Origin: an uncultured Chloroflexia bacterium
GTDB lineage: Bacteria > Chloroflexota > Dehalococcoidia > DSTF01 > WHTK01
Length of the DNA stretch: 64,000 nucleotides
Reading direction: 5' to 3'
Assembly (NCBI GenBank): GCA_963732945.1
Contig: CAVTBL010000017.1
Span: forward strand, 324,224 to 388,223
This document shows, in pieces, positions 1 to 64,000 of the stretch. The notes under the pieces were generated by a model. The model was not told the DNA's origin. It was given only the letters and a program-made list of their open reading frames with translations, and searched no databases. Every line of letters begins with the position of its first letter. The stretch's first letter is position 1. Both the position numbers and the translations under genes were made by a program.

Positions 1-795
1 GGTTTGCATAACGTGGCTGAGCTGGAGGATTGTCGCCATCACGAGGCCCGCGGTCACGGCGGCTACGGCGAAGCCAATGAGGACTTCTTGCCAGGCAAAG
101 AACAGCATAGGAATCGCCAGATAAATCATCACGTTCACGATACGGCCCGACCAGAACAACAACCGATCGCTGTATGTCATTCGGGGATAGACGAAGGTGG
201 GCCCGCTGCGTCCCGTGAAGTACACGCGCAGGTTGTGCAGCGTCATCAGAGAAAGGGCCGATAGTCCGTATACGACGGGCCAGTAGAGGTGCTGCAGCGA
301 ATAGATCCACCGCCATGGGTCGTTAGGACTCCAGCGCATCGTGCCACTCGCCTCAAGACCCTCGTCGAGGCCGCTCACGTTCGTGAATGTGTGATGCCAG
401 ATGTTGTGCTGCTGGCGCCAAACAAAGCTGCTTATACCTATCAGCTCGGCACTGAAACCCAGGAACCGGTTGAGGCGAGGATGAGTTGAATAGGCATCAT
501 GGTTAGCATCATGCATGACGTTGAAGCCAACACCGGCAGTCGCCAGTCCGAAGGAAACGCAACACACAGCCATCAGCCACGTGGGTAGCCCACCGAACAG
601 GATCAGCGCGTACGAGAAGCACCACCAACCCAGCACGATCGCCGTCTTTCGGTACATCCCAGGGAGGCTCCGACGTCTGAGGTGGTTGAGTATGAGGTAG
701 GCATTGACCCGGTCATGGACATCGCGCCGGAACGCGCTACCATCAGGAAAATATACCTGGGTGCGGACGGGGCGAGCTTGCTTGATTACTGACAG
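1..795 (-). CDS. membrane fatty-acid desaturase (FADS-type), 3' end runs off the left edge
   Basis: Absent from the ORF track because no stop lies in the window. My minus-strand translation reads ..VYFPDGSAFRRDVHDRVNAYL..GFNVMHDANHDAY..WRQQHNIWHHTFTN.., giving the HxxxH and HxxxHH histidine boxes. An upstream in-frame stop lies at 826-828. No ATG precedes the conserved N-terminus, so the start is uncertain. Confidence 0.7.
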   Translation of the reverse strand, partial: MSVIKQARPVRTQVYFPDGSAFRRDVHDRVNAYLILNHLRRRSLPGMYRKTAIVLGWWCFSYALILFGGLPTWLMAVCCVSFGLATAGVGFNVMHDANHDAYSTHPRLNRFLGFSAELIGISSFVWRQQHNIWHHTFTNVSGLDEGLEASGTMRWSPNDPWRWIYSLQHLYWPVVYGLSALSLMTLHNLRVYFTGRSGPTFVYPRMTYSDRLLFWSGRIVNVMIYLAIPMLFFAWQEVLIGFAVAAVTAGLVMATILQLSHVMQT

Positions 796-817
796 GGTCC
801 TTCCTCCTCGCGAGGCA

Positions 818-1063
818 CTACCCCACTATTATCCACCGTGGAAAGGCACTATAAGGCAAGCTGGTCGACAGTTTCGGGCTGTTCACCCCAGTGATCTGGT
901 GGGCCTCATTCTCGACATGGGTGGCTTCGAGGGAGCCCAGCCTTCCCTTAATCCGGAATGGCTTGATGCGGCCTGCGCGTCCTACTTCATGGAAGACGCT
1001 CTGACCGCCGACTCGTAAGAATCCACCTTCACCGACAGTGAACCTCGCCGCGGTTAGTGCCAC
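818..1063 (-). CDS. hypothetical protein
   Basis: 81-aa ORF with mixed composition between the desaturase and the sigma factor. No family recognised. Confidence 0.25.
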   Translation of the reverse strand: MALTAARFTVGEGGFLRVGGQSVFHEVGRAGRIKPFRIKGRLGSLEATHVENEAHQITGVNSPKLSTSLPYSAFPRWIIVG

Positions 1064-1093
1064 GATGACCAGGTCATGTCACGTTTTCGGTCG

Positions 1094-1993
1094 CTAGGCC
1101 CTGCTTTCCTCGCCGAAGAAGCCTGCGGTGACGCGGCGAACGCGCTCGGGATCGGCGAGAGCATTGATTTCAACGATTCTACCCTGAACGATAGTAAAGC
1201 CCATCACAGCGAACGGCCTCCCATCGAGGGTGATCACCATACCTGCCGCACCATTCACAAGTGCGGCGTGCAGTTGCGCCTTCGGGAATGCCGTGAGCAT
1301 GGCCTGCATGGCGACCTCCTGTGCACCCCGAGCTGCTCTCGATAGCGCTGGACGCCAGGCCCCAAAGTCGGCTCGTGCCACGACTTCTGGATCGAGCACG
1401 GCGACCAGGGCCTCGAAGTCGCCACCACGCGCCGCTCGAAAAAAAGCGTCGACGACTTCTCGCTGGCGTTTGAGATCGGTGTCCGTGGGCTGGAGTTCGA
1501 CACCCCTCACACGGCGGCGAGCTCGGCTTGCCAGTTGCCTGGCAGCGTCCGGCGATCTTCCGACCATCGTGGCGATTTCCTCGAACGGCAGGTCAAACAT
1601 GTCGTGAAGCACGAAGGCGAGCCGCTCCGCAGGGCTCAGCGTATCGAGCACGACCAGCAGAGCGAGGCCGACTGAGTCGGCCATTAGCGCTTCCTCTTCG
1701 GGCTGAAGCGCCGGTTCGTGGCTGATAACCGGATCCGGGATGTGAGCGTCGAGGGATGTCTCACGCCGTACGTTGCGGGACCGCAGTATGTTCAGGCAGA
1801 CGCGGGAAATGATCGTTGTGAACCATCCACCAAGGTTCTCGATCTCGCCTGCGCCTGCGCGGCTGACCCGCAGCCACGTGTCCTGAACGGCGTCGTCTGC
1901 CTCGGCGAGTGAACCAAGCATTCGATAGGCAACCGCCTGAAGACGGGGCCTCTGCTCCTCGAAGCGGTCTGCGAGCCACAGTTCTTCAGCCAT
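1094..1993 (-). CDS. ECF sigma factor, SigJ/ECF41-like, with C-terminal SnoaL-like extension
   Basis: MAEELWLADRFEEQRPRLQAVAYRMLGSLAEADDAVQDTWLR.. covers sigma-70 regions 2 and 4, followed by a roughly 100-aa NTF2-like tail. I prefer the MAEEL start at 1993 over the ORF-track start at 2026. Confidence 0.85.
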   Translation of the reverse strand: MAEELWLADRFEEQRPRLQAVAYRMLGSLAEADDAVQDTWLRVSRAGAGEIENLGGWFTTIISRVCLNILRSRNVRRETSLDAHIPDPVISHEPALQPEEEALMADSVGLALLVVLDTLSPAERLAFVLHDMFDLPFEEIATMVGRSPDAARQLASRARRRVRGVELQPTDTDLKRQREVVDAFFRAARGGDFEALVAVLDPEVVARADFGAWRPALSRAARGAQEVAMQAMLTAFPKAQLHAALVNGAAGMVITLDGRPFAVMGFTIVQGRIVEINALADPERVRRVTAGFFGEESRA

Positions 1994-2187
1994 CGTCACA
2001 CGTCCTCTCGTCAAAGGGTGCCACATCCCTTGACCCCTTAACGGCCTCAGATGTGACAGAGGGCTTACAGCGTGGCATCTACTACCGATGTCACGTTCTT
2101 GCCTGGCAGCGGGTCATAAGACCAAGAGCAACAGGATCAGAGTCGTTCACCAAGACGCGAGGCCCTGATCCACGAAAGGAGAACAGC

Positions 2188-3171
2188 ATGCGAGTCTTCG
2201 TAGCAGGTGCGAGCGGTGCCATCGGGAGGCAACTGGTACCTCAGCTCATAGAAAAAGGACATCAGGTGATCGGCACCTACAGAAACCCTGGTAAGGCTGA
2301 CGCCCTCAGAGCGCTGGGAGCAGAGCCCGTCCAGCTCGATCTGCTTGACCGCGACGCGGTGTCCAAAACCGTCCTCAAGGCCGCGCCGGATGCGATCGTC
2401 CACCAGGCCACCTCGCTATCGAACTTGAGCGACTTCAAGCACTTCGACCGCAGCTTCGCGCTGACCAATCGACTTCGGACCGAGGGCACTGACGCGCTCC
2501 TGACGGCTGCACATGACGCGGGCGTCCGACGCTTCGTTGCGCAGAGCTTCGCCAGCCCTCGCTACATACGCGAAGGCGGGCCGGTCAAAACCGAGGACGA
2601 CCCGGTTGACCCCCATCCTGTACCGGCAATGCGAGAGAGTTATGCGGCGATGCGGCATCTGGATAAGGTGGTTCCCGAGGCCGGTGGCATCATCCTCCGC
2701 TACGGTGGCTTCTACGGCGACGCCACCGATGCGTTGCCCGGTCCCGTTCGCAAACGGCAGTTTCCTATCGTCGGCAATGGGGAGGGCGTCACGTCTTTCA
2801 TTCATCTGTACGACGCGGCGGCGGCGACGGTAATGGCCCTCGATTATGACGGCCCCGGCATCTACAACGTCGTCGATGACGAGCCCGCCCCGGTGCGCGA
2901 GTGGTTGCCATTTCTCGCGAGCCTTCTTGGCGCAAAACCGCCGTGGCACGTCCCGGCCTGGCTGGCCAAGCTCTTTGTCGGCGACGCCGGCGTCATGATG
3001 GCCACAACATCACGCGGCGCCTCGAACGCCAAAGCGAAACAGCAACTCGGCTGGACTCCGCGCTACGCGACCTGGCGCCAGGGTTTCGCCGCCGCCTATA
3101 GCACGTCAAGCGTTGCTGACGCACGGCGCAGCCCAGGCTCTGCCACTCGAACGACTCACTCCTCAACCTGA
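2188..3171 (+). CDS. NAD-dependent epimerase/dehydratase family protein
   Basis: MRVFVAGASGAIGRQLV.. is a Rossmann GxxGxxG motif. ATG at 2188 follows AAAGGAG. The ORF-track start at 1909 would add an implausible 93-aa leader overlapping the sigma gene. Confidence 0.85.
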   Translation: MRVFVAGASGAIGRQLVPQLIEKGHQVIGTYRNPGKADALRALGAEPVQLDLLDRDAVSKTVLKAAPDAIVHQATSLSNLSDFKHFDRSFALTNRLRTEGTDALLTAAHDAGVRRFVAQSFASPRYIREGGPVKTEDDPVDPHPVPAMRESYAAMRHLDKVVPEAGGIILRYGGFYGDATDALPGPVRKRQFPIVGNGEGVTSFIHLYDAAAATVMALDYDGPGIYNVVDDEPAPVREWLPFLASLLGAKPPWHVPAWLAKLFVGDAGVMMATTSRGASNAKAKQQLGWTPRYATWRQGFAAAYSTSSVADARRSPGSATRTTHSST

Positions 3172-3205
3172 GCAGCTTCCGAGGACTCCAAGCAGGAGAT
3201 AGACT

Positions 3206-3499
3206 ATGTCAAGTAAGCAGCACCTCTCCCAACCGACCATTCTGCCGGCCGTGACCAATACAGCCACGCTGGACTATCGAACTGAGACCGACAAGATCGA
3301 CGAGACGCGCCAGTTCGTTCAACGGGCACTGCTCGACTTTGGTCTTCTGGACGCGTTCGAGCATCGGTCGGTCGGGAAGAAGGAGGGATGCCTGCGATGG
3401 ATAGCAGCCGCTCCAAATCGCAGCGAGGAAGAAGATCGAGTCTCCCGTCTACTTGATGCTCTCGCGAGCGGCGGCCCTTTAGGGCCGCAACGACGTTAA
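3206..3499 (+). CDS. YdeI/OmpD-associated-like small protein
   Basis: C-terminal ..CLRWIAAAPNRSEEEDRVSRLLDALASG resembles the YdeI-family WI..AK..eTR..Ri motif. Recognised from memory only. Confidence 0.45.
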   Translation: MSSKQHLSQPTILPAVTNTATLDYRTETDKIDETRQFVQRALLDFGLLDAFEHRSVGKKEGCLRWIAAAPNRSEEEDRVSRLLDALASGGPLGPQRR

Positions 3500-3789
3500 G
3501 GTGCGCGAGGGCCGACAATTGGGCGACCGGCTTCTGGTTCTCCGACTACGGCATGTCAAGAAGCAGCGGCTTCTCAGGGGAACTACTATGACCACGCCGT
3601 GTGGCACTTTGTCATTTGTACCGGCGAAAGAAGCCATGGATGGAAGACGACGTCTCGCGCTGATCCCTCCATTCGCTCGGAGCGAAACTCTACGAGGTGG
3701 TCTGCTGACGACTACTGTTCGTTGGACAGGTGCTCAGTGGGCGCTGTAGAGGATGTTCGGGACCGCGAAACGCGACGGCGAAGTCAACT

Positions 3790-4191
3790 TCAGTCCGTAA
3801 GCTCATGCCACTTCGGAGTGTAAGCAACCTCCCACTGAAACCCGTCGGGGTCGGCGAAGTAGCCGATGCGGCCGACGCTACCGGTGTCAGCCGGCAAGAT
3901 GATGCTGCCGCCGAGAGCTACAGCCTGACCGAGAATCGCGTCTACTTCCTCTGCCGTCGTCACGTTGTGCGACAGGCAAAAGCCGGGATAGCCGTTGCCT
4001 TCTGGCGAGGTTCCGGAAAGTGCCGCCAGCCGGTCGCGCGGGAATAGAGCCAGCCAGGACCACTCGAGGGCGAAGAAGACGGCTCTTTCGCTGCTCTCGG
4101 GACGGGCTTCGAAGCCCATGCCTTCGTAGAAAGCTCTTGACCGCGCGAGGTCTGAGACTCCGAGATTACAGACGCTGATGCGTGGGCGCAT
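3790..4191 (-). CDS. VOC family (glyoxalase/bleomycin-resistance fold) protein
   Basis: MRPRISVCNLGVSDLARSRAFYEGMGFE...GYFADPDGFQWEV are typical VOC motifs. Confidence 0.85.
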   Translation of the reverse strand: MRPRISVCNLGVSDLARSRAFYEGMGFEARPESSERAVFFALEWSWLALFPRDRLAALSGTSPEGNGYPGFCLSHNVTTAEEVDAILGQAVALGGSIILPADTGSVGRIGYFADPDGFQWEVAYTPKWHELTD

Positions 4192-4226
4192 GCCATGCCT
4201 TTCTAGAACTGGAGGATGCCGGTCGC

Positions 4227-5195
4227 CTAGCGCGATCCGCGCAAGCGCGGGTCAAGGATGTCACGCAGTGTGTCGCCAAGAAAGTTCGCTCCCATAACCG
4301 TCAGAGTCAAGGCAATGCCCGGGCCGAGCATGACCCACGGTGCCGTCAGGAAGTAGTCGCGGTTGCGCCCAGAGAGGTCAGTGCCCCACGAAGCCGTGCC
4401 AATTGACACTCCGTAGCCTAGAAACGAGATCCCGGCCTCGAGCAAGATGATGAAGCCGATGAGTGAGCTGAACGTAACGATTACGTATGGGAATACGTTG
4501 GGCAGGATGTGCCTGAACATGATGCGCGTCGAGCCGGCGCCGATCGTCTGGGCGGCTTCGATGTAGGGCAGGTTGCGCTCTTTCAAGACGGCAGCGCGGA
4601 TCACGCGCATGACGCCAAACACCAGGCCGATGCCGATTGCAAGTGAAAGCGTGCGCAGGTCCCAGATGAGCACCAGGATGTTCCCCTCGCGCGCTCCGGA
4701 TGGCCTGCCAAGCGCCGCGACGATCATCAGAACCAGGATAAGTCCCGGGAAAGACGCCAACACCTCCATTGCGCGCTGGACGATCAGGTCCATCCAGCCA
4801 CCGAAGTAGGCAGATACGATGCCCAGCACGGTGCCTACGCCCACGCCCAACACTGTCGACGACAGAGCGACCGCGATGGAGACCTGCGCACCGTAGATCG
4901 TCCTGGAGAGCACGTCTTGCCCCAGCGTGTTGGTACCAAAGATGAAGGTGCTGTTCGGCGACAAGAGGCGCCCACCAACGAAATCGTTGGGATGGTAAGG
5001 CGCGAGGAGTGGCGCCAGCAATGCGAGCAGAATCGCAGCGAAAATCACGAGGGCGCCGAAGACTCCTAGAGGGCGCCGCCGCCAGGGAGCCCAGGCGGAA
5101 GCCAGGGATTGGCGTAGCGACGCGACCTCGAGGGGCGCGAATGAGAGAGCGCTGTCGTCGAGTACTGAGCCGCCTGAACCCATCTCCCTTGCCAT
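4227..5195 (-). CDS. ABC transporter permease (DppC/OppC-like)
   Basis: Multi-TM protein with a binding-protein-dependent transport signature (..IEAAQTIGAGSTRIMFRHILPN..). Confidence 0.9.
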   Translation of the reverse strand: MAREMGSGGSVLDDSALSFAPLEVASLRQSLASAWAPWRRRPLGVFGALVIFAAILLALLAPLLAPYHPNDFVGGRLLSPNSTFIFGTNTLGQDVLSRTIYGAQVSIAVALSSTVLGVGVGTVLGIVSAYFGGWMDLIVQRAMEVLASFPGLILVLMIVAALGRPSGAREGNILVLIWDLRTLSLAIGIGLVFGVMRVIRAAVLKERNLPYIEAAQTIGAGSTRIMFRHILPNVFPYVIVTFSSLIGFIILLEAGISFLGYGVSIGTASWGTDLSGRNRDYFLTAPWVMLGPGIALTLTVMGANFLGDTLRDILDPRLRGSR

Positions 5196-5207
5196 CTGTG
5201 TACCTGC

Positions 5208-6152
5208 CTAAATGACGCGAATGCGGGGGTCAATCAGCGCGTAAGTGAGATCGATGATCAGGTTGATGCTCATCAGCACCACCGCCGTGTACATCGAAAC
5301 GAGCATCACGACCGGGATATCCTTGTTTTGAATCGCGTCGAGAGTCCAGGCACCAAGGCCCGGGAGTCCCATCACCTTCTCGAGAATGACCGAACCGCTA
5401 AGAAGGCCCCCGAGCTGCAGACCCGCTAGCGTCAGCACGGGAGGCAGAGCATTGCGGAAGGCGTGTCGCATAGTAATGACCCGCTCGTTGAGGCCCTTGG
5501 AGCGTGCCGTGCGGATGTAATCCTGGCGCAGAACCTCAAGGAATCCGGAACGTGTGAAGCGCATCAGCACGGCAGAGCTGCTGAGAGCCAGAAGCAGTGT
5601 CGGCGGCACGAAGAGCCGCAGGTTGTCGATTGGGCTGTCGAACGGGTTCGTCGCGCCGAATGGCGGTGCATACCCGAAATAGCGCGCGGGTACGATCAGC
5701 AGCAGCGTGAGGATGAGGAAATTCGGTACCGCAAGGCCGAAGATTGCAAAGACGCGCACCAACATGTCGGTGAGTGAGTCCTGCTTCAGCGCGGAAATGA
5801 TGCCTGCCGATATGCCAAACATGAGCGTGAAGGCAAAGCTCAGAACTACTATCTCCAACGTGATTGGGAGGCGTGAAAAGAACGTCGAAGTGACACTGGT
5901 ATGACTCCAGAGCGACTTGCCAAAATCGCCCCGGAGGAAGCCACCGGCCCAGCGGGTGTACTGCTCGAACCAGGAGCCGTTGAGGCCGTGAACCTCTCGG
6001 AAGCGTTCCAGGTTCTCGGGGCTCGCCTCCTGGCCGAGGATGTTGGCAGCAGCATCGCCGGGCACCAGGCGCAACAACGTGAATACAAAGACGGACACCA
6101 GGAACAGGTTCAGCACGAAGCCGGCCATGCGCCTGGTAAGGTACGAACTCAC
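5208..6152 (-). CDS. ABC transporter permease (DppB/OppB-like)
   Basis: MSSYLTRRMAGFVLNLF.. and ..DYIRTARSKGLNERVITMRHAFRNALPPV.. form the EAA-loop motif. Confidence 0.9.
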   Translation of the reverse strand: MSSYLTRRMAGFVLNLFLVSVFVFTLLRLVPGDAAANILGQEASPENLERFREVHGLNGSWFEQYTRWAGGFLRGDFGKSLWSHTSVTSTFFSRLPITLEIVVLSFAFTLMFGISAGIISALKQDSLTDMLVRVFAIFGLAVPNFLILTLLLIVPARYFGYAPPFGATNPFDSPIDNLRLFVPPTLLLALSSSAVLMRFTRSGFLEVLRQDYIRTARSKGLNERVITMRHAFRNALPPVLTLAGLQLGGLLSGSVILEKVMGLPGLGAWTLDAIQNKDIPVVMLVSMYTAVVLMSINLIIDLTYALIDPRIRVI

Positions 6153-6281
6153 GTTCGAGTCTCCATTACGCCGTGCTCATCTCCTGATTCGATTCGTCCT
6201 GCTACCGGGCTGAAAGAGACGGAGGGACGAACAAGGATCCGCCGGTAAAAGCGAGTCGGAGTTCGTCCCTGGTCCGCTTTA

Positions 6282-8014
6282 CTAGGCCAGCCAGGCGTCG
6301 GCGCGGTGCATCGTCGTATTGGACGACTCGATTTCCATGTTGCGCACCTTGCTGTTGACCAGCACCTGGTTATACGGCGTGACGATGTTGTAGTACGGCG
6401 TGTAGCGCTTCAGCAGTTCCATCTGGATATCGCGCACGAGCTTCGCGTTCTCTTCGAAGTTGACCGTCTGCTCGGCCTTTTCGATCATCGCGTCGATTTC
6501 GGGTAGGCCGAGCGCTGTACCGCCGAACGCCAGGTTGCTGACGCTGTGGTTCTGTCGCAGCGGCGCCTGAGGGCTGTCGTATTGGGGATGGCTGCCGTGG
6601 AACAGGTCGTACTCACCGCGGTTGCTGCGAGGCAAGAACTCACCGGCATTCACAACTTCGATACGCAGCTTGAGGCCGACCTTGGCCCACTGTTGCTTGA
6701 GGATCTCGGCACCGGACTGATTCTGCGTGCCGATGATCTCGCAGACGATTTCCCGGTTGTAATCCCAGCCGACGGCATCGAGTAACTTCTTGGCCTCGGA
6801 CGGGTCCTGCTTGAAAAACTGATCCGTGTCCTTGGGATCGAGGAGGTACTCCTTCGCCTGCCCCATGGCAAGGACGCCGGAAGTGGCTACAGCGGCGCCG
6901 CTGTAGCGCAGATCGATCATCTGCTGCTTGTCCGTGAGCCGGTAGGCAGCCTGGCGCATGCGGATGTCGTTGGGATCGGACCAGGGTCCGCGGCCCTTCT
7001 GCATGCCGAAGTTCCAGGTGTAAGGCGCCAGGCCGATCCATTCGACCGGAGTAGCCAGGCTTCCCATGGCCGTGGCAGTTTCCTTGAAGGCACCGGCAGC
7101 CGGCGTGTAGTAGTGCACCTGCTCGCTACGGAACGCCGCCTGGCGCGGAGCGTCATCCGTCAGATTGAACACGTCCGTGGCGTCGTGGAAAGGCAGCGTG
7201 CCGGGCTTGCCGCGGCCGTGGTACTTATCGAACTGGTGTAGTGGTAGCGGCTGCTGATCACCCAGTCGGCGAGCTGGAACGGGCCGCTCCCAACCTGCCG
7301 GGCAGTCGCCAGGTTGTCGAACGTCTCCGGCGGGATGATTGCCTGGGGACCGGGATGGCCCAGCAGGCGTGAGGTGAACAGATAGGCAGTCGGAGCCTTC
7401 AGATGGTAGATGACGGTGTTGTCGTCGGGCGCCTCGGCCTTGTCGAGGATGGTGTTCTGGAATGAGTTCTCGGCGCCGGTCAGCGTCTTCACGTGATTCT
7501 GGACGGCGACTACGTCGGCCGCCTTTACGGCACGGCCGTTAACCGGGGCGATGTTGTGATAGACCATGCCCGGGCGTAGCTTGAAGCGAATCGTCAGGTC
7601 GTCGGGCTGCTCCAGCGCTTCTGCGGCCTCGAGGACGTAGGGAGCGTTGGCGTTGCTGCGACTCGAGATCATGTGGTCGTAGACGTACTGACCGCCGTAG
7701 CCGGCGTATTCGAGGGCGTTCGTCAAGATGTCGAGGTTAGGTGAGTCCGAATAGATGTAGCCAATGGTGCCTTTTGTGGCGCCGGACGGCAGTCCTTTGG
7801 CGAGATATCCGTCCGTGATTCCCTTGATGTTGGCTCCCGAGCTACCGCCGGAGCCGCCCGAGCCCGAGCTGCCGCCAGTGCTGCTGTTGCTCTTGGAACC
7901 ACCTCCGCCGCACGCGGCCAGGAACGCCGCCGCTCCCGTGGCAGCCCCCGTTGCGGCGATGGCGCGTCGCCTGGACAGCCTTCTGTTGAGGATGCTTTGC
8001 CAGTAGTCCTGCAT
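6282..8014 (-). pseudogene. family-5 ABC substrate-binding lipoprotein, frame-disrupted
   Basis: The N-terminal piece (7160..8014) has a Tat-like RRRAIAATGAA, an AACGGG lipobox and a Ser/Gly linker. The C-terminal piece (6282..7172) is in another frame. The join ..SSRYHYT / FDKYHGRGKPGTLPF.. implies a 1-nt indel near 7233-7240. Confidence 0.8.
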
Positions 8015-8051
8015 TGTCGTGCCTCCTGTCCTTCCTGGTGCTACGGGGTTC

Positions 8052-8540
8052 CTACCTGAGGTCGCTGGCCCGAGCGCGCTCTGTCTCGTAGATCTCCTGG
8101 TCGCCTACATGTCCGCTTGCGCCACGCTTTGCCGAGAGGTTGGGCTTGCCGTCGTTGCGCACGGTTGGCATCTCGTCCGAGTCGTGCAACTGGCGCGCGT
8201 GGACGGACTCGAGGTGCTCCATCTCCGTGATGTCCGAGAGCTCGCCTCGAGTGGGCGCCTTCGGAGGAACGGGCTTGTAGAGCTCCGGGTGCTGGAATGC
8301 CGGCACGCCGCCGGTGTTCATCTGCTTCACCGCTTTGCCGAGGTGCCAGTACGTACCAGTGTCCGGAAGCCGCCGTGGTAAACCTTCGCGCACGGTCAAA
8401 GCTAGAAACGAAGTCGGCATAATGCGCTCGCTCTCGCGGTCACAGAGCGGGCACGGCGCTGGCTCGGACGACTCCCGAATCGAGCGGCGCTGCTCGAAGA
8501 CTCCATCACACTGGTCGCAGAAGTATTCATAGAGCGGCAT
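8052..8540 (-). CDS. FmdB-family zinc-ribbon protein with long C-terminal extension
   Basis: MPLYEYFCDQCDGVFE...CPLCD gives the CxxC...CxxC ribbon. It sits directly upstream of the binding-protein gene. Confidence 0.75.
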   Translation of the reverse strand: MPLYEYFCDQCDGVFEQRRSIRESSEPAPCPLCDRESERIMPTSFLALTVREGLPRRLPDTGTYWHLGKAVKQMNTGGVPAFQHPELYKPVPPKAPTRGELSDITEMEHLESVHARQLHDSDEMPTVRNDGKPNLSAKRGASGHVGDQEIYETERARASDLR

Positions 8541-8597
8541 GTCAGTGCGCTGCCTCTGACGTCAGTGTGTCGGCTCCGGCCGGAGCCACGTGTGGCA

Positions 8598-9524
8598 TTA
8601 CGTCTTACCTTCCTTTCCGTTGACGGCCGGCTCTGGTTCGCGGCTCCCCCAGGTAATCGCCTGATCGGGCCGTTGCAGCGACGCCACCAGCCTTGCCTTC
8701 GCGGCTTCGTACTGCTGGTTGTACTCGGCGACGCCCTCGGTAAAGATCGGGCCAACGACATAGCGCAGGTCACGCTGTCCGGCGGGCGTATTGACGATGC
8801 TCAGGACAGCGTCTGCGATTTCCTGAATGTCGGGTAGCCGGTAGTCCGGCGACGGCTCGACCGCGCGCCTCCCGGCTGCGCCCCGAGCGGCGTAGGCGCG
8901 TGCGACCTCTTCGTTAGCGGGGAGCATGGCGCGGCTCACAGCCGGCGTCGGGAAGGATCCGGGCTCCAGGATCACGACGTCGATGCCGAACGGCGCGACC
9001 TGATAGTGGAGGCTCTCGGCAAGGCCTTCGAGAGCCCACTTGGAGGCCGGGTACAGCCCACCGCCGCCGGGCAAGATGCGTCCCAGTGTGCTGGATACGT
9101 GCAGCAGCAGTCCGGAGCCACGCTGTCGCATTTGCGGTAAGACCGCCCGATCGACGCGTATTGGACCGAAGGCGTTGACGTTGAACAGCTGGTAAACCTG
9201 CGCGCTGTCGAAAGCCTCGAGCGGGCCACCGGCCGCGATGCCGGCGTTGTTCACCACAACGTCGATGGAGCCGGCCATGCGCAGAATCGACGCCACGGCA
9301 GCGCTGACCGACGCGTCGTCTGCCACGTCCATGTCCAGCACATTCACCGAGACGCCGGCGTCTTTTGCCCAGTCATCCAGGTTGGCAGCAGCTTCGAGAT
9401 TGCGGCCCCGCGAATCCCGCATCGTGGCGAAGACGCGATAGCCCCCGCGCGCGAGCGTCCGCACGATCACGTCGCCGAAGCCGCTGCTGCAGCCGGTGAC
9501 GAGGACGGAGGACGCTTCTGCCAT
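8598..9524 (-). CDS. SDR family oxidoreductase
   Basis: MAEASSVLVTGCSSGFG.. (TGxxxGxG), NNAG, and YPASKWALE (YxxxK). I prefer the start at 9524 over the ORF-track start at 9647. Confidence 0.85.
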   Translation of the reverse strand: MAEASSVLVTGCSSGFGDVIVRTLARGGYRVFATMRDSRGRNLEAAANLDDWAKDAGVSVNVLDMDVADDASVSAAVASILRMAGSIDVVVNNAGIAAGGPLEAFDSAQVYQLFNVNAFGPIRVDRAVLPQMRQRGSGLLLHVSSTLGRILPGGGGLYPASKWALEGLAESLHYQVAPFGIDVVILEPGSFPTPAVSRAMLPANEEVARAYAARGAAGRRAVEPSPDYRLPDIQEIADAVLSIVNTPAGQRDLRYVVGPIFTEGVAEYNQQYEAAKARLVASLQRPDQAITWGSREPEPAVNGKEGKT

Positions 9525-9743
9525 TCTGTCGTTCGACAAGTCTTTTTCCGCCCCTTTGTCGAAATCGGCGTCTCTACCACGTGGTTGAAGTCTTGACCGC
9601 GTGGATAGTGACGGCAGTAAACTACGGGCGGTTCCGTCGCCTGTCAATAGGCGTAGATCGCGGAAAGCATGAAATTTGTTTATGAACTAACGCGGCGCTG
9701 AGCTATTAGCCGCTGAACTAGAAAGACCTGGCCAAGAGATTCG

Positions 9744-10586
9744 ATGGAGCCCAATTCCGAAGTCATGACCGACGATGGCGCCACGAGCGCCTCAGACTTC
9801 ACCGTCGCAGGCATGCGCCGGAAGCAAATCCTCGAGGCGGCGCGTACCTGCATCGCCGCCGACGGCTTCGACAGGCTGACAATGCGCAAGGTTGCCGAGC
9901 GGGCGCAGGTCAGTCATGCCACCATCGCGTATTACTTCCACTCACGCCGGGAGCTCATCGATTCGGCACTGCTTGATATCTCAAAAGACTTCATGGTGGA
10001 GCTGCGTCAGCGCAACCTGGCATACGGCACAAGGGACCTGATAGACCTTGTCAGCACATTCGTCAATCCGGAAAATGCCTCGGCGCGCTTCGTAGTGCAG
10101 ATGATAGATTCGGGGCTTCATGACCCGGAGCTGAGGCGCACGCACGACGAGTTCGTTGGCTACGGACGGGATCACATCGAGCGGTCCATCAGGGTCGGGA
10201 TGGAAGAGGGAGGCTTGCGCGACGATCTCGATCCAGTCGTAGCAGCCGCGCTGCTGCACGGCGTGCTGATCTGGTGGGAGGCCGAGCTGGCGAATGATGC
10301 GACCACGTGTGACCTCGCACGGGCCGCCGCCTGCATGATGCTGCAGTTGCTGGGACCGGACGACACCGCCCGCTCATCAAAGGCTGAATCATTACATGAG
10401 GTTGCCGACGGTTGGACCACCAATGGTTTTTCGTCGCGGACTCAGCCGTCGACGCTCCAGGTGATCGAGACGAGTCTCCGGAACGACTCCGAGCTGACTC
10501 CCGAGGTAGCGACGAATCTGGCAGACGTGTATCGGCGGCTGTACGACATGGCGGCCCAGGCGTCGTTGACCGGGCGGACGATATAG
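9744..10586 (+). CDS. TetR family transcriptional regulator (long C-terminal domain)
   Basis: ..RRKQILEAARTCIAADGFDRLTMRKVAERAQVSHATIAYYFHSRRELI.. is a TetR HTH. Divergent from the SDR gene. Confidence 0.85.
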   Translation: MEPNSEVMTDDGATSASDFTVAGMRRKQILEAARTCIAADGFDRLTMRKVAERAQVSHATIAYYFHSRRELIDSALLDISKDFMVELRQRNLAYGTRDLIDLVSTFVNPENASARFVVQMIDSGLHDPELRRTHDEFVGYGRDHIERSIRVGMEEGGLRDDLDPVVAAALLHGVLIWWEAELANDATTCDLARAAACMMLQLLGPDDTARSSKAESLHEVADGWTTNGFSSRTQPSTLQVIETSLRNDSELTPEVATNLADVYRRLYDMAAQASLTGRTI

Positions 10587-10753
10587 AACCAGCAGAGGAG
10601 GCGCCAGCGCCCAACCATCCCGGGTTTCACGAGTCGGAAGCTGCCGCGGTGTTTTCTGTCACTCGATTCGAGCCTTGACGTTCACGTCGATACCGCCGGT
10701 GGGAGCCGGGGCTACAGGTCGCCAGTTTAGAGTCAGGAGAGAGCCGAAGTTCC

Positions 10754-11932
10754 ATGAAACACAGCGAACGCAGGATCCTCACCACGCATTCAGGAAGCCT
10801 CATCAGACCCAGAGAACTCGTTGGCTTCTTCACCGACCTTCAGGAAGGCAAACAGATCGACGAAGCAGAGTACGGCGTAGCGTTGCGCAATGCCGTCGCC
10901 GATGTCGTTCGCAGGCAGTCCGAGGCTGGCATCGACATCGTCGACGACGGTGAGTTCACGAAGTCGAGTTGGGGCACCTACATCAACGAGCGCGTGTCCG
11001 GGTTCCGCCACGATCCCGAGCGCGAGATGGCGATCAATTACACGGGCAGTGACTCGGAGCGGTTCGCCGAGTTCTTCGACTCGCAGCCCGGAGGCGGCGC
11101 GCGACGGCGCTGGCGTGGCGCGGATGTCTGTGTGGGCCCGATCGTCTACAACGACGAGCACAGCATCAAACGCGACATCGAGAACCTCAAGGCGGCGACC
11201 GTTGCCGCCGGAGTGGAAGAGGCGTTCCTGCCCGTGGTGGCACCCGCAAGCGCCGCGTACAACGGCGTCAACGACTACTACCAGACAGACGAGGAATACG
11301 TTTACGCCCTAGCAGAGGCACTGCGCAGCGAGTACCTGGCAATATACCGGTCGGGTCTCTTGCTTCAAGTCGACGATGCCGTCCTCGCAAACGCCTATGA
11401 CGACCTGATGAGCAAAGGCCGTGAGACATATCGCAGGTGGGCTGAAGTGCGCATCGAGGCACTGAACCACGCATTGCGAGGCATCCCTGAGGACCGGGTG
11501 CGCTACCACCTTTGCTACGGCAGCTGGCACGCGCCACACGTCGCAGACGCACCGCTCTCGGAGCTCGTCGACTTGATTCTGCGCGTGAACGCCGGCGCCT
11601 ATTCGATCGAGGCGGCGAACGTGCGGCACGAGCACGAGTGGCGCGTCTGGGAGGATGTCAAGCTACCTGAGGGCAAGATCCTCATCCCTGGCGTCATAAC
11701 GCACCACACCATTTCGGTAGAACACCCCAGGCTAGTTGCCGACCGGATAATTCGCTACGCCGGCATCGTGGGTCGTGAGAACGTAATCGCGGGCACGGAC
11801 TGCGGCTTCCAGCAGGGTGGCCAAATCGAGCGCGTTCATCCGTCCATCATGTGGGCAAAGCTCGAATCGCTGGCCGAGGGTGCCCGCATGGCAAGTCAGG
11901 AACTATGGAGCGGAGTCAGCAATAGCAAGTGA
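10754..11932 (+). CDS. cobalamin-independent methionine synthase-like (MetE C-terminal/UROD-fold) protein, paralog 1
   Basis: MKHSERRILTTHSGSLIRP..VDDGEF..VRYHLCYGSWH..IEAANVRHEHEW..GTDCGF. These are MetE_C-like metal-site motifs, and the protein is only about 390 aa. Confidence 0.8.
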   Translation: MKHSERRILTTHSGSLIRPRELVGFFTDLQEGKQIDEAEYGVALRNAVADVVRRQSEAGIDIVDDGEFTKSSWGTYINERVSGFRHDPEREMAINYTGSDSERFAEFFDSQPGGGARRRWRGADVCVGPIVYNDEHSIKRDIENLKAATVAAGVEEAFLPVVAPASAAYNGVNDYYQTDEEYVYALAEALRSEYLAIYRSGLLLQVDDAVLANAYDDLMSKGRETYRRWAEVRIEALNHALRGIPEDRVRYHLCYGSWHAPHVADAPLSELVDLILRVNAGAYSIEAANVRHEHEWRVWEDVKLPEGKILIPGVITHHTISVEHPRLVADRIIRYAGIVGRENVIAGTDCGFQQGGQIERVHPSIMWAKLESLAEGARMASQELWSGVSNSK

Positions 11933-11942
11933 GGAGATCAGA

Positions 11943-12530
11943 ATGACTCAGAACATCGTCAGAGGCAGCCGCGCAGGCACTACCGTCAGGCAGCCGGATC
12001 CACCGGGCCCCGGCGAGATTCCCCAGACGCCACGCGAGATCGAGGGCCCCTACTTCCGCCTGGGTGCACCGAATCGCTCTAACCTGCTCGAGCCGGGCGA
12101 CAGGCCTGAACTCGTGCTCAGCGGCCGCGTGCTTAACGAGAAGGGGACGCCGATACCGGGAGCTGTCGTGAACCTCTGGTCGTCCGACGCGGCCGGCAAC
12201 TACGACATGATCGGCTATCGGTACCACGGCTATCAGACAACCGACGCACAGGGGCGCTACGAGTTCACAACCATCGTCCCGGGCTGCTACGAGCCGCGCA
12301 ACGGCAAGCACTTCCACGTCAAGGTTCAGGGCAACTCGAGCCCGATCACAACGCAGCTCTACGTGGAAGGTGAGCCCGGCAACGAGGAGGACCACTACTA
12401 CTCGTCCGAGCTTCTGGTGCACTGCACCACGGACAGCCAGGGAACGAAGTACGGTACGTTCGACTTCGTGCTCAAGCAGGTCACGGAGCGCGAAAACGTG
12501 ACGCCGGAGAGCCTGGCCGCGCGCGTGTAA
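11943..12530 (+). CDS. intradiol ring-cleavage dioxygenase family protein
   Basis: ..LSGRVLNEKGTPIPGAVVNLWSSDAAGNYD..GRYEFTTIVPGCYE..KHFHVKV. ATG at 11943. The ORF-track start at 11817 overlaps the previous gene. Confidence 0.8.
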   Translation: MTQNIVRGSRAGTTVRQPDPPGPGEIPQTPREIEGPYFRLGAPNRSNLLEPGDRPELVLSGRVLNEKGTPIPGAVVNLWSSDAAGNYDMIGYRYHGYQTTDAQGRYEFTTIVPGCYEPRNGKHFHVKVQGNSSPITTQLYVEGEPGNEEDHYYSSELLVHCTTDSQGTKYGTFDFVLKQVTERENVTPESLAARV

Positions 12531-12545
12531 GCAACGACTCAGACG

Positions 12546-12590
12546 ATAACTAGGCGTCAGACGCCACTCCACTGACGCCTAGTTATTTTG
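12546..12590 (+). terminator. intrinsic terminator
   Basis: Perfect 15-bp stem, ATAACTAGGCGTCAG (12546-12560) with CTGACGCCTAGTTAT (12572-12586), followed by TTT. Confidence 0.8.
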
Positions 12591-12609
12591 TGCCCGGGAG
12601 GAGCAGACC

Positions 12610-13581
12610 GTGAAGGCGATGCTGGTGAACGACTTCGGAGGCCCGGACGTCCTTTCGTACGAGGACGTCCCGGAGCCGGACATGGCTGCCGACGAAGTGC
12701 TCGTCGAGCAGGAAGTGATCGGCGTCAACTACAGCGACCTGCAGTACCGTCGCGGACGCTACGGCAGTAGCCTGCCGCTTATCCCCGGTCACGAGGGCGG
12801 CGGCCGCATTCTCAAGACCGGCGCCGAAGTCGCGAACTTCCAACCCGGCGACCGCGTTGTCTATGCCGGCCAGCATCGGCGCGGGACCTACAAAGAGCTA
12901 ATGAGCGTTCCCGCCTCGGCCCTGGTTAGAGTGCCCTCTGACATCGATCTCAAGCTCGCAACAGCCGTCCTCAACCAGGGACGGACCGCTCATTACCTTA
13001 CACACGACGCCCATCCGGTAGCCGCCGGTGAGCGCGTCCTGATTCACGCCGCTGCGGGTGGAGTCGGCTCGAACCTGGTACAGATGGCGAAGCGTCGGGG
13101 TGCCTACGTTTACGCCACCGTCTCCAGCCTTGCGAAAGCAAGATTCGCCACCGAACTCGGTGCCGACGAGGTTATCAACTACAACGAGGTCGATTTCGAA
13201 GAGGAGATTAAGCGCCGCACTACTGGAGAAGGCGTCGACGTGATCTTCGATGCCAACGGCGGTGATTTCCTCGCTAAAGGTCTGCGGTGCCTTGCGCGCA
13301 AAGGTCATCTCGTCACGTATGGCCAGACCGCCGGCCCGCCGCCGCCGCTGGAATGGCCACAACGCGGTCTCGGCTCCCTTTACCTCAGCTACCACACCGG
13401 CCCTGACTACGTTCATCCCGGCGAAGAAGCCGACAGGCGAGATGCCGACATATTTCGTTGGCTACGCGAGGGCGAGTTACGTGTGCACGTGCACCGTGAA
13501 TACCGACTCGAGGACGCCGCCTCGGCGCATCGGGAAGTCGAGAGCCGTCAGACTATTGGCAAGGTACTGCTCATACCCTAG
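12610..13581 (+). CDS. NADPH:quinone oxidoreductase / zinc-binding dehydrogenase (MDR) family
   Basis: MKAMLVNDFGGPDVLSYEDVPEP...AAAGGVGS.. GTG start. Confidence 0.85.
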   Translation: MKAMLVNDFGGPDVLSYEDVPEPDMAADEVLVEQEVIGVNYSDLQYRRGRYGSSLPLIPGHEGGGRILKTGAEVANFQPGDRVVYAGQHRRGTYKELMSVPASALVRVPSDIDLKLATAVLNQGRTAHYLTHDAHPVAAGERVLIHAAAGGVGSNLVQMAKRRGAYVYATVSSLAKARFATELGADEVINYNEVDFEEEIKRRTTGEGVDVIFDANGGDFLAKGLRCLARKGHLVTYGQTAGPPPPLEWPQRGLGSLYLSYHTGPDYVHPGEEADRRDADIFRWLREGELRVHVHREYRLEDAASAHREVESRQTIGKVLLIP

Positions 13582-13796
13582 TTGAGGTGCTCCCAACACG
13601 ATGACAGCTCTCTGTAGGGTTAGGATCAGCCAGGCAGGCCGGAGTGACCCTACTTATGACATGGCGAGCTTCTGCCTTGTACGCGATCTGTCCTCCAGCC
13701 TGTCGGGCGTTACGGGCTTGACCTAATAGGAGCCGGTCTTCAGACCCAAGAAAGCCCAGTCAGCCGCAGCCCGACTATCCCGCCAAGGAGGGCCCT

Positions 13797-13892
13797 TTGA
13801 CTACCATCGGAGTCGACGCTCACAAGAGCATGAAGGCTCAAACCTCCACATCCAGAAAAGAAATCGACCCCACAGCGCCCTGGGCTGGCTAA
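13797..13892 (+). mobile_element. possible 5' remnant of an IS110-family transposase gene
   Basis: AAGGAGG then TTG ACT ACC ATC GGA GTC GAC GCT CAC AAG = (M)TTIGVDAHK, the characteristic IS110 N-terminus. The frame then degenerates and stops after 31 codons. The surrounding DNA is visibly lower in GC. Confidence 0.3.
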
Positions 13893-14068
13893 CGTCCGAG
13901 GAGTACCGTCTCGGGATTACGCGATCAGAAGCAGGTGTGCAAAGCCTCGGACTTCTCTCACGCAATCTGTTAGTCACTGGGGGCAGGTCACAGCGGCCCT
14001 CATTTGTTCGGGACGCCCGCGCCGCTGCAGCGCGAAACGCTATGATCGCTTCAGGCAGATGAACAGCT

Positions 14069-14392
14069 ATGGATGAACGAACACCGAAGCCCATAGCGTG
14101 GCTGCGTTTCGGAATCGACGGGCCAGATGGGATATTTCTGTCCGACAGGGCCCGGTGGAGTGCGGCTCATCGCGAACACTCGTGGCAAAACAGAGGTGTC
14201 ATCGTAGGCTCGGACGACTGGAGTGCGCGTTATCTGGTTGCAGCGTTTCCCTGGGCCACTACCGAGTTGACACCCTGCGAGGTCTGCGGTGAACCGAATG
14301 CCCTGATAGTCGGAGGAGGCGCCGGCAACATTCTCTATATCGGCGGCGACCTCACCGAAGCAGAACGTGTCTTTGACGAGGCCTTTAACTGA
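14069..14392 (+). CDS. hypothetical protein
   Basis: 107-aa ORF in the lower-GC islet. No family recognised. Confidence 0.35.
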   Translation: MDERTPKPIAWLRFGIDGPDGIFLSDRARWSAAHREHSWQNRGVIVGSDDWSARYLVAAFPWATTELTPCEVCGEPNALIVGGGAGNILYIGGDLTEAERVFDEAFN

Positions 14393-14458
14393 AGACACGA
14401 GGTTAGGGAGCCCGAACTCTGGTGTCCTGTGTGACGCCCCGTACTCTAGTCCGGTCAT

Positions 14459-14932
14459 TCATTGGACCAGCCTCCCGATTGCATACGTCTCCAACGTTGC
14501 CTGCGCACGGTTGCTGTGCGAATCGCCGGTTCCGCCCTTCGTCTCCCATGCCTGTGTTGCCTCCTTCCCACACCACGGCAGCAGCACCTCTGGCTCGGTC
14601 GGATGCTTCGGTATATATGTGGTGATGTCATAGACGACGCCGTCGATGACCATCCAGCAACTGGCTGCGTTGTCGTGCTCGGCCACATCCTGCATCGTAA
14701 TTCCGGTGGATCCGGTAGAGCCGGTGGCTTCTGGACTCTGGACGGGTGTGGCGCCACCCGGAATCGGAGTACCGACACCTGGAAACGTAGTCGCACTGGA
14801 CGGTACCGGACTCGTTGGCGCGAACGTTACGCGTTTATCGTCTGGGGCAAGTCGGTTGACCGCGACCAGCGTCAGGATGCTAGCAACAAAGGCCACGATT
14901 ACCGTGTAAGCCACCTTACCCATGATGGTCAT
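14459..14932 (-). CDS. membrane-anchored cytochrome b5-like heme-binding domain protein
   Basis: N-terminal TM (VAYTVIVAFVASILTLVAV) and a Pro/Thr/Ser linker. The domain ..HDNAASCWMVIDGVVYDITTYIPKHP...GDSHSNRA retains both axial His positions (HP.. and ..HS). Confidence 0.75.
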   Translation of the reverse strand: MTIMGKVAYTVIVAFVASILTLVAVNRLAPDDKRVTFAPTSPVPSSATTFPGVGTPIPGGATPVQSPEATGSTGSTGITMQDVAEHDNAASCWMVIDGVVYDITTYIPKHPTEPEVLLPWCGKEATQAWETKGGTGDSHSNRAQATLETYAIGRLVQ

Positions 14933-16239
14933 AAGAAGGTGAACTCCTCGCTGTGAATACGAGAACCCGTTATGCCTTCAGACTTCAAGACGCGTCGCAG
15001 GTAGGCCAGCATTGGTGGCGGACCGCAGAGGTAAGCTTCGCGTTCTCGAAAATCGGGGCAGTGCTTCTCAAGAAACGCGGGCGTAAGCGGCCCCTCCGAA
15101 CTGAAGTAGTGCTCAGTCAGCTCCAGACCTTCCGCCTGCCGAACACAATCAAGAAGTACCGTTCGGTAGTAGGCGCGCTCCATGCTGTCGGCAAGGTAAA
15201 CGAGGTGCACTCCGCCGGGCCCTGCGTTCCCTTCTGAGGCAATCGCGCGCGCGCCACCGACCATCGGCGTAATGCCGATGCCACCGCCAAGCCAGAGTTG
15301 CCCTCGCTCAGGGTAATGCCGGGCGAAGAAGTCGCCGTAAGGACCCTCTATCCAGACGGCGGTGGTCGGTCGAAGCTGCTGCAAGGAGCGGCTGGCGTCA
15401 CCAAGGTCCTTGATCCCCAGTCGAAGGAGACCCTCGTGGGGCGACGACGACAGCGAATAGGGGTGCTCCTCGAGCCGGCCTGATTGAAGGCCCGTATCCG
15501 TGGGCGTCATATAAATGAACTGACCCGGCCGGTAGTGCAGTGCATGGCGCTCGGGTTGCAGGCTGATCTGAACCACGTCCGGCGCCAACTTCTCGATGCT
15601 AACGACCGTGTACGGCAGTCGTCCCGTCAGCCTCGAGCCGATTCTGCGCCAGGCCACGGACGCGACTGCCATTGCGCCGATCACCCACCAAACCGTGGAT
15701 TGTGCCCCGAATCCAGTCGCGTGCAACACGGCCAGCAACAAGCCGGTTGGAGCTGCAATCATGTGCAGGAGCTTCCAGCCCTGGTACCGCGGTGGCCCAA
15801 AGAACTTGAAGGATGGTGCCAGAAAGACCGTCAGCGCAAGCAGTGCAAGCCAACCCAACCAGACGCTGGTTGAGGACAACGCCGGAAACAAGACGCGAGC
15901 AGGCAACTCCCTGGAAATCGGCAAGGCGCTCAGTGCGATCAGTTCGACATGCACAAAGACGAGCACGAATCCGCCAAACCCCAGCAGGTGATGCAGCTTC
16001 CACAATCGCGTCAGGCCGCCGAAGGCACGGTCAAGGCGAGGGATACGTATGCTGACGATGCCGGCCGTGAGAATCATCGAGAGGCCGAGAATGCCACAAC
16101 CACGACCAACCATGAGCAGGGAATCGCCCAGGTCATCTCCGAATCTTGCCGAAAGGCGATCAAACGAAAGCGCCAGAGGGACGAAGATCAAGACGAGAAG
16201 CAGGTCGCCGGGCTTGAGATAGGCCCGCAGTGCTGCCAC
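14929..16239 (-). CDS. ferric reductase-like transmembrane + FAD/NAD(P)-binding oxidoreductase (bacterial Nox-like)
   Basis: Polytopic N-terminal domain with paired His. Carries HPYS (the FAD HPF(T/S)-type motif) and GGGIGITP (NAD(P)-binding). GTG start. Its stop overlaps the b5 gene start as ATGA. Confidence 0.85.
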   Translation of the reverse strand: MAALRAYLKPGDLLLVLIFVPLALSFDRLSARFGDDLGDSLLMVGRGCGILGLSMILTAGIVSIRIPRLDRAFGGLTRLWKLHHLLGFGGFVLVFVHVELIALSALPISRELPARVLFPALSSTSVWLGWLALLALTVFLAPSFKFFGPPRYQGWKLLHMIAAPTGLLLAVLHATGFGAQSTVWWVIGAMAVASVAWRRIGSRLTGRLPYTVVSIEKLAPDVVQISLQPERHALHYRPGQFIYMTPTDTGLQSGRLEEHPYSLSSSPHEGLLRLGIKDLGDASRSLQQLRPTTAVWIEGPYGDFFARHYPERGQLWLGGGIGITPMVGGARAIASEGNAGPGGVHLVYLADSMERAYYRTVLLDCVRQAEGLELTEHYFSSEGPLTPAFLEKHCPDFREREAYLCGPPPMLAYLRRVLKSEGITGSRIHSEEFTFL

Positions 16240-16245
16240 TACGAC

Positions 16246-16526
16246 TCACCAGCGGCGAATGCAGCCACCCGGACACGGGACCTTGCCCTTGTGCGCAGGC
16301 ACGCCACGATGCGGATCAAGGTGCGGAGACAGCACTCCTCTAATCCATCGGAGATTACGAGCCAGATCCCACGCCCCACCAAACCATGCTACAGCGGGAT
16401 AAGAAAGACGCCACCAGCGACGTACGACACCATGCGCCGACCGTGATGGTCGAATGATTCCTTGCCTTCCGCGTTTGGCTCCGCCGCCGCTGGCTGGCGA
16501 ACGGCATTCGTGAGTAATGGAGACAT
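16246..16526 (-). pseudogene. possible small membrane protein upstream of the Nox-like gene (frame break)
   Basis: ATG at 16526 gives MSPLLTNAVRQPAAAEPNAEGKESFDHHGRRMVSYVAGGVFLIPL*. The adjacent frame continues ..PAVAWFGGAWDLARNLRWIRGVLSPHLDPHRGVPAHKGKVPCPGGCIRRW*. It ends 6 nt before the Nox-like GTG. Both pieces fall below the ORF-track size cut-off. Confidence 0.25.
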
Positions 16527-16624
16527 TCGACTCTCACAATGAGGGTCGTTTGTCCCTATAGTGCGATCGGTCTAACTCGTAGATTGAATCGAGTCGATCG
16601 ACGAATTTCGAAAGGAGCCCAGAC

Positions 16625-16975
16625 ATGGCAGATCGCACGCCGCGAGAGGTCTTTGCCCATCACGCGCAGGTTCTTGGTGCCGGAGACCTGGAAGGAATCG
16701 TGTCTGATTACACGGACGACGCCGTGTTCGTCACGCCCGAAGGTGTGCTTCGGGGCAAGGATGGCGTAAGGCAGGGCTTCACGAAGCTACTTTCCGACGT
16801 GCCCAATGCCGCCTGGGAGCTACCAACCCAGATCTACGAAGGCGACATTCTGTTCCTGGAGTGGAAGGCTGACTCAGCTCGGACGCGCGTGGAAGACGGG
16901 ATCGACACCTTCGTCTTTCGCGATGGATTGATCCGCGTCCAGACCGTTCGCTACACCCTGATTCAGAAGGCCTGA
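16625..16975 (+). CDS. SnoaL-like / NTF2-superfamily protein
   Basis: ..LEGIVSDYTDDAVFVTPEGVLRGKDGVRQGF... The size and pattern are typical of the SnoaL_2 fold. Confidence 0.75.
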   Translation: MADRTPREVFAHHAQVLGAGDLEGIVSDYTDDAVFVTPEGVLRGKDGVRQGFTKLLSDVPNAAWELPTQIYEGDILFLEWKADSARTRVEDGIDTFVFRDGLIRVQTVRYTLIQKA

Positions 16976-16979
16976 TTCG

Positions 16980-18008
16980 ATGAAGGCTGTCCGTTTGCAT
17001 GCCTACCGGGAGCGCCCCCGGCTCGAGGACATTGCTGAACCCAAGATCACCGCGCCGTTCGATGTGATCGTGCGTATCGGCGGCGCCGGCTTGTGCCGTA
17101 CAGACCTGCATATCGTCGAAGGCCAGTGGCAGAGCAAGAGCCACGTGGCGCTGCCGTACACGCTCGGTCATGAGAACGCAGGCTGGGTGGAGGCAGTCGG
17201 CACAGCAGTCGATCATGTCGCGGTCGGAGACACGGTGATCGTTCATCCGCTGATTACGTGCGGACTGTGCAGAGCCTGCCGGGCGGGCAACGACATGCAC
17301 TGCGTTCGGTCAGCGTTCCCCGGCATAGATACCGACGGAGGCTTCGCTGAGTTGCTCAAGACAGGCGCCCGCTCGGTGGTCAAGCTCGATCCCGGCGTCC
17401 GACCCGAGGACGTCGCCGCACTCGCCGATGCCGGTCTGACTGCCTACCACGCCGCCAGAAAGGCGGCGCCTATCCTGTACCCCGGTACGTTCGCCGTTGT
17501 CATCGGCGCCGGTGGCCTGGGTCACATCGGCATCCAATCACTGAAGGCGCTGACCGCCGCGACGATAATCGTCGTCGATCGGTCCGAGGCGGCGCTACAG
17601 CTGGCTCGCGAATGCGGCGCCGATCAGATCGTCCTTGCCGACGGCTCAGAGGTCGCAAAAGTCCGTGAGCTTACGGGCGGCGCCGGCTGTGAGGCCGTGC
17701 TGGACTTCGTTGGCGAGGGCGGGGCGTTGGAGGACGGCATCGCCATGCTGCGTCGTGCCGGTACGTACTACGTGATCGGCTACGGCGGAGTTCTCCAGGT
17801 GCCTGCAATCGACATCATCTCGACCGAGATCAACTTCGTTGGCAATCTGGTTGGCACGTACAACGATCTCGTTGAGCTGATGACCCTCACCGCTCAGGGC
17901 CGAGTGACCCTCCGCACCCAGCGCTACCCGCTCGATGCCGTCAACGACGCCATGGACGACCTCGAACAAGGTCGCCTCCACGGCCGCGGCATTCTGGTGC
18001 CGGCATGA
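16980..18008 (+). CDS. zinc-dependent NAD(P) alcohol dehydrogenase
   Basis: GLCRTDLH, GHE, CGLCRACRAGNDMHC (structural Zn), GAGGLGH. Confidence 0.9.
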   Translation: MKAVRLHAYRERPRLEDIAEPKITAPFDVIVRIGGAGLCRTDLHIVEGQWQSKSHVALPYTLGHENAGWVEAVGTAVDHVAVGDTVIVHPLITCGLCRACRAGNDMHCVRSAFPGIDTDGGFAELLKTGARSVVKLDPGVRPEDVAALADAGLTAYHAARKAAPILYPGTFAVVIGAGGLGHIGIQSLKALTAATIIVVDRSEAALQLARECGADQIVLADGSEVAKVRELTGGAGCEAVLDFVGEGGALEDGIAMLRRAGTYYVIGYGGVLQVPAIDIISTEINFVGNLVGTYNDLVELMTLTAQGRVTLRTQRYPLDAVNDAMDDLEQGRLHGRGILVPA

Positions 18009-18225
18009 CTTCAACTTAGCCGGACGGAGATGTTCAGTCGGCATCGCTGCGCCATGGCCCCATCCTGGGCAATCCGAGGGTCAGTCTCGGAGCGCAATAG
18101 GCGCGTCCAAGTCCAGGAGAGCCCTGACACGATGACCAAATCACATTCGCAGAGGCTCCCAACCCGGTGCAAATCAGAACCACTGATTTAGAATCCTTGG
18201 ACGACATCCGGCTGAGGAGGCAATC

Positions 18226-19113
18226 ATGGCTCGGCTTATTCCGTCTGGCGAGATTCTTGGAGTCAGGGTCGAGGATGTAGACCTGTCGAAGCCACTCTCC
18301 GATGTCGACTTCGACCTGATACTCCATGGCTTCGCCGACTACGGCGTGCTCTGCTTCCCCAACCAGACACTTGACCCAGCGGCTCACAAAGCCTTCGGTA
18401 GCCGGTTCGGCTCGCTCGAGATCAATGTCGCGTCCGGCCCATTCTCGGTGCCTGACCATCCGGAGCTCATGTTCCTCTCGAACATCGTCGAGAACGGCCG
18501 GCCGCTCGGCCTCAACGATGCCGGCCAGGCATGGCACACCGACATGTCGTACTCGGAACCGATCGCCTTCCTGAACGTGCTCTACGCCATCGAAGTGCCT
18601 CAGCGCGACGGCGTAGCCCTGGGCGATACGTTGTTCTGCAACATGCGTGCCGCTTACGACGGCCTGCCGGAAGACCTGAAGAATCGCATCGCAGGTCGGA
18701 CCGCCACGCACGACTTCGCCAAGCTCTGGGACGAGATGCGCCAGAGGCCCGGCAGCATTCGCACAGCCCTGACACCCGAACAACGCCGGCAGAAACCGCC
18801 GGTACGCCATCCTCTGGTCCTCGAACATCCCGTGAACGGGCGCAAGAGTCTCTATTGCAACCCCGGCTACACGGTCAGCATCGAGGGGATGCCTGAACAG
18901 GAGAGCAACGAGCTGCTCGAGTTCCTCTTCGAACATCAGGAGAAGAAGCAGTACCAATATGCCCACAACTGGACGCAGGGAGACGTGCTGGCATGGGACA
19001 ACCTCTGGACGATCCACAACGCTGTCGCTGATTACCGCCCCGAAGAGCATCGCCTGATGCGCCGCTGTCAGGTCATGGCCGACAAGGTGTTCGCCAACGC
19101 TTCAGCCTCTTAA
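18226..19113 (+). CDS. TauD/TfdA family Fe(II)/2-oxoglutarate dioxygenase
   Basis: ..WHTDMSY.. (HxD) and ..LAWDNLWTIHNA.. (distal His). Confidence 0.85.
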   Translation: MARLIPSGEILGVRVEDVDLSKPLSDVDFDLILHGFADYGVLCFPNQTLDPAAHKAFGSRFGSLEINVASGPFSVPDHPELMFLSNIVENGRPLGLNDAGQAWHTDMSYSEPIAFLNVLYAIEVPQRDGVALGDTLFCNMRAAYDGLPEDLKNRIAGRTATHDFAKLWDEMRQRPGSIRTALTPEQRRQKPPVRHPLVLEHPVNGRKSLYCNPGYTVSIEGMPEQESNELLEFLFEHQEKKQYQYAHNWTQGDVLAWDNLWTIHNAVADYRPEEHRLMRRCQVMADKVFANASAS

Positions 19114-19152
19114 GAGACGGTGACGCGCTACGATGCTCGGTCGAGACCAAGA

Positions 19153-19186
19153 GAAGAGGCCGGCTCCCTCTGGTGCCGGCCTCTTC
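19153..19186. terminator. shared hairpin terminator between convergent genes
   Basis: Perfect 12-bp stem, GAAGAGGCCGGC (19153-19164) with GCCGGCCTCTTC (19175-19186). It lies between the TauD stop (19113) and the RNA-binding protein stop (19232). Confidence 0.65.
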
Positions 19187-19231
19187 GTCTCGGTTAGTCA
19201 GGTCTGCGGCGTCAAGCCGCCTGCGGACCGC

Positions 19232-19567
19232 TTACCAGCGGTTGCCACCGCCGCCGCCACGGCTGTTGCCGTAACCACCGCCGCCGCCGCCGTAACCGCC
19301 GCGATTGCCGCCGGAGCCGCGCTCTTCGCGGGGCTTGGCTTCGTTCACGGTCAAGGTGCGACCCTGGAGCTGCGTACCGTTGAGTCCGGCGATGGCCGCC
19401 TGGGACTCGGCCTGGTTCGCCATCTCAACGAAGCCGAAGCCGCGAGCACGACCGGTGTCGCGGTCTGTGGCGATTCGAGCGGATGTGACAGCGCCGTAGG
19501 TGGCAAAGGCGGCCTGAAGGTCGCTCTCGCTCGTGTCGAAGCTCAGGTTTCCAACGTAAATGTTCAA
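19232..19567 (-). CDS. RRM-type glycine-rich RNA-binding protein
   Basis: (L)NIYVGNLSF (RNP2), RGFGFVEM (RNP1), and a C-terminal RGG/GGY tail. I prefer the TTG at 19567 directly before NIYVGNL over the ORF-track start at 19603. Confidence 0.85.
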   Translation of the reverse strand: MNIYVGNLSFDTSESDLQAAFATYGAVTSARIATDRDTGRARGFGFVEMANQAESQAAIAGLNGTQLQGRTLTVNEAKPREERGSGGNRGGYGGGGGGYGNSRGGGGGNRW

Positions 19568-19892
19568 ATAGTCTCTTCTCTCACTAGCCCCACACGGAGG
19601 CACTTTCCGATACCGATTTCGGAGACCAGGGGCGTCAACGAGGTCTCGGGGAGAGACGTAAAACGAAACTATCCGGAGAATTCGCCTGGCTTAGGTTCTA
19701 GTCGGTTAACTTCCTGACTTGCCAAGAGGGATGCAAACTCGGGAAGTACATTTCAAGAGTAGCACGATTTGACGCTCCCGCTGCATGGGGTAACCACCCA
19801 ATTTGTGGTCGAACCGCCGACTTTCACAGGCCGACAATCCTGCCTACAGGATGGTCGGCGCGCATGCGGCCTTCGCAGGGCAACGGACCGGC

Positions 19893-20837
19893 TCAGCTAT
19901 CGAGAAGTTCCGAGATGGCCGCGAGAGAACGTGCGATGCGTGATCGAGTCGCTTCGGCGGATTCTGGCGTCCACTCATGGAAACCTTTGCCGCTCTTCAT
20001 CCCGGACTCGCCGCGAGCGAGCATCTCGCGGTAGAACGACGGCAATTCTGTATCGGTCGCGAGATCGGGCCACAGGTTGGTCGCAACGGCGGCCCAGAGA
20101 TCGGCTCCGGCAGCGTCCGCGATCTCGAACGGCCCCGCCCCTGCCAGCCTGCGGCCGAAGCCATATCGCACCACGGTGTCGACGTCCTCAACGCTCGCAA
20201 TGCCTTTATCGACTATCGAAAGCGCCTCGCGGAAGAGCGCGAGCTGCAGTCGATTGCCGACGAAACCTCTTGCTTCCTTCTGCACGACGGCGGGGTGCTT
20301 ACCAACCCTCAGGAGAAGCTCGCGCATAGTCACGACGGCCTGCTCCTCCGTCTCCGGTCCGCGCACGATCTCGACGATCGGCAGGAGGTAAGGAGGGTTG
20401 AAGTAGTGCGCAACGAGAACACGCTCTTTACGACGCACCTGAGTATTGACCTCGCTCGGCATGAAGGAAGAGCTGTTGCTGGCCAGGATCGTGTCCGGCC
20501 GGCAGTGGGCCTCGATTTCGCCGAACAGCCGCTGCTTCAGTGCCAGGTCCTCGGATGCAGCCTCGATCACGACGTCTGCCTCCGCGACCGCGGCGGCGAG
20601 GTCCAGCGTCGTGTGGATGTGCTCCGGCGCGTTCGCGGCGCGAGCTGCGTCCACGGCACCGAGCTCCGCCATCGCGCGCAGGTTCGAGCGGATGCGCTCC
20701 ACGGCTGCACCAAGCACCGACTCATTGGTGTCGGTGAGGCTGACCTCGTAGCCGGCGACGGCGAACTCCTGCGCGATGCCGTGACCCATGAGCCCGGCTC
20801 CGACAACGGCAACCCGCCGAATGTCTTCCACTTCCAC
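19893..20837 (-). CDS. 3-hydroxyacyl-CoA dehydrogenase family protein
   Basis: VAVVGAGLMGHGIAQEFAVAGYEVSLTD.. and a C-terminal 3HCDH domain pattern. Confidence 0.85.
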   Translation of the reverse strand: MEVEDIRRVAVVGAGLMGHGIAQEFAVAGYEVSLTDTNESVLGAAVERIRSNLRAMAELGAVDAARAANAPEHIHTTLDLAAAVAEADVVIEAASEDLALKQRLFGEIEAHCRPDTILASNSSSFMPSEVNTQVRRKERVLVAHYFNPPYLLPIVEIVRGPETEEQAVVTMRELLLRVGKHPAVVQKEARGFVGNRLQLALFREALSIVDKGIASVEDVDTVVRYGFGRRLAGAGPFEIADAAGADLWAAVATNLWPDLATDTELPSFYREMLARGESGMKSGKGFHEWTPESAEATRSRIARSLAAISELLDS

Positions 20838-22500
20838 GCCGATCTCCTTTGCTATCCGACTCAGTCAATCTCTATGCTGTCACCATTAGTGGCGAGTCGA
20901 AGGCAGCAGCCTGCGCCTCGAGAATCCCAGCCCAAGCGCCAGGAGATGTCGATGAACACCAGCGCGCCTTCGAACAGCGAACCGAACAGCCCGGCCGCGG
21001 ATCTCGACGTAATCGTCGTCGGGGGCGGCCTCGGTGGACTATACACGCTGTACAGGATGCGAGAGCTCGGCCTCAAGGCGCATGCATTCGAGGCGGGCGC
21101 TGGGCTCGGCGGAACCTGGTACTGGAACCGATACCCGGGCTGTCGCTGCGACATCGAGAGCCTCGAGTACTCCTACTCATTCTCGCCCGAGCTAGAGCAG
21201 GAGTGGCACTGGCCCGATCGCTACGGCACTCAACCCCAGATCCTCGAGTACATCGAGCACGTCGCGGACCGCTTCGATCTGCGACGGCAGGTGACGCTCA
21301 ACACGCGCGTACTGTCGGCTCGTTTTGACGGCGCCAGCAACCTCTGGACTATTACCACCGACAAGGGCGAATCGTTCAGCGCCACCTTTATCGTCATGGC
21401 GACCGGCAATCTCTCGACGCCGAGGGTACCGGACTTGCCGGGCCTCTCAGACTTCAAGGGGGAGTGGTACCACACGGGCCTCTGGCCGCACGAAGGCGTG
21501 GACTTCACGGGACTGCGGGTCGGCGTTATCGGTACAGGGTCGTCCGGCGTGCAGAGCATCCCGTACATCGCCGAGCAGGCGAAGCACCTGTTCGTTTTCC
21601 AGCGTACGGCGAACTTCATTCTGCCGGCCCGTAACACGCCGATGGACCCCGAAAGGGAGCAGGATCACAAAGCTCACTATCGCGAGCGGCGCGAGGCTGC
21701 TTACAGCACGCCCTTCGGTATCGCGGGTTACCCGCCGCCGGCGAAGAGCGCCCTCGATGCGACACCCGAGGAGCGCGAGGCCGCTTACGCCGCCAGGTGG
21801 GCTCTCGGTGGCAGCATCAGCTTCCTCTACACCTACAACGATCTTCTGCTCAACGATGACGCCAACGAGACGGCGGCGAATTTCGTACGCGATCGCATCA
21901 GAGAGACCGTCAAGGACCAGCGCACGGCCAAGCTGTTGTGCCCCAACGACCACCCGATCGGCACCAAGCGCCTCATCCTGGACACGAACTACTACGAGAC
22001 CTACAACCGCGACAACGTCACGCTAGTCGACGTCCGCAGCGCGCCGATCGAGCGCATCACGCCGGCCGGGATTCAGACCACCGATGCCAGCTATGAGCTA
22101 GACGCAATCGTGTTTGCCACCGGCTTCGACGCGATGACCGGCGCCTTGCGTGAAATCGACATCGAAGGCGACGCCGGTGTGGACATCAGGAGCAAATGGG
22201 CCGATGGTCCCCACACCTACCTCGGTATCATGATGGCCGGTTTCCCAAACCTGTTCATGGTCACGGGACCGCAGAGCCCGGGCGTGAAGAGCCAGATGAT
22301 TCTCTCCATCGAGCAGCACGTCAACTTCATCAGCAACTGCCTCAGGCACATGCAGACCAACGGCCTGACGCGCGTCGAAGCGGAGCCGGAGGCAGAAGAG
22401 CGCTGGGTGAAGCACAACGACGACGTCGCCGCCGCAACGCTCTACCCGAAGGCGAACTCGTGGTACATGGGCGCCAACATCCCCGGCAAGCCGCGCATCT

Positions 22501-24156
<1,656 letters not shown>

Positions 24157-24285
24157 GTCAGGCCCTCCGTTTGCGTCTTGCTGACGGCATCACTGCGCCT
24201 GACGAATCGGTCGATCACCTGGGATCGCGGGCGTGCATCAGGCTCGACTTCGTTCGCAGCGATAGCCGTGTCGTGTCTGGCTGAA

Positions 24286-24678
24286 TCAGGCGGCGTCCGG
24301 CTTCTTGCGGTCCGGCGCTGGGAATGTGCGCTGGAAGAAGACGCGCCAGTCTGCGGCCTCGCGCCGGTAGACGCGCACGTAGCGGTCGAGTGCAAGGCGG
24401 CCGTCATTCCAAACGACGTCGAGGTCACCGGTCACGATGGCGACATCGCCGTGCCGGTCGGCTATCAGGCTGCCAACGACTCGGCGCCGCTGCCCGACCA
24501 GCCGCCTCAATCCCTCGATCCACTCGCTCTTGTTCTGCGTCAGGCCGGTAGAGTGGATGTAGCGGAAGTCGCCTGCAAGCAAGGCTGAAAGGGCATTGAA
24601 GTCCCCGTCCGACGCAAGCTCATCGACGCTTGCATCGATCTGAAGGAGCACGTCCTCTGCGGTTGAATCACTCATCAT
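24286..24678 (-). CDS. NTF2-superfamily (DUF4440/SnoaL-like) protein
   Basis: 130 aa, ..GDFRYIHSTGLTQNKSEWIEGL...VYRREAADWRVFFQ. Confidence 0.7.
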   Translation of the reverse strand: MMSDSTAEDVLLQIDASVDELASDGDFNALSALLAGDFRYIHSTGLTQNKSEWIEGLRRLVGQRRRVVGSLIADRHGDVAIVTGDLDVVWNDGRLALDRYVRVYRREAADWRVFFQRTFPAPDRKKPDAA

Positions 24679-24868
24679 TCACACCCTTCAAAACACAGTC
24701 TCGAACCTCAAGACATGCTGCCGCGCTGAGTGTACTCAGATGGCGGCCTCAAGTCCTAACCCCGACCGTCTACTGATTCTGTAGCCACCGAGGCCAGTAT
24801 TGCGCCGCGGTAGGAAATTCTCCGGCGCAGGCTTAGAGTAGCCGTACTCGATCACGGAGGGGCCAGGG

Positions 24869-26059
24869 ATGATCAAGAGATTCGGTACGCTCTACGCAGG
24901 CCAGGTCGATCTTGACGGGATTGGCTTTGACGGGCCTGCGACCAACAGCCGCTGGTACGACAACGAACGCCTGACAAGCGTGTTCGAGACCGCCAGGCAG
25001 ATGGCCCTGATGATGGACCGGCTTGGCTACGACACGCTGTGGTTGGCCGAGCACCACTTCCAGCGCGAAGGCTACGAGTGCATTCCCAACATTCTGCTGC
25101 TGTCCACGCACCTGGCGCATCTGACGCAGAAGCTTCGCTTTGGTTGCGGGTTCAACGTGGCGCCCATGTGGCATCCTCTGCGTCTCGCGGAGGATTACGC
25201 GGTGGCGGACATACTGACCGGCGGCCGGATCAGGTTCGGCGTCGGGCGCGGCTACCACACCCGCGAGGTCGAAACGTTCGGTATACCCATGCTCGACGGC
25301 AATGCCAATCGCGAGATCTTCGAAGAGCAAGTCGAGATCATCCGCAAGGCCTTTGACCAGCGCTCGTTCTCGCACCAGGGCAAGCACTACACGCTGCCGC
25401 CAAAGGTCCCGTATCGCGGCTACGAGCTCACGGAGCTGACGCTGGTGCCTCAGCCCGTGACGCGCCCGATCGAGATCTGGCAGCCCATCGTCAGCGCCAG
25501 CACGCGGGGCCTCGATTTCATGGTGACGCACGGCATCAGTGGGGTGGTTGGCGGCGGCGCGGCATCGACGCTGCTCGCCAATTCGGTAGTCGAAGCGTGG
25601 CGAGACGCCCAGGCGAGGTACGGAATCGAGACGGATCTCGGCGGCAACCTGATTATCGGTCTCTCCAGCTACATCGCGGACACGGAAGAGGAGGCCTACG
25701 AGGCAGCGTGTCCGCTCCTGGAGGAGTACCAGAAGATGTTTGCGCCCCTCGGCTTCGTGCGTGGGATAACCGAAGAGCAGGTTGCCATGGTCGCAGACCC
25801 TGCCACCGCTCGCGATGCGGGCCTTCCAAAGCCACGTGAACAGGGCTGGGTGCTGGGTCCCCCGGAGCGATTGGTGGACAGGCTGCTCGAGCTCGAAGAG
25901 CAGTTCCCGGGCCTCGAAGAAGTGATGATCGGCCAGCCGGTAGGAGCGCCCAGCAAAGTCCTGCTGGAGCAGCTCGAGCTCGTCGGGCGCGAAGTCATCC
26001 CGGCTTTCCGCGAGCGGCAGGCTGCCAGGCAGTCTGATCAGGTCCCGACTTCGAGGTAG
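24869..26059 (+). CDS. LLM-class flavin-dependent oxidoreductase (luciferase-like)
   Basis: ..YDTLWLAEHHFQREGYECIPN..GRIRFGVGRGY.. Confidence 0.85.
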   Translation: MIKRFGTLYAGQVDLDGIGFDGPATNSRWYDNERLTSVFETARQMALMMDRLGYDTLWLAEHHFQREGYECIPNILLLSTHLAHLTQKLRFGCGFNVAPMWHPLRLAEDYAVADILTGGRIRFGVGRGYHTREVETFGIPMLDGNANREIFEEQVEIIRKAFDQRSFSHQGKHYTLPPKVPYRGYELTELTLVPQPVTRPIEIWQPIVSASTRGLDFMVTHGISGVVGGGAASTLLANSVVEAWRDAQARYGIETDLGGNLIIGLSSYIADTEEEAYEAACPLLEEYQKMFAPLGFVRGITEEQVAMVADPATARDAGLPKPREQGWVLGPPERLVDRLLELEEQFPGLEEVMIGQPVGAPSKVLLEQLELVGREVIPAFRERQAARQSDQVPTSR

Positions 26060-26100
26060 TCGAGCCGGCAACGTCGAGCACGAGTGGAGGCCTCGTCTGA

Positions 26101-27525
26101 ATGTCCGCCAACGAGCTTCTCGAAGGTCTGATGAACACGGTGGGTGAAGAGCCGGCCGGCAAGTACGTTGAGTTCGCCGGCTCCGGCCCGGGGTTGGCAG
26201 TACCGCTGCGCGTGGGCGAGCTTGGCGCCAGCGCCATTGCCGCCGGCGCAGTAGAGGCCGCGCGTCTGTGGCAGATGCGCACGGGCCGGATGCAGTCGGT
26301 GCGCCTGGCCGTCGACGCGGCTACCTGCGCCCTGGGTGGTCAGGGCCTGATCCGAATCGACTACGAGCCGGGCCAGGAAGGCCCCTCGCTGCGAGAGCTA
26401 CGCGCGGCCTCTCGTACCGGTATGGGCAGTCGCATCCTGCCTGCCAGGGACGGTCGCTGGATCTTCCTGCATCGCGAGTTCGCCCACCACCGTGAGCGCA
26501 TCGAGAAGCTGCTCGGCAGCGGCGGCGACGAAGAGAGCATCCGAGCCGCCGTCTCCGGATGGGACGCGTTCGAGCTCGAGGATGCGGTGATGAACGCCGG
26601 CGCCTGCGCGGCCGCGGTACGTAGCTACGCCGAATGGGACGCGCACGAGCAGGCTCACATCCTCGACGGTCAGCCGGTGATCGAGATCGTCAAGATCGCC
26701 GACAGTCCGCCGGCACCCCTGCCGGCCGGCGACCGCCCACTCTCGGGCATTAGGGCGCTCGACCTGACGCGCGTGATCGCCGGGCCGACGGTGTCTCGCA
26801 CCCTGGCAGAGCACGGCGCCGACGTCCTGCGCATCTGCAACGGCGGCCTCGACGACAACCAGGTGCAGAGCATGGAGACGGGTCACGGTAAGCGCTCGAC
26901 CGTCCTCGATCTAAACGGCGAGTCCGGCGCCTCCGCGCTGCGAACTCTGGCGCAAACCGCAGACGTCTTCGTGCAGAGCTACCGGCCCGGCTCGCTGGCG
27001 CGCCGCGGCTTCGGTCCGGACGATCTCGCGGCCCTTCGGCCGGGCATCGTCTACGTCAACGTCAGCGCCTGGAGTCACGAGGGCCCGTGGAGTGAGCGCC
27101 GCGGCTTCGAGAGCGTGGTCCAGAACGTCAGCGGCATCACGGACGATTACCGCCTCGACGGCACGCCGCGTCTCATGCCGGCCAACACAATCGACTACGG
27201 TACCGGCTACCTGGGCGCGTTCGGCGCCATGGTCGCCCTCAAGCGACGCGCCATCGAAGGTGGGAGCTACCTGGTGCGCGTCTCGCTGGCCCGCACCGGC
27301 CGCTGGGTAACGGCTTACCCTCACGTCAGCAGAGAAGAGCAGGCCGCGACTCCGGCGATCCCGACGCAGCGCATCGAACAGCTCATGGTGACAACGGAGA
27401 CGCCGTTCGGCCGTCTGCGGCACCTCGGCGCCGGTGGTCGAGATGAGCGAGACGCCGGCGCGCTGGGAGCGCCCGACGGTGCCTTACGACCACGACCGGC
27501 CGGTCTGGCTGTAGCAGCCGCATGA
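26101..27525 (+). CDS. family III CoA-transferase (CaiB/BaiF), with a frame break in the last ~30 codons
   Basis: ..IRALDLTRVIAGPTVSRTLAEHGADVLRI.. After ..FGRLRHL the adjacent frame reads APVVEMSETPARWERPTVPYDHDRPVWL*, a typical family ending with stop at 27512-27514. This implies a 1-nt indel near 27425. Confidence 0.85.
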   Translation: MSANELLEGLMNTVGEEPAGKYVEFAGSGPGLAVPLRVGELGASAIAAGAVEAARLWQMRTGRMQSVRLAVDAATCALGGQGLIRIDYEPGQEGPSLRELRAASRTGMGSRILPARDGRWIFLHREFAHHRERIEKLLGSGGDEESIRAAVSGWDAFELEDAVMNAGACAAAVRSYAEWDAHEQAHILDGQPVIEIVKIADSPPAPLPAGDRPLSGIRALDLTRVIAGPTVSRTLAEHGADVLRICNGGLDDNQVQSMETGHGKRSTVLDLNGESGASALRTLAQTADVFVQSYRPGSLARRGFGPDDLAALRPGIVYVNVSAWSHEGPWSERRGFESVVQNVSGITDDYRLDGTPRLMPANTIDYGTGYLGAFGAMVALKRRAIEGGSYLVRVSLARTGRWVTAYPHVSREEQAATPAIPTQRIEQLMVTTETPFGRLRHLGAGGRDERDAGALGAPDGALRPRPAGLAVAAA

Positions 27526-27642
27526 CCATCCGAACAGCCCCGTCGAGCTCGTTGGATGGTCAGCCTAAGATCACTCCGGGCGAGTTGGTTGCGCAGGTTG
27601 CGATTCCGGTTTCATCACATCAATTTCATTGAAAGCTAGTCA

Positions 27643-28462
27643 GTGACGACAACCTCCCCGCCGACCCGTGCTCCCCGTCCGAACCTTCTGTCTCAGATTC
27701 GTGCAGAGTGGACCAAGCTGCGGTCAACTCGCGCTCTCTACGTGCAGGCAGGTCTGGCAATCGTGCTTGCTGTCGGCGCAGGCGCTCTGATCTGTCTCGT
27801 TATCGCTTCGAACTGGGACGCAATGACGGCCGCCGATAAGATCAGACTTCAACCCGGTCTTTCTCAGCCTCAATGGCACTGTGTTCAGCGATATTGTCCT
27901 TATGGTCACGGGCGTAACGTTTCTCTCTTCCGAATACACCAGCGGCATGATCCGCCTCACAATCACCGTCACGCCCAGCAGGCTACGAGTCCTCTTAGCC
28001 AAGCTGGTCGTCATGTCGGCCGTTACCTGGGCCGTCGGGCTCCCTGTCGTGCTTGGATCGTTCCTCGCGGGCCAGGCGGTGCTTGCTACCCACGCGGGAA
28101 TACCAACGATGGGCCTCGGCGACCGTGAGGCGCAGCGAGGAATCATCGTTGCGTGGCTGACTACGCCGCTCTTCCCTCTTATAGGTACGGCCCTGGGCGG
28201 CATGCTCCGGAGTACTGCCACGGCGATCACGTCCACGCTTGCTATCTATTTCGTGCCGTCGATCTTTAGCGGCTTCTTGCCCGAGTGGTGGCGCAGCCAT
28301 TTCATTGCCTACCTCCCGGAAAACGCCAGCGAGGCGCTGCTTCGGTCCGAAACCAACTTCGTTGGCTACCTTTCTCCATCCACGGCGATTCTCATAATCT
28401 GCATCTGGCTGGCTCTCTTTTTCGCCGGTGCGGCGGTCCTGCTCCAGCGCCGTGACGTGTGA
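27643..28462 (+). pseudogene. ABC-2 type transporter permease, frame-disrupted
   Basis: ORF 27643..28128 supplies the N-terminus (..LSQIRAEWTKLRSTRALYVQ..). ORF 27881..28462 plus its upstream frame read ..DFNPVFLSLNGTVFSDIVLMVTGVTFLSSEYTSGMIRLT.. The shift lies near 27835-27850. No adjacent ATPase gene. Confidence 0.7.
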
Positions 28463-28714
28463 GCACCTGCAGAAGGGCTACACCTGGTGCGACATGTCTT
28501 AGCCTCGTGCAGGGTGTCGTTGCCCTGAGCGCCGTTCCTTTCGAGGTCGGGGCGCCCAGGTTGGTCCAGTCGAACCGTGACCAGATGGCGTCTCCCTTCC
28601 CGATCTTTCAGGGACCGATGTGCGGATCGATTACATTTGGATGCACAGGGGCGCGTGGGTGCAGGGCGAGCCGGTTGCCCAAGACGATAGGCGATAGGCG
28701 ATAGAGGAGAACGA

Positions 28715-29260
28715 GTGGCCGAGATAATCTCGATTCAGGTTGGCAAGCCCAGCGAACTGCGCTCGGGCGATGAGAGCGTGCTTAGCGGCATCAACAAGCA
28801 ACACGTCAGCGGCCCCGTGATGGTGCGCACCCTCAACATCGATGGCGACGGCCAGGCCGACTTGCAGGTGCACGGCGGGCCCGACAAGGCCGTGTACTGC
28901 TACCCGTCGGAGCATTACGTCCCATGGCAGGCCGAGCTCGGCAGGACGCTGGACTACGGCAACTTCGGCGAGAACCTCACGGTGGCAGGCCTGCTGGAGG
29001 ACGAGCTGCACATCGGCGCCATCCTCGCAGTGGGTGACGCCGTGTTGCAGGTGAGCCAGCCACGCCAACCGTGCTTCAAGCTGGGGATGAAGATGGACGA
29101 TCAGCAGTTCGTCCGCACCTTCCAGAACAGCGGTCGCTCCGGCTTTTACTGCCGAGTCATCCGCGAGGGAGTCATCGAGGCGGGGCAGACGATCGAAATC
29201 GTCGACGACTCCGAAGCGCACCCGACGGTTGCGCAGGTCGCTGCCAGGTTGAACAGGTGA
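28715..29260 (+). CDS. MOSC domain-containing protein
   Basis: ..DGDGQADLQVHGGPDKAVYCY...QVSQPRQPCFKLG... GTG start after GAGGAGA. Confidence 0.85.
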   Translation: MAEIISIQVGKPSELRSGDESVLSGINKQHVSGPVMVRTLNIDGDGQADLQVHGGPDKAVYCYPSEHYVPWQAELGRTLDYGNFGENLTVAGLLEDELHIGAILAVGDAVLQVSQPRQPCFKLGMKMDDQQFVRTFQNSGRSGFYCRVIREGVIEAGQTIEIVDDSEAHPTVAQVAARLNR

Positions 29261-29345
29261 CGCATCGACCCGCCTGCTGTCCGGCCAGGCGCGGTCGCGT
29301 AGAGGATGTGCCGCACCCGATCTGACACGTCGCGACGTGGTTAGC

Positions 29346-30785
29346 TCAGGAGCTCTCGACCGCCGGCAGTGAAACGCGGAACCGGGTTCGGCCCGGCGCC
29401 GATTCGACCTCCACAGTCCCGTTGTGCTCTTCGGTAACGATGCGCCAGACGGTATCGAGGCCCAGACCTGTGCCTTCGCCCTGCGGCTTCGTGCTGAAGA
29501 ACGGCTCGAAAACGCGGCTCACGATCTCGGCCGGGATACCCGGGCCGTCATCCTCGATCTCGACGACGACTCGGTCGCCGTCTCGGAGCGTGCGAATCGT
29601 TATGGTGCCGTCGTCACCCAAGGCGTCGGCCGCGTTGTCCAGGATGTTCGTCCACACCTGGTTCAGCCCGCTGCCGAAAGCGCGCACCGGCGGCAGCGCT
29701 CGATCGAATTCGCGATGTACTGTGATGCCGCGCAGGTTGTGTCCGAGAATGACGAGCGTGTTCTCGATGCCCTCGTGAACATCGACGATCTGCTCGGAGG
29801 CGCGGTCCATGAACGAGTACGCTTTGACGGCCGCGACCAGGTTCGAAATACGCTGAGTGCTGTTGGTCACCACGTTCGTGAGCTCTCGGGTCGCGCTGGA
29901 CTCGACGAACCACGTGAGAACAGGCTTTAGCGCCGGCTCAGGCAGTACCGCGGCGAGCTCGGCCAGCCGGCTCGTCTCGATGCCTTCCTGGACCAGGCCC
30001 GACGCCAGGTCCCAGCCGTCCGCAATGCCGTGCTCGGCCAGCCAATCTTCCATCTCGCCTTCGAGACGGCTGACTTCGGTAGGACGTCTTTCTCCAGATG
30101 GCGGCGGCGACGACTCCGCATTGAACTCCGTCACCTTGCTCCATTGATCTGCTGTCAGCTCGAGGCAGTGCAGGTCGCCCAGCGCATCGTCGAGACGCTC
30201 GGCGCTCTGCACGAGTTGGGCGCTCGCCCGCTGGGCGGCCGCGGCGGGGTTGTTCAACTCGTGCGCCAGCCCGGCCGCCAGCTTGCCCAGAGCAGCCATC
30301 TTTTCCAGGTAGCGAGCCGTCTGCTCCCGCTCGAGCTGCGCATTGCGCTCCTCGAGGTCCTGCGCCCGCAGACGCTCCGAAATGTCGCGAAAGAAGGCGT
30401 GTGTGGCGAAGATCTTGCCATCGACGTAGCGCGTCGTGACGTTGGCTTCACACGGAAGCTTCTGTCCATCTTTCGTGATCAGAGTGATGGGCTCGTTTTC
30501 GAAGGTTTCATCTTCGCCGCCATGACCTGAGAAGATCTTGCCGAAGAGAAGCTGGCAGTGCTCCATCGACTCGGGGTGAATCGTGTCCCAGGCAATGAGA
30601 CTCTTTACTTCATCTGCTGTGTAGCCCATCTTGGTCAGCCACGCCCGATTCACGAACTCGAAGCTCGCGTCCGGAAGAACGCTCTGAATCATGTCGGAAG
30701 CGTTCTCGATGACGGCACGATAGCGCTCTTCGCTCTCGGTAAGTCTGCCGATTACACTCTGGTCTGCCTGGGAAGAGTCACTCAT
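29346..30785 (-). CDS. PAS-domain sensor histidine kinase
   Basis: PAS (..SEERYRAVIENASDMI..), HisKA (LAAGLAHELNNPAAA) and HATPase_c (..DDGPGIP..GTGLGL..). Confidence 0.9.
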   Translation of the reverse strand: MSDSSQADQSVIGRLTESEERYRAVIENASDMIQSVLPDASFEFVNRAWLTKMGYTADEVKSLIAWDTIHPESMEHCQLLFGKIFSGHGGEDETFENEPITLITKDGQKLPCEANVTTRYVDGKIFATHAFFRDISERLRAQDLEERNAQLEREQTARYLEKMAALGKLAAGLAHELNNPAAAAQRASAQLVQSAERLDDALGDLHCLELTADQWSKVTEFNAESSPPPSGERRPTEVSRLEGEMEDWLAEHGIADGWDLASGLVQEGIETSRLAELAAVLPEPALKPVLTWFVESSATRELTNVVTNSTQRISNLVAAVKAYSFMDRASEQIVDVHEGIENTLVILGHNLRGITVHREFDRALPPVRAFGSGLNQVWTNILDNAADALGDDGTITIRTLRDGDRVVVEIEDDGPGIPAEIVSRVFEPFFSTKPQGEGTGLGLDTVWRIVTEEHNGTVEVESAPGRTRFRVSLPAVESS

Positions 30786-30874
30786 CGCACACCATAGCCC
30801 TCGTCATAGCCACACTTCAGCGCAAGGGATATGCTGAAGCCGCCTTTCAGTATACGGACATCCGGAGTGACGCT

Positions 30875-32538
30875 ATGGCGAAGCCGGTGATCCTCGCCGT
30901 GGATGACGACGTCGAAGTCTTGCGCGCCGTTGCGCGAGACCTGCGTTCGAAGTACGCCGAGCAGTATCGCATCATGCGCGCGTCGTCCGGTGAGGAAGCC
31001 CTCGACGCACTGCGAGAGCTGCGACTCGTCGAGGAGCCTGTCGCTCTGCTGCTCGTCGATCAGCGCATGCCGGGCATGACCGGCGTCGAGTTCCTAGAGA
31101 AAGCGCTCGAGCACTACCCGAAGGCGCGCCGTGCCCTCCTGACTGCCTACGCCGATACCGACGCCGCGATCCGGGCAATCAACGAAGTGCACATCGACTA
31201 CTACCTGATGAAGCCGTGGGACCCGCCAGAGTTGAACCTGTATCCGGTTCTCGACGACATGCTGGACGACTGGTCCGCCTCCTACAAGCCGGCGTTCCAG
31301 GGTGTCCGACTGATCGGCCATCGCTGGTCGCCCGAGGCTCACCGCGCTCGCGACTTCCTGGCGCGCAACCAGGTCCCATACCAGTGGTACGAGCTCGGTA
31401 CGGATTCTCAAGCAGAGGAGCTGCTACGCGCCGCGAACGCCACGTCCGCGGCTCTGCCGCTCCTCTTGCTCACCGATGGTCCGTGCTGGAATCGCCTTCC
31501 AACGAGACCATCGCCGAACGCCTCGGCATGCACCGGCCGCCGGAGCTGCCGCTGTACGACGTCGTCGTCGTCGGAGCCGGTCCCGCCGGGCTGGCCGCGG
31601 CCGTGTACGGCGCCTCCGAGGGCCTCAAGACGGCGCTGGTAGAGGCCGACGCGGCCGGCGGCCAGGCCGGCAGCAGCTCTCTGATCGAGAACTACCTGGG
31701 CTTCCCGTCCGGGTTGTCCGGCGCAGACCTGGCACGTCGAGCCTTGACGCAGGCGCGCCGGTTCGGCGCCGAGTTCCTGCTGACGAGCGAGATCACCTCG
31801 CTGGAGACGCGGGAGGGCTCGACCACCCTGCACCTCAACGACGGCGCTTCGATCAGTGCGCTCTCGGTCGTCATTGCCACTGGCGTCACCTACCGGCGCC
31901 TCGAAGTTCCGGGCTGCGAGGAGTTGACGGGTAGAGGCGTCTACTACGGCGCGGCGAGCAGCGAGGCAGAGTCGCTGGCCGGCGAAGACGTCTTCATCGT
32001 CGGCGGCGCCAACTCGGCCGGCCAGGCAGCGGTGCATTTCGCCAGGTCCGCACGCCAGGTCACAATGCTCGTGCGCGGCAAGTCGCTCTCGGCCTCGATG
32101 TCGCAGTACCTGGTCAAGCGCATCGCCGAGACCGACAACATCGAGGTCCTCTACGAGACGCACGTCGAACGCGCCGTCGGTAACGATCGTCTCGAGGCGC
32201 TGGAGCTGGGTAACGCCGCCGGCGAAACCTGGACCGTGCCGGCCACCACGCTATTCGTGTTCGTGGGCGCCACGCCGCGCACGGACTGGCTCGGCTCCAC
32301 CGTTCTGCGCGACAAGTACGGCTTCATCCTCACCGGTCCTGACCTGCTCAACGAGAAGTCCTACGCCACCGGCGGGACGGCGGCAAGAATGCCCTTCCTG
32401 CTCGAGACCAGCGCCTCGGGTGTATTCGCGGCCGGCGACGTGCGCCACGGCTCCGCGAAACGAGTCGCCGCCGCCGTGGGCGAGGGCTCGATGGCCGTAA
32501 TGCTGGTCTGGCAGTACCGCGCATCCATCGGCCTCTAA
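30875..32538 (+). pseudogene. fused response regulator / thioredoxin-disulfide reductase, frame-disrupted
   Basis: REC (VILAVDDD..LLLVDQRMPGMTG..KPWD) plus a glutaredoxin-like linker in ORF 30875..31642. TrxR (VVVVGAGPAGLAAAVY..GGANSAGQAA..) is in ORF 31216..32538. The join ..LLLLTDG / SVLESPSNETIAERLG needs a 1-nt correction near 31476-31482. Confidence 0.85.
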
Positions 32539-32629
32539 TACGAAGCCGCCTGCGCCCAGCCCGACGCGCCGCAGCCTGCTAACGCTACGAATTAATTGTT
32601 TCGTGGATCAGGCCGCGTAGCGCCGGCGG

Positions 32630-33841
32630 TTAGAAGCCGCTCGTGCCGTTGGGTGTGCCGAGGCCGCTGGGGCCGTCGAAGCCGGTGCCGCCTGCGCACA
32701 AGTAGGTGATGCAGAAGCCGTTCCTGCCGCTAACGACGTCGTAGAACGAGCCGCCGTGTGCGTACGGGTAAGAGCCGTACGTGGTAGAGCCGGCGTTGCC
32801 CGCGAGTGCGTAGATGCCGGCGATGATCGGCGTCGAAAGGCTGGTGCCGCCGACCTGGAACCAGCCGGTCGAGCACTTCAGCAGCTGGCAGTACGGAGTC
32901 GAGTCGTACACGGCCGCGCCCGTTTTCGGGTCGGCGTCTGCTGAGACGTCGGCGGTGGTACGGCGCGGGCAAAGAGGGTCCGTCTGCCAGGCAGGCTTCG
33001 GCGAATAGAGGCTGCAGCCGCTGCCCGTCCGCGCCCATACGCTCTCGGAGGCGCGCGTGTTGTCGGGGTTGAGGTTGAGGGTGGTCCCGCCGACAGCCGT
33101 CACATATTGCGACGACGCCGGGTATTCGGCCCCGTAACCGCCATCGCCCGTGGCGAACGTGATTGCGACGCCGGGGCGGTTGAAGTGACCATCGATCAGG
33201 GCAGAGTTCTGGACGAGGAACTCATGGTTACCCCAGGAGTTCGAGACCACGGCAGAGTGCGACGTGGCGTAATCCTCCGCGATCAGCAGGTTGAAGAAGC
33301 TGCTGTTCGCGGCTTCGACGAGGAGGATCTTGCAGTACGGGCACACTGCGTGGGCAATCTGGGTGTCGAGCGAAATCTCCAGGGCCCAGCCGCCGTTGCG
33401 CCACGGCAAGACCGTGCCGCCGAACTGGTTAACTTTCGTGAAGCAGCCGTCACCGGTCGTACAGGCAGGCAGCCCGAACGTGGTGCTGTAGGAGTTGAGG
33501 TCGCTCTCCGCCGTGGGGTCGTCGTAGGCATCGACGATGGCGATGGTCTGGCCGTTCCATACCCAGTCGGGCTGCACTTCCGAGGGTGCGATCTGCGGCA
33601 GCCCGTAGGCCGTCTGGAGCTGCAGCGGACCGTAGCCCGAAGGCAGGCTCTCTGCCTGAACGTCGCCTCGCTGGTTCGTGACCACCTGCGCATAGCAGCG
33701 TGCCTGCCCCTGAGCCGCGGGAGCGGGACAGGCCGCGAGATAAGACAGGAGAGGAGTCGGTGTTGCGGCGGAGGCTGAACCAGCGATCGCAAACAGAGTG
33801 AGAATTGCCAACGCAAATATGGCGGTGATTTCGCGTTTCAA
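32630..33841 (-). CDS. S53 (sedolisin/kumamolisin-like) secreted serine peptidase
   Basis: Sec signal (..AIAGSASAATP), IAIVDAYDDP..DL..FGLP, WALEISLD (E/D of the catalytic set), and VGGTSLSTPIIAG (nucleophile Ser). Confidence 0.7.
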   Translation of the reverse strand: MKREITAIFALAILTLFAIAGSASAATPTPLLSYLAACPAPAAQGQARCYAQVVTNQRGDVQAESLPSGYGPLQLQTAYGLPQIAPSEVQPDWVWNGQTIAIVDAYDDPTAESDLNSYSTTFGLPACTTGDGCFTKVNQFGGTVLPWRNGGWALEISLDTQIAHAVCPYCKILLVEAANSSFFNLLIAEDYATSHSAVVSNSWGNHEFLVQNSALIDGHFNRPGVAITFATGDGGYGAEYPASSQYVTAVGGTTLNLNPDNTRASESVWARTGSGCSLYSPKPAWQTDPLCPRRTTADVSADADPKTGAAVYDSTPYCQLLKCSTGWFQVGGTSLSTPIIAGIYALAGNAGSTTYGSYPYAHGGSFYDVVSGRNGFCITYLCAGGTGFDGPSGLGTPNGTSGF

Positions 33842-34010
33842 CCTCTTCTCCTTATCCCGGATGATTCATCGGTCCCTGTTGTCGTTTCGAGAGGATGCTA
33901 CCACTGCCGACAACCGCGCAGCCGGCTCCGATATCGAATTCCCATGCGGATAACTGCACGACTCCGCGCCGGGCAGTTGAGGGAGGAAGAGCAACGTTGG
34001 GCGGGGAAGG

Positions 34011-34370
34011 CTACGCCGCGTGGCGCAGCGCTTCCAGGATCGCGGCGAGGAACGTCGACTTCTCGTCCACGTCGCCCGTCAGGCGTTTTGCGCCGGACTG
34101 AATAGCGCGCCACTCGATGGCCGGCTCCCAGTTCGAGCTGTAGCTCAGGATCGGCGTGCTCGCGAGGGCGCCCTTGAGCGCCGGCAGGAACCACGAGTCC
34201 GCGTCGTCGACGCCGACGAGGACAACCCCCGGCTGGGTCTCCTGGGCGAGACGGACGGTTGCGATCTCCGGCGCAGCCTGAATCAGATTGATGCCCGGGA
34301 TGCCGTCGAAGTGCTGCGCCACCATCGCTCGGCGCTCGGAGTCCCCATCGATTAAGAAGACGTCATACAC
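34011..34370 (-). CDS. stand-alone receiver (REC)-like domain protein, degenerate
   Basis: 119 aa, (M)YDVFLIDGDSERR..GVVLVGVDD..PILSYSS... CheY-like alternation, but the acidic pocket is non-canonical. GTG start. Confidence 0.45.
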   Translation of the reverse strand: MYDVFLIDGDSERRAMVAQHFDGIPGINLIQAAPEIATVRLAQETQPGVVLVGVDDADSWFLPALKGALASTPILSYSSNWEPAIEWRAIQSGAKRLTGDVDEKSTFLAAILEALRHAA

Positions 34371-34506
34371 GGCAGGCCCTTCCTCGTTCTCAAGGCTTCA
34401 AACAGCCCACGCATACTATGTTCGTACAGTTTGCTTCCGATAATTACCCATGATTCTAGTCGTAACGAGCACAGGCAACTTTCTGACGGTCGACGAAGGA
34501 GTCGCG

Positions 34507-34659
34507 ATGCGACGGACTGACGACGTGCTGGTCTGCGTGGACGCGCGCGGCAAACGGCTGGTGGCCTTCAGGCACCAGGACGTGAGGGCGTTCGCGCGGC
34601 AGTCGAACTCGGATTACTGCGTATGGGAGTTCCCCTGGCAGCTCCCAAACGCCGCCTGA
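34507..34659 (+). CDS. small hypothetical protein (50 aa)
   Basis: ATG at 34507 lies 6 nt after GAAGGAG. Third-position GC is strong. Convergent with the RTX-like gene. The ORF-track version starts at 34450. Confidence 0.35.
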   Translation: MRRTDDVLVCVDARGKRLVAFRHQDVRAFARQSNSDYCVWEFPWQLPNAA

Positions 34660-34673
34660 CGCAGCTCCTACCC

Positions 34674-35467
34674 TCAGACCACGCTCTCGCTACCTACTTC
34701 GACGCGTCCGCCGTTGACGTGGCGGTCGGCGACGCCTGCGCCGTCGGTGAGGTCCGCGGCGTAGAGGTCGCGGACGATCGGGACCGGCGTACCGTCGGCG
34801 ATGGGCGCGGCGTCGAAGTCGCGGTCGGCGATCGGCGTACGGGTAGGCGTGGCGGTATCGGTGTGGCCGTCGCGCGTGACGATCGCGGGCGCGCTCGACT
34901 GCTGCGACGCGGTGTTGGATGCGCGTCGTCGTCCTCGTGCGAGCCGTCCTCGCAGTTCGTGGGCGTGCCGCCGCCGTTACCCGCGTCGCAGTAGTCGGTG
35001 CCGGGGCCGCCGTCGATGACGTCGGGGCCGTTGCCGCCGTAGATGCTGTCGTCACCGGCGCCGCCGTAGATGTAATCGCGGCCGTTGCCGCCGTACAGCC
35101 TGTCGTTGCCGTCGCCGCCGAGGATCACGTCGGTCGAGTTGCCGCCGTAAATCGTGTCGTTGCCGTCGCCGCCGACGATGCAGTCGCCCTGGTTGCCGCC
35201 CGTAATCGTGTCGTCGCCGCCGAGGCCGAAGATCAGGTCGTGGCCGTTGCCGCCGTGCAGGTCGTCGTTGCCCGGCGTGCCGTAGATCACGTGGTCGAAG
35301 TGCGACAGGCCGTGGTCGATGCACTCCTGCGGCACGGGCGGCGGGATGTTAGCCGCCTCGATGGTGAACACCTGCACCGTGCCGCCGTTGACGACCAGCG
35401 ACGCCGCCGAAGCGCCGATGACACTCAACATGATCATGCCCACGACGAACCAGATGAGCTTCCGCAT
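34674..35467 (-). pseudogene. RTX-like (hemolysin-type Ca-binding repeat) protein with N-terminal signal/anchor; frame break before the C-terminal domain
   Basis: [34 protein letters not shown].. is followed by about 10 GGxGxD nonapeptide repeats. After ..[10 protein letters not shown] the ORF-track frame becomes Pro/Arg/Ser/Thr-rich. The -1 frame has near-uniform GC3 and reads [82 protein letters not shown] with stop at 34674-34676. The shift lies near 34915-34925. Confidence 0.65.
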
Positions 35468-35476
35468 GGGCCGTTG

Positions 35477-35833
35477 CTACTTCGACGCGTCCGGCTTGTA
35501 GGCGAACTCGTAGGTCACGCCGCCGTCCGGCACGAACAGCAGCTCGCGTCCTCCTGCGCCTGGCTGAAGATGATCTTGCCGTCGCGCTGCGCCATCTTGG
35601 CCAGGTCCTGCAGGCTCGAGAGGCGGATACGCTGCAGCGCCGTAGTCTTCGACTGCCTCGACGGGCACGAGCTTGACGCCGATGCGTGTCAGCAGCTGCA
35701 CCGCTGCGCCGCGCCCGAGGCCGAGGAACACGACGGCGCCGAAGACCGCCCCGGCGCCAACCGCGAGCACGGCAAGCAGGCCCGCTACGAGACGCGCCCG
35801 CGACACGCTCAGCGTCGTGACGAGCAGGCTCAC
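35477..35833 (-). pseudogene. membrane protein X3 (TM + small C-terminal domain), two compensating frame breaks
   Basis: GTG overlaps the X2 stop (GTGA). VSLLVTTLSVSRARLVAGLLAVLAVGAGAVFGAVVFLGL is the TM segment. The middle segment codes well only in another frame (LQRIRLSSLQDLAKMAQRDGKIIFSQAQED). It then returns to ..ELLFVPDGGVTYEFAYKPDASK*. Shifts lie near 35631-35648 and 35540-35560. Confidence 0.5.
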
Positions 35834-36681
35834 GTGGTTGGTCGAGTGCTGTGCTCGACGACGGTCTTCGGCTGGCTGGCCTGCAGGTCCGTCGCGGGCG
35901 TGATCGTGGTCTTGTCGTAGGTGAAGGTGAGGGGCGAGCTGTAGGTCTCGTTGACCTGCTTGCCGTCGACGGTGCCCGTGACGCTGACGTGCGGCACCAC
36001 CGTTATGTCGTATTTGCCCGCCTTGTAGTTCGTCTCCTTCTCGATCTGGTCGATCGTCGTCTGGATCGGCCTCAGGTCGATCACCGCGTTGCCGTTGGCC
36101 GTCGAGCCGTTGAACGCCGTCGGCGCCATCAGCGTCGACGTGTCGCTCCAGCCCGGCGTGCCGCTGGGCTGCACCAGGAGGTCGGCGCTGATCTGGCCCT
36201 GCAGGTCGGTCGCGGTTGCGCCGGTCAGCCCGTAGCCGAAGCCGACCTCGATGCTCTGTGACCAGGGCCGTGTAGATCGGCGTGGCCGCCGGCGCGCTGG
36301 CCGCGGGTCGCGGCGCCGGCGGGGCTAGCGCCGGGGGTGGTAGTTCCAGCGTTCGCCGGCGCCGCGTCTGCGGCCGTCACCGGGCCGATCTTGCCCAACT
36401 GGTAGACCAGCGACGGCGTGACGTTGAACGTGTAGCGTAGCTCAGCGACTGCGTGTACGCGGTCTGCGTCACGCTGGTGTGTGCGAGGGCGAGGTCGTCA
36501 GGGCGGGGAGCGCCAGGAGGCCGCGGCCAGCGCCAGCAGCGCCGCGACGCCGAGGCCGGCGAACGACCACGCCGGCGGCCTGCATCTGCAGCCGTGACGT
36601 TGCCGCGTAGCGCCGTCGCGTGCGCCTGCGCTGCCGTCTTGCGCGGCGGAACCGTCCGCGCTCGCCTACTTGAGTTGCCAT
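35830..36681 (-). pseudogene. membrane protein X2 (Arg-rich N-terminus, TM, beta-rich ectodomain), multiply frame-disrupted
   Basis: ATG at 36681 lies 7 nt after GGGGAGG. The best-coding frames give MATQVGERGRFRRARRQ.. / WSFAGLGVAALLALAAASW (TM) / DDLALAHTSVTQTAYTQSLSY / RYTFNVTPSLVYQLGKIGPV.. / ..IEVGFGYGLTGATATDLQGQISADLLVQPSGTPGWSDTS..KYDITVVPHVSVTGTVDGKQVNETYSSPLTFTYDKTTITPATDL..*. At least 4 frame switches (near 36570-36582, 36500-36510, 36430-36442 and 36250-36290). Confidence 0.5.
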
Positions 36682-36683
36682 AC

Positions 36684-37185
36684 TCAGACCTCCCCGCCGT
36701 CGTCGCTTTTCTTTTTGAGTGTCTGTGTCTCCGGCGATGCCGATGCTGGCGAGGCCGCCGAACAGCGCCGCCATGTAGGCCGGCTGGCGCAGCTTGAGCA
36801 CGAGGCTGCCCTTGCCGGACATGTGCAGCCACGCCTTGCCGATCACGTCGGCGTCCTTCGGGTGCCAGCCGTCGACCCACGAGTTGTTGACGCCCTGCGT
36901 GTCGTAGCCGTTGACGCCGTCGCCGCCGATGATGCGGTGGATGACGTTGTTGCCGGCCCCGTTTTCGCCCGCCGGGATCGTGTAGGCGACGATGTCGCCG
37001 ATCTTGTAGTGCGCCTGCCGGTGCGTGACCACGAGGTCGCCGGTGTAGTACTTCGGCTCCATGCTGTGACCGGACACGATGATGTAGCCGGTCGGGCCGC
37101 CGACGAACGTGGGTCGCAGCAAGACGAACCACGAGGCGAAGACGACGAGCGTCAGCAGAGGTAGCAGAAATTTGACCGGCTTCAT
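36684..37185 (-). CDS. signal peptidase I, S26B (SipW/Sec11 archaeal-eukaryotic type)
   Basis: N-terminal TM, VSGHSMEP (nucleophile Ser), GDIV, VIHRI (general-base His), TQGVNNSWVD (the TKGDNN..D box), and a C-terminal TM (AALFGGLASIGIAG). The ORF-track tail to 36469 is Arg-rich read-through. A 1-nt shift in the A5/A4 runs near 36700-36716 gives ..KKKSDDGGEV* with TGA at 36684-36686, 2 nt before the X2 ATG. Confidence 0.8.
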
Positions 37186-37252
37186 TCCGTTGCCTTACTG
37201 AGCGTGGCTGGCCCGCACGAAAGTGGGCCTGAATCACCTCGCATGCGTTAGT

Positions 37253-37287
37253 CTGGAGTGGGGCCGGCGAAGCCGGCCCCACTCCAG
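37253..37287 (-). promoter_or_regulatory. intercistronic GC-rich stem-loop between X1 and the signal peptidase gene
   Basis: CTGGAGTGGGGCCGGC (37253-37268) pairs perfectly with GCCGGCCCCACTCCAG (37272-37287), a 15-16 bp stem. It starts 8 nt after the inferred X1 stop. No U-tract follows it on the coding strand. Confidence 0.7.
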
Positions 37288-37294
37288 CGTCTGA

Positions 37295-37726
37295 CTAGGG
37301 GTAGGTGTCGTAGACGAAGACTTGGATCGAACCTATGTGCGTGCGGATCGAGCGTTGGGTCGATCGTAGCTGATGCGGACTCGCCCATGCAGTACCTGCA
37401 ACCAGCGTGCCTCCGGTGAAGGTCGGCGGGAATGTCCGAAGCTGCCCGTCCAGATGTTGTGCCGCCAGCGTCCTTGACGATGACGTCCATCTCGCCGCCT
37501 GCGCAGGTCGATGTCAAGGCCGTCCACGAGTGATCGCCTGAGATCTGGAATTCGCCAGTTGTGCTGTAGTGCACTGTGACGCCGTCCGTATCGCACTGGA
37601 CGTTGCTCAGCGTGCCTGCCTGGACGGCGCCGCCAGTCCGACAGTCAGAGTGGCAGCGGCGCCGTAGGCGACACCGGCAACAGCCAGGGCGGCCACGATG
37701 CCGATCAAGAACTTGAATTTGAACAC
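37295..37726 (-). pseudogene. small secreted protein X1 (candidate SipW substrate/fibre subunit), frame-disrupted
   Basis: AAGGAGA-N7-GTG (37726). (M)FKFKFLIGIVAALAVAGVAYGAAATLTV is the signal peptide, then a frame switch near 37636-37645 to ..TGGAVQAGTLSNVQCDTDGVTVHYSTTGEFQISGDHSWTALTSTCAGGEMDVIVKDAGG.. The best 3' frame ends ..IGSIQVFVYDTYP* at 37295-37297. A second switch lies somewhere in 37330-37440 and the exact path is unresolved. Confidence 0.45.
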
Positions 37727-38508
37727 TTAGTGGTCTCCTTGCTCGGACCCGCCCGCGAGCGCGGACAGGCCTACGTATCCGTACGTTGTCGGTAGCTATG
37801 CGTGTTCAAGGGGTAGTGGCATCACCTCCCGTTGGGCAAACGGGAGGAGTAAAAGACGCAACTTCTTTCATATATCAAGGCCAGGCGCCGCGAATCGCAG
37901 AGCCTGGCCCTGATACGATGAAAGAGCAGCGGAGTGCGCGTAACTCCCGTTGCCCCGGCGTCCTCGTGGTTGCCGCCACGAGGCGCCTCTCTTCTATTCA
38001 GACAACAGCCCGCGCGGTTTCGAGGCCGCGCTCGGCTGTTCGCCCGCGTTTGTGGATCGTCACGCGGACGCTGCTATCCGGGTCGAGCGATTGCTAGATC
38101 AGGGAGACGAGGCGTTCGGTACGCGCGCGCAACTAGGCACGCAGCACCGGGTCCGTAGACTCGCCCGCCCAACCACGCAGTCAGACCGGCACCCGATAGC
38201 AAAGGTCAGGCATCACCTGAACGTGACGATGACGGCCCGACTTGGGCCTGCGTACCCTCCTGCCGCTGCTTCCTTGCGGCCCCGGCGTTACGCCGGTGGA
38301 GGCGGGGTGACGTTCATACCGAACGCCGCCCAACTATCGCGGACAGGACAGATACGTGTCAACGTTTTCTTGTCAGAATCTGAACATAACGCGCGACAAT
38401 GTGTAACATTTAACAACGACAACTCATGAATTAGGATGCCTTAGCGCTCTAACGAGCGCAGCGCGGCGAATTGTGCCGCCGAGGATCTGCTGCTGTGCGC
38501 AGGCCGGA

Positions 38509-39719
38509 CTAGTTCCAGAGGCGCTTCGAGGCGATGGCGGCGCCTTCGGACATCGCCTTGAGCTTGGCCCAGACGATCTCCTCGTGGCCCACGCGCGAGC
38601 CGATGCCGCAGTCCGTGCCCGTCTGCACGTTCTCGCGCCCGACGATGTTCGCGTAGTTGACGATGCGCTCCGCGACCACCTCCGGGTGCTCGACGAGGTC
38701 GGTGGCGTGCGATAGGACGCCCGGCATCAGCATCTTGCCCGCCGGCAGCTTCACCGTCTCCCAGACGTGGTACTCGTGCTCGTGGCGCACGTTCGCCGCC
38801 TCGATCGAGTACTGCATCGCGTTGATCTTGACCATGATGTCGGCGATGTACTTGAGCTCGATGTCGTAGACGTGGGGGCGGTGGCCGGAGCCCCAGCAGG
38901 TGTGGAACCTGACCAGCTCCTCGGGCAGGCCCTCGAGCGCGTGGTTCAGCACCTCGACCGAGAAGTTGAGGTACTTGCGCAGGTCCTCGACCTCCCAGTC
39001 GGGATAGAACGACCACGTGGTGCAGAACTCGGGCTCGTCGACCTGGACGATGAGGCCGGCGTCGGTGATCGCTTTGTACTCCTCACGGCAGGCCGCGGCG
39101 ACCGCCATCATGTACTCCTCTTCGGAGCCGTAGAACTCGTTGCGCACGCCGGCGCCGAGGCTCAACGGCCCCAGCGCGGCGATGTAGCCCTCGACGTCCT
39201 TGCCGGCGATCGCGGCCTTGAGGTCGGCGATGTCGAGCTTCACGGCGTCCTGGCCGGTGTAGGTGATCGGGCCGGAGCAGACGCGGGTCTCGCGATTGTT
39301 GATCGTGCGCACCTGGCCCGGCGTCATGAAGCCGGGCCGAATCGGGCCGCCGGAGCCGGAGAGCCAGAGGCCGGAGGCGTAGAAGCCCGGGAACTCACGC
39401 CGGTCGCGCTCGGCGGTGCTGGCGCGCTTCGGCGTGCGGTTGAGGGGTCGAAGGGGACGGTCGAGTAGCCGGTGACGCGGCCCTGCATGTAGCCGCCGTA
39501 GGAGCCGGCCTTGGCGTACTCGCCGTCGTTGACGATGTCGACGCCGCAGTCGATCTGGCGGTCGACGATCCACTGCACGGCCTTCGGCAGGCGCTGCAGG
39601 TACTCGGCGCGGTTGGCGCCCGAGGTGTCCTTGCCGCCGTCGATCAGCTCGTCGAGCTCGGGCGGGCGCGGCAGGTTGCCGGCGTGCGATACCAGGATGC
39701 GGTCGGTGCTGCGTCTCAT
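38509..39719 (-). pseudogene. MetE-like (UROD-fold) protein, paralog 2, frame-disrupted
   Basis: MRRSTDRILVSHAGNLPRPPEL..DGEYAKAGSYGGYMQGRVTGYSTVPFDP is in the frame of ORF 39324..40145. ..LNRTPKRAS..VCSGPITYTGQD..VRFHTCWGSGH..IEAANVRHEHEY..GTDCGI.. is in ORF 38509..39573. The break is at the G4 run 39444-39447. Confidence 0.8.
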
Positions 39720-39865
39720 CGTTTGGGTCTTTCTAGGGATACGTTTCGCTGTGGTTAGTGCCCGGCGGTTTCTGGCCGGGGAGGGCGGCGTGCCCGCATG
39801 GATGTGTGTCCAGCGAGCACGCCGCGAAGGAATCGACCGAACGTTACGTCCAGGCGGCGCCCGAA

Positions 39866-41793
39866 TCAGGCCTTCGAGGCGTCGTACCAGAGCGTGTGCC
39901 AGGTCTCGGAGGGCGCCGTAATCGTGGACTTGGCCGTAAACGCGTCGAAGTTGCCGATGAACGGCCACGCCAGGCTGAAGCCGCTGGCGATGCCGGGCCA
40001 GGGCACCGCCGGCATTTGTAGCGCCATCTCCTTCTGCAGGTCGGTCAGGATGCCCAGGCGCTTGGTGGCATCGAGCTCGACACGCTGCGCCTCGATCAGG
40101 CTCTCGGTCTTCTGGTACCAGGGGAATACGGTGCGCAGCAGACACTGCGGCGGGTTGGCCTTGACGTTGAACCGCACCGTGATCTGGTTGTCGATATCGC
40201 CGCTGACACCGGGCCCCTGGTTCAGCGTGACGCCTTCGTACTCACCACCACCGTTGAAGTACTTGACGTTGAACTCGTTGGTCGGAACGCTGTCGAGGGT
40301 GAGCGCGAACAGGTTTCCTTCCTGCAGCATCTGCTGAAGGGCCTGCTTGCTGGCGCTGCAGGTTCGAAGTAGGCACTGCTGACGTGCGCCGGGAAGGCGA
40401 GCGGCTGGTTGAAGCCCGCCGCCTGCATCTGCTTCTTGGCTTCCGACGGGTTGAGCTTGAAGTAAGCCGCGCCTTCGCCGAGGCCCGTCCCCTTGGGGTC
40501 GATCCAGTACGGCGGCTCGCCGGCGGCGAAGTGGGTGTGCCAGCGCGCTTCGACCGGCAGGCCCTGCTTCTCGAACACGCTCACGTTGTAAAACACGTCG
40601 ATGAACGTGTCGCGGTCGATCAGCATCGACATCGCGCGGCGCACGCGTACGTCCTGGAACGGCGAGCCATCGAGTAAGCCGAAGCTAATCATCGACGGCC
40701 GGGAGTCCGGGAAGGAGTCCGCGTACATATTCAGCTTCGGCTGTTCCTTCTTAACCGGCAGGGTGTCGTCGCCGGGGATGGCGCCGCCGCCGGGGGTGAA
40801 GGCGCCGACCGTGCCGGTAATGAACTGAGCGCGCCGCTGGGCGTACTCCGAGATGATCGGCATGCTCATCTTGTCGAACAGCGTCTGCTTCAGGTGCCAG
40901 GTGTCGTTGCGGCTGTAAGTGAAGCCGACGCTCGGCTCCCACTTGTCGAGGCGCCAGGCGCCCGAGCCGCGCATGTCGGCCTTGGGGTCGAACTTTCCGT
41001 CGGCCTCAACCGGCATCATCCAGAGGTAACGCTGAAAGGCGAAGCGTGAGATCTGGTTGGCCATCGGGAAAGCCAGCTTGACCACGACGGTTTTGTCGTC
41101 GGGAGCTGTAACCGAGGAGACCGGCGAATTGGCGGATAGATCATTGAAGAACTCGCCGCGTGATACGCCCGTCGCGTGGAACTTGTTAGCGCTAAACACC
41201 ACGTCCTGCGCATTCATAAGCCGGCCGTTTGTCGGTGGCCGCGGGTCGAGCTTCAGGTTGCCCCGCAGCTTGAAGGTGAACGTCAGGCCATCCGGGGACA
41301 TCTCCCAGGACTCGGCGCCGTCCGGATCGACCTCGCCCTGCGGTGTCTTTGGGTAAGGAGCGGGACGGTAAAGGACCAGCCGGCTGTAGCTCCAGGGGGC
41401 GTGAGCGGAGCCGATGGTGACGCCGTACGGGTCCAGGTTGAGCACATCGGCGGTTAGAGGATTGACCCAGGTGCCGCCGGGCTTGGCGCTGGACGTCGTG
41501 TCCGTCACCTTGGCGAGCAGTGGCGAAGTCGCTGGTCCGCTGCTCGAAGCGCCGCTCGACGTCGCTCCGCTGGCGCTACTGCTGCCGGACGCGCTGCTAC
41601 CGGACGCGGCGCCGGTTGACGAGCCACTGCTGGAGCTGCCGCCACTACTGCCGGCGCTACTGTTGTTGCTGTTGTTGCTGCTGCCACCACAGGCGGCGAG
41701 GAAGGCAGCGCCAAGCGCCAGGCTGCTCGATGCAGCGAGAGTTCGGCGCCGTGAGATGCGCCTGGCCAACGTGCTTTGCCAGTAGTTATTCAC
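39866..41793 (-). pseudogene. family-5 ABC substrate-binding lipoprotein, paralog 2, frame-disrupted
   Basis: MNNYWQSTLARRISRRRTLAASS..LAACGGSSNNSNNSS.. gives a Tat-like signal, a lipobox and a long Ser/Gly/Asn linker. The body is in ORF 40222..41793 and the C-terminal 154 aa are in ORF 39866..40330. The break lies near 40355-40365. Confidence 0.8.
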
Positions 41794-42017
41794 TTGCCGG
41801 TTCCTTTCCTCCGTCCAAGTCTGTAGGTTCGGCTACATTCTGATTCCGGCAATTTCATTGTCAAGCGTTATAATTTCAAACGTTTGAATATGAACCGGCA
41901 AAAACATCGACGCCGTCGATAGACGGAATCGCTGATTGATTCGATCTACCTTATCGACCTGAACAGAGCAGGGGCGGCCTGAGACGGATTGAGGTTCAGT
42001 GGACCAGGGGCGGTGCC

Positions 42018-42566
42018 TTAGCCGAGGCGCTGGAGCAGCTGGAGGATGGCGTCCTTGTCGTCTTCGCTGAGCTGGGCACAGGCTTCGGCCATGCGCTGGC
42101 TCATCACCGGCAGCACCGTATGGAAGGTCTCGGCGCCTTTGGCGGTCAGCCTCGCGAGGTTGACGCGGCGGTCCTGGTCGCTGGGCAGGCGCTCGATGAG
42201 CTCGTCTTTGACGAGGCCGTCGACGAGATGCCCGACCATCGCGGCGCTGAGGCCGGTGCTCTTGCAGATCTGGTGCAGCGGCAGGCACTGCTCCGGCGCG
42301 CAGTAGATGCTCCGCAATACCGTCAAACGTGCGCCGCTGATGCTAAACGGCAAATTCAGCGAGTCGATGGCGCGAGTAAGAGCCGCCATCTGAACACGGT
42401 TGGCTTCCCAGATGCGCAGGATTATCTCTATGGCTTTCTGGTCGGCGGATTCGAGCAGTTCCGAATACTGACGCGCGCCGGCGATGACGAAGTCGTCATC
42501 CGGCAGCAGGGCCGTCGACTTGCCGTTGCCGAGTTTGCGAGCGATTGAGCCGTTTCTGCGCTGCAT
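42018..42566 (-). CDS. MarR family transcriptional regulator
   Basis: ..LTVLRSIYCAPEQCLPLHQICKSTGLSAAMVGHLVDGLVKDELIERLPSDQDRRVNLARLTAKG.. is a winged HTH. Confidence 0.85.
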   Translation of the reverse strand: MQRRNGSIARKLGNGKSTALLPDDDFVIAGARQYSELLESADQKAIEIILRIWEANRVQMAALTRAIDSLNLPFSISGARLTVLRSIYCAPEQCLPLHQICKSTGLSAAMVGHLVDGLVKDELIERLPSDQDRRVNLARLTAKGAETFHTVLPVMSQRMAEACAQLSEDDKDAILQLLQRLG

Positions 42567-42728
42567 TTATGCCTCTTAACCTAACACGAAAGGTTGATAC
42601 CCATCATCGTTCGACGTTATTAAGCTCTCGCGACCGGTCCGGCTTGAGTGGGATGCAGGCCGGTCGGCCCCGCAAAACGGTGACGCCTGGCGCTTTCGCA
42701 GCTCGTGGAGGCTTGAGATGATCGACTC

Positions 42729-43820
42729 ATGATGGTCTGGTTGTCGGATGCGTCCCGGCCGCTGCGTTCAGCCTTCAGGACGGGCGTCTTCACGCTGAAG
42801 GTGCTTCCAATGCTGCCGTCGCGGCCGCTCGACTTCGTTACGCCGACGCCGGTCGTCGAGAAGCTCACGTACCCGACGCAGACCGGCTCGGCGACGGGCG
42901 ACCTGTACCGGCCGGCAAGCCCCGGGCGTCATCCCGGCGTTGTCGTCTGCCTGGGCGTTGTGCCGTTCGGAGTCGACCATCCCCAGGTGCCGATCCTCGG
43001 CAGGGCGCTGGCGCATGCCGGGTTCGCGGCGCTGCTCTACTGGTCGCCGGCGATGCGCGACTTCCGCCTCGATCCCGAAGACGTGGAGAACATCGCGCTG
43101 GCCTACGATCGCCTCCTCGAGCAACCGTTCATCGACCCCGGGCATAGCGGCCTGATCGGGACCTGCGTCGGCGCTGCGTTCGCGCTGATGGGGGCTGCCA
43201 GCCCGCGGATACGCGACCGCGTCAGGTTCATCGGCGCCTTCGCACCCTACGCGTCGCTGTTCTCGCTGGCGCGAGACATCGCCAGCGCGACGTGCGTGCG
43301 AGACGGCGGACGCAGCGCCTGGCAGGTCGATCAACTCACGCGCAAGGTGTTCTCGCACTCGCTTACAGCGCGCCTGGACCCGGCCGAAGCACAGACGCTG
43401 TGCGCTGCATACGACGCCGGCAGCATCGTTTCGAACCTCGACGGGCTGTCGGCGGACGGTCGTGCCGTCGCGGCGCTGCTGGACGCCCGAGGCCTCCCTG
43501 AGGCGGAGACGGCGCTGGGGGGCCTGCCGCAGGAGATTCACGACGGGCTGAGAGACGCTTCGCCGGCCACCTACTTGGACGACATCCACGCGCCGCTAAT
43601 CGCGATCAGCCACGACCGCGACGACGCCGTCATCCCCGTGAGCGAATCGCGCGCGCTCAGGGACGGGCTCGCCGGGCGAGACGGGCTGCACTACACAGAG
43701 TTCGCGATGTTCGAGCATGCCGACCCGACGAAGCGCAAGCTATCGCCGCTGCGGCTGACCTGGCAGCTCGGCAAGTTCTACCTGTGGCTGAACACGGTGT
43801 TTCGCCAGGCCGTCGCGTAA
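42729..43820 (+). CDS. alpha/beta hydrolase (dienelactone-hydrolase-like, Cys nucleophile motif)
   Basis: ..GLIGTCVGAAFAL.. (G-x-C-x-G elbow) and ..ISHDRDDAVIP... The start is uncertain, with several in-frame Met codons. Confidence 0.6.
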   Translation: MMVWLSDASRPLRSAFRTGVFTLKVLPMLPSRPLDFVTPTPVVEKLTYPTQTGSATGDLYRPASPGRHPGVVVCLGVVPFGVDHPQVPILGRALAHAGFAALLYWSPAMRDFRLDPEDVENIALAYDRLLEQPFIDPGHSGLIGTCVGAAFALMGAASPRIRDRVRFIGAFAPYASLFSLARDIASATCVRDGGRSAWQVDQLTRKVFSHSLTARLDPAEAQTLCAAYDAGSIVSNLDGLSADGRAVAALLDARGLPEAETALGGLPQEIHDGLRDASPATYLDDIHAPLIAISHDRDDAVIPVSESRALRDGLAGRDGLHYTEFAMFEHADPTKRKLSPLRLTWQLGKFYLWLNTVFRQAVA

Positions 43821-43871
43821 TCCGCGCGCGGCCTGTGACGCGGGGCTGATGAAGGGAAGACGAGGGAGGCT

Positions 43872-45215
43872 ATGAACGGATCGCGCAAACGGGTTCTGAT
43901 CCTCGGCGCCGCCGGACGCGACTTCCACAACTTCAACACCGTGTTCCGCGACGCGCCCGAGTATGAAGTAGTCGGCTTCACCGCGGCGCAGATCCCGAAC
44001 ATCGCCAATCGTACGTATCCGCCCGAGCTCTCGGGACGCCTCTACCCGCAGGGCATCCCGATTCACGAGCAGACGGGCTGGGAGCGCATCGTGCGCGACG
44101 GCGCCATCGACGAGGTCGTTTTCGCCTATAGCGACGTGTCGCACCAAGACGTGATGCACATCGCCTCGCGTGCGGTGGCGGCGGGCGCAGATTTCAGGAT
44201 GCTCGGCGCTAATGCGACGATGCTGACCTCGCAGAAGCCGGTGGTTTCGGTGTGCGCGGTGCGTACGGGCTGCGGCAAGAGCCCCGTGAGCCGCTACGTC
44301 GCGCGCCTGTTGCGCGACCTCGGAATACGCGTCGCCGTGGTGCGCCATCCGATGCCATATGGCGACCTCGCGAAGCAGGCGGTGCAGCGTTACGCCATGC
44401 TCGACGACCTTTCGCGCAACGAGTGCACCATCGAGGAGCGCGAAGAGTACGAGCCGCACATCGTCGCGGGCGACCTCGTGTTCGCGGGCGTGGACTACGC
44501 CGCGATTCTGCACGCCGCCGAGGCCGAGGCCGACGTCATCCTCTGGGACGGCGGTAACAACGACATGCCGTTCTACAAGCCCGACCTCGAGATCGTGCTG
44601 GTCGACCCGCATCGCCCGGGCGACGAAACGTCCTACTTCCCGGGCGAGGCCAACCTGGTGCGAGCCGGCGTCGTAGTGATTCCGAAGGTTGACACGGCGA
44701 GCGTCGAAAACCTGACCACTGTGCGCGCCAATATCAAGGCAACGAACCCCAACGCAACGGTCGTCGAGCTCGCGATGCCACCGACGCTCGACGACGCAGA
44801 GGCGATCCGCGGCAAACGCGTGCTCGTGGTCGAGGACGGACCGACGCTGACGCACGGAGGCATGGGCTACGGCGCCGGCTTTATCGCGGCGCAACGCTAC
44901 GGCGCCGCCGAGATCGTCGACCCGCGGCCGTTCGCGGTGGGCAGCATCCGCCACGTGTTCGAGCAGTTCGGCAAGCTCGGACCCGTGCTGCCGGCAATGG
45001 GCTACACCGACACGCAGGTCGCGGAGCTCGACCGGACCATAGAGTCGGCCGATTGCGATATCGTCGTAGTGGCGACACCGGTCGATCTGCGACGCCTGCT
45101 CAACCTGCGCAAGCCCGCCGTGCGCGTGACCTACGAGGTGCAGGAGCTCGGCCCGCCGCACCTCGGGACGATCGTGCGCGAGTTCGCGCGCGAGCGAGGG
45201 TTGGCGGCGGGCTAA
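43872..45215 (+). CDS. COG2403-type predicted GTPase / cyclic 2,3-diphosphoglycerate synthetase homologue
   Basis: KRVLILGAAGRDFHNFNTVFRD..FTAAQIPNI..AVRTGCGKS (P-loop-like)..RHPMPYGDL..CTIEEREEYEPH..WDGGNNDMPF..VEDGPTLTHGGM..LPAMGYTDTQ. Family motifs recalled from memory. Confidence 0.75.
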   Translation: MNGSRKRVLILGAAGRDFHNFNTVFRDAPEYEVVGFTAAQIPNIANRTYPPELSGRLYPQGIPIHEQTGWERIVRDGAIDEVVFAYSDVSHQDVMHIASRAVAAGADFRMLGANATMLTSQKPVVSVCAVRTGCGKSPVSRYVARLLRDLGIRVAVVRHPMPYGDLAKQAVQRYAMLDDLSRNECTIEEREEYEPHIVAGDLVFAGVDYAAILHAAEAEADVILWDGGNNDMPFYKPDLEIVLVDPHRPGDETSYFPGEANLVRAGVVVIPKVDTASVENLTTVRANIKATNPNATVVELAMPPTLDDAEAIRGKRVLVVEDGPTLTHGGMGYGAGFIAAQRYGAAEIVDPRPFAVGSIRHVFEQFGKLGPVLPAMGYTDTQVAELDRTIESADCDIVVVATPVDLRRLLNLRKPAVRVTYEVQELGPPHLGTIVREFARERGLAAG

Positions 45216-45235
45216 CAGGCTGACCCTGCGGCTCG

Positions 45236-46024
45236 GTGTACGATTTAGTCGATGTGAATAATCAAGAAACCCTTTCCAGCATCGCCGAGCGCCTGGACGC
45301 CGAAGACCCGGTGCCGCTGTACGAACAGCTCGCGACCATGCTGCGAGTCGAGATCGAGCGCGGCAGCCTGGCGGCGGGCAGCGCCCTGCCGCCGGAGCCG
45401 CAGCTCGCGCGCCTGCTGGGCGTCAGCCGTCAGACCGTCAACGTGGCGCTCACGGCGCTGGCACGACGCGGCCTGCTGACCCGCAAACGCGGCACCGGCA
45501 CCTTCGTCTCGGAGCCGTTCGTGGAGCAGCCGCTGTCGGGGCTGTACAGCTTCATCCACACGCTGGAGTCGCAGGGACGCCTGCCGGGCGCACGGCTGCT
45601 GGGCTTTCAGCTGGTCGCGGACGACCGCGCATCGCCGCTGCTGGCCGGCGGCGAGACCGACCTCGTCTACGAGATCCGGCGCCTGCGTCTGGTGGATGGC
45701 GAGCCGTTCGCCATCGAGACGACGTATCTCACGGCCGAATGCGGCCAGAAGCTGGCGCTGGACAGGCTCGAGAACACGCCCCTCTACGAGCTGCTCGAGG
45801 AGTGCTGTGGGTTGGTCGTGACGCACGCCAACGAGACGCTGCAGCCGACGACGCTGGACCGCGCCAATGCGGGCCTGCTGGGCGGCCGGGTCGGCGAGCC
45901 TGCGTTTCTGGTCGAACGCACCGGCTTCGCGGGCAAGCGCGCGGTCGAGCTGCGTCTCAGCCTTATCCGCGGCGACCGCTATCGCCTCACGGTGGCGCTG
46001 ACGCGGGAGGAAAACGCCCTCTAG
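45236..46024 (+). CDS. GntR family (HutC/UTRA subfamily) transcriptional regulator
   Basis: ..PLYEQLATMLRVEIERGSLAAGSALPPEPQLARLLGVSRQTVNVALTALARRGLLTRKRGTGTFV.. plus a UTRA-like C-terminal domain. GTG start. Confidence 0.85.
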   Translation: MYDLVDVNNQETLSSIAERLDAEDPVPLYEQLATMLRVEIERGSLAAGSALPPEPQLARLLGVSRQTVNVALTALARRGLLTRKRGTGTFVSEPFVEQPLSGLYSFIHTLESQGRLPGARLLGFQLVADDRASPLLAGGETDLVYEIRRLRLVDGEPFAIETTYLTAECGQKLALDRLENTPLYELLEECCGLVVTHANETLQPTTLDRANAGLLGGRVGEPAFLVERTGFAGKRAVELRLSLIRGDRYRLTVALTREENAL

Positions 46025-46286
46025 TCAACGGTCTACAGTTATCAGTCGTCAGTCTGCTCCAGTTATCCGCTCGCTTCGCCCGACTCGGCTACATTCGACG
46101 CGGCTCGGCCGTAATCCGCGTGGGTGCTTCTGGTACGCCACGGGCGCGGCTCTCACATCCACGACTGTTTTGCAGAGGGACAGGGGACACGGGAGAACTC
46201 ATCGCGGAGGACTGATAACTGCGAACCGACAGCCGTCAAGTGATAACTCTGAACTGAAACTCCCCTACCGATTACCTGACTTTGTC

Positions 46287-46295
46287 TGCTATAAT
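46287..46295 (+). promoter_or_regulatory. candidate extended -10 promoter element (TGCTATAAT)
   Basis: TGnTATAAT at 46287-46295, 32 nt upstream of the TauE-family TTG start (46328). No good -35 hexamer was seen. Confidence 0.4.
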
Positions 46296-46327
46296 CCCGG
46301 TGTTACGTGCATACAGGGGATTAGAAC

Positions 46328-47167
46328 TTGAGCCTCGGTGAATTCTCTTTGATTCTGTTCGCGGCCTCGGTTGGCGCGGGCGCGGTGTCTGCGCTGGTCG
46401 GCGTCGGCGGCGGCGTCCTCATCGTACCGCTGCTGACCATCGGCTTCGGCTTCGACATTCGCACCGCGATCGGCGCCAGTATCGTCTCGGTGATCGCGAC
46501 CTCGAGCGGCGCTGCGGCGGCCTATGTACGTGACCACCTGACGAACATCCGCATCGGCATGCTGCTCGAGCTGGCGACGACGGTCGGCGCCGTCAGCGGT
46601 GCGCTGGTCGCCGGTCTCGTCAACGCCCAGACGCTGTTTCTGCTGTTCGGGGTACTCCTCATCGTCGCGATCGTGCCGATGGTGCGGAAGCTCGGCCAGG
46701 ACGAAAGCATCCACCTGGAAAGTGACTCGCTATCCGAGTTCTTCCGTCTCCCGAGCACCTACCCCGGAGCAGACGGGACCCAGGTTGCCTATGGTGTAAG
46801 ACACGTCCCGGCCGGATTCGCAATCATGTACGTGGCAGGACTGGTTTCGGGACTGCTCGGCATCGGCGCCGGCGTGCTCAAGGTCCTGGCCATGGACACC
46901 GCGATGGGCGTGCCGATTAAAGTGTCGTCGGCGACTAGCAACTTTATGATCGGCGTTACGGCCGCGGCCAGTGCCGGCATCTACTTCTGGCGCGGCGACG
47001 TGGAGCCGGTGGTCGCGGGGCCGGTGGCGGTGGGTGTACTGCTCGGCGCGACGCTGGGCGCCCGCTTCCTGGTCAGAGCCGCCAGCAACACGATTCGCCT
47101 GCTGTTCGTCGCCGTTCTTACGGTTGTCTCGGTCGAGATGCTGCTGAGAGGAGCCGGCATTGCCTGA
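46328..47167 (+). CDS. sulfite exporter TauE/SafE family membrane protein
   Basis: Polytopic, with duplicated ..GVGGGVLIVPLL.. / ..GIGAGVLKVLAM.. motifs. Confidence 0.85.
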   Translation: MSLGEFSLILFAASVGAGAVSALVGVGGGVLIVPLLTIGFGFDIRTAIGASIVSVIATSSGAAAAYVRDHLTNIRIGMLLELATTVGAVSGALVAGLVNAQTLFLLFGVLLIVAIVPMVRKLGQDESIHLESDSLSEFFRLPSTYPGADGTQVAYGVRHVPAGFAIMYVAGLVSGLLGIGAGVLKVLAMDTAMGVPIKVSSATSNFMIGVTAAASAGIYFWRGDVEPVVAGPVAVGVLLGATLGARFLVRAASNTIRLLFVAVLTVVSVEMLLRGAGIA

Positions 47168-47618
47168 CCACACCTCGGTCGAAGACGAAGCGCCACGAAC
47201 GGCCGACGCCACTCAGGGCAATGTCCCGACTCACGGCCCGCCCGGCACCAGCGGCATGGAGATCTGGATCAGCTATGTCCTGCGCTGGGGCGTGATCGCT
47301 GCCGCAATCGTCGTGCTGATCGGCGGCACCGTGTTTCTAATCTCGGGGCCGGCGGCGCGCGACCCACACTCGCTGCACCAGCTGATCAACCAGGACTACA
47401 GCAACCGCTCCTCGATTCAGGCGAAGATCACCGGTCTCAAGCACCTGCGCGGCCTCGAAATCGTCGACCTCGGGTTGATACTGTTGATCCTGACGCCGGT
47501 AATCCGCGTGGCGATGACCTTCGTGCTGTTCTTCAAGCTGCGCGACTGGCTGTTCACTATCCTTACCGCGATCGTGCTGTCGATTCTGCTGCTCGGCATC
47601 TCGGGCGCCGGTGTGTGA
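47160..47618 (+). CDS. DUF1634 domain membrane protein
   Basis: ..EIWISYVLRWGVIAAAIVVLIGG...LILLILTPVIRVAMTFVLFFKLRDW.. Its start overlaps the TauE stop. DUF1634 is a common TauE neighbour. Confidence 0.75.
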   Translation: MPDHTSVEDEAPRTADATQGNVPTHGPPGTSGMEIWISYVLRWGVIAAAIVVLIGGTVFLISGPAARDPHSLHQLINQDYSNRSSIQAKITGLKHLRGLEIVDLGLILLILTPVIRVAMTFVLFFKLRDWLFTILTAIVLSILLLGISGAGV

Positions 47619-47931
47619 GATGGACGACGGCGCTTACGTCGGTTGGCACCTGATCTCGAGTCACGGTCTCACGCTGCTGTGCGTCGCGCGCAATCCAGGC
47701 GCGACGCTGCTAGAGGTCAGCCGGCGCACCGGTCTGACGCCTCGACGCATCGGTCAGATCGTGCGTGACCTGCACGACGCGAATCTGTTCTCTGTCGAAC
47801 GGCAGGGCCGCCGTAACACGTACCGGCTAAACCGCTTCGCCCGCCTCCACGAAGTGTCGATGCCTAATTCGACGCTGGGAGACTTCCTCGACCTGTTCGC
47901 GGCGGCAGGCGCAATCTACGAGTCGTCGTAG
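47611..47931 (+). CDS. winged-helix (ArsR/MarR-like) DNA-binding protein
   Basis: ..LLCVARNPGATLLEVSRRTGLTPRRIGQIVRDLHDANLFSVERQGRRNTYRL.. GTG start overlapping the previous stop. Confidence 0.5.
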   Translation: MCEMDDGAYVGWHLISSHGLTLLCVARNPGATLLEVSRRTGLTPRRIGQIVRDLHDANLFSVERQGRRNTYRLNRFARLHEVSMPNSTLGDFLDLFAAAGAIYESS

Positions 47932-47966
47932 CAACCTCGTAAGCGCTCCGCAACCAGAGACGGTGT

Positions 47967-49010
47967 CTACTTCGCGGCGCTGACGAAGTGCGGTATGACC
48001 TCGTGGCCGATGAGACGCAGCGAGCGCATGACGTCTTCCTGGGGCATGCCGCCCCAGTTGCCCTGGAAGATAACCTGGCCGACGCCCAGTGCGGCGACAT
48101 CTGCGATGTAGCGGCTCGCCTCATCCGGCGTGCAGAACAGGAAGCCGGGGTCATCGGGCTCACTGCCGATGGGGCCGCTGAGCTTGGGTGGCAGCGGGTT
48201 GGGGTTGAAATTCGAGGCCTTACCCGGCGCCGGCGACACTTGCGCCACCATCTTGCGGAACCAGTCGTAGTACGGCCCGGCGACCTCCCAGGCGAGCTGC
48301 CGCGTTGCCTCGATGTGCGTAATGCGCGAGAGCAGCACGTTGTCGCTGCTGAAGGCGTGCCCGGCATCTTCGAGGCCGGCGCGATACGCCGCGATCATCG
48401 GCTCGACCCGATCGAATGGCACACCGGAGGAGAGCTGCATGCGCAGACCGAGACGCCCCGCCTTGGTCGCCGAGGCCGGGCTGCCGGCCGCGACCCAGAC
48501 CGGCGGATGCGGCTGCTGCAGCGGCTTCGGCTCGACCGAGATGTCGTTGTAGGTCCAGAACTTGCCGTGGAACGAGAAGTTGCCGGGCTCCCGCCACGAC
48601 TTGAGGATGATCTCGAGCGCCTCGTCGTAACGCTCGCTCGATTCCTCAATCGGGATGTCGAAGCCGTTGAACTCGGTCCACTGGAAGCCGCGGCCCACGC
48701 CCAGGTCGAGGCGCCCATTCGACAGCATGTCGACGGTCGCGGCCTCTTCGGCGAGACGCGCCGGGTTGTGGAACGGCAGCACCAGCACCGCGGTGCCGAG
48801 ACGGATGCGCGAGGTGCGCGCGGCGATGTAGGCCAACAGCGCCAGCGTGGACGAGAGGATGCCGTGCCGCGTCCAGTGGTGCTCGACGAAGAAGGCGGAG
48901 TCGAAGCCTAGCTGCTCCGCGTACAGCGTCTGCTCGATGGCGTTTTCAAACTGCTGCTTCTGCTCCGTCGATTCCGGCCACTGAACGTTCTGAAACAAAC
49001 CCAGGCGCAC
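47967..49010 (-). CDS. LLM-class flavin-dependent oxidoreductase
   Basis: MRLGLFQNVQWPES..FDSAFFVEHHWTRHG..GRLDLGVGRGF.. Confidence 0.85.
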   Translation of the reverse strand: MRLGLFQNVQWPESTEQKQQFENAIEQTLYAEQLGFDSAFFVEHHWTRHGILSSTLALLAYIAARTSRIRLGTAVLVLPFHNPARLAEEAATVDMLSNGRLDLGVGRGFQWTEFNGFDIPIEESSERYDEALEIILKSWREPGNFSFHGKFWTYNDISVEPKPLQQPHPPVWVAAGSPASATKAGRLGLRMQLSSGVPFDRVEPMIAAYRAGLEDAGHAFSSDNVLLSRITHIEATRQLAWEVAGPYYDWFRKMVAQVSPAPGKASNFNPNPLPPKLSGPIGSEPDDPGFLFCTPDEASRYIADVAALGVGQVIFQGNWGGMPQEDVMRSLRLIGHEVIPHFVSAAK

Positions 49011-49135
49011 GCTCTGCCTCCACTATGCCGGCTTCGCGCCGGCCTCCCGCAATTATAGAGGCGCGTCGTTGGTGCTATCTTGCGCAGCAACACGAGCCCG
49101 AGGGGCCAATTCGCGGAGTAGGTGGAGACACGACG

Positions 49136-50344
49136 ATGAAGCGCAGCACGGACAGAATCCTCACGACGCACACGGGAAGCCTGGTCCGCCCGGTCGAGAT
49201 CGTCGAGATGATGCGGCGCATCGAGGCCGGCGAGCCGGTCGACAACGCCGAGCTGGACGCAAAGCTGCGCACCGCCGTCGCCGGTGTCGTGAAGCAGCAG
49301 GCGGATACGGGCGTCGACGTGCCCAGCGACGGCGAGTTCGGCAAGCGCGGCTGGACGTCCTACATCTCGGAGCGCCTGGGCGGGCTCGAATCGTTCACGG
49401 CACCGTACTCCGGCATCGTCAACAGCCTCGCGGGCGCCGAGATCGAGCGCTATCGCGGCTTCTACGAGATGTACAACCGCTACGAGCGCACGCTGTGGCT
49501 GCCCGCTGGCCTCGACGCGCCAACCGCGACAGACGCACCGAGCTCCGGCTGGCGCTGCGTCGGGCCGATTACCTACACGGGACAGGCGGCGATCCATCGC
49601 GACGTCGCAAATCTCAAGGCGGCGATGGCGTCGGCGGGACTCGAGGAGGCGTTTCTGCCCGTGGCGGCGCCGTGTAGCGTCGAGGCGACGCGCGCCAACA
49701 GCTATTACGACCGCGAGGAGGACTACCTGTTCGCGCTGGCCGACGCGCTGCACGAGGAGTATCGCGCCATCGTGGACGCCGGTCTGCTGCTCCAGGTTGA
49801 CGACGCATTCATGCCCGCCGTCTACCCGCGTATGCTGCAGAGCGGCAGCGAGCAGCAGTACCGCGACTACGTCAACCTGACGATCGACGCCCTGAATCAC
49901 GCGCTCGAGGGCATCCCCGAGGACCGCGTGCGCTACCACATCTGCTGGGGCAGCCAGAATGTGCCGCACACCTGGGACGTGCCGCTCGAGCAAATCGTCG
50001 ACCTGATGCTGCGGGTCAATGCTCAGGCCTACGTCATCGAGGCAGCGAACCCGCGTCACGAGCACGAGTGGGCGGTCTGGGAGCAGACGAAGCTTCCGGC
50101 AGGCAAGATCCTCGTCCCGGGCGTGGTCACGCATTCGACCAACGTGGTTGAGCATCCACGCCTCGTGGCACAGCGCATCGAGAACTTCGCGCGCCTGGTC
50201 GGCCGTGAGAACGTAATCGCGGGCACGGACTGCGGCTTCTCGCAGAACTGGAACCTGATCCGCGTCCACCCCGAGGTGCAGTGGGCCAAGCTGGGCGCGC
50301 TGGTCGAGGGCGCGCAGCTGGCGTCGCAGGCGCTCTGGGCCTGA
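49136..50344 (+). CDS. MetE-like (UROD-fold) protein, paralog 3
   Basis: MKRSTDRILTTHTGSLVRP..SDGEFGKRGW..CVGPITYTGQA..VRYHICWGSQN..IEAANPRHEHEW..GTDCGF. ATG at 49136. The ORF-track start at 49025 is unsupported. Confidence 0.85.
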   Translation: MKRSTDRILTTHTGSLVRPVEIVEMMRRIEAGEPVDNAELDAKLRTAVAGVVKQQADTGVDVPSDGEFGKRGWTSYISERLGGLESFTAPYSGIVNSLAGAEIERYRGFYEMYNRYERTLWLPAGLDAPTATDAPSSGWRCVGPITYTGQAAIHRDVANLKAAMASAGLEEAFLPVAAPCSVEATRANSYYDREEDYLFALADALHEEYRAIVDAGLLLQVDDAFMPAVYPRMLQSGSEQQYRDYVNLTIDALNHALEGIPEDRVRYHICWGSQNVPHTWDVPLEQIVDLMLRVNAQAYVIEAANPRHEHEWAVWEQTKLPAGKILVPGVVTHSTNVVEHPRLVAQRIENFARLVGRENVIAGTDCGFSQNWNLIRVHPEVQWAKLGALVEGAQLASQALWA

Positions 50345-50358
50345 AATCGCGCTGCCGG

Positions 50359-51147
50359 TTAACCGGCGACGGGACGCTCTACGTAGTCGTCGCCGATACG
50401 CCGGTCCTCGCCGGCAATCAGCCACGGGATCATGACCAGCAGCACCGCGAGCACTCCTGCGAGAAAGACGCCGTCGAAGGTGCCGGCGCCGCCAATGCTG
50501 GCGATCGGCGCGCCGAGATCGCCGATGCGATAAAGGTTGAGCAGGTCGGCGCCGATTAGGGTGCCGAGCGTGCCGCTGACGTAGGCGGCTACGAGTGCGT
50601 GCTGCAGGTTCCCGCCCGCGATCACCGCGACTACCATCGCCGAGAACGCGGCCAGCGCCGGCGGCAGAAACGCCGGTAGTGCGACGCCGAAGCCGGGGAT
50701 GAGCTGCGCAAAGTGGTTTACGGCGAAGACGACCGGGATTGTGGCGAGCAGCGCGTAGGGCAGGCTGCGCGGGAATCGCAGCGCCAGGTAGACGCACACC
50801 GCCAGCGGTACCAGCGCCCCGCCCACGTTGATAGCGACGATCGTGTCGTGGCTGGCGATGCTGTGCACCGGGACGCGGTACAGCGCGTGGTGATACCTGA
50901 CGAAGCGCTCGGAGACCAGCGGCACGCTGGAGCCGATCGTGGTCACGGGCAGGTCGAAGCTGCTACCGATCAGCGACGCCATGACGACGGCCACTGCAGC
51001 CCCGGCCGACATCCCGAGGCGCGCGAACGCTGAGCTGATCGCGCCGAAGAAGATGAACGAAGCGAGCACCACCGCCGCGGCGATGAGGAAGGCATCGAAT
51101 CCCGACGGCGACTGGCCGTAGAAGAGCTGATTCAGCAGATCGAACAC
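50359..51147 (-). CDS. DUF1614 domain membrane protein
   Basis: ..AINVGGALVPLAV..GADLLNL..SIGGAGTFDGVFLAGVLAVLL.. Motifs recalled for DUF1614. Confidence 0.65.
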   Translation of the reverse strand: MFDLLNQLFYGQSPSGFDAFLIAAAVVLASFIFFGAISSAFARLGMSAGAAVAVVMASLIGSSFDLPVTTIGSSVPLVSERFVRYHHALYRVPVHSIASHDTIVAINVGGALVPLAVCVYLALRFPRSLPYALLATIPVVFAVNHFAQLIPGFGVALPAFLPPALAAFSAMVVAVIAGGNLQHALVAAYVSGTLGTLIGADLLNLYRIGDLGAPIASIGGAGTFDGVFLAGVLAVLLVMIPWLIAGEDRRIGDDYVERPVAG

Positions 51148-51375
51148 ACGAGGACCCTGAATTCATCTTACGCCGGGCCGGGACTCGCTGCGGTCTGCGC
51201 CGGGCAGTTCACCGGCCCTCTTTGCCAGTTCAAGAGCTCGTCAGATGCCGGAAGGCTGCGGCGAGCGAGCCATGAAACGCGGTTACAGCTTTTTCTCGGA
51301 CAGAGCCGAATGGCCTATTTGCAAAGTCGCGTTCCCTGGATACCGTTAAGCAGTTAAGAGAGGAGGCTGCACCCC

Positions 51376-52740
51376 ATGCTCAACAAAGAGGACAACGAGC
51401 TAATCACCAACATCGAAGAGGGCACGCCAATGGGCGAGACCTTCCGTCGCTTCTGGCTGCCCGTCATGCTGGCCAGCGAGCTGCCGGTTCCGGACTGCGA
51501 GCCGGTTCGAATCAAGATCCTCGCCGAGGACCTGATTGCGTTCCGCGACACCGAGGGGCGCGTCGGCCTGGTGGACGCGTACTGCCCCCACCGTGGCGCT
51601 CCCATGTTCTACGGCCGCAACGAAGAGAACGGCCTGCGCTGCGTCTACCACGGTTGGAAGTTCGACACCGAGGGCGTCTGCGTCGACCTGCCTAGCGCAC
51701 CTGAAGGCGACACCTACAAGGACAAGATCAAGATCAAGCGCTACCCCTGCGTCGAAGCGGGTGACCTGATCTGGGCTTACATGGGCCCGGCCGACAAGCA
51801 ACCGCCTTTCCCACGCTTCGAGTGGCTCGACCTGCCTCAGAGCCATCGCTACGTTCGCAAGTTCAAGCTGGAGTGCAATTACCTGCAGGCCATGGAGGGT
51901 GACTACGACCCGTCGCACGCCCTGTTCCTGCACAGCACGATCGAGGACGCATCGATTCCCCACGCCCTCAACCCGACGGCGCTCAACGGCCTCTCGAGGC
52001 AGCTGGGCAGAGTCGGACGCCAGCCTACCGAGGACCCGTTCCCGCGTGCAGTGGGAAACCGGCGCGTCCTCAACAAGCCCGTCGCCGAGCTCGAAGACAC
52101 TGAGTCCGGGATCATTTCGCTCGCGGTCCTCGAGGACGTGCCGGGACGATGGCTGGCCAACCTCGGCGTCACGATCATGCTGCCGATCTTCTGCACCGCC
52201 GGCATCGCCGGGCCGAACACGTACAGCAGCAACATGCGTGTGCCGATCGACAACAAGAGCCTGATGTTCTTCCGCTTGCGCTGGAGCTACAGCCCGATCC
52301 CACAGCGCGACATCGACGAGTACTCGAACAACGACTGGTACTACCCTCGCCTGATCCCGGGCACGTTCATCCCGCAGGACAACGTCCACAACAGCTACAA
52401 CCTCGACCGCGACAAGCAGCGCAAGGAGAACTACACCGGCATCCGCACCTTCCCGCTGCAGGACATCGCGATGATGGAGGACCAGTGGGGCCCGATCGCC
52501 GAGCGCGACAAGGAGCACCTGGCGAGCTACGACTACCAGATCATCCATGTCAGGCAGCGTCTCCTGAAGGTCGCGAAGAACATGGCGCGGGGCATCGAAC
52601 CCTCGGAGCCGTGGCACCCCGATGCTTACTGCTACCACCAGGCCGTGGGCGAAGGAGCGACCAAAGAGGAGGCAATTGCAAAGGCGAAGGCAGATGGCCT
52701 CGCGCCGCGAACCGAGCTGACCGCGCGCGTTTCAGTCTGA
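51376..52740 (+). CDS. Rieske [2Fe-2S] ring-hydroxylating oxygenase alpha subunit (phthalate/KshA-type), paralog 1
   Basis: CPHRGAPMFYGRNEENGLRCVYHGWKF (CxH..CxxH) and NYLQAMEGDYDPSHALFLHS (the mononuclear Fe site). Confidence 0.9.
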   Translation: MLNKEDNELITNIEEGTPMGETFRRFWLPVMLASELPVPDCEPVRIKILAEDLIAFRDTEGRVGLVDAYCPHRGAPMFYGRNEENGLRCVYHGWKFDTEGVCVDLPSAPEGDTYKDKIKIKRYPCVEAGDLIWAYMGPADKQPPFPRFEWLDLPQSHRYVRKFKLECNYLQAMEGDYDPSHALFLHSTIEDASIPHALNPTALNGLSRQLGRVGRQPTEDPFPRAVGNRRVLNKPVAELEDTESGIISLAVLEDVPGRWLANLGVTIMLPIFCTAGIAGPNTYSSNMRVPIDNKSLMFFRLRWSYSPIPQRDIDEYSNNDWYYPRLIPGTFIPQDNVHNSYNLDRDKQRKENYTGIRTFPLQDIAMMEDQWGPIAERDKEHLASYDYQIIHVRQRLLKVAKNMARGIEPSEPWHPDAYCYHQAVGEGATKEEAIAKAKADGLAPRTELTARVSV

Positions 52741-52771
52741 GATACGGCAACTCGGTCTTCAGCTTCGCACT

Positions 52772-52820
52772 GTTGCGCCGCGCCCGAGTGTTACCTCGAA
52801 GCGCGGCGCAACTTTGCGTT
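52772..52820 (+). terminator. intrinsic terminator
   Basis: Perfect 12-bp stem, GTTGCGCCGCGC (52772-52783) with GCGCGGCGCAAC (52801-52812), followed by TTTGCGTT. Confidence 0.7.
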
Positions 52821-52831
52821 ACGAGCGCGCG

Positions 52832-53227
52832 TTAATAGCAGCGAATCTCGATCTCGTTGGCGTCAGGGTCGAGGATGTAGATCGACATCGCCTGGCCGCG
52901 GGCGCCCCAGCGCGACACGGGCCGGCGCACGATGGTCACACCCTGGCCCTCGAGGTCGTCGGCGAGCGCTGCGAGGTCTGTAGCTTCGCTGACCAGGCAG
53001 AAGTGGTTGAGGTTGCGGTCCGTCTGCACGACGCGCTCGGCGCGCATCAGGTCAATCAGCGTGTGTTCGTTGATCCGCACGGAAGGGAACCCGACCTTGC
53101 CGGCGCGAAACTCCTCGACGCGCTCGGCCGCGAGTCCGAGCGTGCCGCTGTAGAACGCGATCGAGCGCTCAACGTCGCTCACGTTGAGCACGATGTGGTC
53201 CATCTCGACGATGCAAAGCTTGCTCAT
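52832..53227 (-). CDS. VOC family (glyoxalase/extradiol-dioxygenase fold) protein
   Basis: ..MDHIVLNVSDVERSIAFYSGTLGL...IYILDPDANEIEI. Confidence 0.8.
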   Translation of the reverse strand: MSKLCIVEMDHIVLNVSDVERSIAFYSGTLGLAAERVEEFRAGKVGFPSVRINEHTLIDLMRAERVVQTDRNLNHFCLVSEATDLAALADDLEGQGVTIVRRPVSRWGARGQAMSIYILDPDANEIEIRCY

Positions 53228-53421
53228 GCTGCCGTCACCTCGAGAGCATTATCGAGGCGTGAGCCCCGTCGCGACTACTGCCCTGGCCGTCGTCTGATAT
53301 TGAGACGAAACGTTGACAACTTAACGGTCGCAACCTAGTGTGGCGGCGCGGTCGAGGGCCGGCGCCGCACGCGTTCCCACCGCATTTGCCTCACAACCTA
53401 CGGCACTCGAGGAGGACAACG

Positions 53422-54756
53422 ATGCTGAACAAGAACGACAACGAGACGCTGTGTCGAGTCGGGCCGGGTACGCCGATGGGCGACCTGATGCGCGAGTACT
53501 GGTTCCCGGCGATCCCGTCGTTCGAGCTGCCGTCGCCGGACTGCGCGCCGAAGAAGGTGCGCCTGCTCGGCGAGGACCTGGTTGCGTTCCGCGACTCGGA
53601 GGGCCGGGTCGGGCTGTTCGCCCAGGCCTGCCCGCATCGCGGCGCCTCGTTGTTCTTCGGACGTAACGAGGAAGAAGGCCTGCGCTGCGTCTACCACGGC
53701 TGGAAGTTCGACGTGAACGGCGACTGCGTCGACATGCCTTCCGAGCCGGCCGAGAGCAACTTCAAGAACAAGGTGCGGGTTCGCTCCTACCCGGCGCGCG
53801 ACGTGAACCACATGATCTGGGTCTACATGGGCCCGCGGGAGACACCGCCGCCCTTCCCGCTGTTCGACATCGCCACGCTGCCCATCGACCACGTGTCGCA
53901 GCCGCGCCTGATGATGGAAGAGGCGAACTGGTTCCAGAACCTCGAGGGCGACATCGACTCGGTGCACATCGACTACCTGCACTCGCGCCTGCACCCGGAC
54001 CGGATGATGGCGGGCGGCATCCGCGGCTTCTACACCCGCGACCGCGCTCCGAAGCTCGATGTCGTGCGCACGGATTACGGCGCCTTCTACTCGGCGCGGC
54101 GCCAATGGGACGACGCCGGCAACGAGTGGCACCGGATAACGCAGCTGATCTTCCCGTTCCACACCATGATCGCCGCCAGCGCCGGCGACACCGTGACATT
54201 GCGCTCCTGGGTGCCGATCGACGACCACTACACGCTACAGATCGCCCAGACGGGCAGCCTCAGCCGGCCGCTGACGCCGGAGGAGCGCGACGCCCCGCTG
54301 CACCAGTTCGACATCGCTGGCGGCATCCTGCCCGAGACCAGCGACCCGCGCTCGCGCTACTTCACGGTCGCCAACAAGCGCAACGACTTCTTGCGCGACT
54401 TCGAGCTCGAGCAGACGACGCAGTTCTGCGGCATCATCTTCGCCGGCAACCTGCAGGACCGTGCGATGACGGAGCTGATGTGCAACGAGGACGGCATCGA
54501 GCCGATCTACGACCGCTCGAAGGAGCACCTCGGCACGACGGACCAGATGGTGATCACGGCCCGCCGCCTGTTCATCCGCGCCGCTCGTGCCCACCACGAA
54601 GACGGAATATCGCCGCCCAACGTAGAGAACCCTCGAGTCGGCGCGGTGCGGTCGGCGTCCGCCATCCTGCCGCCAAACGCAAACTGGGTTCAGGAGACAG
54701 AGGCGGCTCGCAGCGCTTTCGGCGGCGTCGAGGTCGCCTACGTAACGCCTACCTGA
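53422..54756 (+). CDS. Rieske [2Fe-2S] ring-hydroxylating oxygenase alpha subunit, paralog 2
   Basis: MLNKNDNETLCRVGPGTPMG..CPHRGASLFFGRNEEEGLRCVYHGWKF..NLEGDIDSVHIDYLHS. ATG at 53422 after GGAGGA. Confidence 0.9.
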   Translation: MLNKNDNETLCRVGPGTPMGDLMREYWFPAIPSFELPSPDCAPKKVRLLGEDLVAFRDSEGRVGLFAQACPHRGASLFFGRNEEEGLRCVYHGWKFDVNGDCVDMPSEPAESNFKNKVRVRSYPARDVNHMIWVYMGPRETPPPFPLFDIATLPIDHVSQPRLMMEEANWFQNLEGDIDSVHIDYLHSRLHPDRMMAGGIRGFYTRDRAPKLDVVRTDYGAFYSARRQWDDAGNEWHRITQLIFPFHTMIAASAGDTVTLRSWVPIDDHYTLQIAQTGSLSRPLTPEERDAPLHQFDIAGGILPETSDPRSRYFTVANKRNDFLRDFELEQTTQFCGIIFAGNLQDRAMTELMCNEDGIEPIYDRSKEHLGTTDQMVITARRLFIRAARAHHEDGISPPNVENPRVGAVRSASAILPPNANWVQETEAARSAFGGVEVAYVTPT

Positions 54757-54758
54757 GA

Positions 54759-55430
54759 CTAAACACGGGCCAGTAGCTGATTCGCGACGTCGTCGAGGTC
54801 ACGGCCGACGATGTCGGGCTGCTTGCCGAGCGGGCTCGGCACGGCGCCGGGTCGAGCCACGAAGGCGGCTCGCGCGCCCGCGGCCAGCGCGCCGCTGACG
54901 TCCCAGGCGTGCGCCGCGATCAGACGCACATCGCCGATCGGCGTCGAAGTGCGCTGCGCAACGTAGACGTAAGGCGCCGCGGCGGGCTTGAGCGCGCGCA
55001 CCTCGTCGGCCGAGATCGTGGCCTCGAACAGGTCGGCGATGCCTGCGAACTCGACCTGCGCCTTCGCCACCTCGAGGGTCGAGTTGGTCAGCGTGACCTG
55101 CCGGTAGCCGGCGTCCCTGAGCCTGCGCAGCGCCGCCGGTACCTCTGGGTGAGGCGGCAGGCGTCGCATGCCCCCGACAATCGATTCCGCCTGCTCCTGC
55201 GTGAGGCTGCGGCCGGCACGCTGCGCGACCATCTGCAACGCGGCGTGCTGAGCCGACGTGAAGTCGACGTACTCGTGCGTGAGGCCGCCTACGAACGAGA
55301 GCTGCAGCATCGTCTGGAACCAGGCGGGACGCAGCGACGCGTCGCCGAACACGGCCTCGAACAGGGGGTCGAGGGCACGCAGGTCCAGCAGCGTCTCGTT
55401 GACATCGAATGCGAGGAGCTCGGCGGGCAT
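54759..55430 (-). CDS. haloacid dehalogenase type II / HAD-superfamily hydrolase
   Basis: ..LLAFDVNETLLDL.. (DxN/DxT motif I), TNS (motif II), and ..AAHAWDV.. (motif IV region). Confidence 0.8.
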   Translation of the reverse strand: MPAELLAFDVNETLLDLRALDPLFEAVFGDASLRPAWFQTMLQLSFVGGLTHEYVDFTSAQHAALQMVAQRAGRSLTQEQAESIVGGMRRLPPHPEVPAALRRLRDAGYRQVTLTNSTLEVAKAQVEFAGIADLFEATISADEVRALKPAAAPYVYVAQRTSTPIGDVRLIAAHAWDVSGALAAGARAAFVARPGAVPSPLGKQPDIVGRDLDDVANQLLARV

Positions 55431-55509
55431 CGGTGGCGACCTTTCGGAAGATACGGCAGGGCTTTCGTTAATGGTACGCCGGGGCGTGTGGACATGGCGG
55501 GGCGTTCGA

Positions 55510-55546
55510 CCCTCACCCTAACCCTCTCCCTGCCAGGGCGAGGGGA
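55510..55546. repeat. REP-like GC-rich hairpin element
   Basis: CCCTCACCCTAACCCTCTCCCTGCCAGGGCGAGGGGA. The arms 55522-55531 and 55535-55544 pair with one mismatch. This sequence type recurs intergenically in several phyla (from memory). Only one copy lies in this window. Confidence 0.35.
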
Positions 55547-55716
55547 TCTTCTTTGATCGGGCTGGCGCCGGAGGTCCGTGGTGTGCGTCGAATCTCGGGA
55601 TGTCTGCTGATAGCGCCTGGATTCGATTGACAGCGCTGGGCGGCGCGCGTAGGTTTGCGGCGTCGCGCTGACTTAAGCGGATTCACGGTTAGTTGATACG
55701 CACTCGGGAGGGTGAG

Positions 55717-56787
55717 ATGGCTGAAATCGTTATCGGTACGAGTCTTCCTCAGACGGGCTCCTACGCCGAGACGCAGTTCCTGCAGTACTCCCGCGCTTAC
55801 GACCTCTGGGTGCGCGACGTCAACGCGGCGGGCGGCATCCTGGGGCGCCAGGTGCGGCTGCTCTGGTACGACGACTTCGGCAAGCCGGAGCAGTGCGAGG
55901 CGAACTTCAAGCGACTGATCAACGAGGACCACGTCGACCTGCTGCTCGGTCCCTGCCACAGCATCCTGATCGAGCCGATGGCGCACGTCGTCGAAGAGGC
56001 GCAGATGCTGCTGCTCGAGGGCAGCGGCAGCGTCTCCGAGATGTTTCGCCAGGGCCGCAAGTGGCTGTTCCTGTGCTGGGACGCCGACTGCAACTACATG
56101 AAGAGCTACCTCGAGTTCATGAGCGCGCCGTCCAACCCGCAGCGCGTCAGCAAGGTCGGCTCGCTGGCGGGCAACCGGCCCCGCGGCCTCGGTCACGCAC
56201 GCGGCGTGCACGAGCACGCGGAGCGCATGGGCCTGCAGGTCGTGTTCGACGAGCTGACGAAGGGCGAGGTCGACTACGCCGAGGTGTTCAAGCGCGCCAA
56301 GGCGTCCGGCGCCGAGTCGATCATGTGGGACATCGAGGCGCGCGGCGACGACAAGAAGAACGCAATCGCGGCGGCGATCGCTGCCGGGTTCAAGGCGTCG
56401 CAGCTCTGGCTGTCGGAGAGCCCGGGCCAGAAGGTCGAGGACGGCGTGTTCAGCCGCGTCACCTGGCTGCCCGCCGACCCGCGCCCGATGTCGCAGAAGT
56501 TCCTCAAGGACTTCGTGGCGATGAGCGGCGCCGAGCCCGAGTACCACTCGGCCGGCGGTTACGCCTGCGGCCAGGTGCTGCATCAGGCGGTTGAAGCGAC
56601 CGGGAGCCTCGACAACGCGAAGCTGCGCGACGCGGTGCTGAGCATGAGCTTCGAGACCGTGATGGGCCCGCTGCGCTACGGCGAGGACGGTCTGCCGGTC
56701 GCGAGCTTCCCGGTGGCGCAATGGCAGAACGGCGTGCCGCAGCTCGTGTACCCGGACGCGGCGAAGACGGCAGAGGCGATTTTGTAG
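55717..56787 (+). CDS. periplasmic-binding-protein type 1 (LivJ/AmiC-like) protein without signal peptide
   Basis: MAEIVIGTSLPQTGSYAE..VNAAGGILGRQVRLLWYDD... ATG at 55717 after GGGAGG. An in-frame stop upstream excludes a hidden signal peptide. Confidence 0.8.
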   Translation: MAEIVIGTSLPQTGSYAETQFLQYSRAYDLWVRDVNAAGGILGRQVRLLWYDDFGKPEQCEANFKRLINEDHVDLLLGPCHSILIEPMAHVVEEAQMLLLEGSGSVSEMFRQGRKWLFLCWDADCNYMKSYLEFMSAPSNPQRVSKVGSLAGNRPRGLGHARGVHEHAERMGLQVVFDELTKGEVDYAEVFKRAKASGAESIMWDIEARGDDKKNAIAAAIAAGFKASQLWLSESPGQKVEDGVFSRVTWLPADPRPMSQKFLKDFVAMSGAEPEYHSAGGYACGQVLHQAVEATGSLDNAKLRDAVLSMSFETVMGPLRYGEDGLPVASFPVAQWQNGVPQLVYPDAAKTAEAIL

Positions 56788-56980
56788 CAGCACGGCAGCG
56801 CGGCAGGCGGACGAAGCGTCAGCCCTCACCACGTCTCTAACGGCGGTGGTTCCTGTGAATCTCGCCTCTCCCAGGGAGCGAGGAAGCGTCATCACGCCGC
56901 CGAATCGTTTCGCGTCTTCGCATACGCGAATGAACCGCTTGCTACGGGTGGGTGCATGTCGATAAATTCGATAGCAGGCG

Positions 56981-57298
56981 ATGACCAGCAAACCGTTGGA
57001 GCAGGATGAGGGCGACGTCGCGACGGAACAACGCACCGAGGTGCGTCAGCCGCCGCTGTTCAAGGTGTTCCTGCACAACGACGACTACACGACGCAGCAG
57101 TTCGTCGTCTTCATCCTGGAATCGGTCTTCAACCACCCGCGCGAGATGGCGCATCAGATCATGATGCACGTGCACACGCGCGGGATCGGCGTCGCGGGGC
57201 TGTTCACCTACGAGGTCGCGGAGGCCAAGGTGCAGAAGGTGCACGAGCTGGCGCGCGCCAAGGACTTCCCGCTGCAGTGCAGCATCGAGCCGGAGTAA
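56981..57298 (+). CDS. clpS: ATP-dependent Clp protease adaptor ClpS
   Basis: ..PPLFKVFLHNDDYTTQQFVVFILESVF..MMHVHTRGIGVAG... Confidence 0.95.
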   Translation: MTSKPLEQDEGDVATEQRTEVRQPPLFKVFLHNDDYTTQQFVVFILESVFNHPREMAHQIMMHVHTRGIGVAGLFTYEVAEAKVQKVHELARAKDFPLQCSIEPE

Positions 57299-57331
57299 GC
57301 GCGGCGCAGACGCATCCCGTAAGCTTGATCC

Positions 57332-59629
<2,298 letters not shown>

Positions 59630-59655
59630 CGTCTGGTGATTGACGAACTGTCTTT

Positions 59656-59732
59656 GCGAGCGGAGCGAAGCAATCTCACGGCTTCCGCGTTACGCCTCCT
59701 ACAAGCGCGAGATTGCGTCGTCGGCTTCGTGC
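59656..59732. repeat. REP-like imperfect palindrome
   Basis: ..GCGAGCGGAGCGAAGCAATCTCACG.. and ..CGCGAGATTGCGTCGTCGGCTTCG.. The core GCAATCTC (59670-59677) pairs with GAGATTGC (59709-59716). Single copy in the window. Confidence 0.3.
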
Positions 59733-59874
59733 CTGAAAGACTCGACGCGATGCGCGTAATTCAGAGGCCCATCCGGGAGCCCAGGCCGCTGCAGGCTGCT
59801 CCAGCTCGAGTCGGTCAGCAGCAGCACGATCACGGTTAGGGCGCCGATCCCTCGAGCAGCTTGAGGCAATACAA

Positions 59875-59901
59875 TGCGGCCTCCCCTTTAGGGGGAGGCC
59901 G
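59875..59901 (-). terminator. hairpin terminator downstream of the lipoprotein gene
   Basis: GCGGCCTCCCC (59875-59885) pairs with GGGGAGGCCGC (59891-59901). It lies 26 nt after the minus-strand stop at 59927. The minus strand continues with a T-rich CATTGTATTG. Confidence 0.65.
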
Positions 59902-59926
59902 CGCAACGGTCCGTGCGGTGGGCCGG

Positions 59927-60400
59927 CTAGAGACCGAGCTGATCGGCGAAGTTCTCGATGGTCGTGTGCATGTTGGCGAGCTGGTCGTTGATCTGCTGCT
60001 TCAGCTGGTCGTACTGAGGACCGGAGGCGTTCTGAGCCTGCTGAAGCTTGGATTTGAGGCTGTCGACCTGGTTCTGAAGGTCGTCGGCCTTCTGCTGGGC
60101 CTGCGCCTTCTGGTCCGCGCTCAGGCTGGGGAGGCCGTTGCGGACGTCCTGCAGGCGAGCCTCGAGCTTGTCGATCTGGTCCTGCACGTCCTGCTGAAAC
60201 TGGGTGCGCGTTTCGTCTTGGGCCGTCGCGGGCGGCGTCGGCAGATTGCCGGGTACAGTCGCTGTCGGAGTACCCGTCGTGCTGCCGGTGCCGGTGCCGC
60301 TGGACGAGTTGTTGTTCGAGCTACCGCAAGCCGCCACGCCCACAGTCAGCACTGCAATCAGAACTGGTGCGATCAGTAGCTTGAGCCGGTTCATTTTCAT
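59927..60400 (-). CDS. lipoprotein with Gln-rich coiled-coil domain
   Basis: MKMNRLKLLIAPVLIAVLTVGVAACGSSNNN.. gives a lipobox and Ser/Gly/Thr linker, followed by heptad-like Q/D/L-rich sequence. Confidence 0.6.
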   Translation of the reverse strand: MKMNRLKLLIAPVLIAVLTVGVAACGSSNNNSSSGTGTGSTTGTPTATVPGNLPTPPATAQDETRTQFQQDVQDQIDKLEARLQDVRNGLPSLSADQKAQAQQKADDLQNQVDSLKSKLQQAQNASGPQYDQLKQQINDQLANMHTTIENFADQLGL

Positions 60401-60791
60401 GTTTCACCTCTCTTCACACCGCCATATCCACTCGATCGCAGGTTAAGCGAGCGGCCGTTGCGCCGAGAACAAAGGCCAAGCGTGAAGAGGTAGAGCCCGC
60501 CTTGCGAAGGCGCGTAAGAAGCATCGCAGTGCTTCGAGGCGCCGGGAAAAACGAAAGTGATGCTACGTACGGTTGGGCCGGGAGCGTCGATTATCGTTTC
60601 GAATGCTGCGTAGACGGTTTGTCCGGTGTTGTCGATAAGTCTTCGGTGCGCGCGCTTGTTCCTATCCGAATCGGGCGTTAACATCGCAAATACGGTCGGG
60701 GCCTGCGCAAGACGCATTTCTAGACTCCGATCCGCCTTCCGCCACCCTTCTTGCGAAGGGCAGGCCAGAGAGCCCCGGGGAGGTCTCGTTC

Positions 60792-62471
60792 ATGGCCGTA
60801 TTCGAGCACGATGTCCTGATAATTGGCGCCGGACTCGCCGGCATGCGCGCCGGTCTGGCCGCGCAGGCCGCCGGTGCGGACGTGGCGATCATCTCCAAGG
60901 TGCACCCGGTGCGCAGCCACTCCAACGCTGCGCAGGGCGGCATCAACGCGGCGGTCGACCCGACCGACTCGTGGGAAGACCACGCTTACGACACGGTAAA
61001 GGGCAGCGACTACCTGGGCGACCAGGACGCGATCGAGGTGCTGTGCTCCGAGGCCGGCGGCGAGGTCATCGAGCTCGAGCACATGGGCGTGATCTTCCAC
61101 CGCGACGAGACGGGGCACCTGGGCTCGCGCGCCTTCGGCGGCCAGCAGCGCGCCCGCACCTACTTCGTCGGTGACATCACGGGCCAGGCGCTGCTGCACG
61201 TCATGTACGAGCAGCTGATCAAGCACGGCCTGCGCATCTACGAAGAGTGGTTCGTGCTTGACCTCATCGTCGAGGACGGCATGTGCAAGGGCTGCGTGGC
61301 GATGGACATTCGCACCGGCCAGATCCACGTGATCGGCGCCAAGTCCGTGATCATCTGCACCGGCGGCGCCGGCCGCGTCTTCGAGCCGAGCACCAACGCC
61401 CTGATTTGCACCGGCGACGGCCTGACTCTGGCCTACCGCGCCGGCGCGGTGTGCATGGACATGGAGATGGTGCAGTTCCACCCGACGACCCTCAAGGGCT
61501 CGGGCGTACTGATTACCGAGGGTGCTCGCGGTGAAGGCGCCTACCTGCTGAACGGCGCCGGCGAGCGCTTCATGGAGAAAACCGCTCCCAACATGATGGA
61601 GCTGGCCAGCCGCGACGTCGTGTCGCGCGCCGAGCAGATCGAAATCAACGAAGGGCGCGGCGTCGACGGCTGCGTGTTCCTCGACATGCGCCACCTGGGC
61701 ATGGACATCATCCGCGAGCGCCTGTGGCAGATTCGCGAGATCGGCATCGACTTCGCCGGCGTCGACATCGTCGAAGAGCCGATTCCGATTCTGCCCGGCA
61801 TGCACTACATCATGGGCGGCATCAAGACAGACGTCTGGGGCCGCACCAACGTCCCGGGCCTCTACGCCGCCGGCGAGACGGCCTGCGTCAGCGTTCACGG
61901 CGCCAACCGCCTCGGCGCGAACTCGCTGCTCGACACCATCGTGTTCGGCAAGCGCTCCGGCATGGACGCCTCCGAGCGCGCCCGCACCGAGAACGTGCGC
62001 ATGCCCGACGAGCGCTTCGCGGGGCCGGTCGAGAAGCACCTCGCGGCGCTGCTGGCGCGTCCGACCACGCCGGACCGCATCGCCAACGTGCGCATCGACA
62101 TGGGCCGCACGATGAACGAGAAGGTGCAGGTCTTCCGCGAGGAGGAGCAGCTGAAGTCGGCGCTCGCCGACGTGAAGGCTCTGAAGAAGCGCTACGAGTC
62201 CGTCGGCGTCGAGTCGAAGGGCAAGGTGTTCAACACGGACCTGCTGTTCCACATCGAGCTCGGGTTCATGCTGGACACGGCGGAGATGATTTGCGCATCG
62301 GCGATTCAGCGCAAGGAGAGTCGCGGCGCGCACTACCGCACCGACTACGACAAGCGCGACGACGAGAACTGGATGCACCACATCACGTGCACCTACGCGG
62401 CCAACGGGCCGGAGTTGGGCACTGCGCCGGTCACGATTACACGTTGGGAGCCACAGGAAAGGAAGTACTGA
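60792..62471 (+). CDS. sdhA: succinate dehydrogenase/fumarate reductase flavoprotein subunit
   Basis: ..VLIIGAGLAGMRA..SHSNAAQGGINAA.. (covalent-FAD His region) and ..HPTT..RGEGA.. Confidence 0.95.
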   Translation: MAVFEHDVLIIGAGLAGMRAGLAAQAAGADVAIISKVHPVRSHSNAAQGGINAAVDPTDSWEDHAYDTVKGSDYLGDQDAIEVLCSEAGGEVIELEHMGVIFHRDETGHLGSRAFGGQQRARTYFVGDITGQALLHVMYEQLIKHGLRIYEEWFVLDLIVEDGMCKGCVAMDIRTGQIHVIGAKSVIICTGGAGRVFEPSTNALICTGDGLTLAYRAGAVCMDMEMVQFHPTTLKGSGVLITEGARGEGAYLLNGAGERFMEKTAPNMMELASRDVVSRAEQIEINEGRGVDGCVFLDMRHLGMDIIRERLWQIREIGIDFAGVDIVEEPIPILPGMHYIMGGIKTDVWGRTNVPGLYAAGETACVSVHGANRLGANSLLDTIVFGKRSGMDASERARTENVRMPDERFAGPVEKHLAALLARPTTPDRIANVRIDMGRTMNEKVQVFREEEQLKSALADVKALKKRYESVGVESKGKVFNTDLLFHIELGFMLDTAEMICASAIQRKESRGAHYRTDYDKRDDENWMHHITCTYAANGPELGTAPVTITRWEPQERKY

Positions 62472-62474
62472 CCG

Positions 62475-63431
62475 ATGGATGTGAAGCTCAAGGTCAAACG
62501 CTTCGACCCTGAAGGCGGCGCTGAGCCCACCTATCAGAACTACGAAGTGGAGATGCCGCCGAACTCTACGGTGCTCGACACTTTGATCGAGGTGCGCGAG
62601 TACCACGACGGCACGCTGTCGCTGCGCTGCTCCTGCCGCAGCTCGATCTGCGGCTCCTGCGCCATGCGGATCAACGGCAAGGCGCGACTGGCCTGCAAGA
62701 CCCAGGTCAGCAGCGTCGCCAAGGACGGCGAAGAGATCGTGATCGAGCCGGCGGGCAACATGCCGGTGATCAAGGACCTCGTCGTCGACATGGCGCCGTT
62801 CTGGAGCAAGATCCGCGCCGTCGACCCGTGGCTGAAGCCCGAAGGTCCGGCGCCGGAGCGCGAATACCTCGTGCCCAACGAGGCGATGTCCAACCTCACC
62901 GAGGTCATGAACTGCATCATGTGCGGCGCCTGCGTCTCCGACTGCACGGTGCTCGAGGTCGACAAGTCGTTCCTGGGGCCGGCCGCGCTGGCCAAGGCGT
63001 ACCGCTTCGTCGGCGACCCGCGCGACGAGGCCGAGATGGGGCGCCTGCGCAAGTACAGCGACCCGTCCGGCATGTGGGACTGCACCCGCTGCAACTACTG
63101 CGTCGAGGTCTGCCCCAAGGACGTGAAGCCGATGGAGCAGATCCTGAAGCTGCGCTCCACCGCCGTGCACGACAACATCAAGAACAACAACGGCAGCCGC
63201 CACACGCTGGCGTTCGTCGAGCTGGTGGACGCCAACGGCCGCCTGGACGAGTTCCGGCTGCCGGTGTACACCGAGGGCAAGTTCAACTTCATCGGCCAGC
63301 TGGCCTACCTGCCGAGCGCGCCTCGCATGCTCAAGGCCGGCAAGATGCCGCCGTTCCGCCCGCACAAGATCTCCGGTATCAAGCACGTCAAGCGGATCTT
63401 CAAGTTCTTCGACAAGAAAGCGAGCCACTAA
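62475..63431 (+). CDS. sdhB: succinate dehydrogenase/fumarate reductase iron-sulfur subunit (non-classical, extra Cys, C-terminal extension)
   Basis: CRSSICGSCAM (2Fe-2S), CIMCGACVSDC (4Fe-4S), and CTRCNYCVEVCP (CxxCxxCxxxCP in place of the usual 3Fe-4S motif). A roughly 70-aa basic C-terminal tail follows. Confidence 0.9.
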   Translation: MDVKLKVKRFDPEGGAEPTYQNYEVEMPPNSTVLDTLIEVREYHDGTLSLRCSCRSSICGSCAMRINGKARLACKTQVSSVAKDGEEIVIEPAGNMPVIKDLVVDMAPFWSKIRAVDPWLKPEGPAPEREYLVPNEAMSNLTEVMNCIMCGACVSDCTVLEVDKSFLGPAALAKAYRFVGDPRDEAEMGRLRKYSDPSGMWDCTRCNYCVEVCPKDVKPMEQILKLRSTAVHDNIKNNNGSRHTLAFVELVDANGRLDEFRLPVYTEGKFNFIGQLAYLPSAPRMLKAGKMPPFRPHKISGIKHVKRIFKFFDKKASH

Positions 63432-64000
63432 ATGCGATACGCGTTCTGGCCGGGTTGCGTCTCCAAGGGCGCCGCACCGGAGCTGTATCAGTCGATGGTG
63501 AAGGTCGCGCCTGAGCTCGGTATCGAGCTCGAGGAGCTGTACGACGGCAACTGCACCGGCGCCGGCGTAATCAGCGAGCACAGCCTGGAGACGGCGGACG
63601 CGCTCAACGCGCGCAACTTCGCGATGGCTCAGCGCCTGGACCTGCCGCTGATCAACATCTGCAGCACCTGCCAGGGTGTGCAGTCGATGGCGCAGGACCG
63701 CATGAAGAAGCGCCCCGACCTGGCCCACCAGGTCAACCTGGCGCTGGCCGACGAGGGCCTGCACTACGACGCCGAGAAGGGCCTCGAGGTCAAGAACTTC
63801 CTCTGGGTGCTCGTCGAGGACATCGGTCTCGACAAGCTGAAGAGCATGGTGAAGAAGCCGCTGACCGGCCTCAAGGTGGGTCCGTTCTACGGCTGCTACA
63901 TCCTGCGCCCGGAAGCGGTGCTCGGCTTCGACGACCACCCGGACCGCGACAAGTACCTCGAATACGTGATCGAGGCGCTCGGCTGCACGCTGATCACCTA
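63432..64000 (+). CDS. HdrB-like (CCG-domain) subunit of type-E succinate:quinone oxidoreductase, partial
   Basis: Absent from the ORF track because no stop lies in the window. ATG at 63432 directly follows the sdhB TAA. MRYAFWPGCVSKGAAPELY..ICSTCQGV..VGPFYGCYILRP.. are cysteine-rich CCG-type motifs. Confidence 0.75.
   Translation, partial: MRYAFWPGCVSKGAAPELYQSMVKVAPELGIELEELYDGNCTGAGVISEHSLETADALNARNFAMAQRLDLPLINICSTCQGVQSMAQDRMKKRPDLAHQVNLALADEGLHYDAEKGLEVKNFLWVLVEDIGLDKLKSMVKKPLTGLKVGPFYGCYILRPEAVLGFDDHPDRDKYLEYVIEALGCTLIT

Follow-up and report, generated by a model that had tools for sequence, protein, structure and literature searches.

A conserved signal peptidase module with an unnamed cargo family, and probably a surface fibre as its product, in soil Chloroflexota and Actinomycetota

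We report that a locus in the 64,000-nucleotide stretch of DNA analysed here (the window), from an uncultured Chloroflexia bacterium, is a three-gene module conserved across many soil Chloroflexota and Actinomycetota. Its conserved core runs from X1, a small secreted protein, through an intercistronic hairpin and a fusion of signal peptidase I with DUF5305, to an RTX beta-roll protein. The product of the module is probably a surface fibre, and we give roughly even odds (about 0.5) to the specific reading that the module exports and matures the X1 and RTX subunits into an extracellular donor-strand fibre. An initial annotation, made by reading the sequence, had put the whole system forward as a candidate undescribed one. 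This stands for the cargo family, which is the unnamed part of the system, but not for signal peptidase I and DUF5305, whose association at donor-strand fibre loci and whose fusion in Chloroflexota are both already in papers of 2025-2026 (PMC11821415; bioRxiv 10.64898/2026.01.04.697558; PMC12337348).

Results

All of the features listed in the initial annotation lie on the minus strand between positions 32630 and 37726, as a check of the coordinates confirmed (Table 1), and they amount to five genes rather than seven, three of which are conserved together. The supposed separate genes for the SipW-type peptidase, X2 and X3 are in fact one reading frame: there is no stop between the peptidase and what had been read as the Arg-rich N-terminus of X2, the orthologue P0004 in locus L001 of a Dehalococcoidia relative is a single intact 569-aa ORF, and one of nine frameshifts in the window copy produces the apparent GTGA overlap of X2 and X3. 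A single co-directional operon is likewise not demonstrable, because a plausible 69-aa plus-strand ORF, with a codon-like third-position G+C of about 0.8 by hand count, separates the RTX gene from the REC-like gene; a Pfam search with this ORF gave no match.

Table 1. Features of the locus, with positions in the window
Feature	Position	Strand	Basis or remark
X1 5' leader	37727..37915	-	inverted repeat, second hairpin, AAGGAG ribosome-binding site
X1, small secreted subunit of unnamed family	37295..37726	-	homologues, profile search, AlphaFold2 model
Stem-loop between X1 and peptidase gene	37253..37287	-	16-bp perfect stem, 3-nt loop, lacking a U tract
Signal peptidase I (ER/archaeal S26B type, aa 1-165) fused to DUF5305, one gene	35477..37185	-	TIGR02228, PF17231, intact orthologue
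RTX protein, "Class B" substrate	34694..35467	-	HemolysinCabind match, X1-like leader
Possible small gene, 69 aa	34450..34659	+	ORF list; gap between RTX gene and REC-like gene
119-aa neighbour, initially called REC-like	34011..34370	-	REC identity unconfirmed
Secreted S53 sedolisin-type peptidase	32630..33841	-	sedolisin and Peptidase_S8 matches

The S26B-type assignment of the peptidase holds (TIGR02228, 59.5 bits against a cut-off of 51.85), with its motifs aligning to human SEC11A/C across SMEP, HR and GDNN..D, and DUF5305, suggested initially, was the right name for the remainder (PF17231, 32.2 bits; cut-off 29). Across 18 aligned fusions S41, H83 and D105 are invariant and D99 nearly so. 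The layout predicted from hydropathy begins with TM1, an outside catalytic domain, a weaker hydrophobic segment and an Arg-rich cytoplasmic loop (19 K/R against 2 D/E); after TM3 the beta-rich DUF5305 domain would lie outside the cell, and TM4 would lead to a C-terminal domain in the cytoplasm. Of 85 related loci, 11 have DUF5305 fused to the peptidase; from most of the actinobacterial ones DUF5305 is absent.

The proposal that a dedicated SipW/Sec11-type peptidase sits beside its probable substrates is borne out by near-universal synteny: X1-family genes, one to seven per locus, lie directly upstream on the same strand in 78 of the 85 related loci, in two phyla, and three of the seven loci that have no such upstream gene end at a contig edge. 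Carriers available in culture include Marmoricola sp. Leaf446 and Nocardioides caldifontis. The beta-roll partner also proves to be part of the conserved module, with HemolysinCabind proteins following the peptidase in L001, L003, L005, L009, L015 and L016. Neither of the two outer genes, initially counted as members, belongs to the system on the same comparison. The REC-like gene has homologues in none of the 85 loci, and its REC identity is unconfirmed (no match in Pfam, NCBIfam or to an actinobacterial pseudo-receiver HMM; best PDB match NarL, E = 0.83). The S53 sedolisin was correctly identified (Pseudomonas sedolisin match at E = 1.3e-10, GGTS serine included; Peptidase_S8 at E = 7.6e-9) and has an ordinary Sec signal peptide (ASA/AT, the slash here and below marking the cut), but a homologue occurs in only one of the 85 loci, about 4 kb beyond the peptidase.

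The start codon of X1 is the GTG at 37726, 7 nt downstream of AAGGAG, in keeping with the strong ribosome-binding site first ascribed to it. Its 5' leader holds a 14-bp inverted repeat (TATCAGGGCCAGGC...GCCTGGCCTTGATA) and a second hairpin (CCTCCCGTT..AACGGGAGG), and is 90% identical to that of L002, against 81% for coding DNA; it shows no conservation in L086, which is more distant, and an Rfam search with it gave no match. The protein has a signal peptide with predicted cleavage after the invariant Ala24, and the mature form, which starts ATLTVGLGAVQAGT..., has about 116 aa (11.6 kDa; computed pI about 4.05) and a conserved Cys pair. Homologues P0001-P0003 match at E = 3e-47 to 1e-15, and a profile search extends the family to 244 representative clusters of acidic proteins of about 11 kDa; among the 90 members tested there were no matches to Pfam or NCBIfam models. 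Conservation in the family is highest at the mature N-terminus, A/A-x-L-x-V-x-G-G-x-x-Q: residues 24-49 score 2.52 bits per column and the fold core 1.36 (A24 100%, L27 90%, G37 90%, C44 99%, D45 93%, G48 92%).

The AlphaFold2 model of X1 (90-sequence alignment; pLDDT 79.7) is a six-strand beta-sandwich with 10-residue block means mostly of 77-94, dipping to 67 at residues 101-110, and it leaves residues 24-40, the most conserved segment, unplaced at pLDDT 43-58. The initial annotation had looked ahead to a beta-sandwich or donor-strand fibre fold; the sandwich is predicted, but a match to a known fibre fold is absent from a Foldseek search of the PDB, which gave nothing below E = 0.001 and, as best matches, generic Ig-like domains at E of at least 0.07. 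These searches also bear on the idea that X1 is a divergent TasA/camelysin (Peptidase_M73) member of an orthodox tapA-sipW-tasA-type operon, for which its place beside a SipW-type peptidase and a weak likeness, by eye only, of "AGTL" to "SGTLDL" of TasA could be cited. Peptidase_M73 is matched at E of 0.01 or below by none of the 90 family members, hhalign against TasA gives a probability of 2.6%, the mature protein has 105-120 aa against about 230 in TasA, and Foldseek gives no TasA, AbpA or thread match. A TasA-type X1, for which the initial annotation had likewise seen no resemblance by eye, is thus highly improbable; sequence and fold comparisons have in effect already refuted it.

The stem-loop initially noted upstream of the peptidase gene, after X1, is indeed present. 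The 96-nt stretch around it folds at -48.6 kcal/mol (z = -5.8), which none of 200 shuffles equalled, and the hairpin is kept with compensatory changes in L001 and L002 and in weaker form in L086. It is probably an attenuator or an mRNA-stabilising element that sets the ratio of subunit to machinery.

The beta-roll protein was also rightly recognised (HemolysinCabind, E = 2e-24). A signal peptide and an X1-type mature leader come first, followed by a PPPxPxEC linker, a beta-roll of RTX nonapeptide repeats and a tail rich in Pro, Thr and Ser. Positions 4-36 of the X1-family HMM match the N-terminal part (E = 4e-5), and the shared leader is found on RTX orthologues too and, at Gaiellales-type loci, at the head of a DNRLRE-domain protein. 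The leader co-varies in partners, for instance as AATNT(V/L)P on both the X1-type and the RTX protein of L005. We propose that the RTX protein is a cap or tip partner of X1.

The window copy of the module is interrupted. A frameshift-aware alignment gives seven apparent shifts in X1, of which three cancel one another (37541/37528/37518), leaving at least four net (about 37633, 37430, 37381 and 37337), and the nine in the fusion gene fall at 36576, 36518, 36483, 36436, 36305, 36262, 35844, 35644 and 35547. If the locus in this genome were a decaying pseudogene remnant, it would make nothing. X1 and the DUF5305 part carry at least 13 uncompensated frameshifts over about 2.1 kb, which speaks for decay, as do the intact ORFs, of up to 897 aa, of most other long genes in the window and the position of the shifts outside homopolymer runs. 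However, comparison with intact orthologues gives a dN/dS of 0.21-0.23 for the parts with frameshifts and of 0.26 for the peptidase and RTX parts, which are intact; values this low indicate that substitutions in the window copy have been filtered by selection, and since broken and intact parts behave alike, the indels are probably sequence or assembly errors or very recent. Once repaired, the frames are free of stop codons, at least two other window genes also switch frame, and the same locus is fragmented in L010, a MAG taken to be long-read assembled, which suggests consensus errors at a locus that differs from strain to strain. We consider decay quite unlikely.

Discussion

The identities of the genes, the fusion, the common leader and the near-universal synteny are established; in the fibre reading we infer a cleavage site, strand donation, polymerisation and a tip role, as follows. 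Signal peptides of ordinary appearance would take X1 and the RTX protein into the Sec pathway, and the dedicated ER/archaeal-type signal peptidase I (Ser-His catalysis), with its DUF5305 accessory fused in the same four-pass membrane protein, would cleave them. The predicted cut after the invariant Ala would bare the shared mature N-terminus A-x-L-x-V-x-G-G-x-x-Q, and this amphipathic strand might then be donated to the incomplete six-strand beta-sandwich of an adjacent X1 subunit, which would join the acidic 11-kDa subunits in a fibre outside the cell. The RTX protein, with a donor strand and without the X1 sandwich, would close off one end of the fibre as a tip or anchor that binds calcium, and the hairpin after X1 would keep subunit in excess over machinery. 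With several subunit paralogues at a locus, a strong ribosome-binding site and a hairpin conserved behind the first gene, the module follows the usual logic of pilus operons. The absence of DUF5305 from most actinobacterial loci and the 13 or more frameshifts in the window copy count against the fibre reading.

Alternatively, the module might serve secretion and maturation only, with A/A-x-L-x-V-x-G-G-x-x-Q as a recognition tag ("alternate signal") for a specialised peptidase, and X1 and the RTX protein as calcium-binding proteins of the surface or matrix, released or displayed without polymerising. We regard this as possible, if somewhat unlikely. Enzyme-substrate recognition explains the synteny and the shared leader equally well, and one X1-family member carries the source annotation "Alternate signal-mediated exported protein". 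X1 has no fold or sequence likeness to known fibre subunits, and homology to known donor-strand subunits was undetectable with Pfam, NCBIfam, hhalign against TasA and Foldseek. The conserved N-terminus could merely be a peptidase recognition element, or it could be the first strands of X1's own fold, missed by AlphaFold; its weak resemblance to the A and B strands of antibody VH (Ig V) domains fits a place in X1's own sandwich. Against this, a tag would not normally extend some 25 residues into the mature protein or be more conserved than the fold core, AlphaFold leaves the segment unpacked on the monomer even with 90 sequences, and several small paralogous subunits, with larger proteins that have nothing but the leader in common with them, are the major/minor/tip pattern of Tafi and AbpX loci.

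The donor-strand fibre reading can be set beside several known systems. In archaeal Tafi, the peptidase TafD is experimentally required for TafA processing and fibre formation, and a DUF5305 protein (TafG) accompanies it (PMC11821415; PMC12337348). The haloarchaeal Tat-fimbriae (Tafi), with TafA/E as subunits, TafD as signal peptidase I and TafG as the DUF5305 protein, and their Sec-dependent relatives in Thermococcales and Archaeoglobales share with the module a dedicated ER/archaeal-type signal peptidase I paired with DUF5305; they also share small secreted subunits encoded beside the peptidase, with larger locus proteins proposed to join the fibre. The X1 family is, however, unrelated to Tafi in sequence, with no DUF1102 or TasA-superfamily signal, and its subunit is about half the size. 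Export is here of Sec type without a twin-arginine motif, peptidase and DUF5305 are one polypeptide, the partner is an RTX beta-roll protein, and the module occurs in Chloroflexota and Actinomycetota.

The AbpX/TasA-superfamily biomatrix loci (Pyrodictium AbpX and bacterial homologues; B. subtilis tapA-sipW-tasA) similarly place acidic subunits beside a dedicated signal peptidase I, the AbpX homologues having a pI of about 4 (bioRxiv 10.64898/2026.01.04.697558) and mature X1 one of 4.05. In such loci DUF5305 often serves as an accessory, noted as a fusion with the peptidase in Anaerolinea, calcium plays a part, and minor and tip subunits join by the same donor strand (bioRxiv 10.64898/2026.01.04.697558). 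X1 differs in lacking the jelly-roll family signature and the donor-strand motif (aromatic +2, acidic +4), the AbpX-linked peptidase has ten TM helices against about four in the fusion, and calcium binding would here come from a separate RTX partner, not from the subunit interface.

With chaperone-usher and other donor-strand pilins (an incomplete Ig fold plus an N-terminal extension) X1 would share a predicted six-strand Ig-like sandwich and a conserved N-terminal extension of alternating hydrophobics, unplaced in the monomer model. Unlike the chaperone-usher systems, the module has no periplasmic chaperone or usher, its hosts are monoderm or have an atypical envelope, maturation would be by an ER-type peptidase, and no sequence or fold match was found. 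The eukaryotic signal peptidase complex (SEC11A/C and accessory subunits) differs in that we have here a bacterial single-chain fusion with a small dedicated substrate set, and the likeness of DUF5305 to SPCS subunits considered here is one of layout. The two nonetheless share a catalytic domain that aligns across the Ser, His and Asp motifs and an accessory module whose luminal/extracellular and cytoplasmic parts flank membrane spans, a parallel drawn in the AbpX preprint (bioRxiv 10.64898/2026.01.04.697558).

Gene content of the locus

The features that the initial annotation listed are present on the minus strand between 32630 and 37726, but three-frame translation and comparison with relatives resolve them into five genes rather than the seven claimed: X1, a peptidase-DUF5305 fusion, an RTX protein, a 119-aa protein and a sedolisin (see table). 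The count falls to five because the signal peptidase and its neighbors X2 and X3, previously taken as separate genes, form one: the open reading frame from 37185 continues without a stop into the supposed Arg-rich N-terminus of X2, and in L001, the related locus of a Dehalococcoidia MAG (GCA_036279235.1; 81% nucleotide identity), a single 569-aa open reading frame spans peptidase, X2 and X3. Frameshift-aware protein-to-DNA alignment, which was used to map the frameshifts in the window copy, attributes the seeming overlap of X2 and X3 at GTGA to one of them.

Features of the locus, of its surroundings and of related loci
Feature	Location	Strand	Remark
X1	37295-37726	-	small secreted protein
5' leader of X1	37727-37915	-	~190 nt
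Stem-loop	37253-37287		16-bp stem
Peptidase-DUF5305 fusion	35477-37185	-	formerly peptidase, X2 and X3
RTX protein	34694-35467	-	beta-roll
119-aa protein	34011-34370	-	formerly "REC-like"
Sedolisin	32630-33841	-	S53
Possible 69-aa ORF	34450-34659	+	in the 320-bp gap between the RTX and 119-aa genes
Response_reg-glutaredoxin-like-TrxR-like gene	30875-32538	+	one reading-frame switch
ABC substrate-binding protein gene	39866-41793	-	one reading-frame switch
Part of L001 RTX orthologue compared with 34694-34950	2700-3362		whole orthologue 423 aa
L010 locus (OY969711.1)	4940-7900		X1 genes, fusion and RTX-position gene
L018 ~215-aa protein	5115-5771		with X1-type leader
L018 pseudo-receiver	6273-6791		~100 aa

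The peptidase belongs, as its motifs had indicated by eye, to the ER/archaeal type of signal peptidase I (MEROPS S26B, SipW/Sec11 type). Its TIGR02228 score of 59.5 bits exceeds the cut-off of 51.85, whereas the bacterial-type model TIGR02227 gives 30.7 bits, below the cut-off of 47. Its SGHSMEP, IHRI and GVNN..D motifs align with those of human SEC11A/C (SMEP, HR, GDNN..D), which makes them Ser-His and not Ser-Lys motifs. Across 18 aligned fusions S41, H83 and D105 are invariant and D99 is nearly so. The comparison with DUF5305 was borne out as well: PF17231 matches the repaired window protein at 32.2 bits (gathering cut-off 29), fused in frame with the peptidase, and is recorded in 21 of the 24 homologues returned. 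Hydropathy, with its TM segments and a positively charged inside loop (19 K/R versus 2 D/E), suggests a layout of TM1, an outside catalytic domain, re-entry, a cytoplasmic Arg-rich loop, TM3, the DUF5305 ectodomain, TM4 and a cytoplasmic C-terminal domain. This predicted topology agrees with the published description of DUF5305 (bioRxiv 10.64898/2026.01.04.697558); besides being fused to a peptidase, the window protein would have the extracellular beta domain flanked on either side by a TM helix, and the C-terminal domain in the cytoplasm, that mark this accessory module. We note that such natural single-chain fusions bear on the organization of the eukaryotic-like signal peptidase complex.

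The stem-loop between X1 and the peptidase is real (z = -5.8), and its pairing is kept through base changes in L001 and L002. Upstream of X1, the 5' leader is 90% identical to that of L002, compared with 81% for coding DNA. Within it lie an inverted repeat of 14 bp, TATCAGGGCCAGGC...GCCTGGCCTTGATA, and another hairpin, CCTCCCGTT..AACGGGAGG. The leader could act as an operator or, through its structure, as a regulatory element; its conservation extends to one close relative only and is absent from the more distant L086, and a single metagenome scan yielded one 1-kb contig only. Rfam returned nothing in the window and, for the 5' leader at E <= 1, only hairpin-like miRNA noise.

Two genes that had been counted into the system do not belong to it on comparative grounds. 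The sedolisin is correctly identified (1GA1/1NLU, E = 1.3e-10, with GGTSLSTP aligned), but a homologue occurs in only 1 of 85 loci, and its signal peptide is ordinary, without an X1-type leader; no pro-kumamolisin activation domain was found in it. The 119-aa protein does not sustain its REC-like label, having no Pfam or NCBIfam match at E <= 0.1 and NarL as its best PDB match at E = 0.83, and it has no homologues in the 85 loci. Downstream of the peptidase in 21 actinobacterial loci, as in L018, lies a pseudo-receiver in which VLIAEP replaces the acidic pocket and LEP occupies the phospho-acceptor position; since an HMM of this protein did not match the 119-aa protein, the idea that its gene is a conserved component was dropped. 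In L001 the gene after the RTX gene is convergent and unrelated. The possible 69-aa plus-strand ORF has a codon-like third-position G+C of ~0.8 (hand count) and no Pfam match; if real, it would split the supposed operon. A search of 32400-34800 revealed neither a sigma-70-like promoter nor an intrinsic terminator.

Frameshifts in the window copy

The peptidase-DUF5305 gene of the window carries nine frameshifts, every one beyond residue 200, and X1 shows seven relative to its 145-aa homologue P0001, of which three within 24 nt cancel and at least four are uncompensated. In X1 and the DUF5305 part the indel density exceeds that of the remaining window ~10-fold, which would fit decay of the locus in this genome. 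Several observations argue for a different reading. Nei-Gojobori dN/dS against intact orthologues is 0.21 for the frameshifted DUF5305 part and 0.23 for X1, next to 0.26 for both the intact peptidase domain and the intact N-terminal part of the RTX protein, and the repaired frames contain no stop codons. Indel errors are also not limited to the locus, since two other genes of the window each switch reading frame once. Furthermore, the X1 genes, fusion and RTX-position gene of L010, from a Chloroflexia MAG (MFD09730) that we take to be long-read assembled, although the record itself is silent on this, are all split likewise, which suggests that the locus is systematically hard to assemble, perhaps through strain variation. 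On these grounds we attribute the shifts to consensus errors or to lesions of very recent origin, and consider decay of the locus unlikely.

The X1 family and its linkage to the peptidase

A word-indexed search returned only three close homologues of X1, but a profile search across 1.84 billion representatives, clustered at 50% identity, returned 244 clusters at E <= 0.001, nearly all of 105-165 aa. As the initial annotation had anticipated in calling the cargo unrecognizable, none of 90 aligned members gave a match to any Pfam or NCBIfam model. Those members whose names were looked up are, among the matches listed, called "hypothetical protein" with one exception, the P0189 cluster (Nocardioides aurantiacus, UniRef100_A0A3N2CYX3), which one source names "Alternate signal-mediated exported protein". 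This suggests that an older TIGRFAM-based pipeline linked the X1 class to SipW-type peptidases; that member has no match among present NCBIfam models. The "alternate signal" HMMs linked to SipW (TIGR04088-04090 type) match none of the 90 members at E <= 0.01, nor any of 10 members at E <= 10, and a literature search on those TIGRFAM names gave nothing beyond the AbpX preprint.

After the signal peptide the family consensus reads A(100%)-A(86%)-x-L(90%)-x-V(77%)-x-G-G-x-(L/I/V)-Q-A-G(90%)...C(99%)-D(93%)-x-D-G(92%)-V(90%), with a second near-invariant Cys-x-Gly 29 residues further on. Residues 24-49 hold 2.52 bits per column, compared with 1.36 for the remaining mature protein. Judging from the A-x-A pattern, cleavage probably falls after the invariant Ala24, and the mature X1 so predicted would be an acidic protein of ~116 aa (~11 kDa; pI 4.05).

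With the peptidase sequence of the window itself as query, scanning genomes returned 98 matches to the pattern, none of them a confirmed relative. Scanning one genome per species with an alignment of closer fusions produced 80 loci, to which six fetched separately were added; leaving out L086, a 1-kb contig fetched later, 85 loci were surveyed with our own HMMs for X1, peptidase and DUF5305. In 78 of these, X1-family genes (E < 1e-6) lie within 4.5 kb upstream of the S26B-type peptidase on the same strand; 30 loci have one copy, 43 have two, two have three, and one locus each has four, six and seven. Among the seven remaining loci three end at a contig edge, while L005 and L008 carry small upstream proteins with a different leader. 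X1 matches elsewhere in the flanks number only nine across the 85 loci. DUF5305 occurs in 11 loci (Dehalococcoidia, Chloroflexia, Anaerolineaceae and one Acidimicrobiia), always fused; most actinobacterial loci have a stand-alone peptidase. The carriers comprise at least 80 species-level genomes from Gaiellales, Solirubrobacterales, Frankiaceae, Nocardioides/Marmoricola, Acidimicrobiia, Dehalococcoidia, Chloroflexia and Anaerolineae, and include the cultured Marmoricola sp. Leaf446, Nocardioides caldifontis and N. aequoreus; X1 homologues from the first two are WP_056540549.1 and WP_148573385.1.

A leader shared with larger proteins

The beta-roll assignment of the RTX protein is sound (HemolysinCabind, PF00353, E = 2e-24 over four stretches). 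At its N-terminus a signal peptide ending ...ASA| is followed by an X1-type leader (E = 4e-5 against X1 HMM positions 4-36). Proteins in the same position downstream of the peptidase in L001, L003, L009, L015 and L016 likewise carry this leader, with a PPPxPxEC linker behind it, and these proteins, together with that of L005, match HemolysinCabind. In L010 and L048 the leader is carried by other cargo, and in L005 a different leader, AATNT(V/L)P, is borne by the small protein and by its RTX partner alike. Loci of the Gaiellales type (47) encode, between the X1 genes and the peptidase, a ~215-aa protein with the leader AYAA(S/T)LSVGSWHLWAGSQ; the one member scanned, from L018, contains a DNRLRE domain (NF033679, E = 5e-17). 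The pattern is one peptidase and one leader, the latter placed on a small sandwich protein in one or more copies and on one or two larger proteins whose domains are unrelated.

Type I-secreted RTX proteins have a C-terminal signal and no N-terminal signal peptide, whereas the window RTX protein has an N-terminal one, and no type I secretion genes (ABC transporter, membrane-fusion) were found among the neighbors in the window, L001 or L003-L005. We also note, from comparing 34694-34950 (minus strand) with L001 2700-3362, that the window RTX protein (257 aa) is without the ~150-aa fibronectin-III-like segment of its L001 orthologue. Its Pro/Thr/Ser tail has Arg-rich stretches, may hide further frameshifts, and aligns clearly with the orthologue only over the last 12 residues.

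The fold of X1

AlphaFold2 modeled X1 at a pLDDT of 49.8 from a three-sequence alignment and of 79.7 from the 90-sequence alignment. The model is a six-strand Ig-like sandwich over residues 50-142, with ten-residue block means from residue 41 of 67-94, mostly 77-94. Residues 24-40, where conservation is highest, stay unplaced and unstructured (pLDDT 43-58). No known fibre fold, for which structure prediction had been proposed, was matched: Foldseek of the model, signal-peptide helix included, returned nothing from the PDB at E <= 0.001, and its best matches were generic Ig-like domains of GH2 enzymes.

The impression that X1 does not resemble TasA/camelysin was upheld. Peptidase_M73, DUF1102 and related Pfam models match none of the 90 family members, hhalign of the family against TasA (its sequence entered by hand) gave 2.6% probability, and no superposition of the X1 model was found with the jelly-roll core of the TasA superfamily (TasA/camelysin, AbpA, AbpX, Tafi, thread, CanA). 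At +2 and +4, donor strands of TasA and AbpX have an aromatic and an acidic residue, respectively, a signature that the predicted mature N-terminus of X1 lacks. Since Foldseek and hhalign came out negative, X1 is not demonstrably a member of this superfamily.

Other readings were tried and set aside. A type IV pilin would call for a G|F(T/S)LIE-type prepilin motif and a neighboring prepilin peptidase, and a sortase pilus for an LPXTG motif and a neighboring sortase; all four are missing. When the X1 profile was compared with PDB sequences, the sole matches were nanobody/antibody VH N-termini (E ~0.007), in which VH L-x-x-S-GGG-LVQ-x-GG-SLRLSC faces L-x-V-x-GG-x-LQ-AG-xxxx-L-x-C of X1 (P0001 positions 27-44). 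We regard this as a resemblance and not homology because the match is partly driven by the PelB signal peptide; it is probably a convergence of Ig A/B-strand patterns.

Discussion

The locus encodes a dedicated peptidase of the ER type, which in this lineage is fused to DUF5305, and a putative substrate set defined by its leader, with near-universal linkage between the two. On a minimal reading, this delimits a class of substrates of bacterial ER-type signal peptidases, together with the motif by which they are probably recognized. New in this arrangement are a cargo family for which neither a model nor literature was found in our search, its breadth across two phyla (Actinomycetota and Chloroflexota), the conserved RTX/DNRLRE partners bearing the same leader, and the distinct leader motif itself.

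How the leader functions is where interpretations diverge. By analogy with known systems and from the model, it may serve as a donor strand, filling out the six-strand sandwich of the adjacent X1 subunit, and so build a fibre, which the RTX protein may cap. The unplaced conserved N-terminus and the sandwich of six strands are the only signs of polymerization, and they are indirect. The main alternative is that the leader, conserved and shared as it is, is a mere recognition element for the peptidase or a part of X1's own fold, in which case the products would be non-polymeric. On the most far-reaching reading, to which we give a probability of roughly 0.4, the X1 family would represent unrecognized ~11-kDa acidic Ig-like "mini-pilins" outside the TasA superfamily, polymerizing by N-terminal strand donation, capped by strand-bearing RTX or DNRLRE proteins and matured by an ER-type peptidase that is sometimes fused to its accessory. 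If the fibre reading is true, the large X1 family (244 clusters) would be the subunit of a new extracellular fibre, and a new fibre system would be present in very abundant, little-studied soil lineages with cultured carriers. To our knowledge the carrier groups are lineages dominant in soil, and hardly anything is known of their biofilms and adhesion.

SipW/Sec11-type peptidases, with or without DUF5305, are already known to accompany secreted subunits, and their fusion is in print, a DUF5305-peptidase fusion having been noted in Anaerolinea (bioRxiv 10.64898/2026.01.04.697558). In the archaeal Tat-fimbriae (Tafi), neither processing of the subunit TafA nor formation of fibres takes place once the peptidase TafD is deleted, and DUF5305 (TafG) goes along with that peptidase (PMC11821415; PMC12337348). 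At loci of AbpX, an archaeal fibre protein of the TasA superfamily, the subunits have a pI of ~4, and minor or tip proteins are predicted to join via a common donor strand (bioRxiv 10.64898/2026.01.04.697558). Set beside these, the X1 system represents a substantial but natural extension of a known system, and one that is testable in cultured Nocardioidaceae.

Follow-up and report, generated by a model that had tools for sequence, protein, structure and literature searches.

The repeated frame changes in a secreted-fiber gene cluster on the minus strand of the window (the whole stretch of 64,000 nt that was analyzed, in whose numbering all positions are given) are very probably single-base indel errors in the consensus of a metagenome-assembled genome (MAG) that was built from long reads or insufficiently polished. 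Consensus error is favored because essential housekeeping genes throughout the genome show similar frame breaks. The genes themselves, encoding X1, a SipW-type signal peptidase with a fused DUF5305, and the secreted RTX-repeat protein X4, would be intact in the organism. The locus has the following elements:

37727..38510, no strand assigned: tract of ~780 nt upstream of X1, without a convincing ORF, GC lower (0.53-0.69), noncoding according to the HMM
37295..37726, minus strand: X1, small secreted protein of ~143 codons and candidate fiber subunit, with ~9 single-base frame changes
37253..37287, minus strand: perfect GC-rich hairpin separating X1 from the peptidase gene, read directly from the sequence
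35477..37185, minus strand: one gene of ~569 codons comprising the previously proposed peptidase, X2, and X3, delimited by Pfam, relatives, and ortholog alignment
36260..36729, minus strand: densest stretch of the fusion gene (tail, TM1, linker), with 14 gap columns versus the ortholog
34694..35467, minus strand: X4, uninterrupted ORF for a 257-aa secreted protein with Ca-binding nonapeptide repeats of the RTX type and a tail rich in Pro and Thr

Frame changes and restored genes

Frame changes were traced by a GC3 profile, three-frame reading, a codon HMM, and an alignment, with frameshifts allowed, to the orthologous locus on a Dehalococcoidia MAG contig, which is intact (81% nucleotide identity). 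The first three approaches agreed that the minus strand changes frame repeatedly, and the alignment revealed at least 18 shifts within 37640-35547, placed against the 75%-identical ortholog (distant homologues misplace several of them). A previous sequence-only reading had proposed about ten disruptions in 3 kb; the frame jumps were real, but their number was underestimated. Furthermore, the comparison with the locus of a relative, which that reading had suggested, was run and the ortholog frames were found to be intact. The density of ~1 shift per 100 nt corresponds to ~90 times the genome baseline. The shifts were unevenly spread: the peptidase domain (456 nt) and the N-terminal part of DUF5305 (410 nt) contained none. 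The indels at the locus comprised 15 extra and 15 missing bases, unlike those of the whole genome, where 73% of the breaks look like one extra base.

In X1, one shift was located near 37640 and eight were located between 37541 and 37334. The site at 37636-37645 had been recognized correctly, and the earlier reading had given at least two jumps in X1. Three one-base insertions fell inside 32 nt of X1, and the short pieces QAIT and VDGLDI matched the ortholog exactly, each in its own frame. Three-frame reading placed the post-signal GG..Q motif in a different frame from the signal peptide. Alignment to a partial ortholog on contig L022 yielded 8 frame changes, 66/86 identity, and no stops, and the homologues in genome G007 are intact. 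Searches in Pfam, NCBIfam, and PDB sequences gave no family match for X1 or for these homologues. Judged by its sequence, X1 is most likely a normal small secreted protein and is to be treated as intact.

The peptidase, X2, and X3, which had been described as separate genes, form a single fusion instead: relatives harbor open frames of 559-600 aa for the same gene, and an intact 569-aa ortholog (P0001) shows 75% identity across 100% of the read-through. Therefore, one of the shifts, near 35838, coincides with the X2/X3 "boundary." Frameshift-aware alignment of the gene to its ortholog gave 450/562 identity and no stops, and a protein search retrieved 24 more peptidase-DUF5305 fusion proteins. 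The encoded protein starts with a signal peptidase I domain of the archaeal/SipW type, which is free of shifts (37185-~36730). A C-terminal TM helix with an Arg-rich loop follows, and then DUF5305, which has a pair of TM helices together with an extracellular domain and a cytoplasmic tail. In Pfam, the peptidase ORF of the window matched Peptidase_S24 (26.2 bits; cutoff, 23.3) and Peptidase_S26 (23.1 bits; cutoff, 22.9), while a separate 114-aa ORF of the window matched DUF5305 (PF17231) with 32.8 bits (cutoff, 29). The ortholog P0001 matched TIGR02228 with 58.3 bits (cutoff, 51.85), and its PF17231 match spans profile positions 11-217 of 217.

Nine robust shifts were detected in the fusion gene, near 36576, 36521, 36480, 36436, 36305, 36262, 35838, 35644, and 35547, and 2 to 5 further, uncertain ones lie in the Arg-rich loop (36726-36605). 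Through the densest stretch, the frame order is f1-f2-f1-f0-f2-f0-f1. In line with this, the alignment bore out the jumps proposed at 36570-36582, 36430-36442, and 36250-36290 in X2 and at 35631-35648 and 35540-35560 in X3. The jump postulated at the peptidase 3' end (36700-36716) amounts at most to a compensated pair, as the frame is the same on either side and the KRRRRGG.SM tail is kept in relatives.

X4 contains an N-terminal signal peptide and matches Pfam HemolysinCabind (2e-24). The best NCBIfam RTX model scored 65.9 bits against a cutoff of 1000 and covered the repeats only, and X4 is thus not assigned to the RTX toxins or T1SS substrates. Its 423-aa ortholog contains an FN3-like domain that is absent from X4, as is a large part of the linker; the two proteins align with 192/253 identity and no frame change. 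A jump near 34920 had been claimed, and the codon HMM does change frame at 34920, but the ORF remains open, and its final ~26 residues correspond to the ortholog C terminus in the original frame. A frame excursion inside 34925-34770 is possible. In the tract upstream of X1, all six frames contain stops; Rfam gave no match there at an E value of ≤0.1, and nothing was found across 33.5-39 kb.

Origin of the frame changes

To what extent the locus differs from the rest of the MAG was seen in a genome-wide analysis with the codon-usage HMM, which, counted conservatively, detected at least 347 frame breaks over 3.17 Mb, or 0.11/kb. The genes for ProRS and CarB, each found once in the assembly, are split across frames, and so are those for BirA and malate synthase; in all four, the Pfam domains continue across the junctions. 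In the window, four other ordinary genes are split (two SBP_bac_5 genes, a MetE-like gene, and a receiver-TrxR fusion). Dense islands were also found elsewhere, in ordinary metabolic genes: a CoxL-like gene is in 15 pieces in 2.1 kb, an FGGY kinase gene in 7 pieces in 1.5 kb, and the CarB gene in 5 pieces. The ProRS gene lies at 350.0-351.5 kb of contig C3, the CarB gene at 74.8-78.2 kb of C16, and the CoxL-like island at 21.6-23.8 kb of C5. The indels cluster in such islands, with ~1 per 100-200 nt as against ~1 per 9 kb in the background, and 21 windows contained at least 4 events, versus ~1 expected (uniform Poisson, 0.11/kb). The earlier statement that the disruptions are far denser here than elsewhere in the window holds for these 64,000 nt; in the genome, at least three islands score higher by the same automated measure. 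A relaxed tally of all same-strand frame switches was dropped, since tight operons (ribosomal proteins and ATP synthase) score high without error.

The MAG consists of 17 contigs, the longest up to 853 kb, with a marker completeness of 83% and a full 16S gene inside a 261-kb contig. Overlaps at contig ends are 96 to 99% identical, revealing coexisting strains, and one gene is broken in contig C8 and whole in the overlapping copy in C14. No second copy of the locus was found in the MAG. A metagenome scan for a same-species match yielded a 40% relative only, the closest sequence to the locus in the protein search had 75% identity, and a look-up of the exact X4 product returned no record.

We suggest that the assembly is long-read based and that its consensus is especially poor in several local islands, the fiber locus being one. 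Such islands may form where coverage or polishing failed or where coexisting strains blurred the consensus. Small-indel frameshifts are a known fault of long-read metagenome assemblies (10.1101/2021.08.23.457338; PMC9262707). As in the described cases, genes including essential ones are split by small indels, marker completeness is reduced despite contiguity, and protein-guided alignment recovers full-length frames. Unlike in those cases, the indels here lie off homopolymers and are strongly clustered in islands.

The sequence-only reading had offered poor consensus, real decay, and phase variation without ranking them. The first is the one that stood, and decay is disfavored. According to the decay explanation, a fiber operon that the population can do without has gathered genuine frameshift mutations, perhaps in some of the strains only. 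This is unlikely, although several observations would fit it: the indel density far above the genome baseline, the FN3-like domain lost from X4 relative to orthologs, and the fast evolution of the locus among relatives (best same-genus peptidase identity, 51%). Moreover, the indel-dense parts are somewhat more diverged, with an identity to the ortholog 4 to 8 points lower than that of the clean parts, a difference for which weaker constraint, substitution errors, and real decay are all conceivable causes.

In bacteria, base substitutions outnumber indels several-fold, and decay should therefore have produced several stops and a blurred codon signal. Despite more than 18 indels, no in-frame stop was present in ~650 restored codons, which showed 77 to 80% identity to the ortholog. 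Codon bias was intact, with a GC3 of 0.86-1.00 in each restored segment. Where indels are dense, the bases that differ from the ortholog were not evenly spread but fell mostly on codon position 3 (share, 0.51-0.55) and least on position 2. By these sequence characteristics, the restored frames resemble genes under purifying selection. The three +1 events inside 32 nt and the similar islands in the CarB, FGGY kinase, and CoxL-like genes also argue against decay. Also unlikely is a variant in which the indels are real and one strain of a mixed Dehalococcoidia population is losing a Tafi/TasA-like fiber operon through decay that is very recent and dominated by indels, the other breaks in the genome being errors.

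A mixture was also considered, in which most breaks are consensus errors and a few true, frame-neutral compensated indels lie in the Arg-rich loop and the X4 Pro/Thr tail. Indeed, the window's own frame is open across 36726-36580, where gap groups total multiples of three, and the X4 ORF is open throughout. However, both stretches are of low complexity and poorly aligned, and the gaps may be alignment noise. We regard this mixture as improbable; the verdict on the ORF-breaking shifts is unaffected by it.

Slippage-driven phase variation would mean that a surface system is turned on and off by frame changes at repeat tracts. The locus does encode surface or secreted products and contains A5 and G5 runs, but a phase-variable locus is recognized by a homopolymer or short tandem repeat at the site, typically of at least 7 units. 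The longest homopolymer is 5 nt, no simple sequence repeat of at least 4 units exists in 34600-37800, and the mean run length is 1.6 at the shift sites versus 1.9 in the background. Furthermore, ~20 separate sites over three genes are unlike known contingency loci. Since repeat tracts are missing and the shifts lie off homopolymers, phase variation is refuted, with next to no probability left for it. Programmed ribosomal frameshifting was rejected as well (~20 sites, both signs, no common motif).

Relation to known peptidase-fiber systems

Read as consensus-damaged but intact genes, X1, the fusion gene, and X4 most likely represent a bacterial counterpart of the archaeal loci for Tafi and related fibers, which combine a peptidase, DUF5305, and subunits. 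In Tafi, the signal peptidase TafD and TafG (DUF5305) are accompanied by pilin subunits (PMC11821415; PMC12337348), and the locus is similar in that an archaeal/SipW-kind type I peptidase and a DUF5305 membrane protein are encoded beside small secreted subunit-like proteins. Of the Tafi-like characteristics, both the archaeal-type signal peptidase I domain and a DUF5305 encoded with, or fused to, the peptidase are present. In contrast to Tafi, peptidase and DUF5305 are a single polypeptide here, and the cargo carries Sec-like instead of Tat signal peptides. Moreover, X1, the candidate for a pilin or fiber subunit that would assemble by donor-strand exchange, is without a sequence match to a known pilin family, the operon includes an RTX-repeat protein, and the fiber is predicted from the genes. 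Bacterial peptidases with a DUF5305 domain are on record, one of them from the Chloroflexota genus Tepidiforma (PMC11821415). The combination of a SipW-DUF5305 fusion and secreted cargo in Chloroflexota is in part already described and of modest interest.

The layout can also be compared to that of Bacillus. The Bacillus SipW model of NCBIfam gave only 15.7 bits on P0001 (cutoff, 190). In Bacillus subtilis, the tapA-sipW-tasA operon encodes a dedicated SipW-type peptidase with its secreted fiber/matrix substrates. The candidate substrates in our locus similarly share a motif right after the signal peptide (..V.GG..Q, by eye), but they show no sequence match to TasA/camelysin, and the NCBIfam models for SipW-cognate signal peptides had no match listed for X4 or the X1-like proteins of G007 at an E value of ≤0.01. 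To our knowledge, the B. subtilis operon is without a DUF5305 partner.

These results change how the locus and the whole genome are read. Roughly 1 gene in 10 of the MAG carries a break, and calls of pseudogenes, "split genes," or "noncoding tracts" need a frameshift-aware check. The frames of this locus, in which the "unrecognizable" X2, X3, and peptidase tail become one ordinary fusion protein, are no basis for claims of decay, phase variation, or novel short ORFs.

Gene structure and frame changes at the fibre-like locus

All locus genes are encoded on the minus strand. The window has 65% GC, and third-position GC (GC3) of its genes is normally near 0.95-1.0. The sequence-only reading had described about ten frame jumps here, and repeated jumping was borne out by three approaches. 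Between 37700 and 34700, the phase of highest GC switched repeatedly in the GC3 profile, and in a three-frame reading the protein-like text jumped from frame to frame. Furthermore, an HMM of codon usage, for which 443 long ORFs from this genome served as the training set, split the locus into short pieces in differing frames and classified 36438-36731 and 37158-38510 as non-coding.

Pfam analysis identified the 238-aa ORF as signal peptidase S24/S26, the 114-aa ORF as the first half of DUF5305 (profile positions 1-105 of 217), and the 257-aa ORF (X4) as RTX nonapeptide repeats. At the peptidase match, relatives from the same genus and family show uninterrupted frames of 559-600 aa. A protein search with the 568-residue read-through of the window pieces matched 25 proteins of 322-906 aa (mostly 477-620 aa). 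The top match, P0001 from a Dehalococcoidia MAG (569 aa; 75% identity; 100% query coverage), is annotated as signal peptidase I, scored 58.3 bits with NCBIfam's model of archaeal-type signal peptidases (cut-off 51.85) and covers DUF5305 positions 11-217 of 217. Because relatives have long open frames and P0001 spans the full read-through, the peptidase, X2 and X3, previously listed as separate genes, are a single gene (37185 to 35477, minus strand). Peptidase-DUF5305 fusions in bacteria are already on record, and for archaeal Tafi fibre loci the literature pairs DUF5305 (TafG) with the TafD peptidase (PMC11821415, PMC12337348). The appropriate annotation of the locus is X1 as an intact gene, a single peptidase-DUF5305 fusion gene, and X4.

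On L022 (4141 nt), the contig encoding P0001, the order of the three genes is unchanged: an X1 ortholog represented by its 3' part, then the fusion gene, then an X4 ortholog of 423 aa. L022 shows 81% nucleotide identity to window positions 37563-34969. Frameshift-aware protein-to-DNA alignment to these orthologs placed 8 frame changes within the final 88 X1 codons (identity 66/86) and 11 within the fusion gene (identity 450/562), with no stops in either, and no frame change in X4 (identity 192/253). Of the gaps in the nucleotide alignment, 30 were one base long (15 extra and 15 missing), four were of 3 nt, and one of 5 nt was intergenic. An additional shift near 37640 places the X1 signal peptide and mature part in different frames; the motif it splits is continuous in intact X1-like proteins of the relative G007. 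In total, 18 shifts were robust.

Frame shifts at the locus (window positions)
X1, minus strand, robust: near 37640, 37541, 37528, 37509, 37454, 37440, 37430, 37357, 37337
Fusion gene, minus strand, robust: near 36576, 36521, 36480, 36436, 36305, 36262, 35838, 35644, 35547
36726-36605, uncertain: 2-5 more, in a poorly conserved Arg-rich loop of the fusion gene

The jump proposed at the peptidase 3' end is reduced to a compensated pair at most, since the in-frame KRRRRGG.SM tail is conserved. The one near 34920 in X4 is seen in codon statistics only; the X4 frame stays open and, at its C-terminus, agrees with the ortholog in the original frame.

Features of X4, its flanks and the N-termini

X4 (34694-35467) has 257 aa, versus 423 aa (L022:2091-3362) and 397 aa (G007) in its orthologs. 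In the latter, the RTX repeats are followed by an FN3-like domain and a Pro/Thr/Ala/Ser linker of much greater length, a part missing from the window X4. The open frame gives the X4 tail an unusual richness in Arg, and codon statistics there are better in another frame. The 17-nt 3' ends of the fusion gene (35477-35493) and X4 (34694-34710; both minus strand), including the stop, are identical, so that both genes terminate ..DASK* and the copies form a direct repeat flanking the entire X4 gene. The string has no other copy in the window and was matched in 0/100 shuffles; the ortholog's two genes have unlike ends (..DSTE* and ..DASQ*). Recombination or gene conversion could have produced the repeat, as could chance at a motif common to both genes.

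Upstream of X1, the ~780-nt tract 37727-38510 is interrupted by stop codons in each of the six frames, is lower in GC at its two ends and matched nothing in Rfam; either a genuine regulatory/intergenic region or a gene corrupted beyond recognition could account for it. X1, X4 and relatives' homologues share an N-terminus in which A-x-A..(L/I)xV(x)GG(T/A)xQ comes after a hydrophobic signal. By eye it resembles the post-signal motif of SipW substrates; NCBIfam signal-peptide models gave no match.

Sites of the shared N-terminus
37726-37640: X1
35467-35380: X4
L014 (stretch of G007) 4181-6709: homologues
L015 (stretch of the relative G019) 2611-3390: homologues

Frame breaks across the genome

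Counting as conservative breaks only same-strand frame changes without a stop within 30 nt (codon-usage HMM), we detected at least 347 in the source MAG (0.11 per kb); in 73%, the downstream frame was displaced as by one extra base. Read-throughs yielded full-length Pfam matches spanning the junctions, as in prolyl-tRNA synthetase (ProRS), carbamoyl-phosphate synthase large chain (CarB), biotin ligase and malate synthase; ProRS and CarB are single copy in the assembly. Elsewhere in the window, a single frame change splits each of four ordinary genes, at 7236, 40362, 39444 and 31481, and their Pfam domains continue across; two encode SBP_bac_5 binding proteins, one is MetE-like and one is a receiver-thioredoxin-reductase fusion. 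Breaks were strongly clustered, with 21 3-kb windows holding at least 4 events versus about one predicted (Poisson, 0.11/kb). The break density of the locus is unmatched within the window but not genome-wide, the first three islands below being the densest.

Break islands on other contigs
C5:21649-23793: CoxL-like molybdoenzyme, 15 pieces
C17:257188-258219: secreted beta-propeller-like protein, 8 pieces
C17:165145-166650: FGGY kinase, 7 pieces
C16:74872-78135: carB, 5 pieces

The assembly looks long-read based: its contigs reach 853 kb, one 261-kb contig contains a full-length 16S gene, and marker completeness is only 83%. Small-indel frameshifts are a documented weakness of long-read metagenome assemblies (10.1101/2021.08.23.457338; PMC9262707). 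Contig ends overlap at 96-99% identity (95.7-99.2%, mostly substitutions); these overlaps were left unmerged and come from strains co-existing in the sample. In one of them, a small gene occupies two frames on C8 (307-696) and one on C14 (7804-8196), owing to one base.

Contig-end overlaps
C8:1-7729 and C14:411-8507
C4:851202-853351 and C7:50291-52523
C9:19678-20865 and C12:1177-2361
C3:603857-604787 and C10:238886-239815

Origin of the disruptions

Of the three explanations offered earlier, slippage-prone phase variation is excluded, because homopolymers at the locus do not exceed 5 nt, no SSR reaches 4 units, and mean run length is shorter at shift sites (1.6) than in the background (1.9). 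Poor consensus is the supported explanation: breaks occur genome-wide and the coding signal is intact. GC3 was 0.86-1.00 in every restored segment, and ~650 restored codons held no in-frame stop. In the indel-dense parts, codon position 3 accounted for 0.51-0.55 of all differences from the ortholog and position 2 was the rarest, as in the clean parts. Moreover, X1 has three one-base insertions inside 32 nt, and each short piece is identical to the ortholog in its own frame. These data and the assembly features speak for error.

In bacterial mutation, substitutions are several-fold commoner than indels. Some 20 true indels should therefore be accompanied by numerous substitutions, a loss of sharpness in the codon signal and several nonsense codons, but the locus showed none of these. 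We consider real decay improbable. What counts against error is a local break density about 90 times the genome baseline and its unevenness (zero indels in the 456-nt peptidase domain and the 410-nt DUF5305 N-part). Also against error, divergence from the ortholog is 4-8 points higher in dense than in clean parts, the indels lie away from homopolymers and lack insertion bias, and X4 is without a domain that orthologs carry. The collections searched held no same-species sequence. A strain-blurred or low-coverage consensus may be why the less conserved stretches were hit hardest.

We conclude that the locus is most likely a consensus-error island of an error-prone MAG. Such an island is nothing unusual as a finding, and it is useful as a caution for every other reading of this genome.
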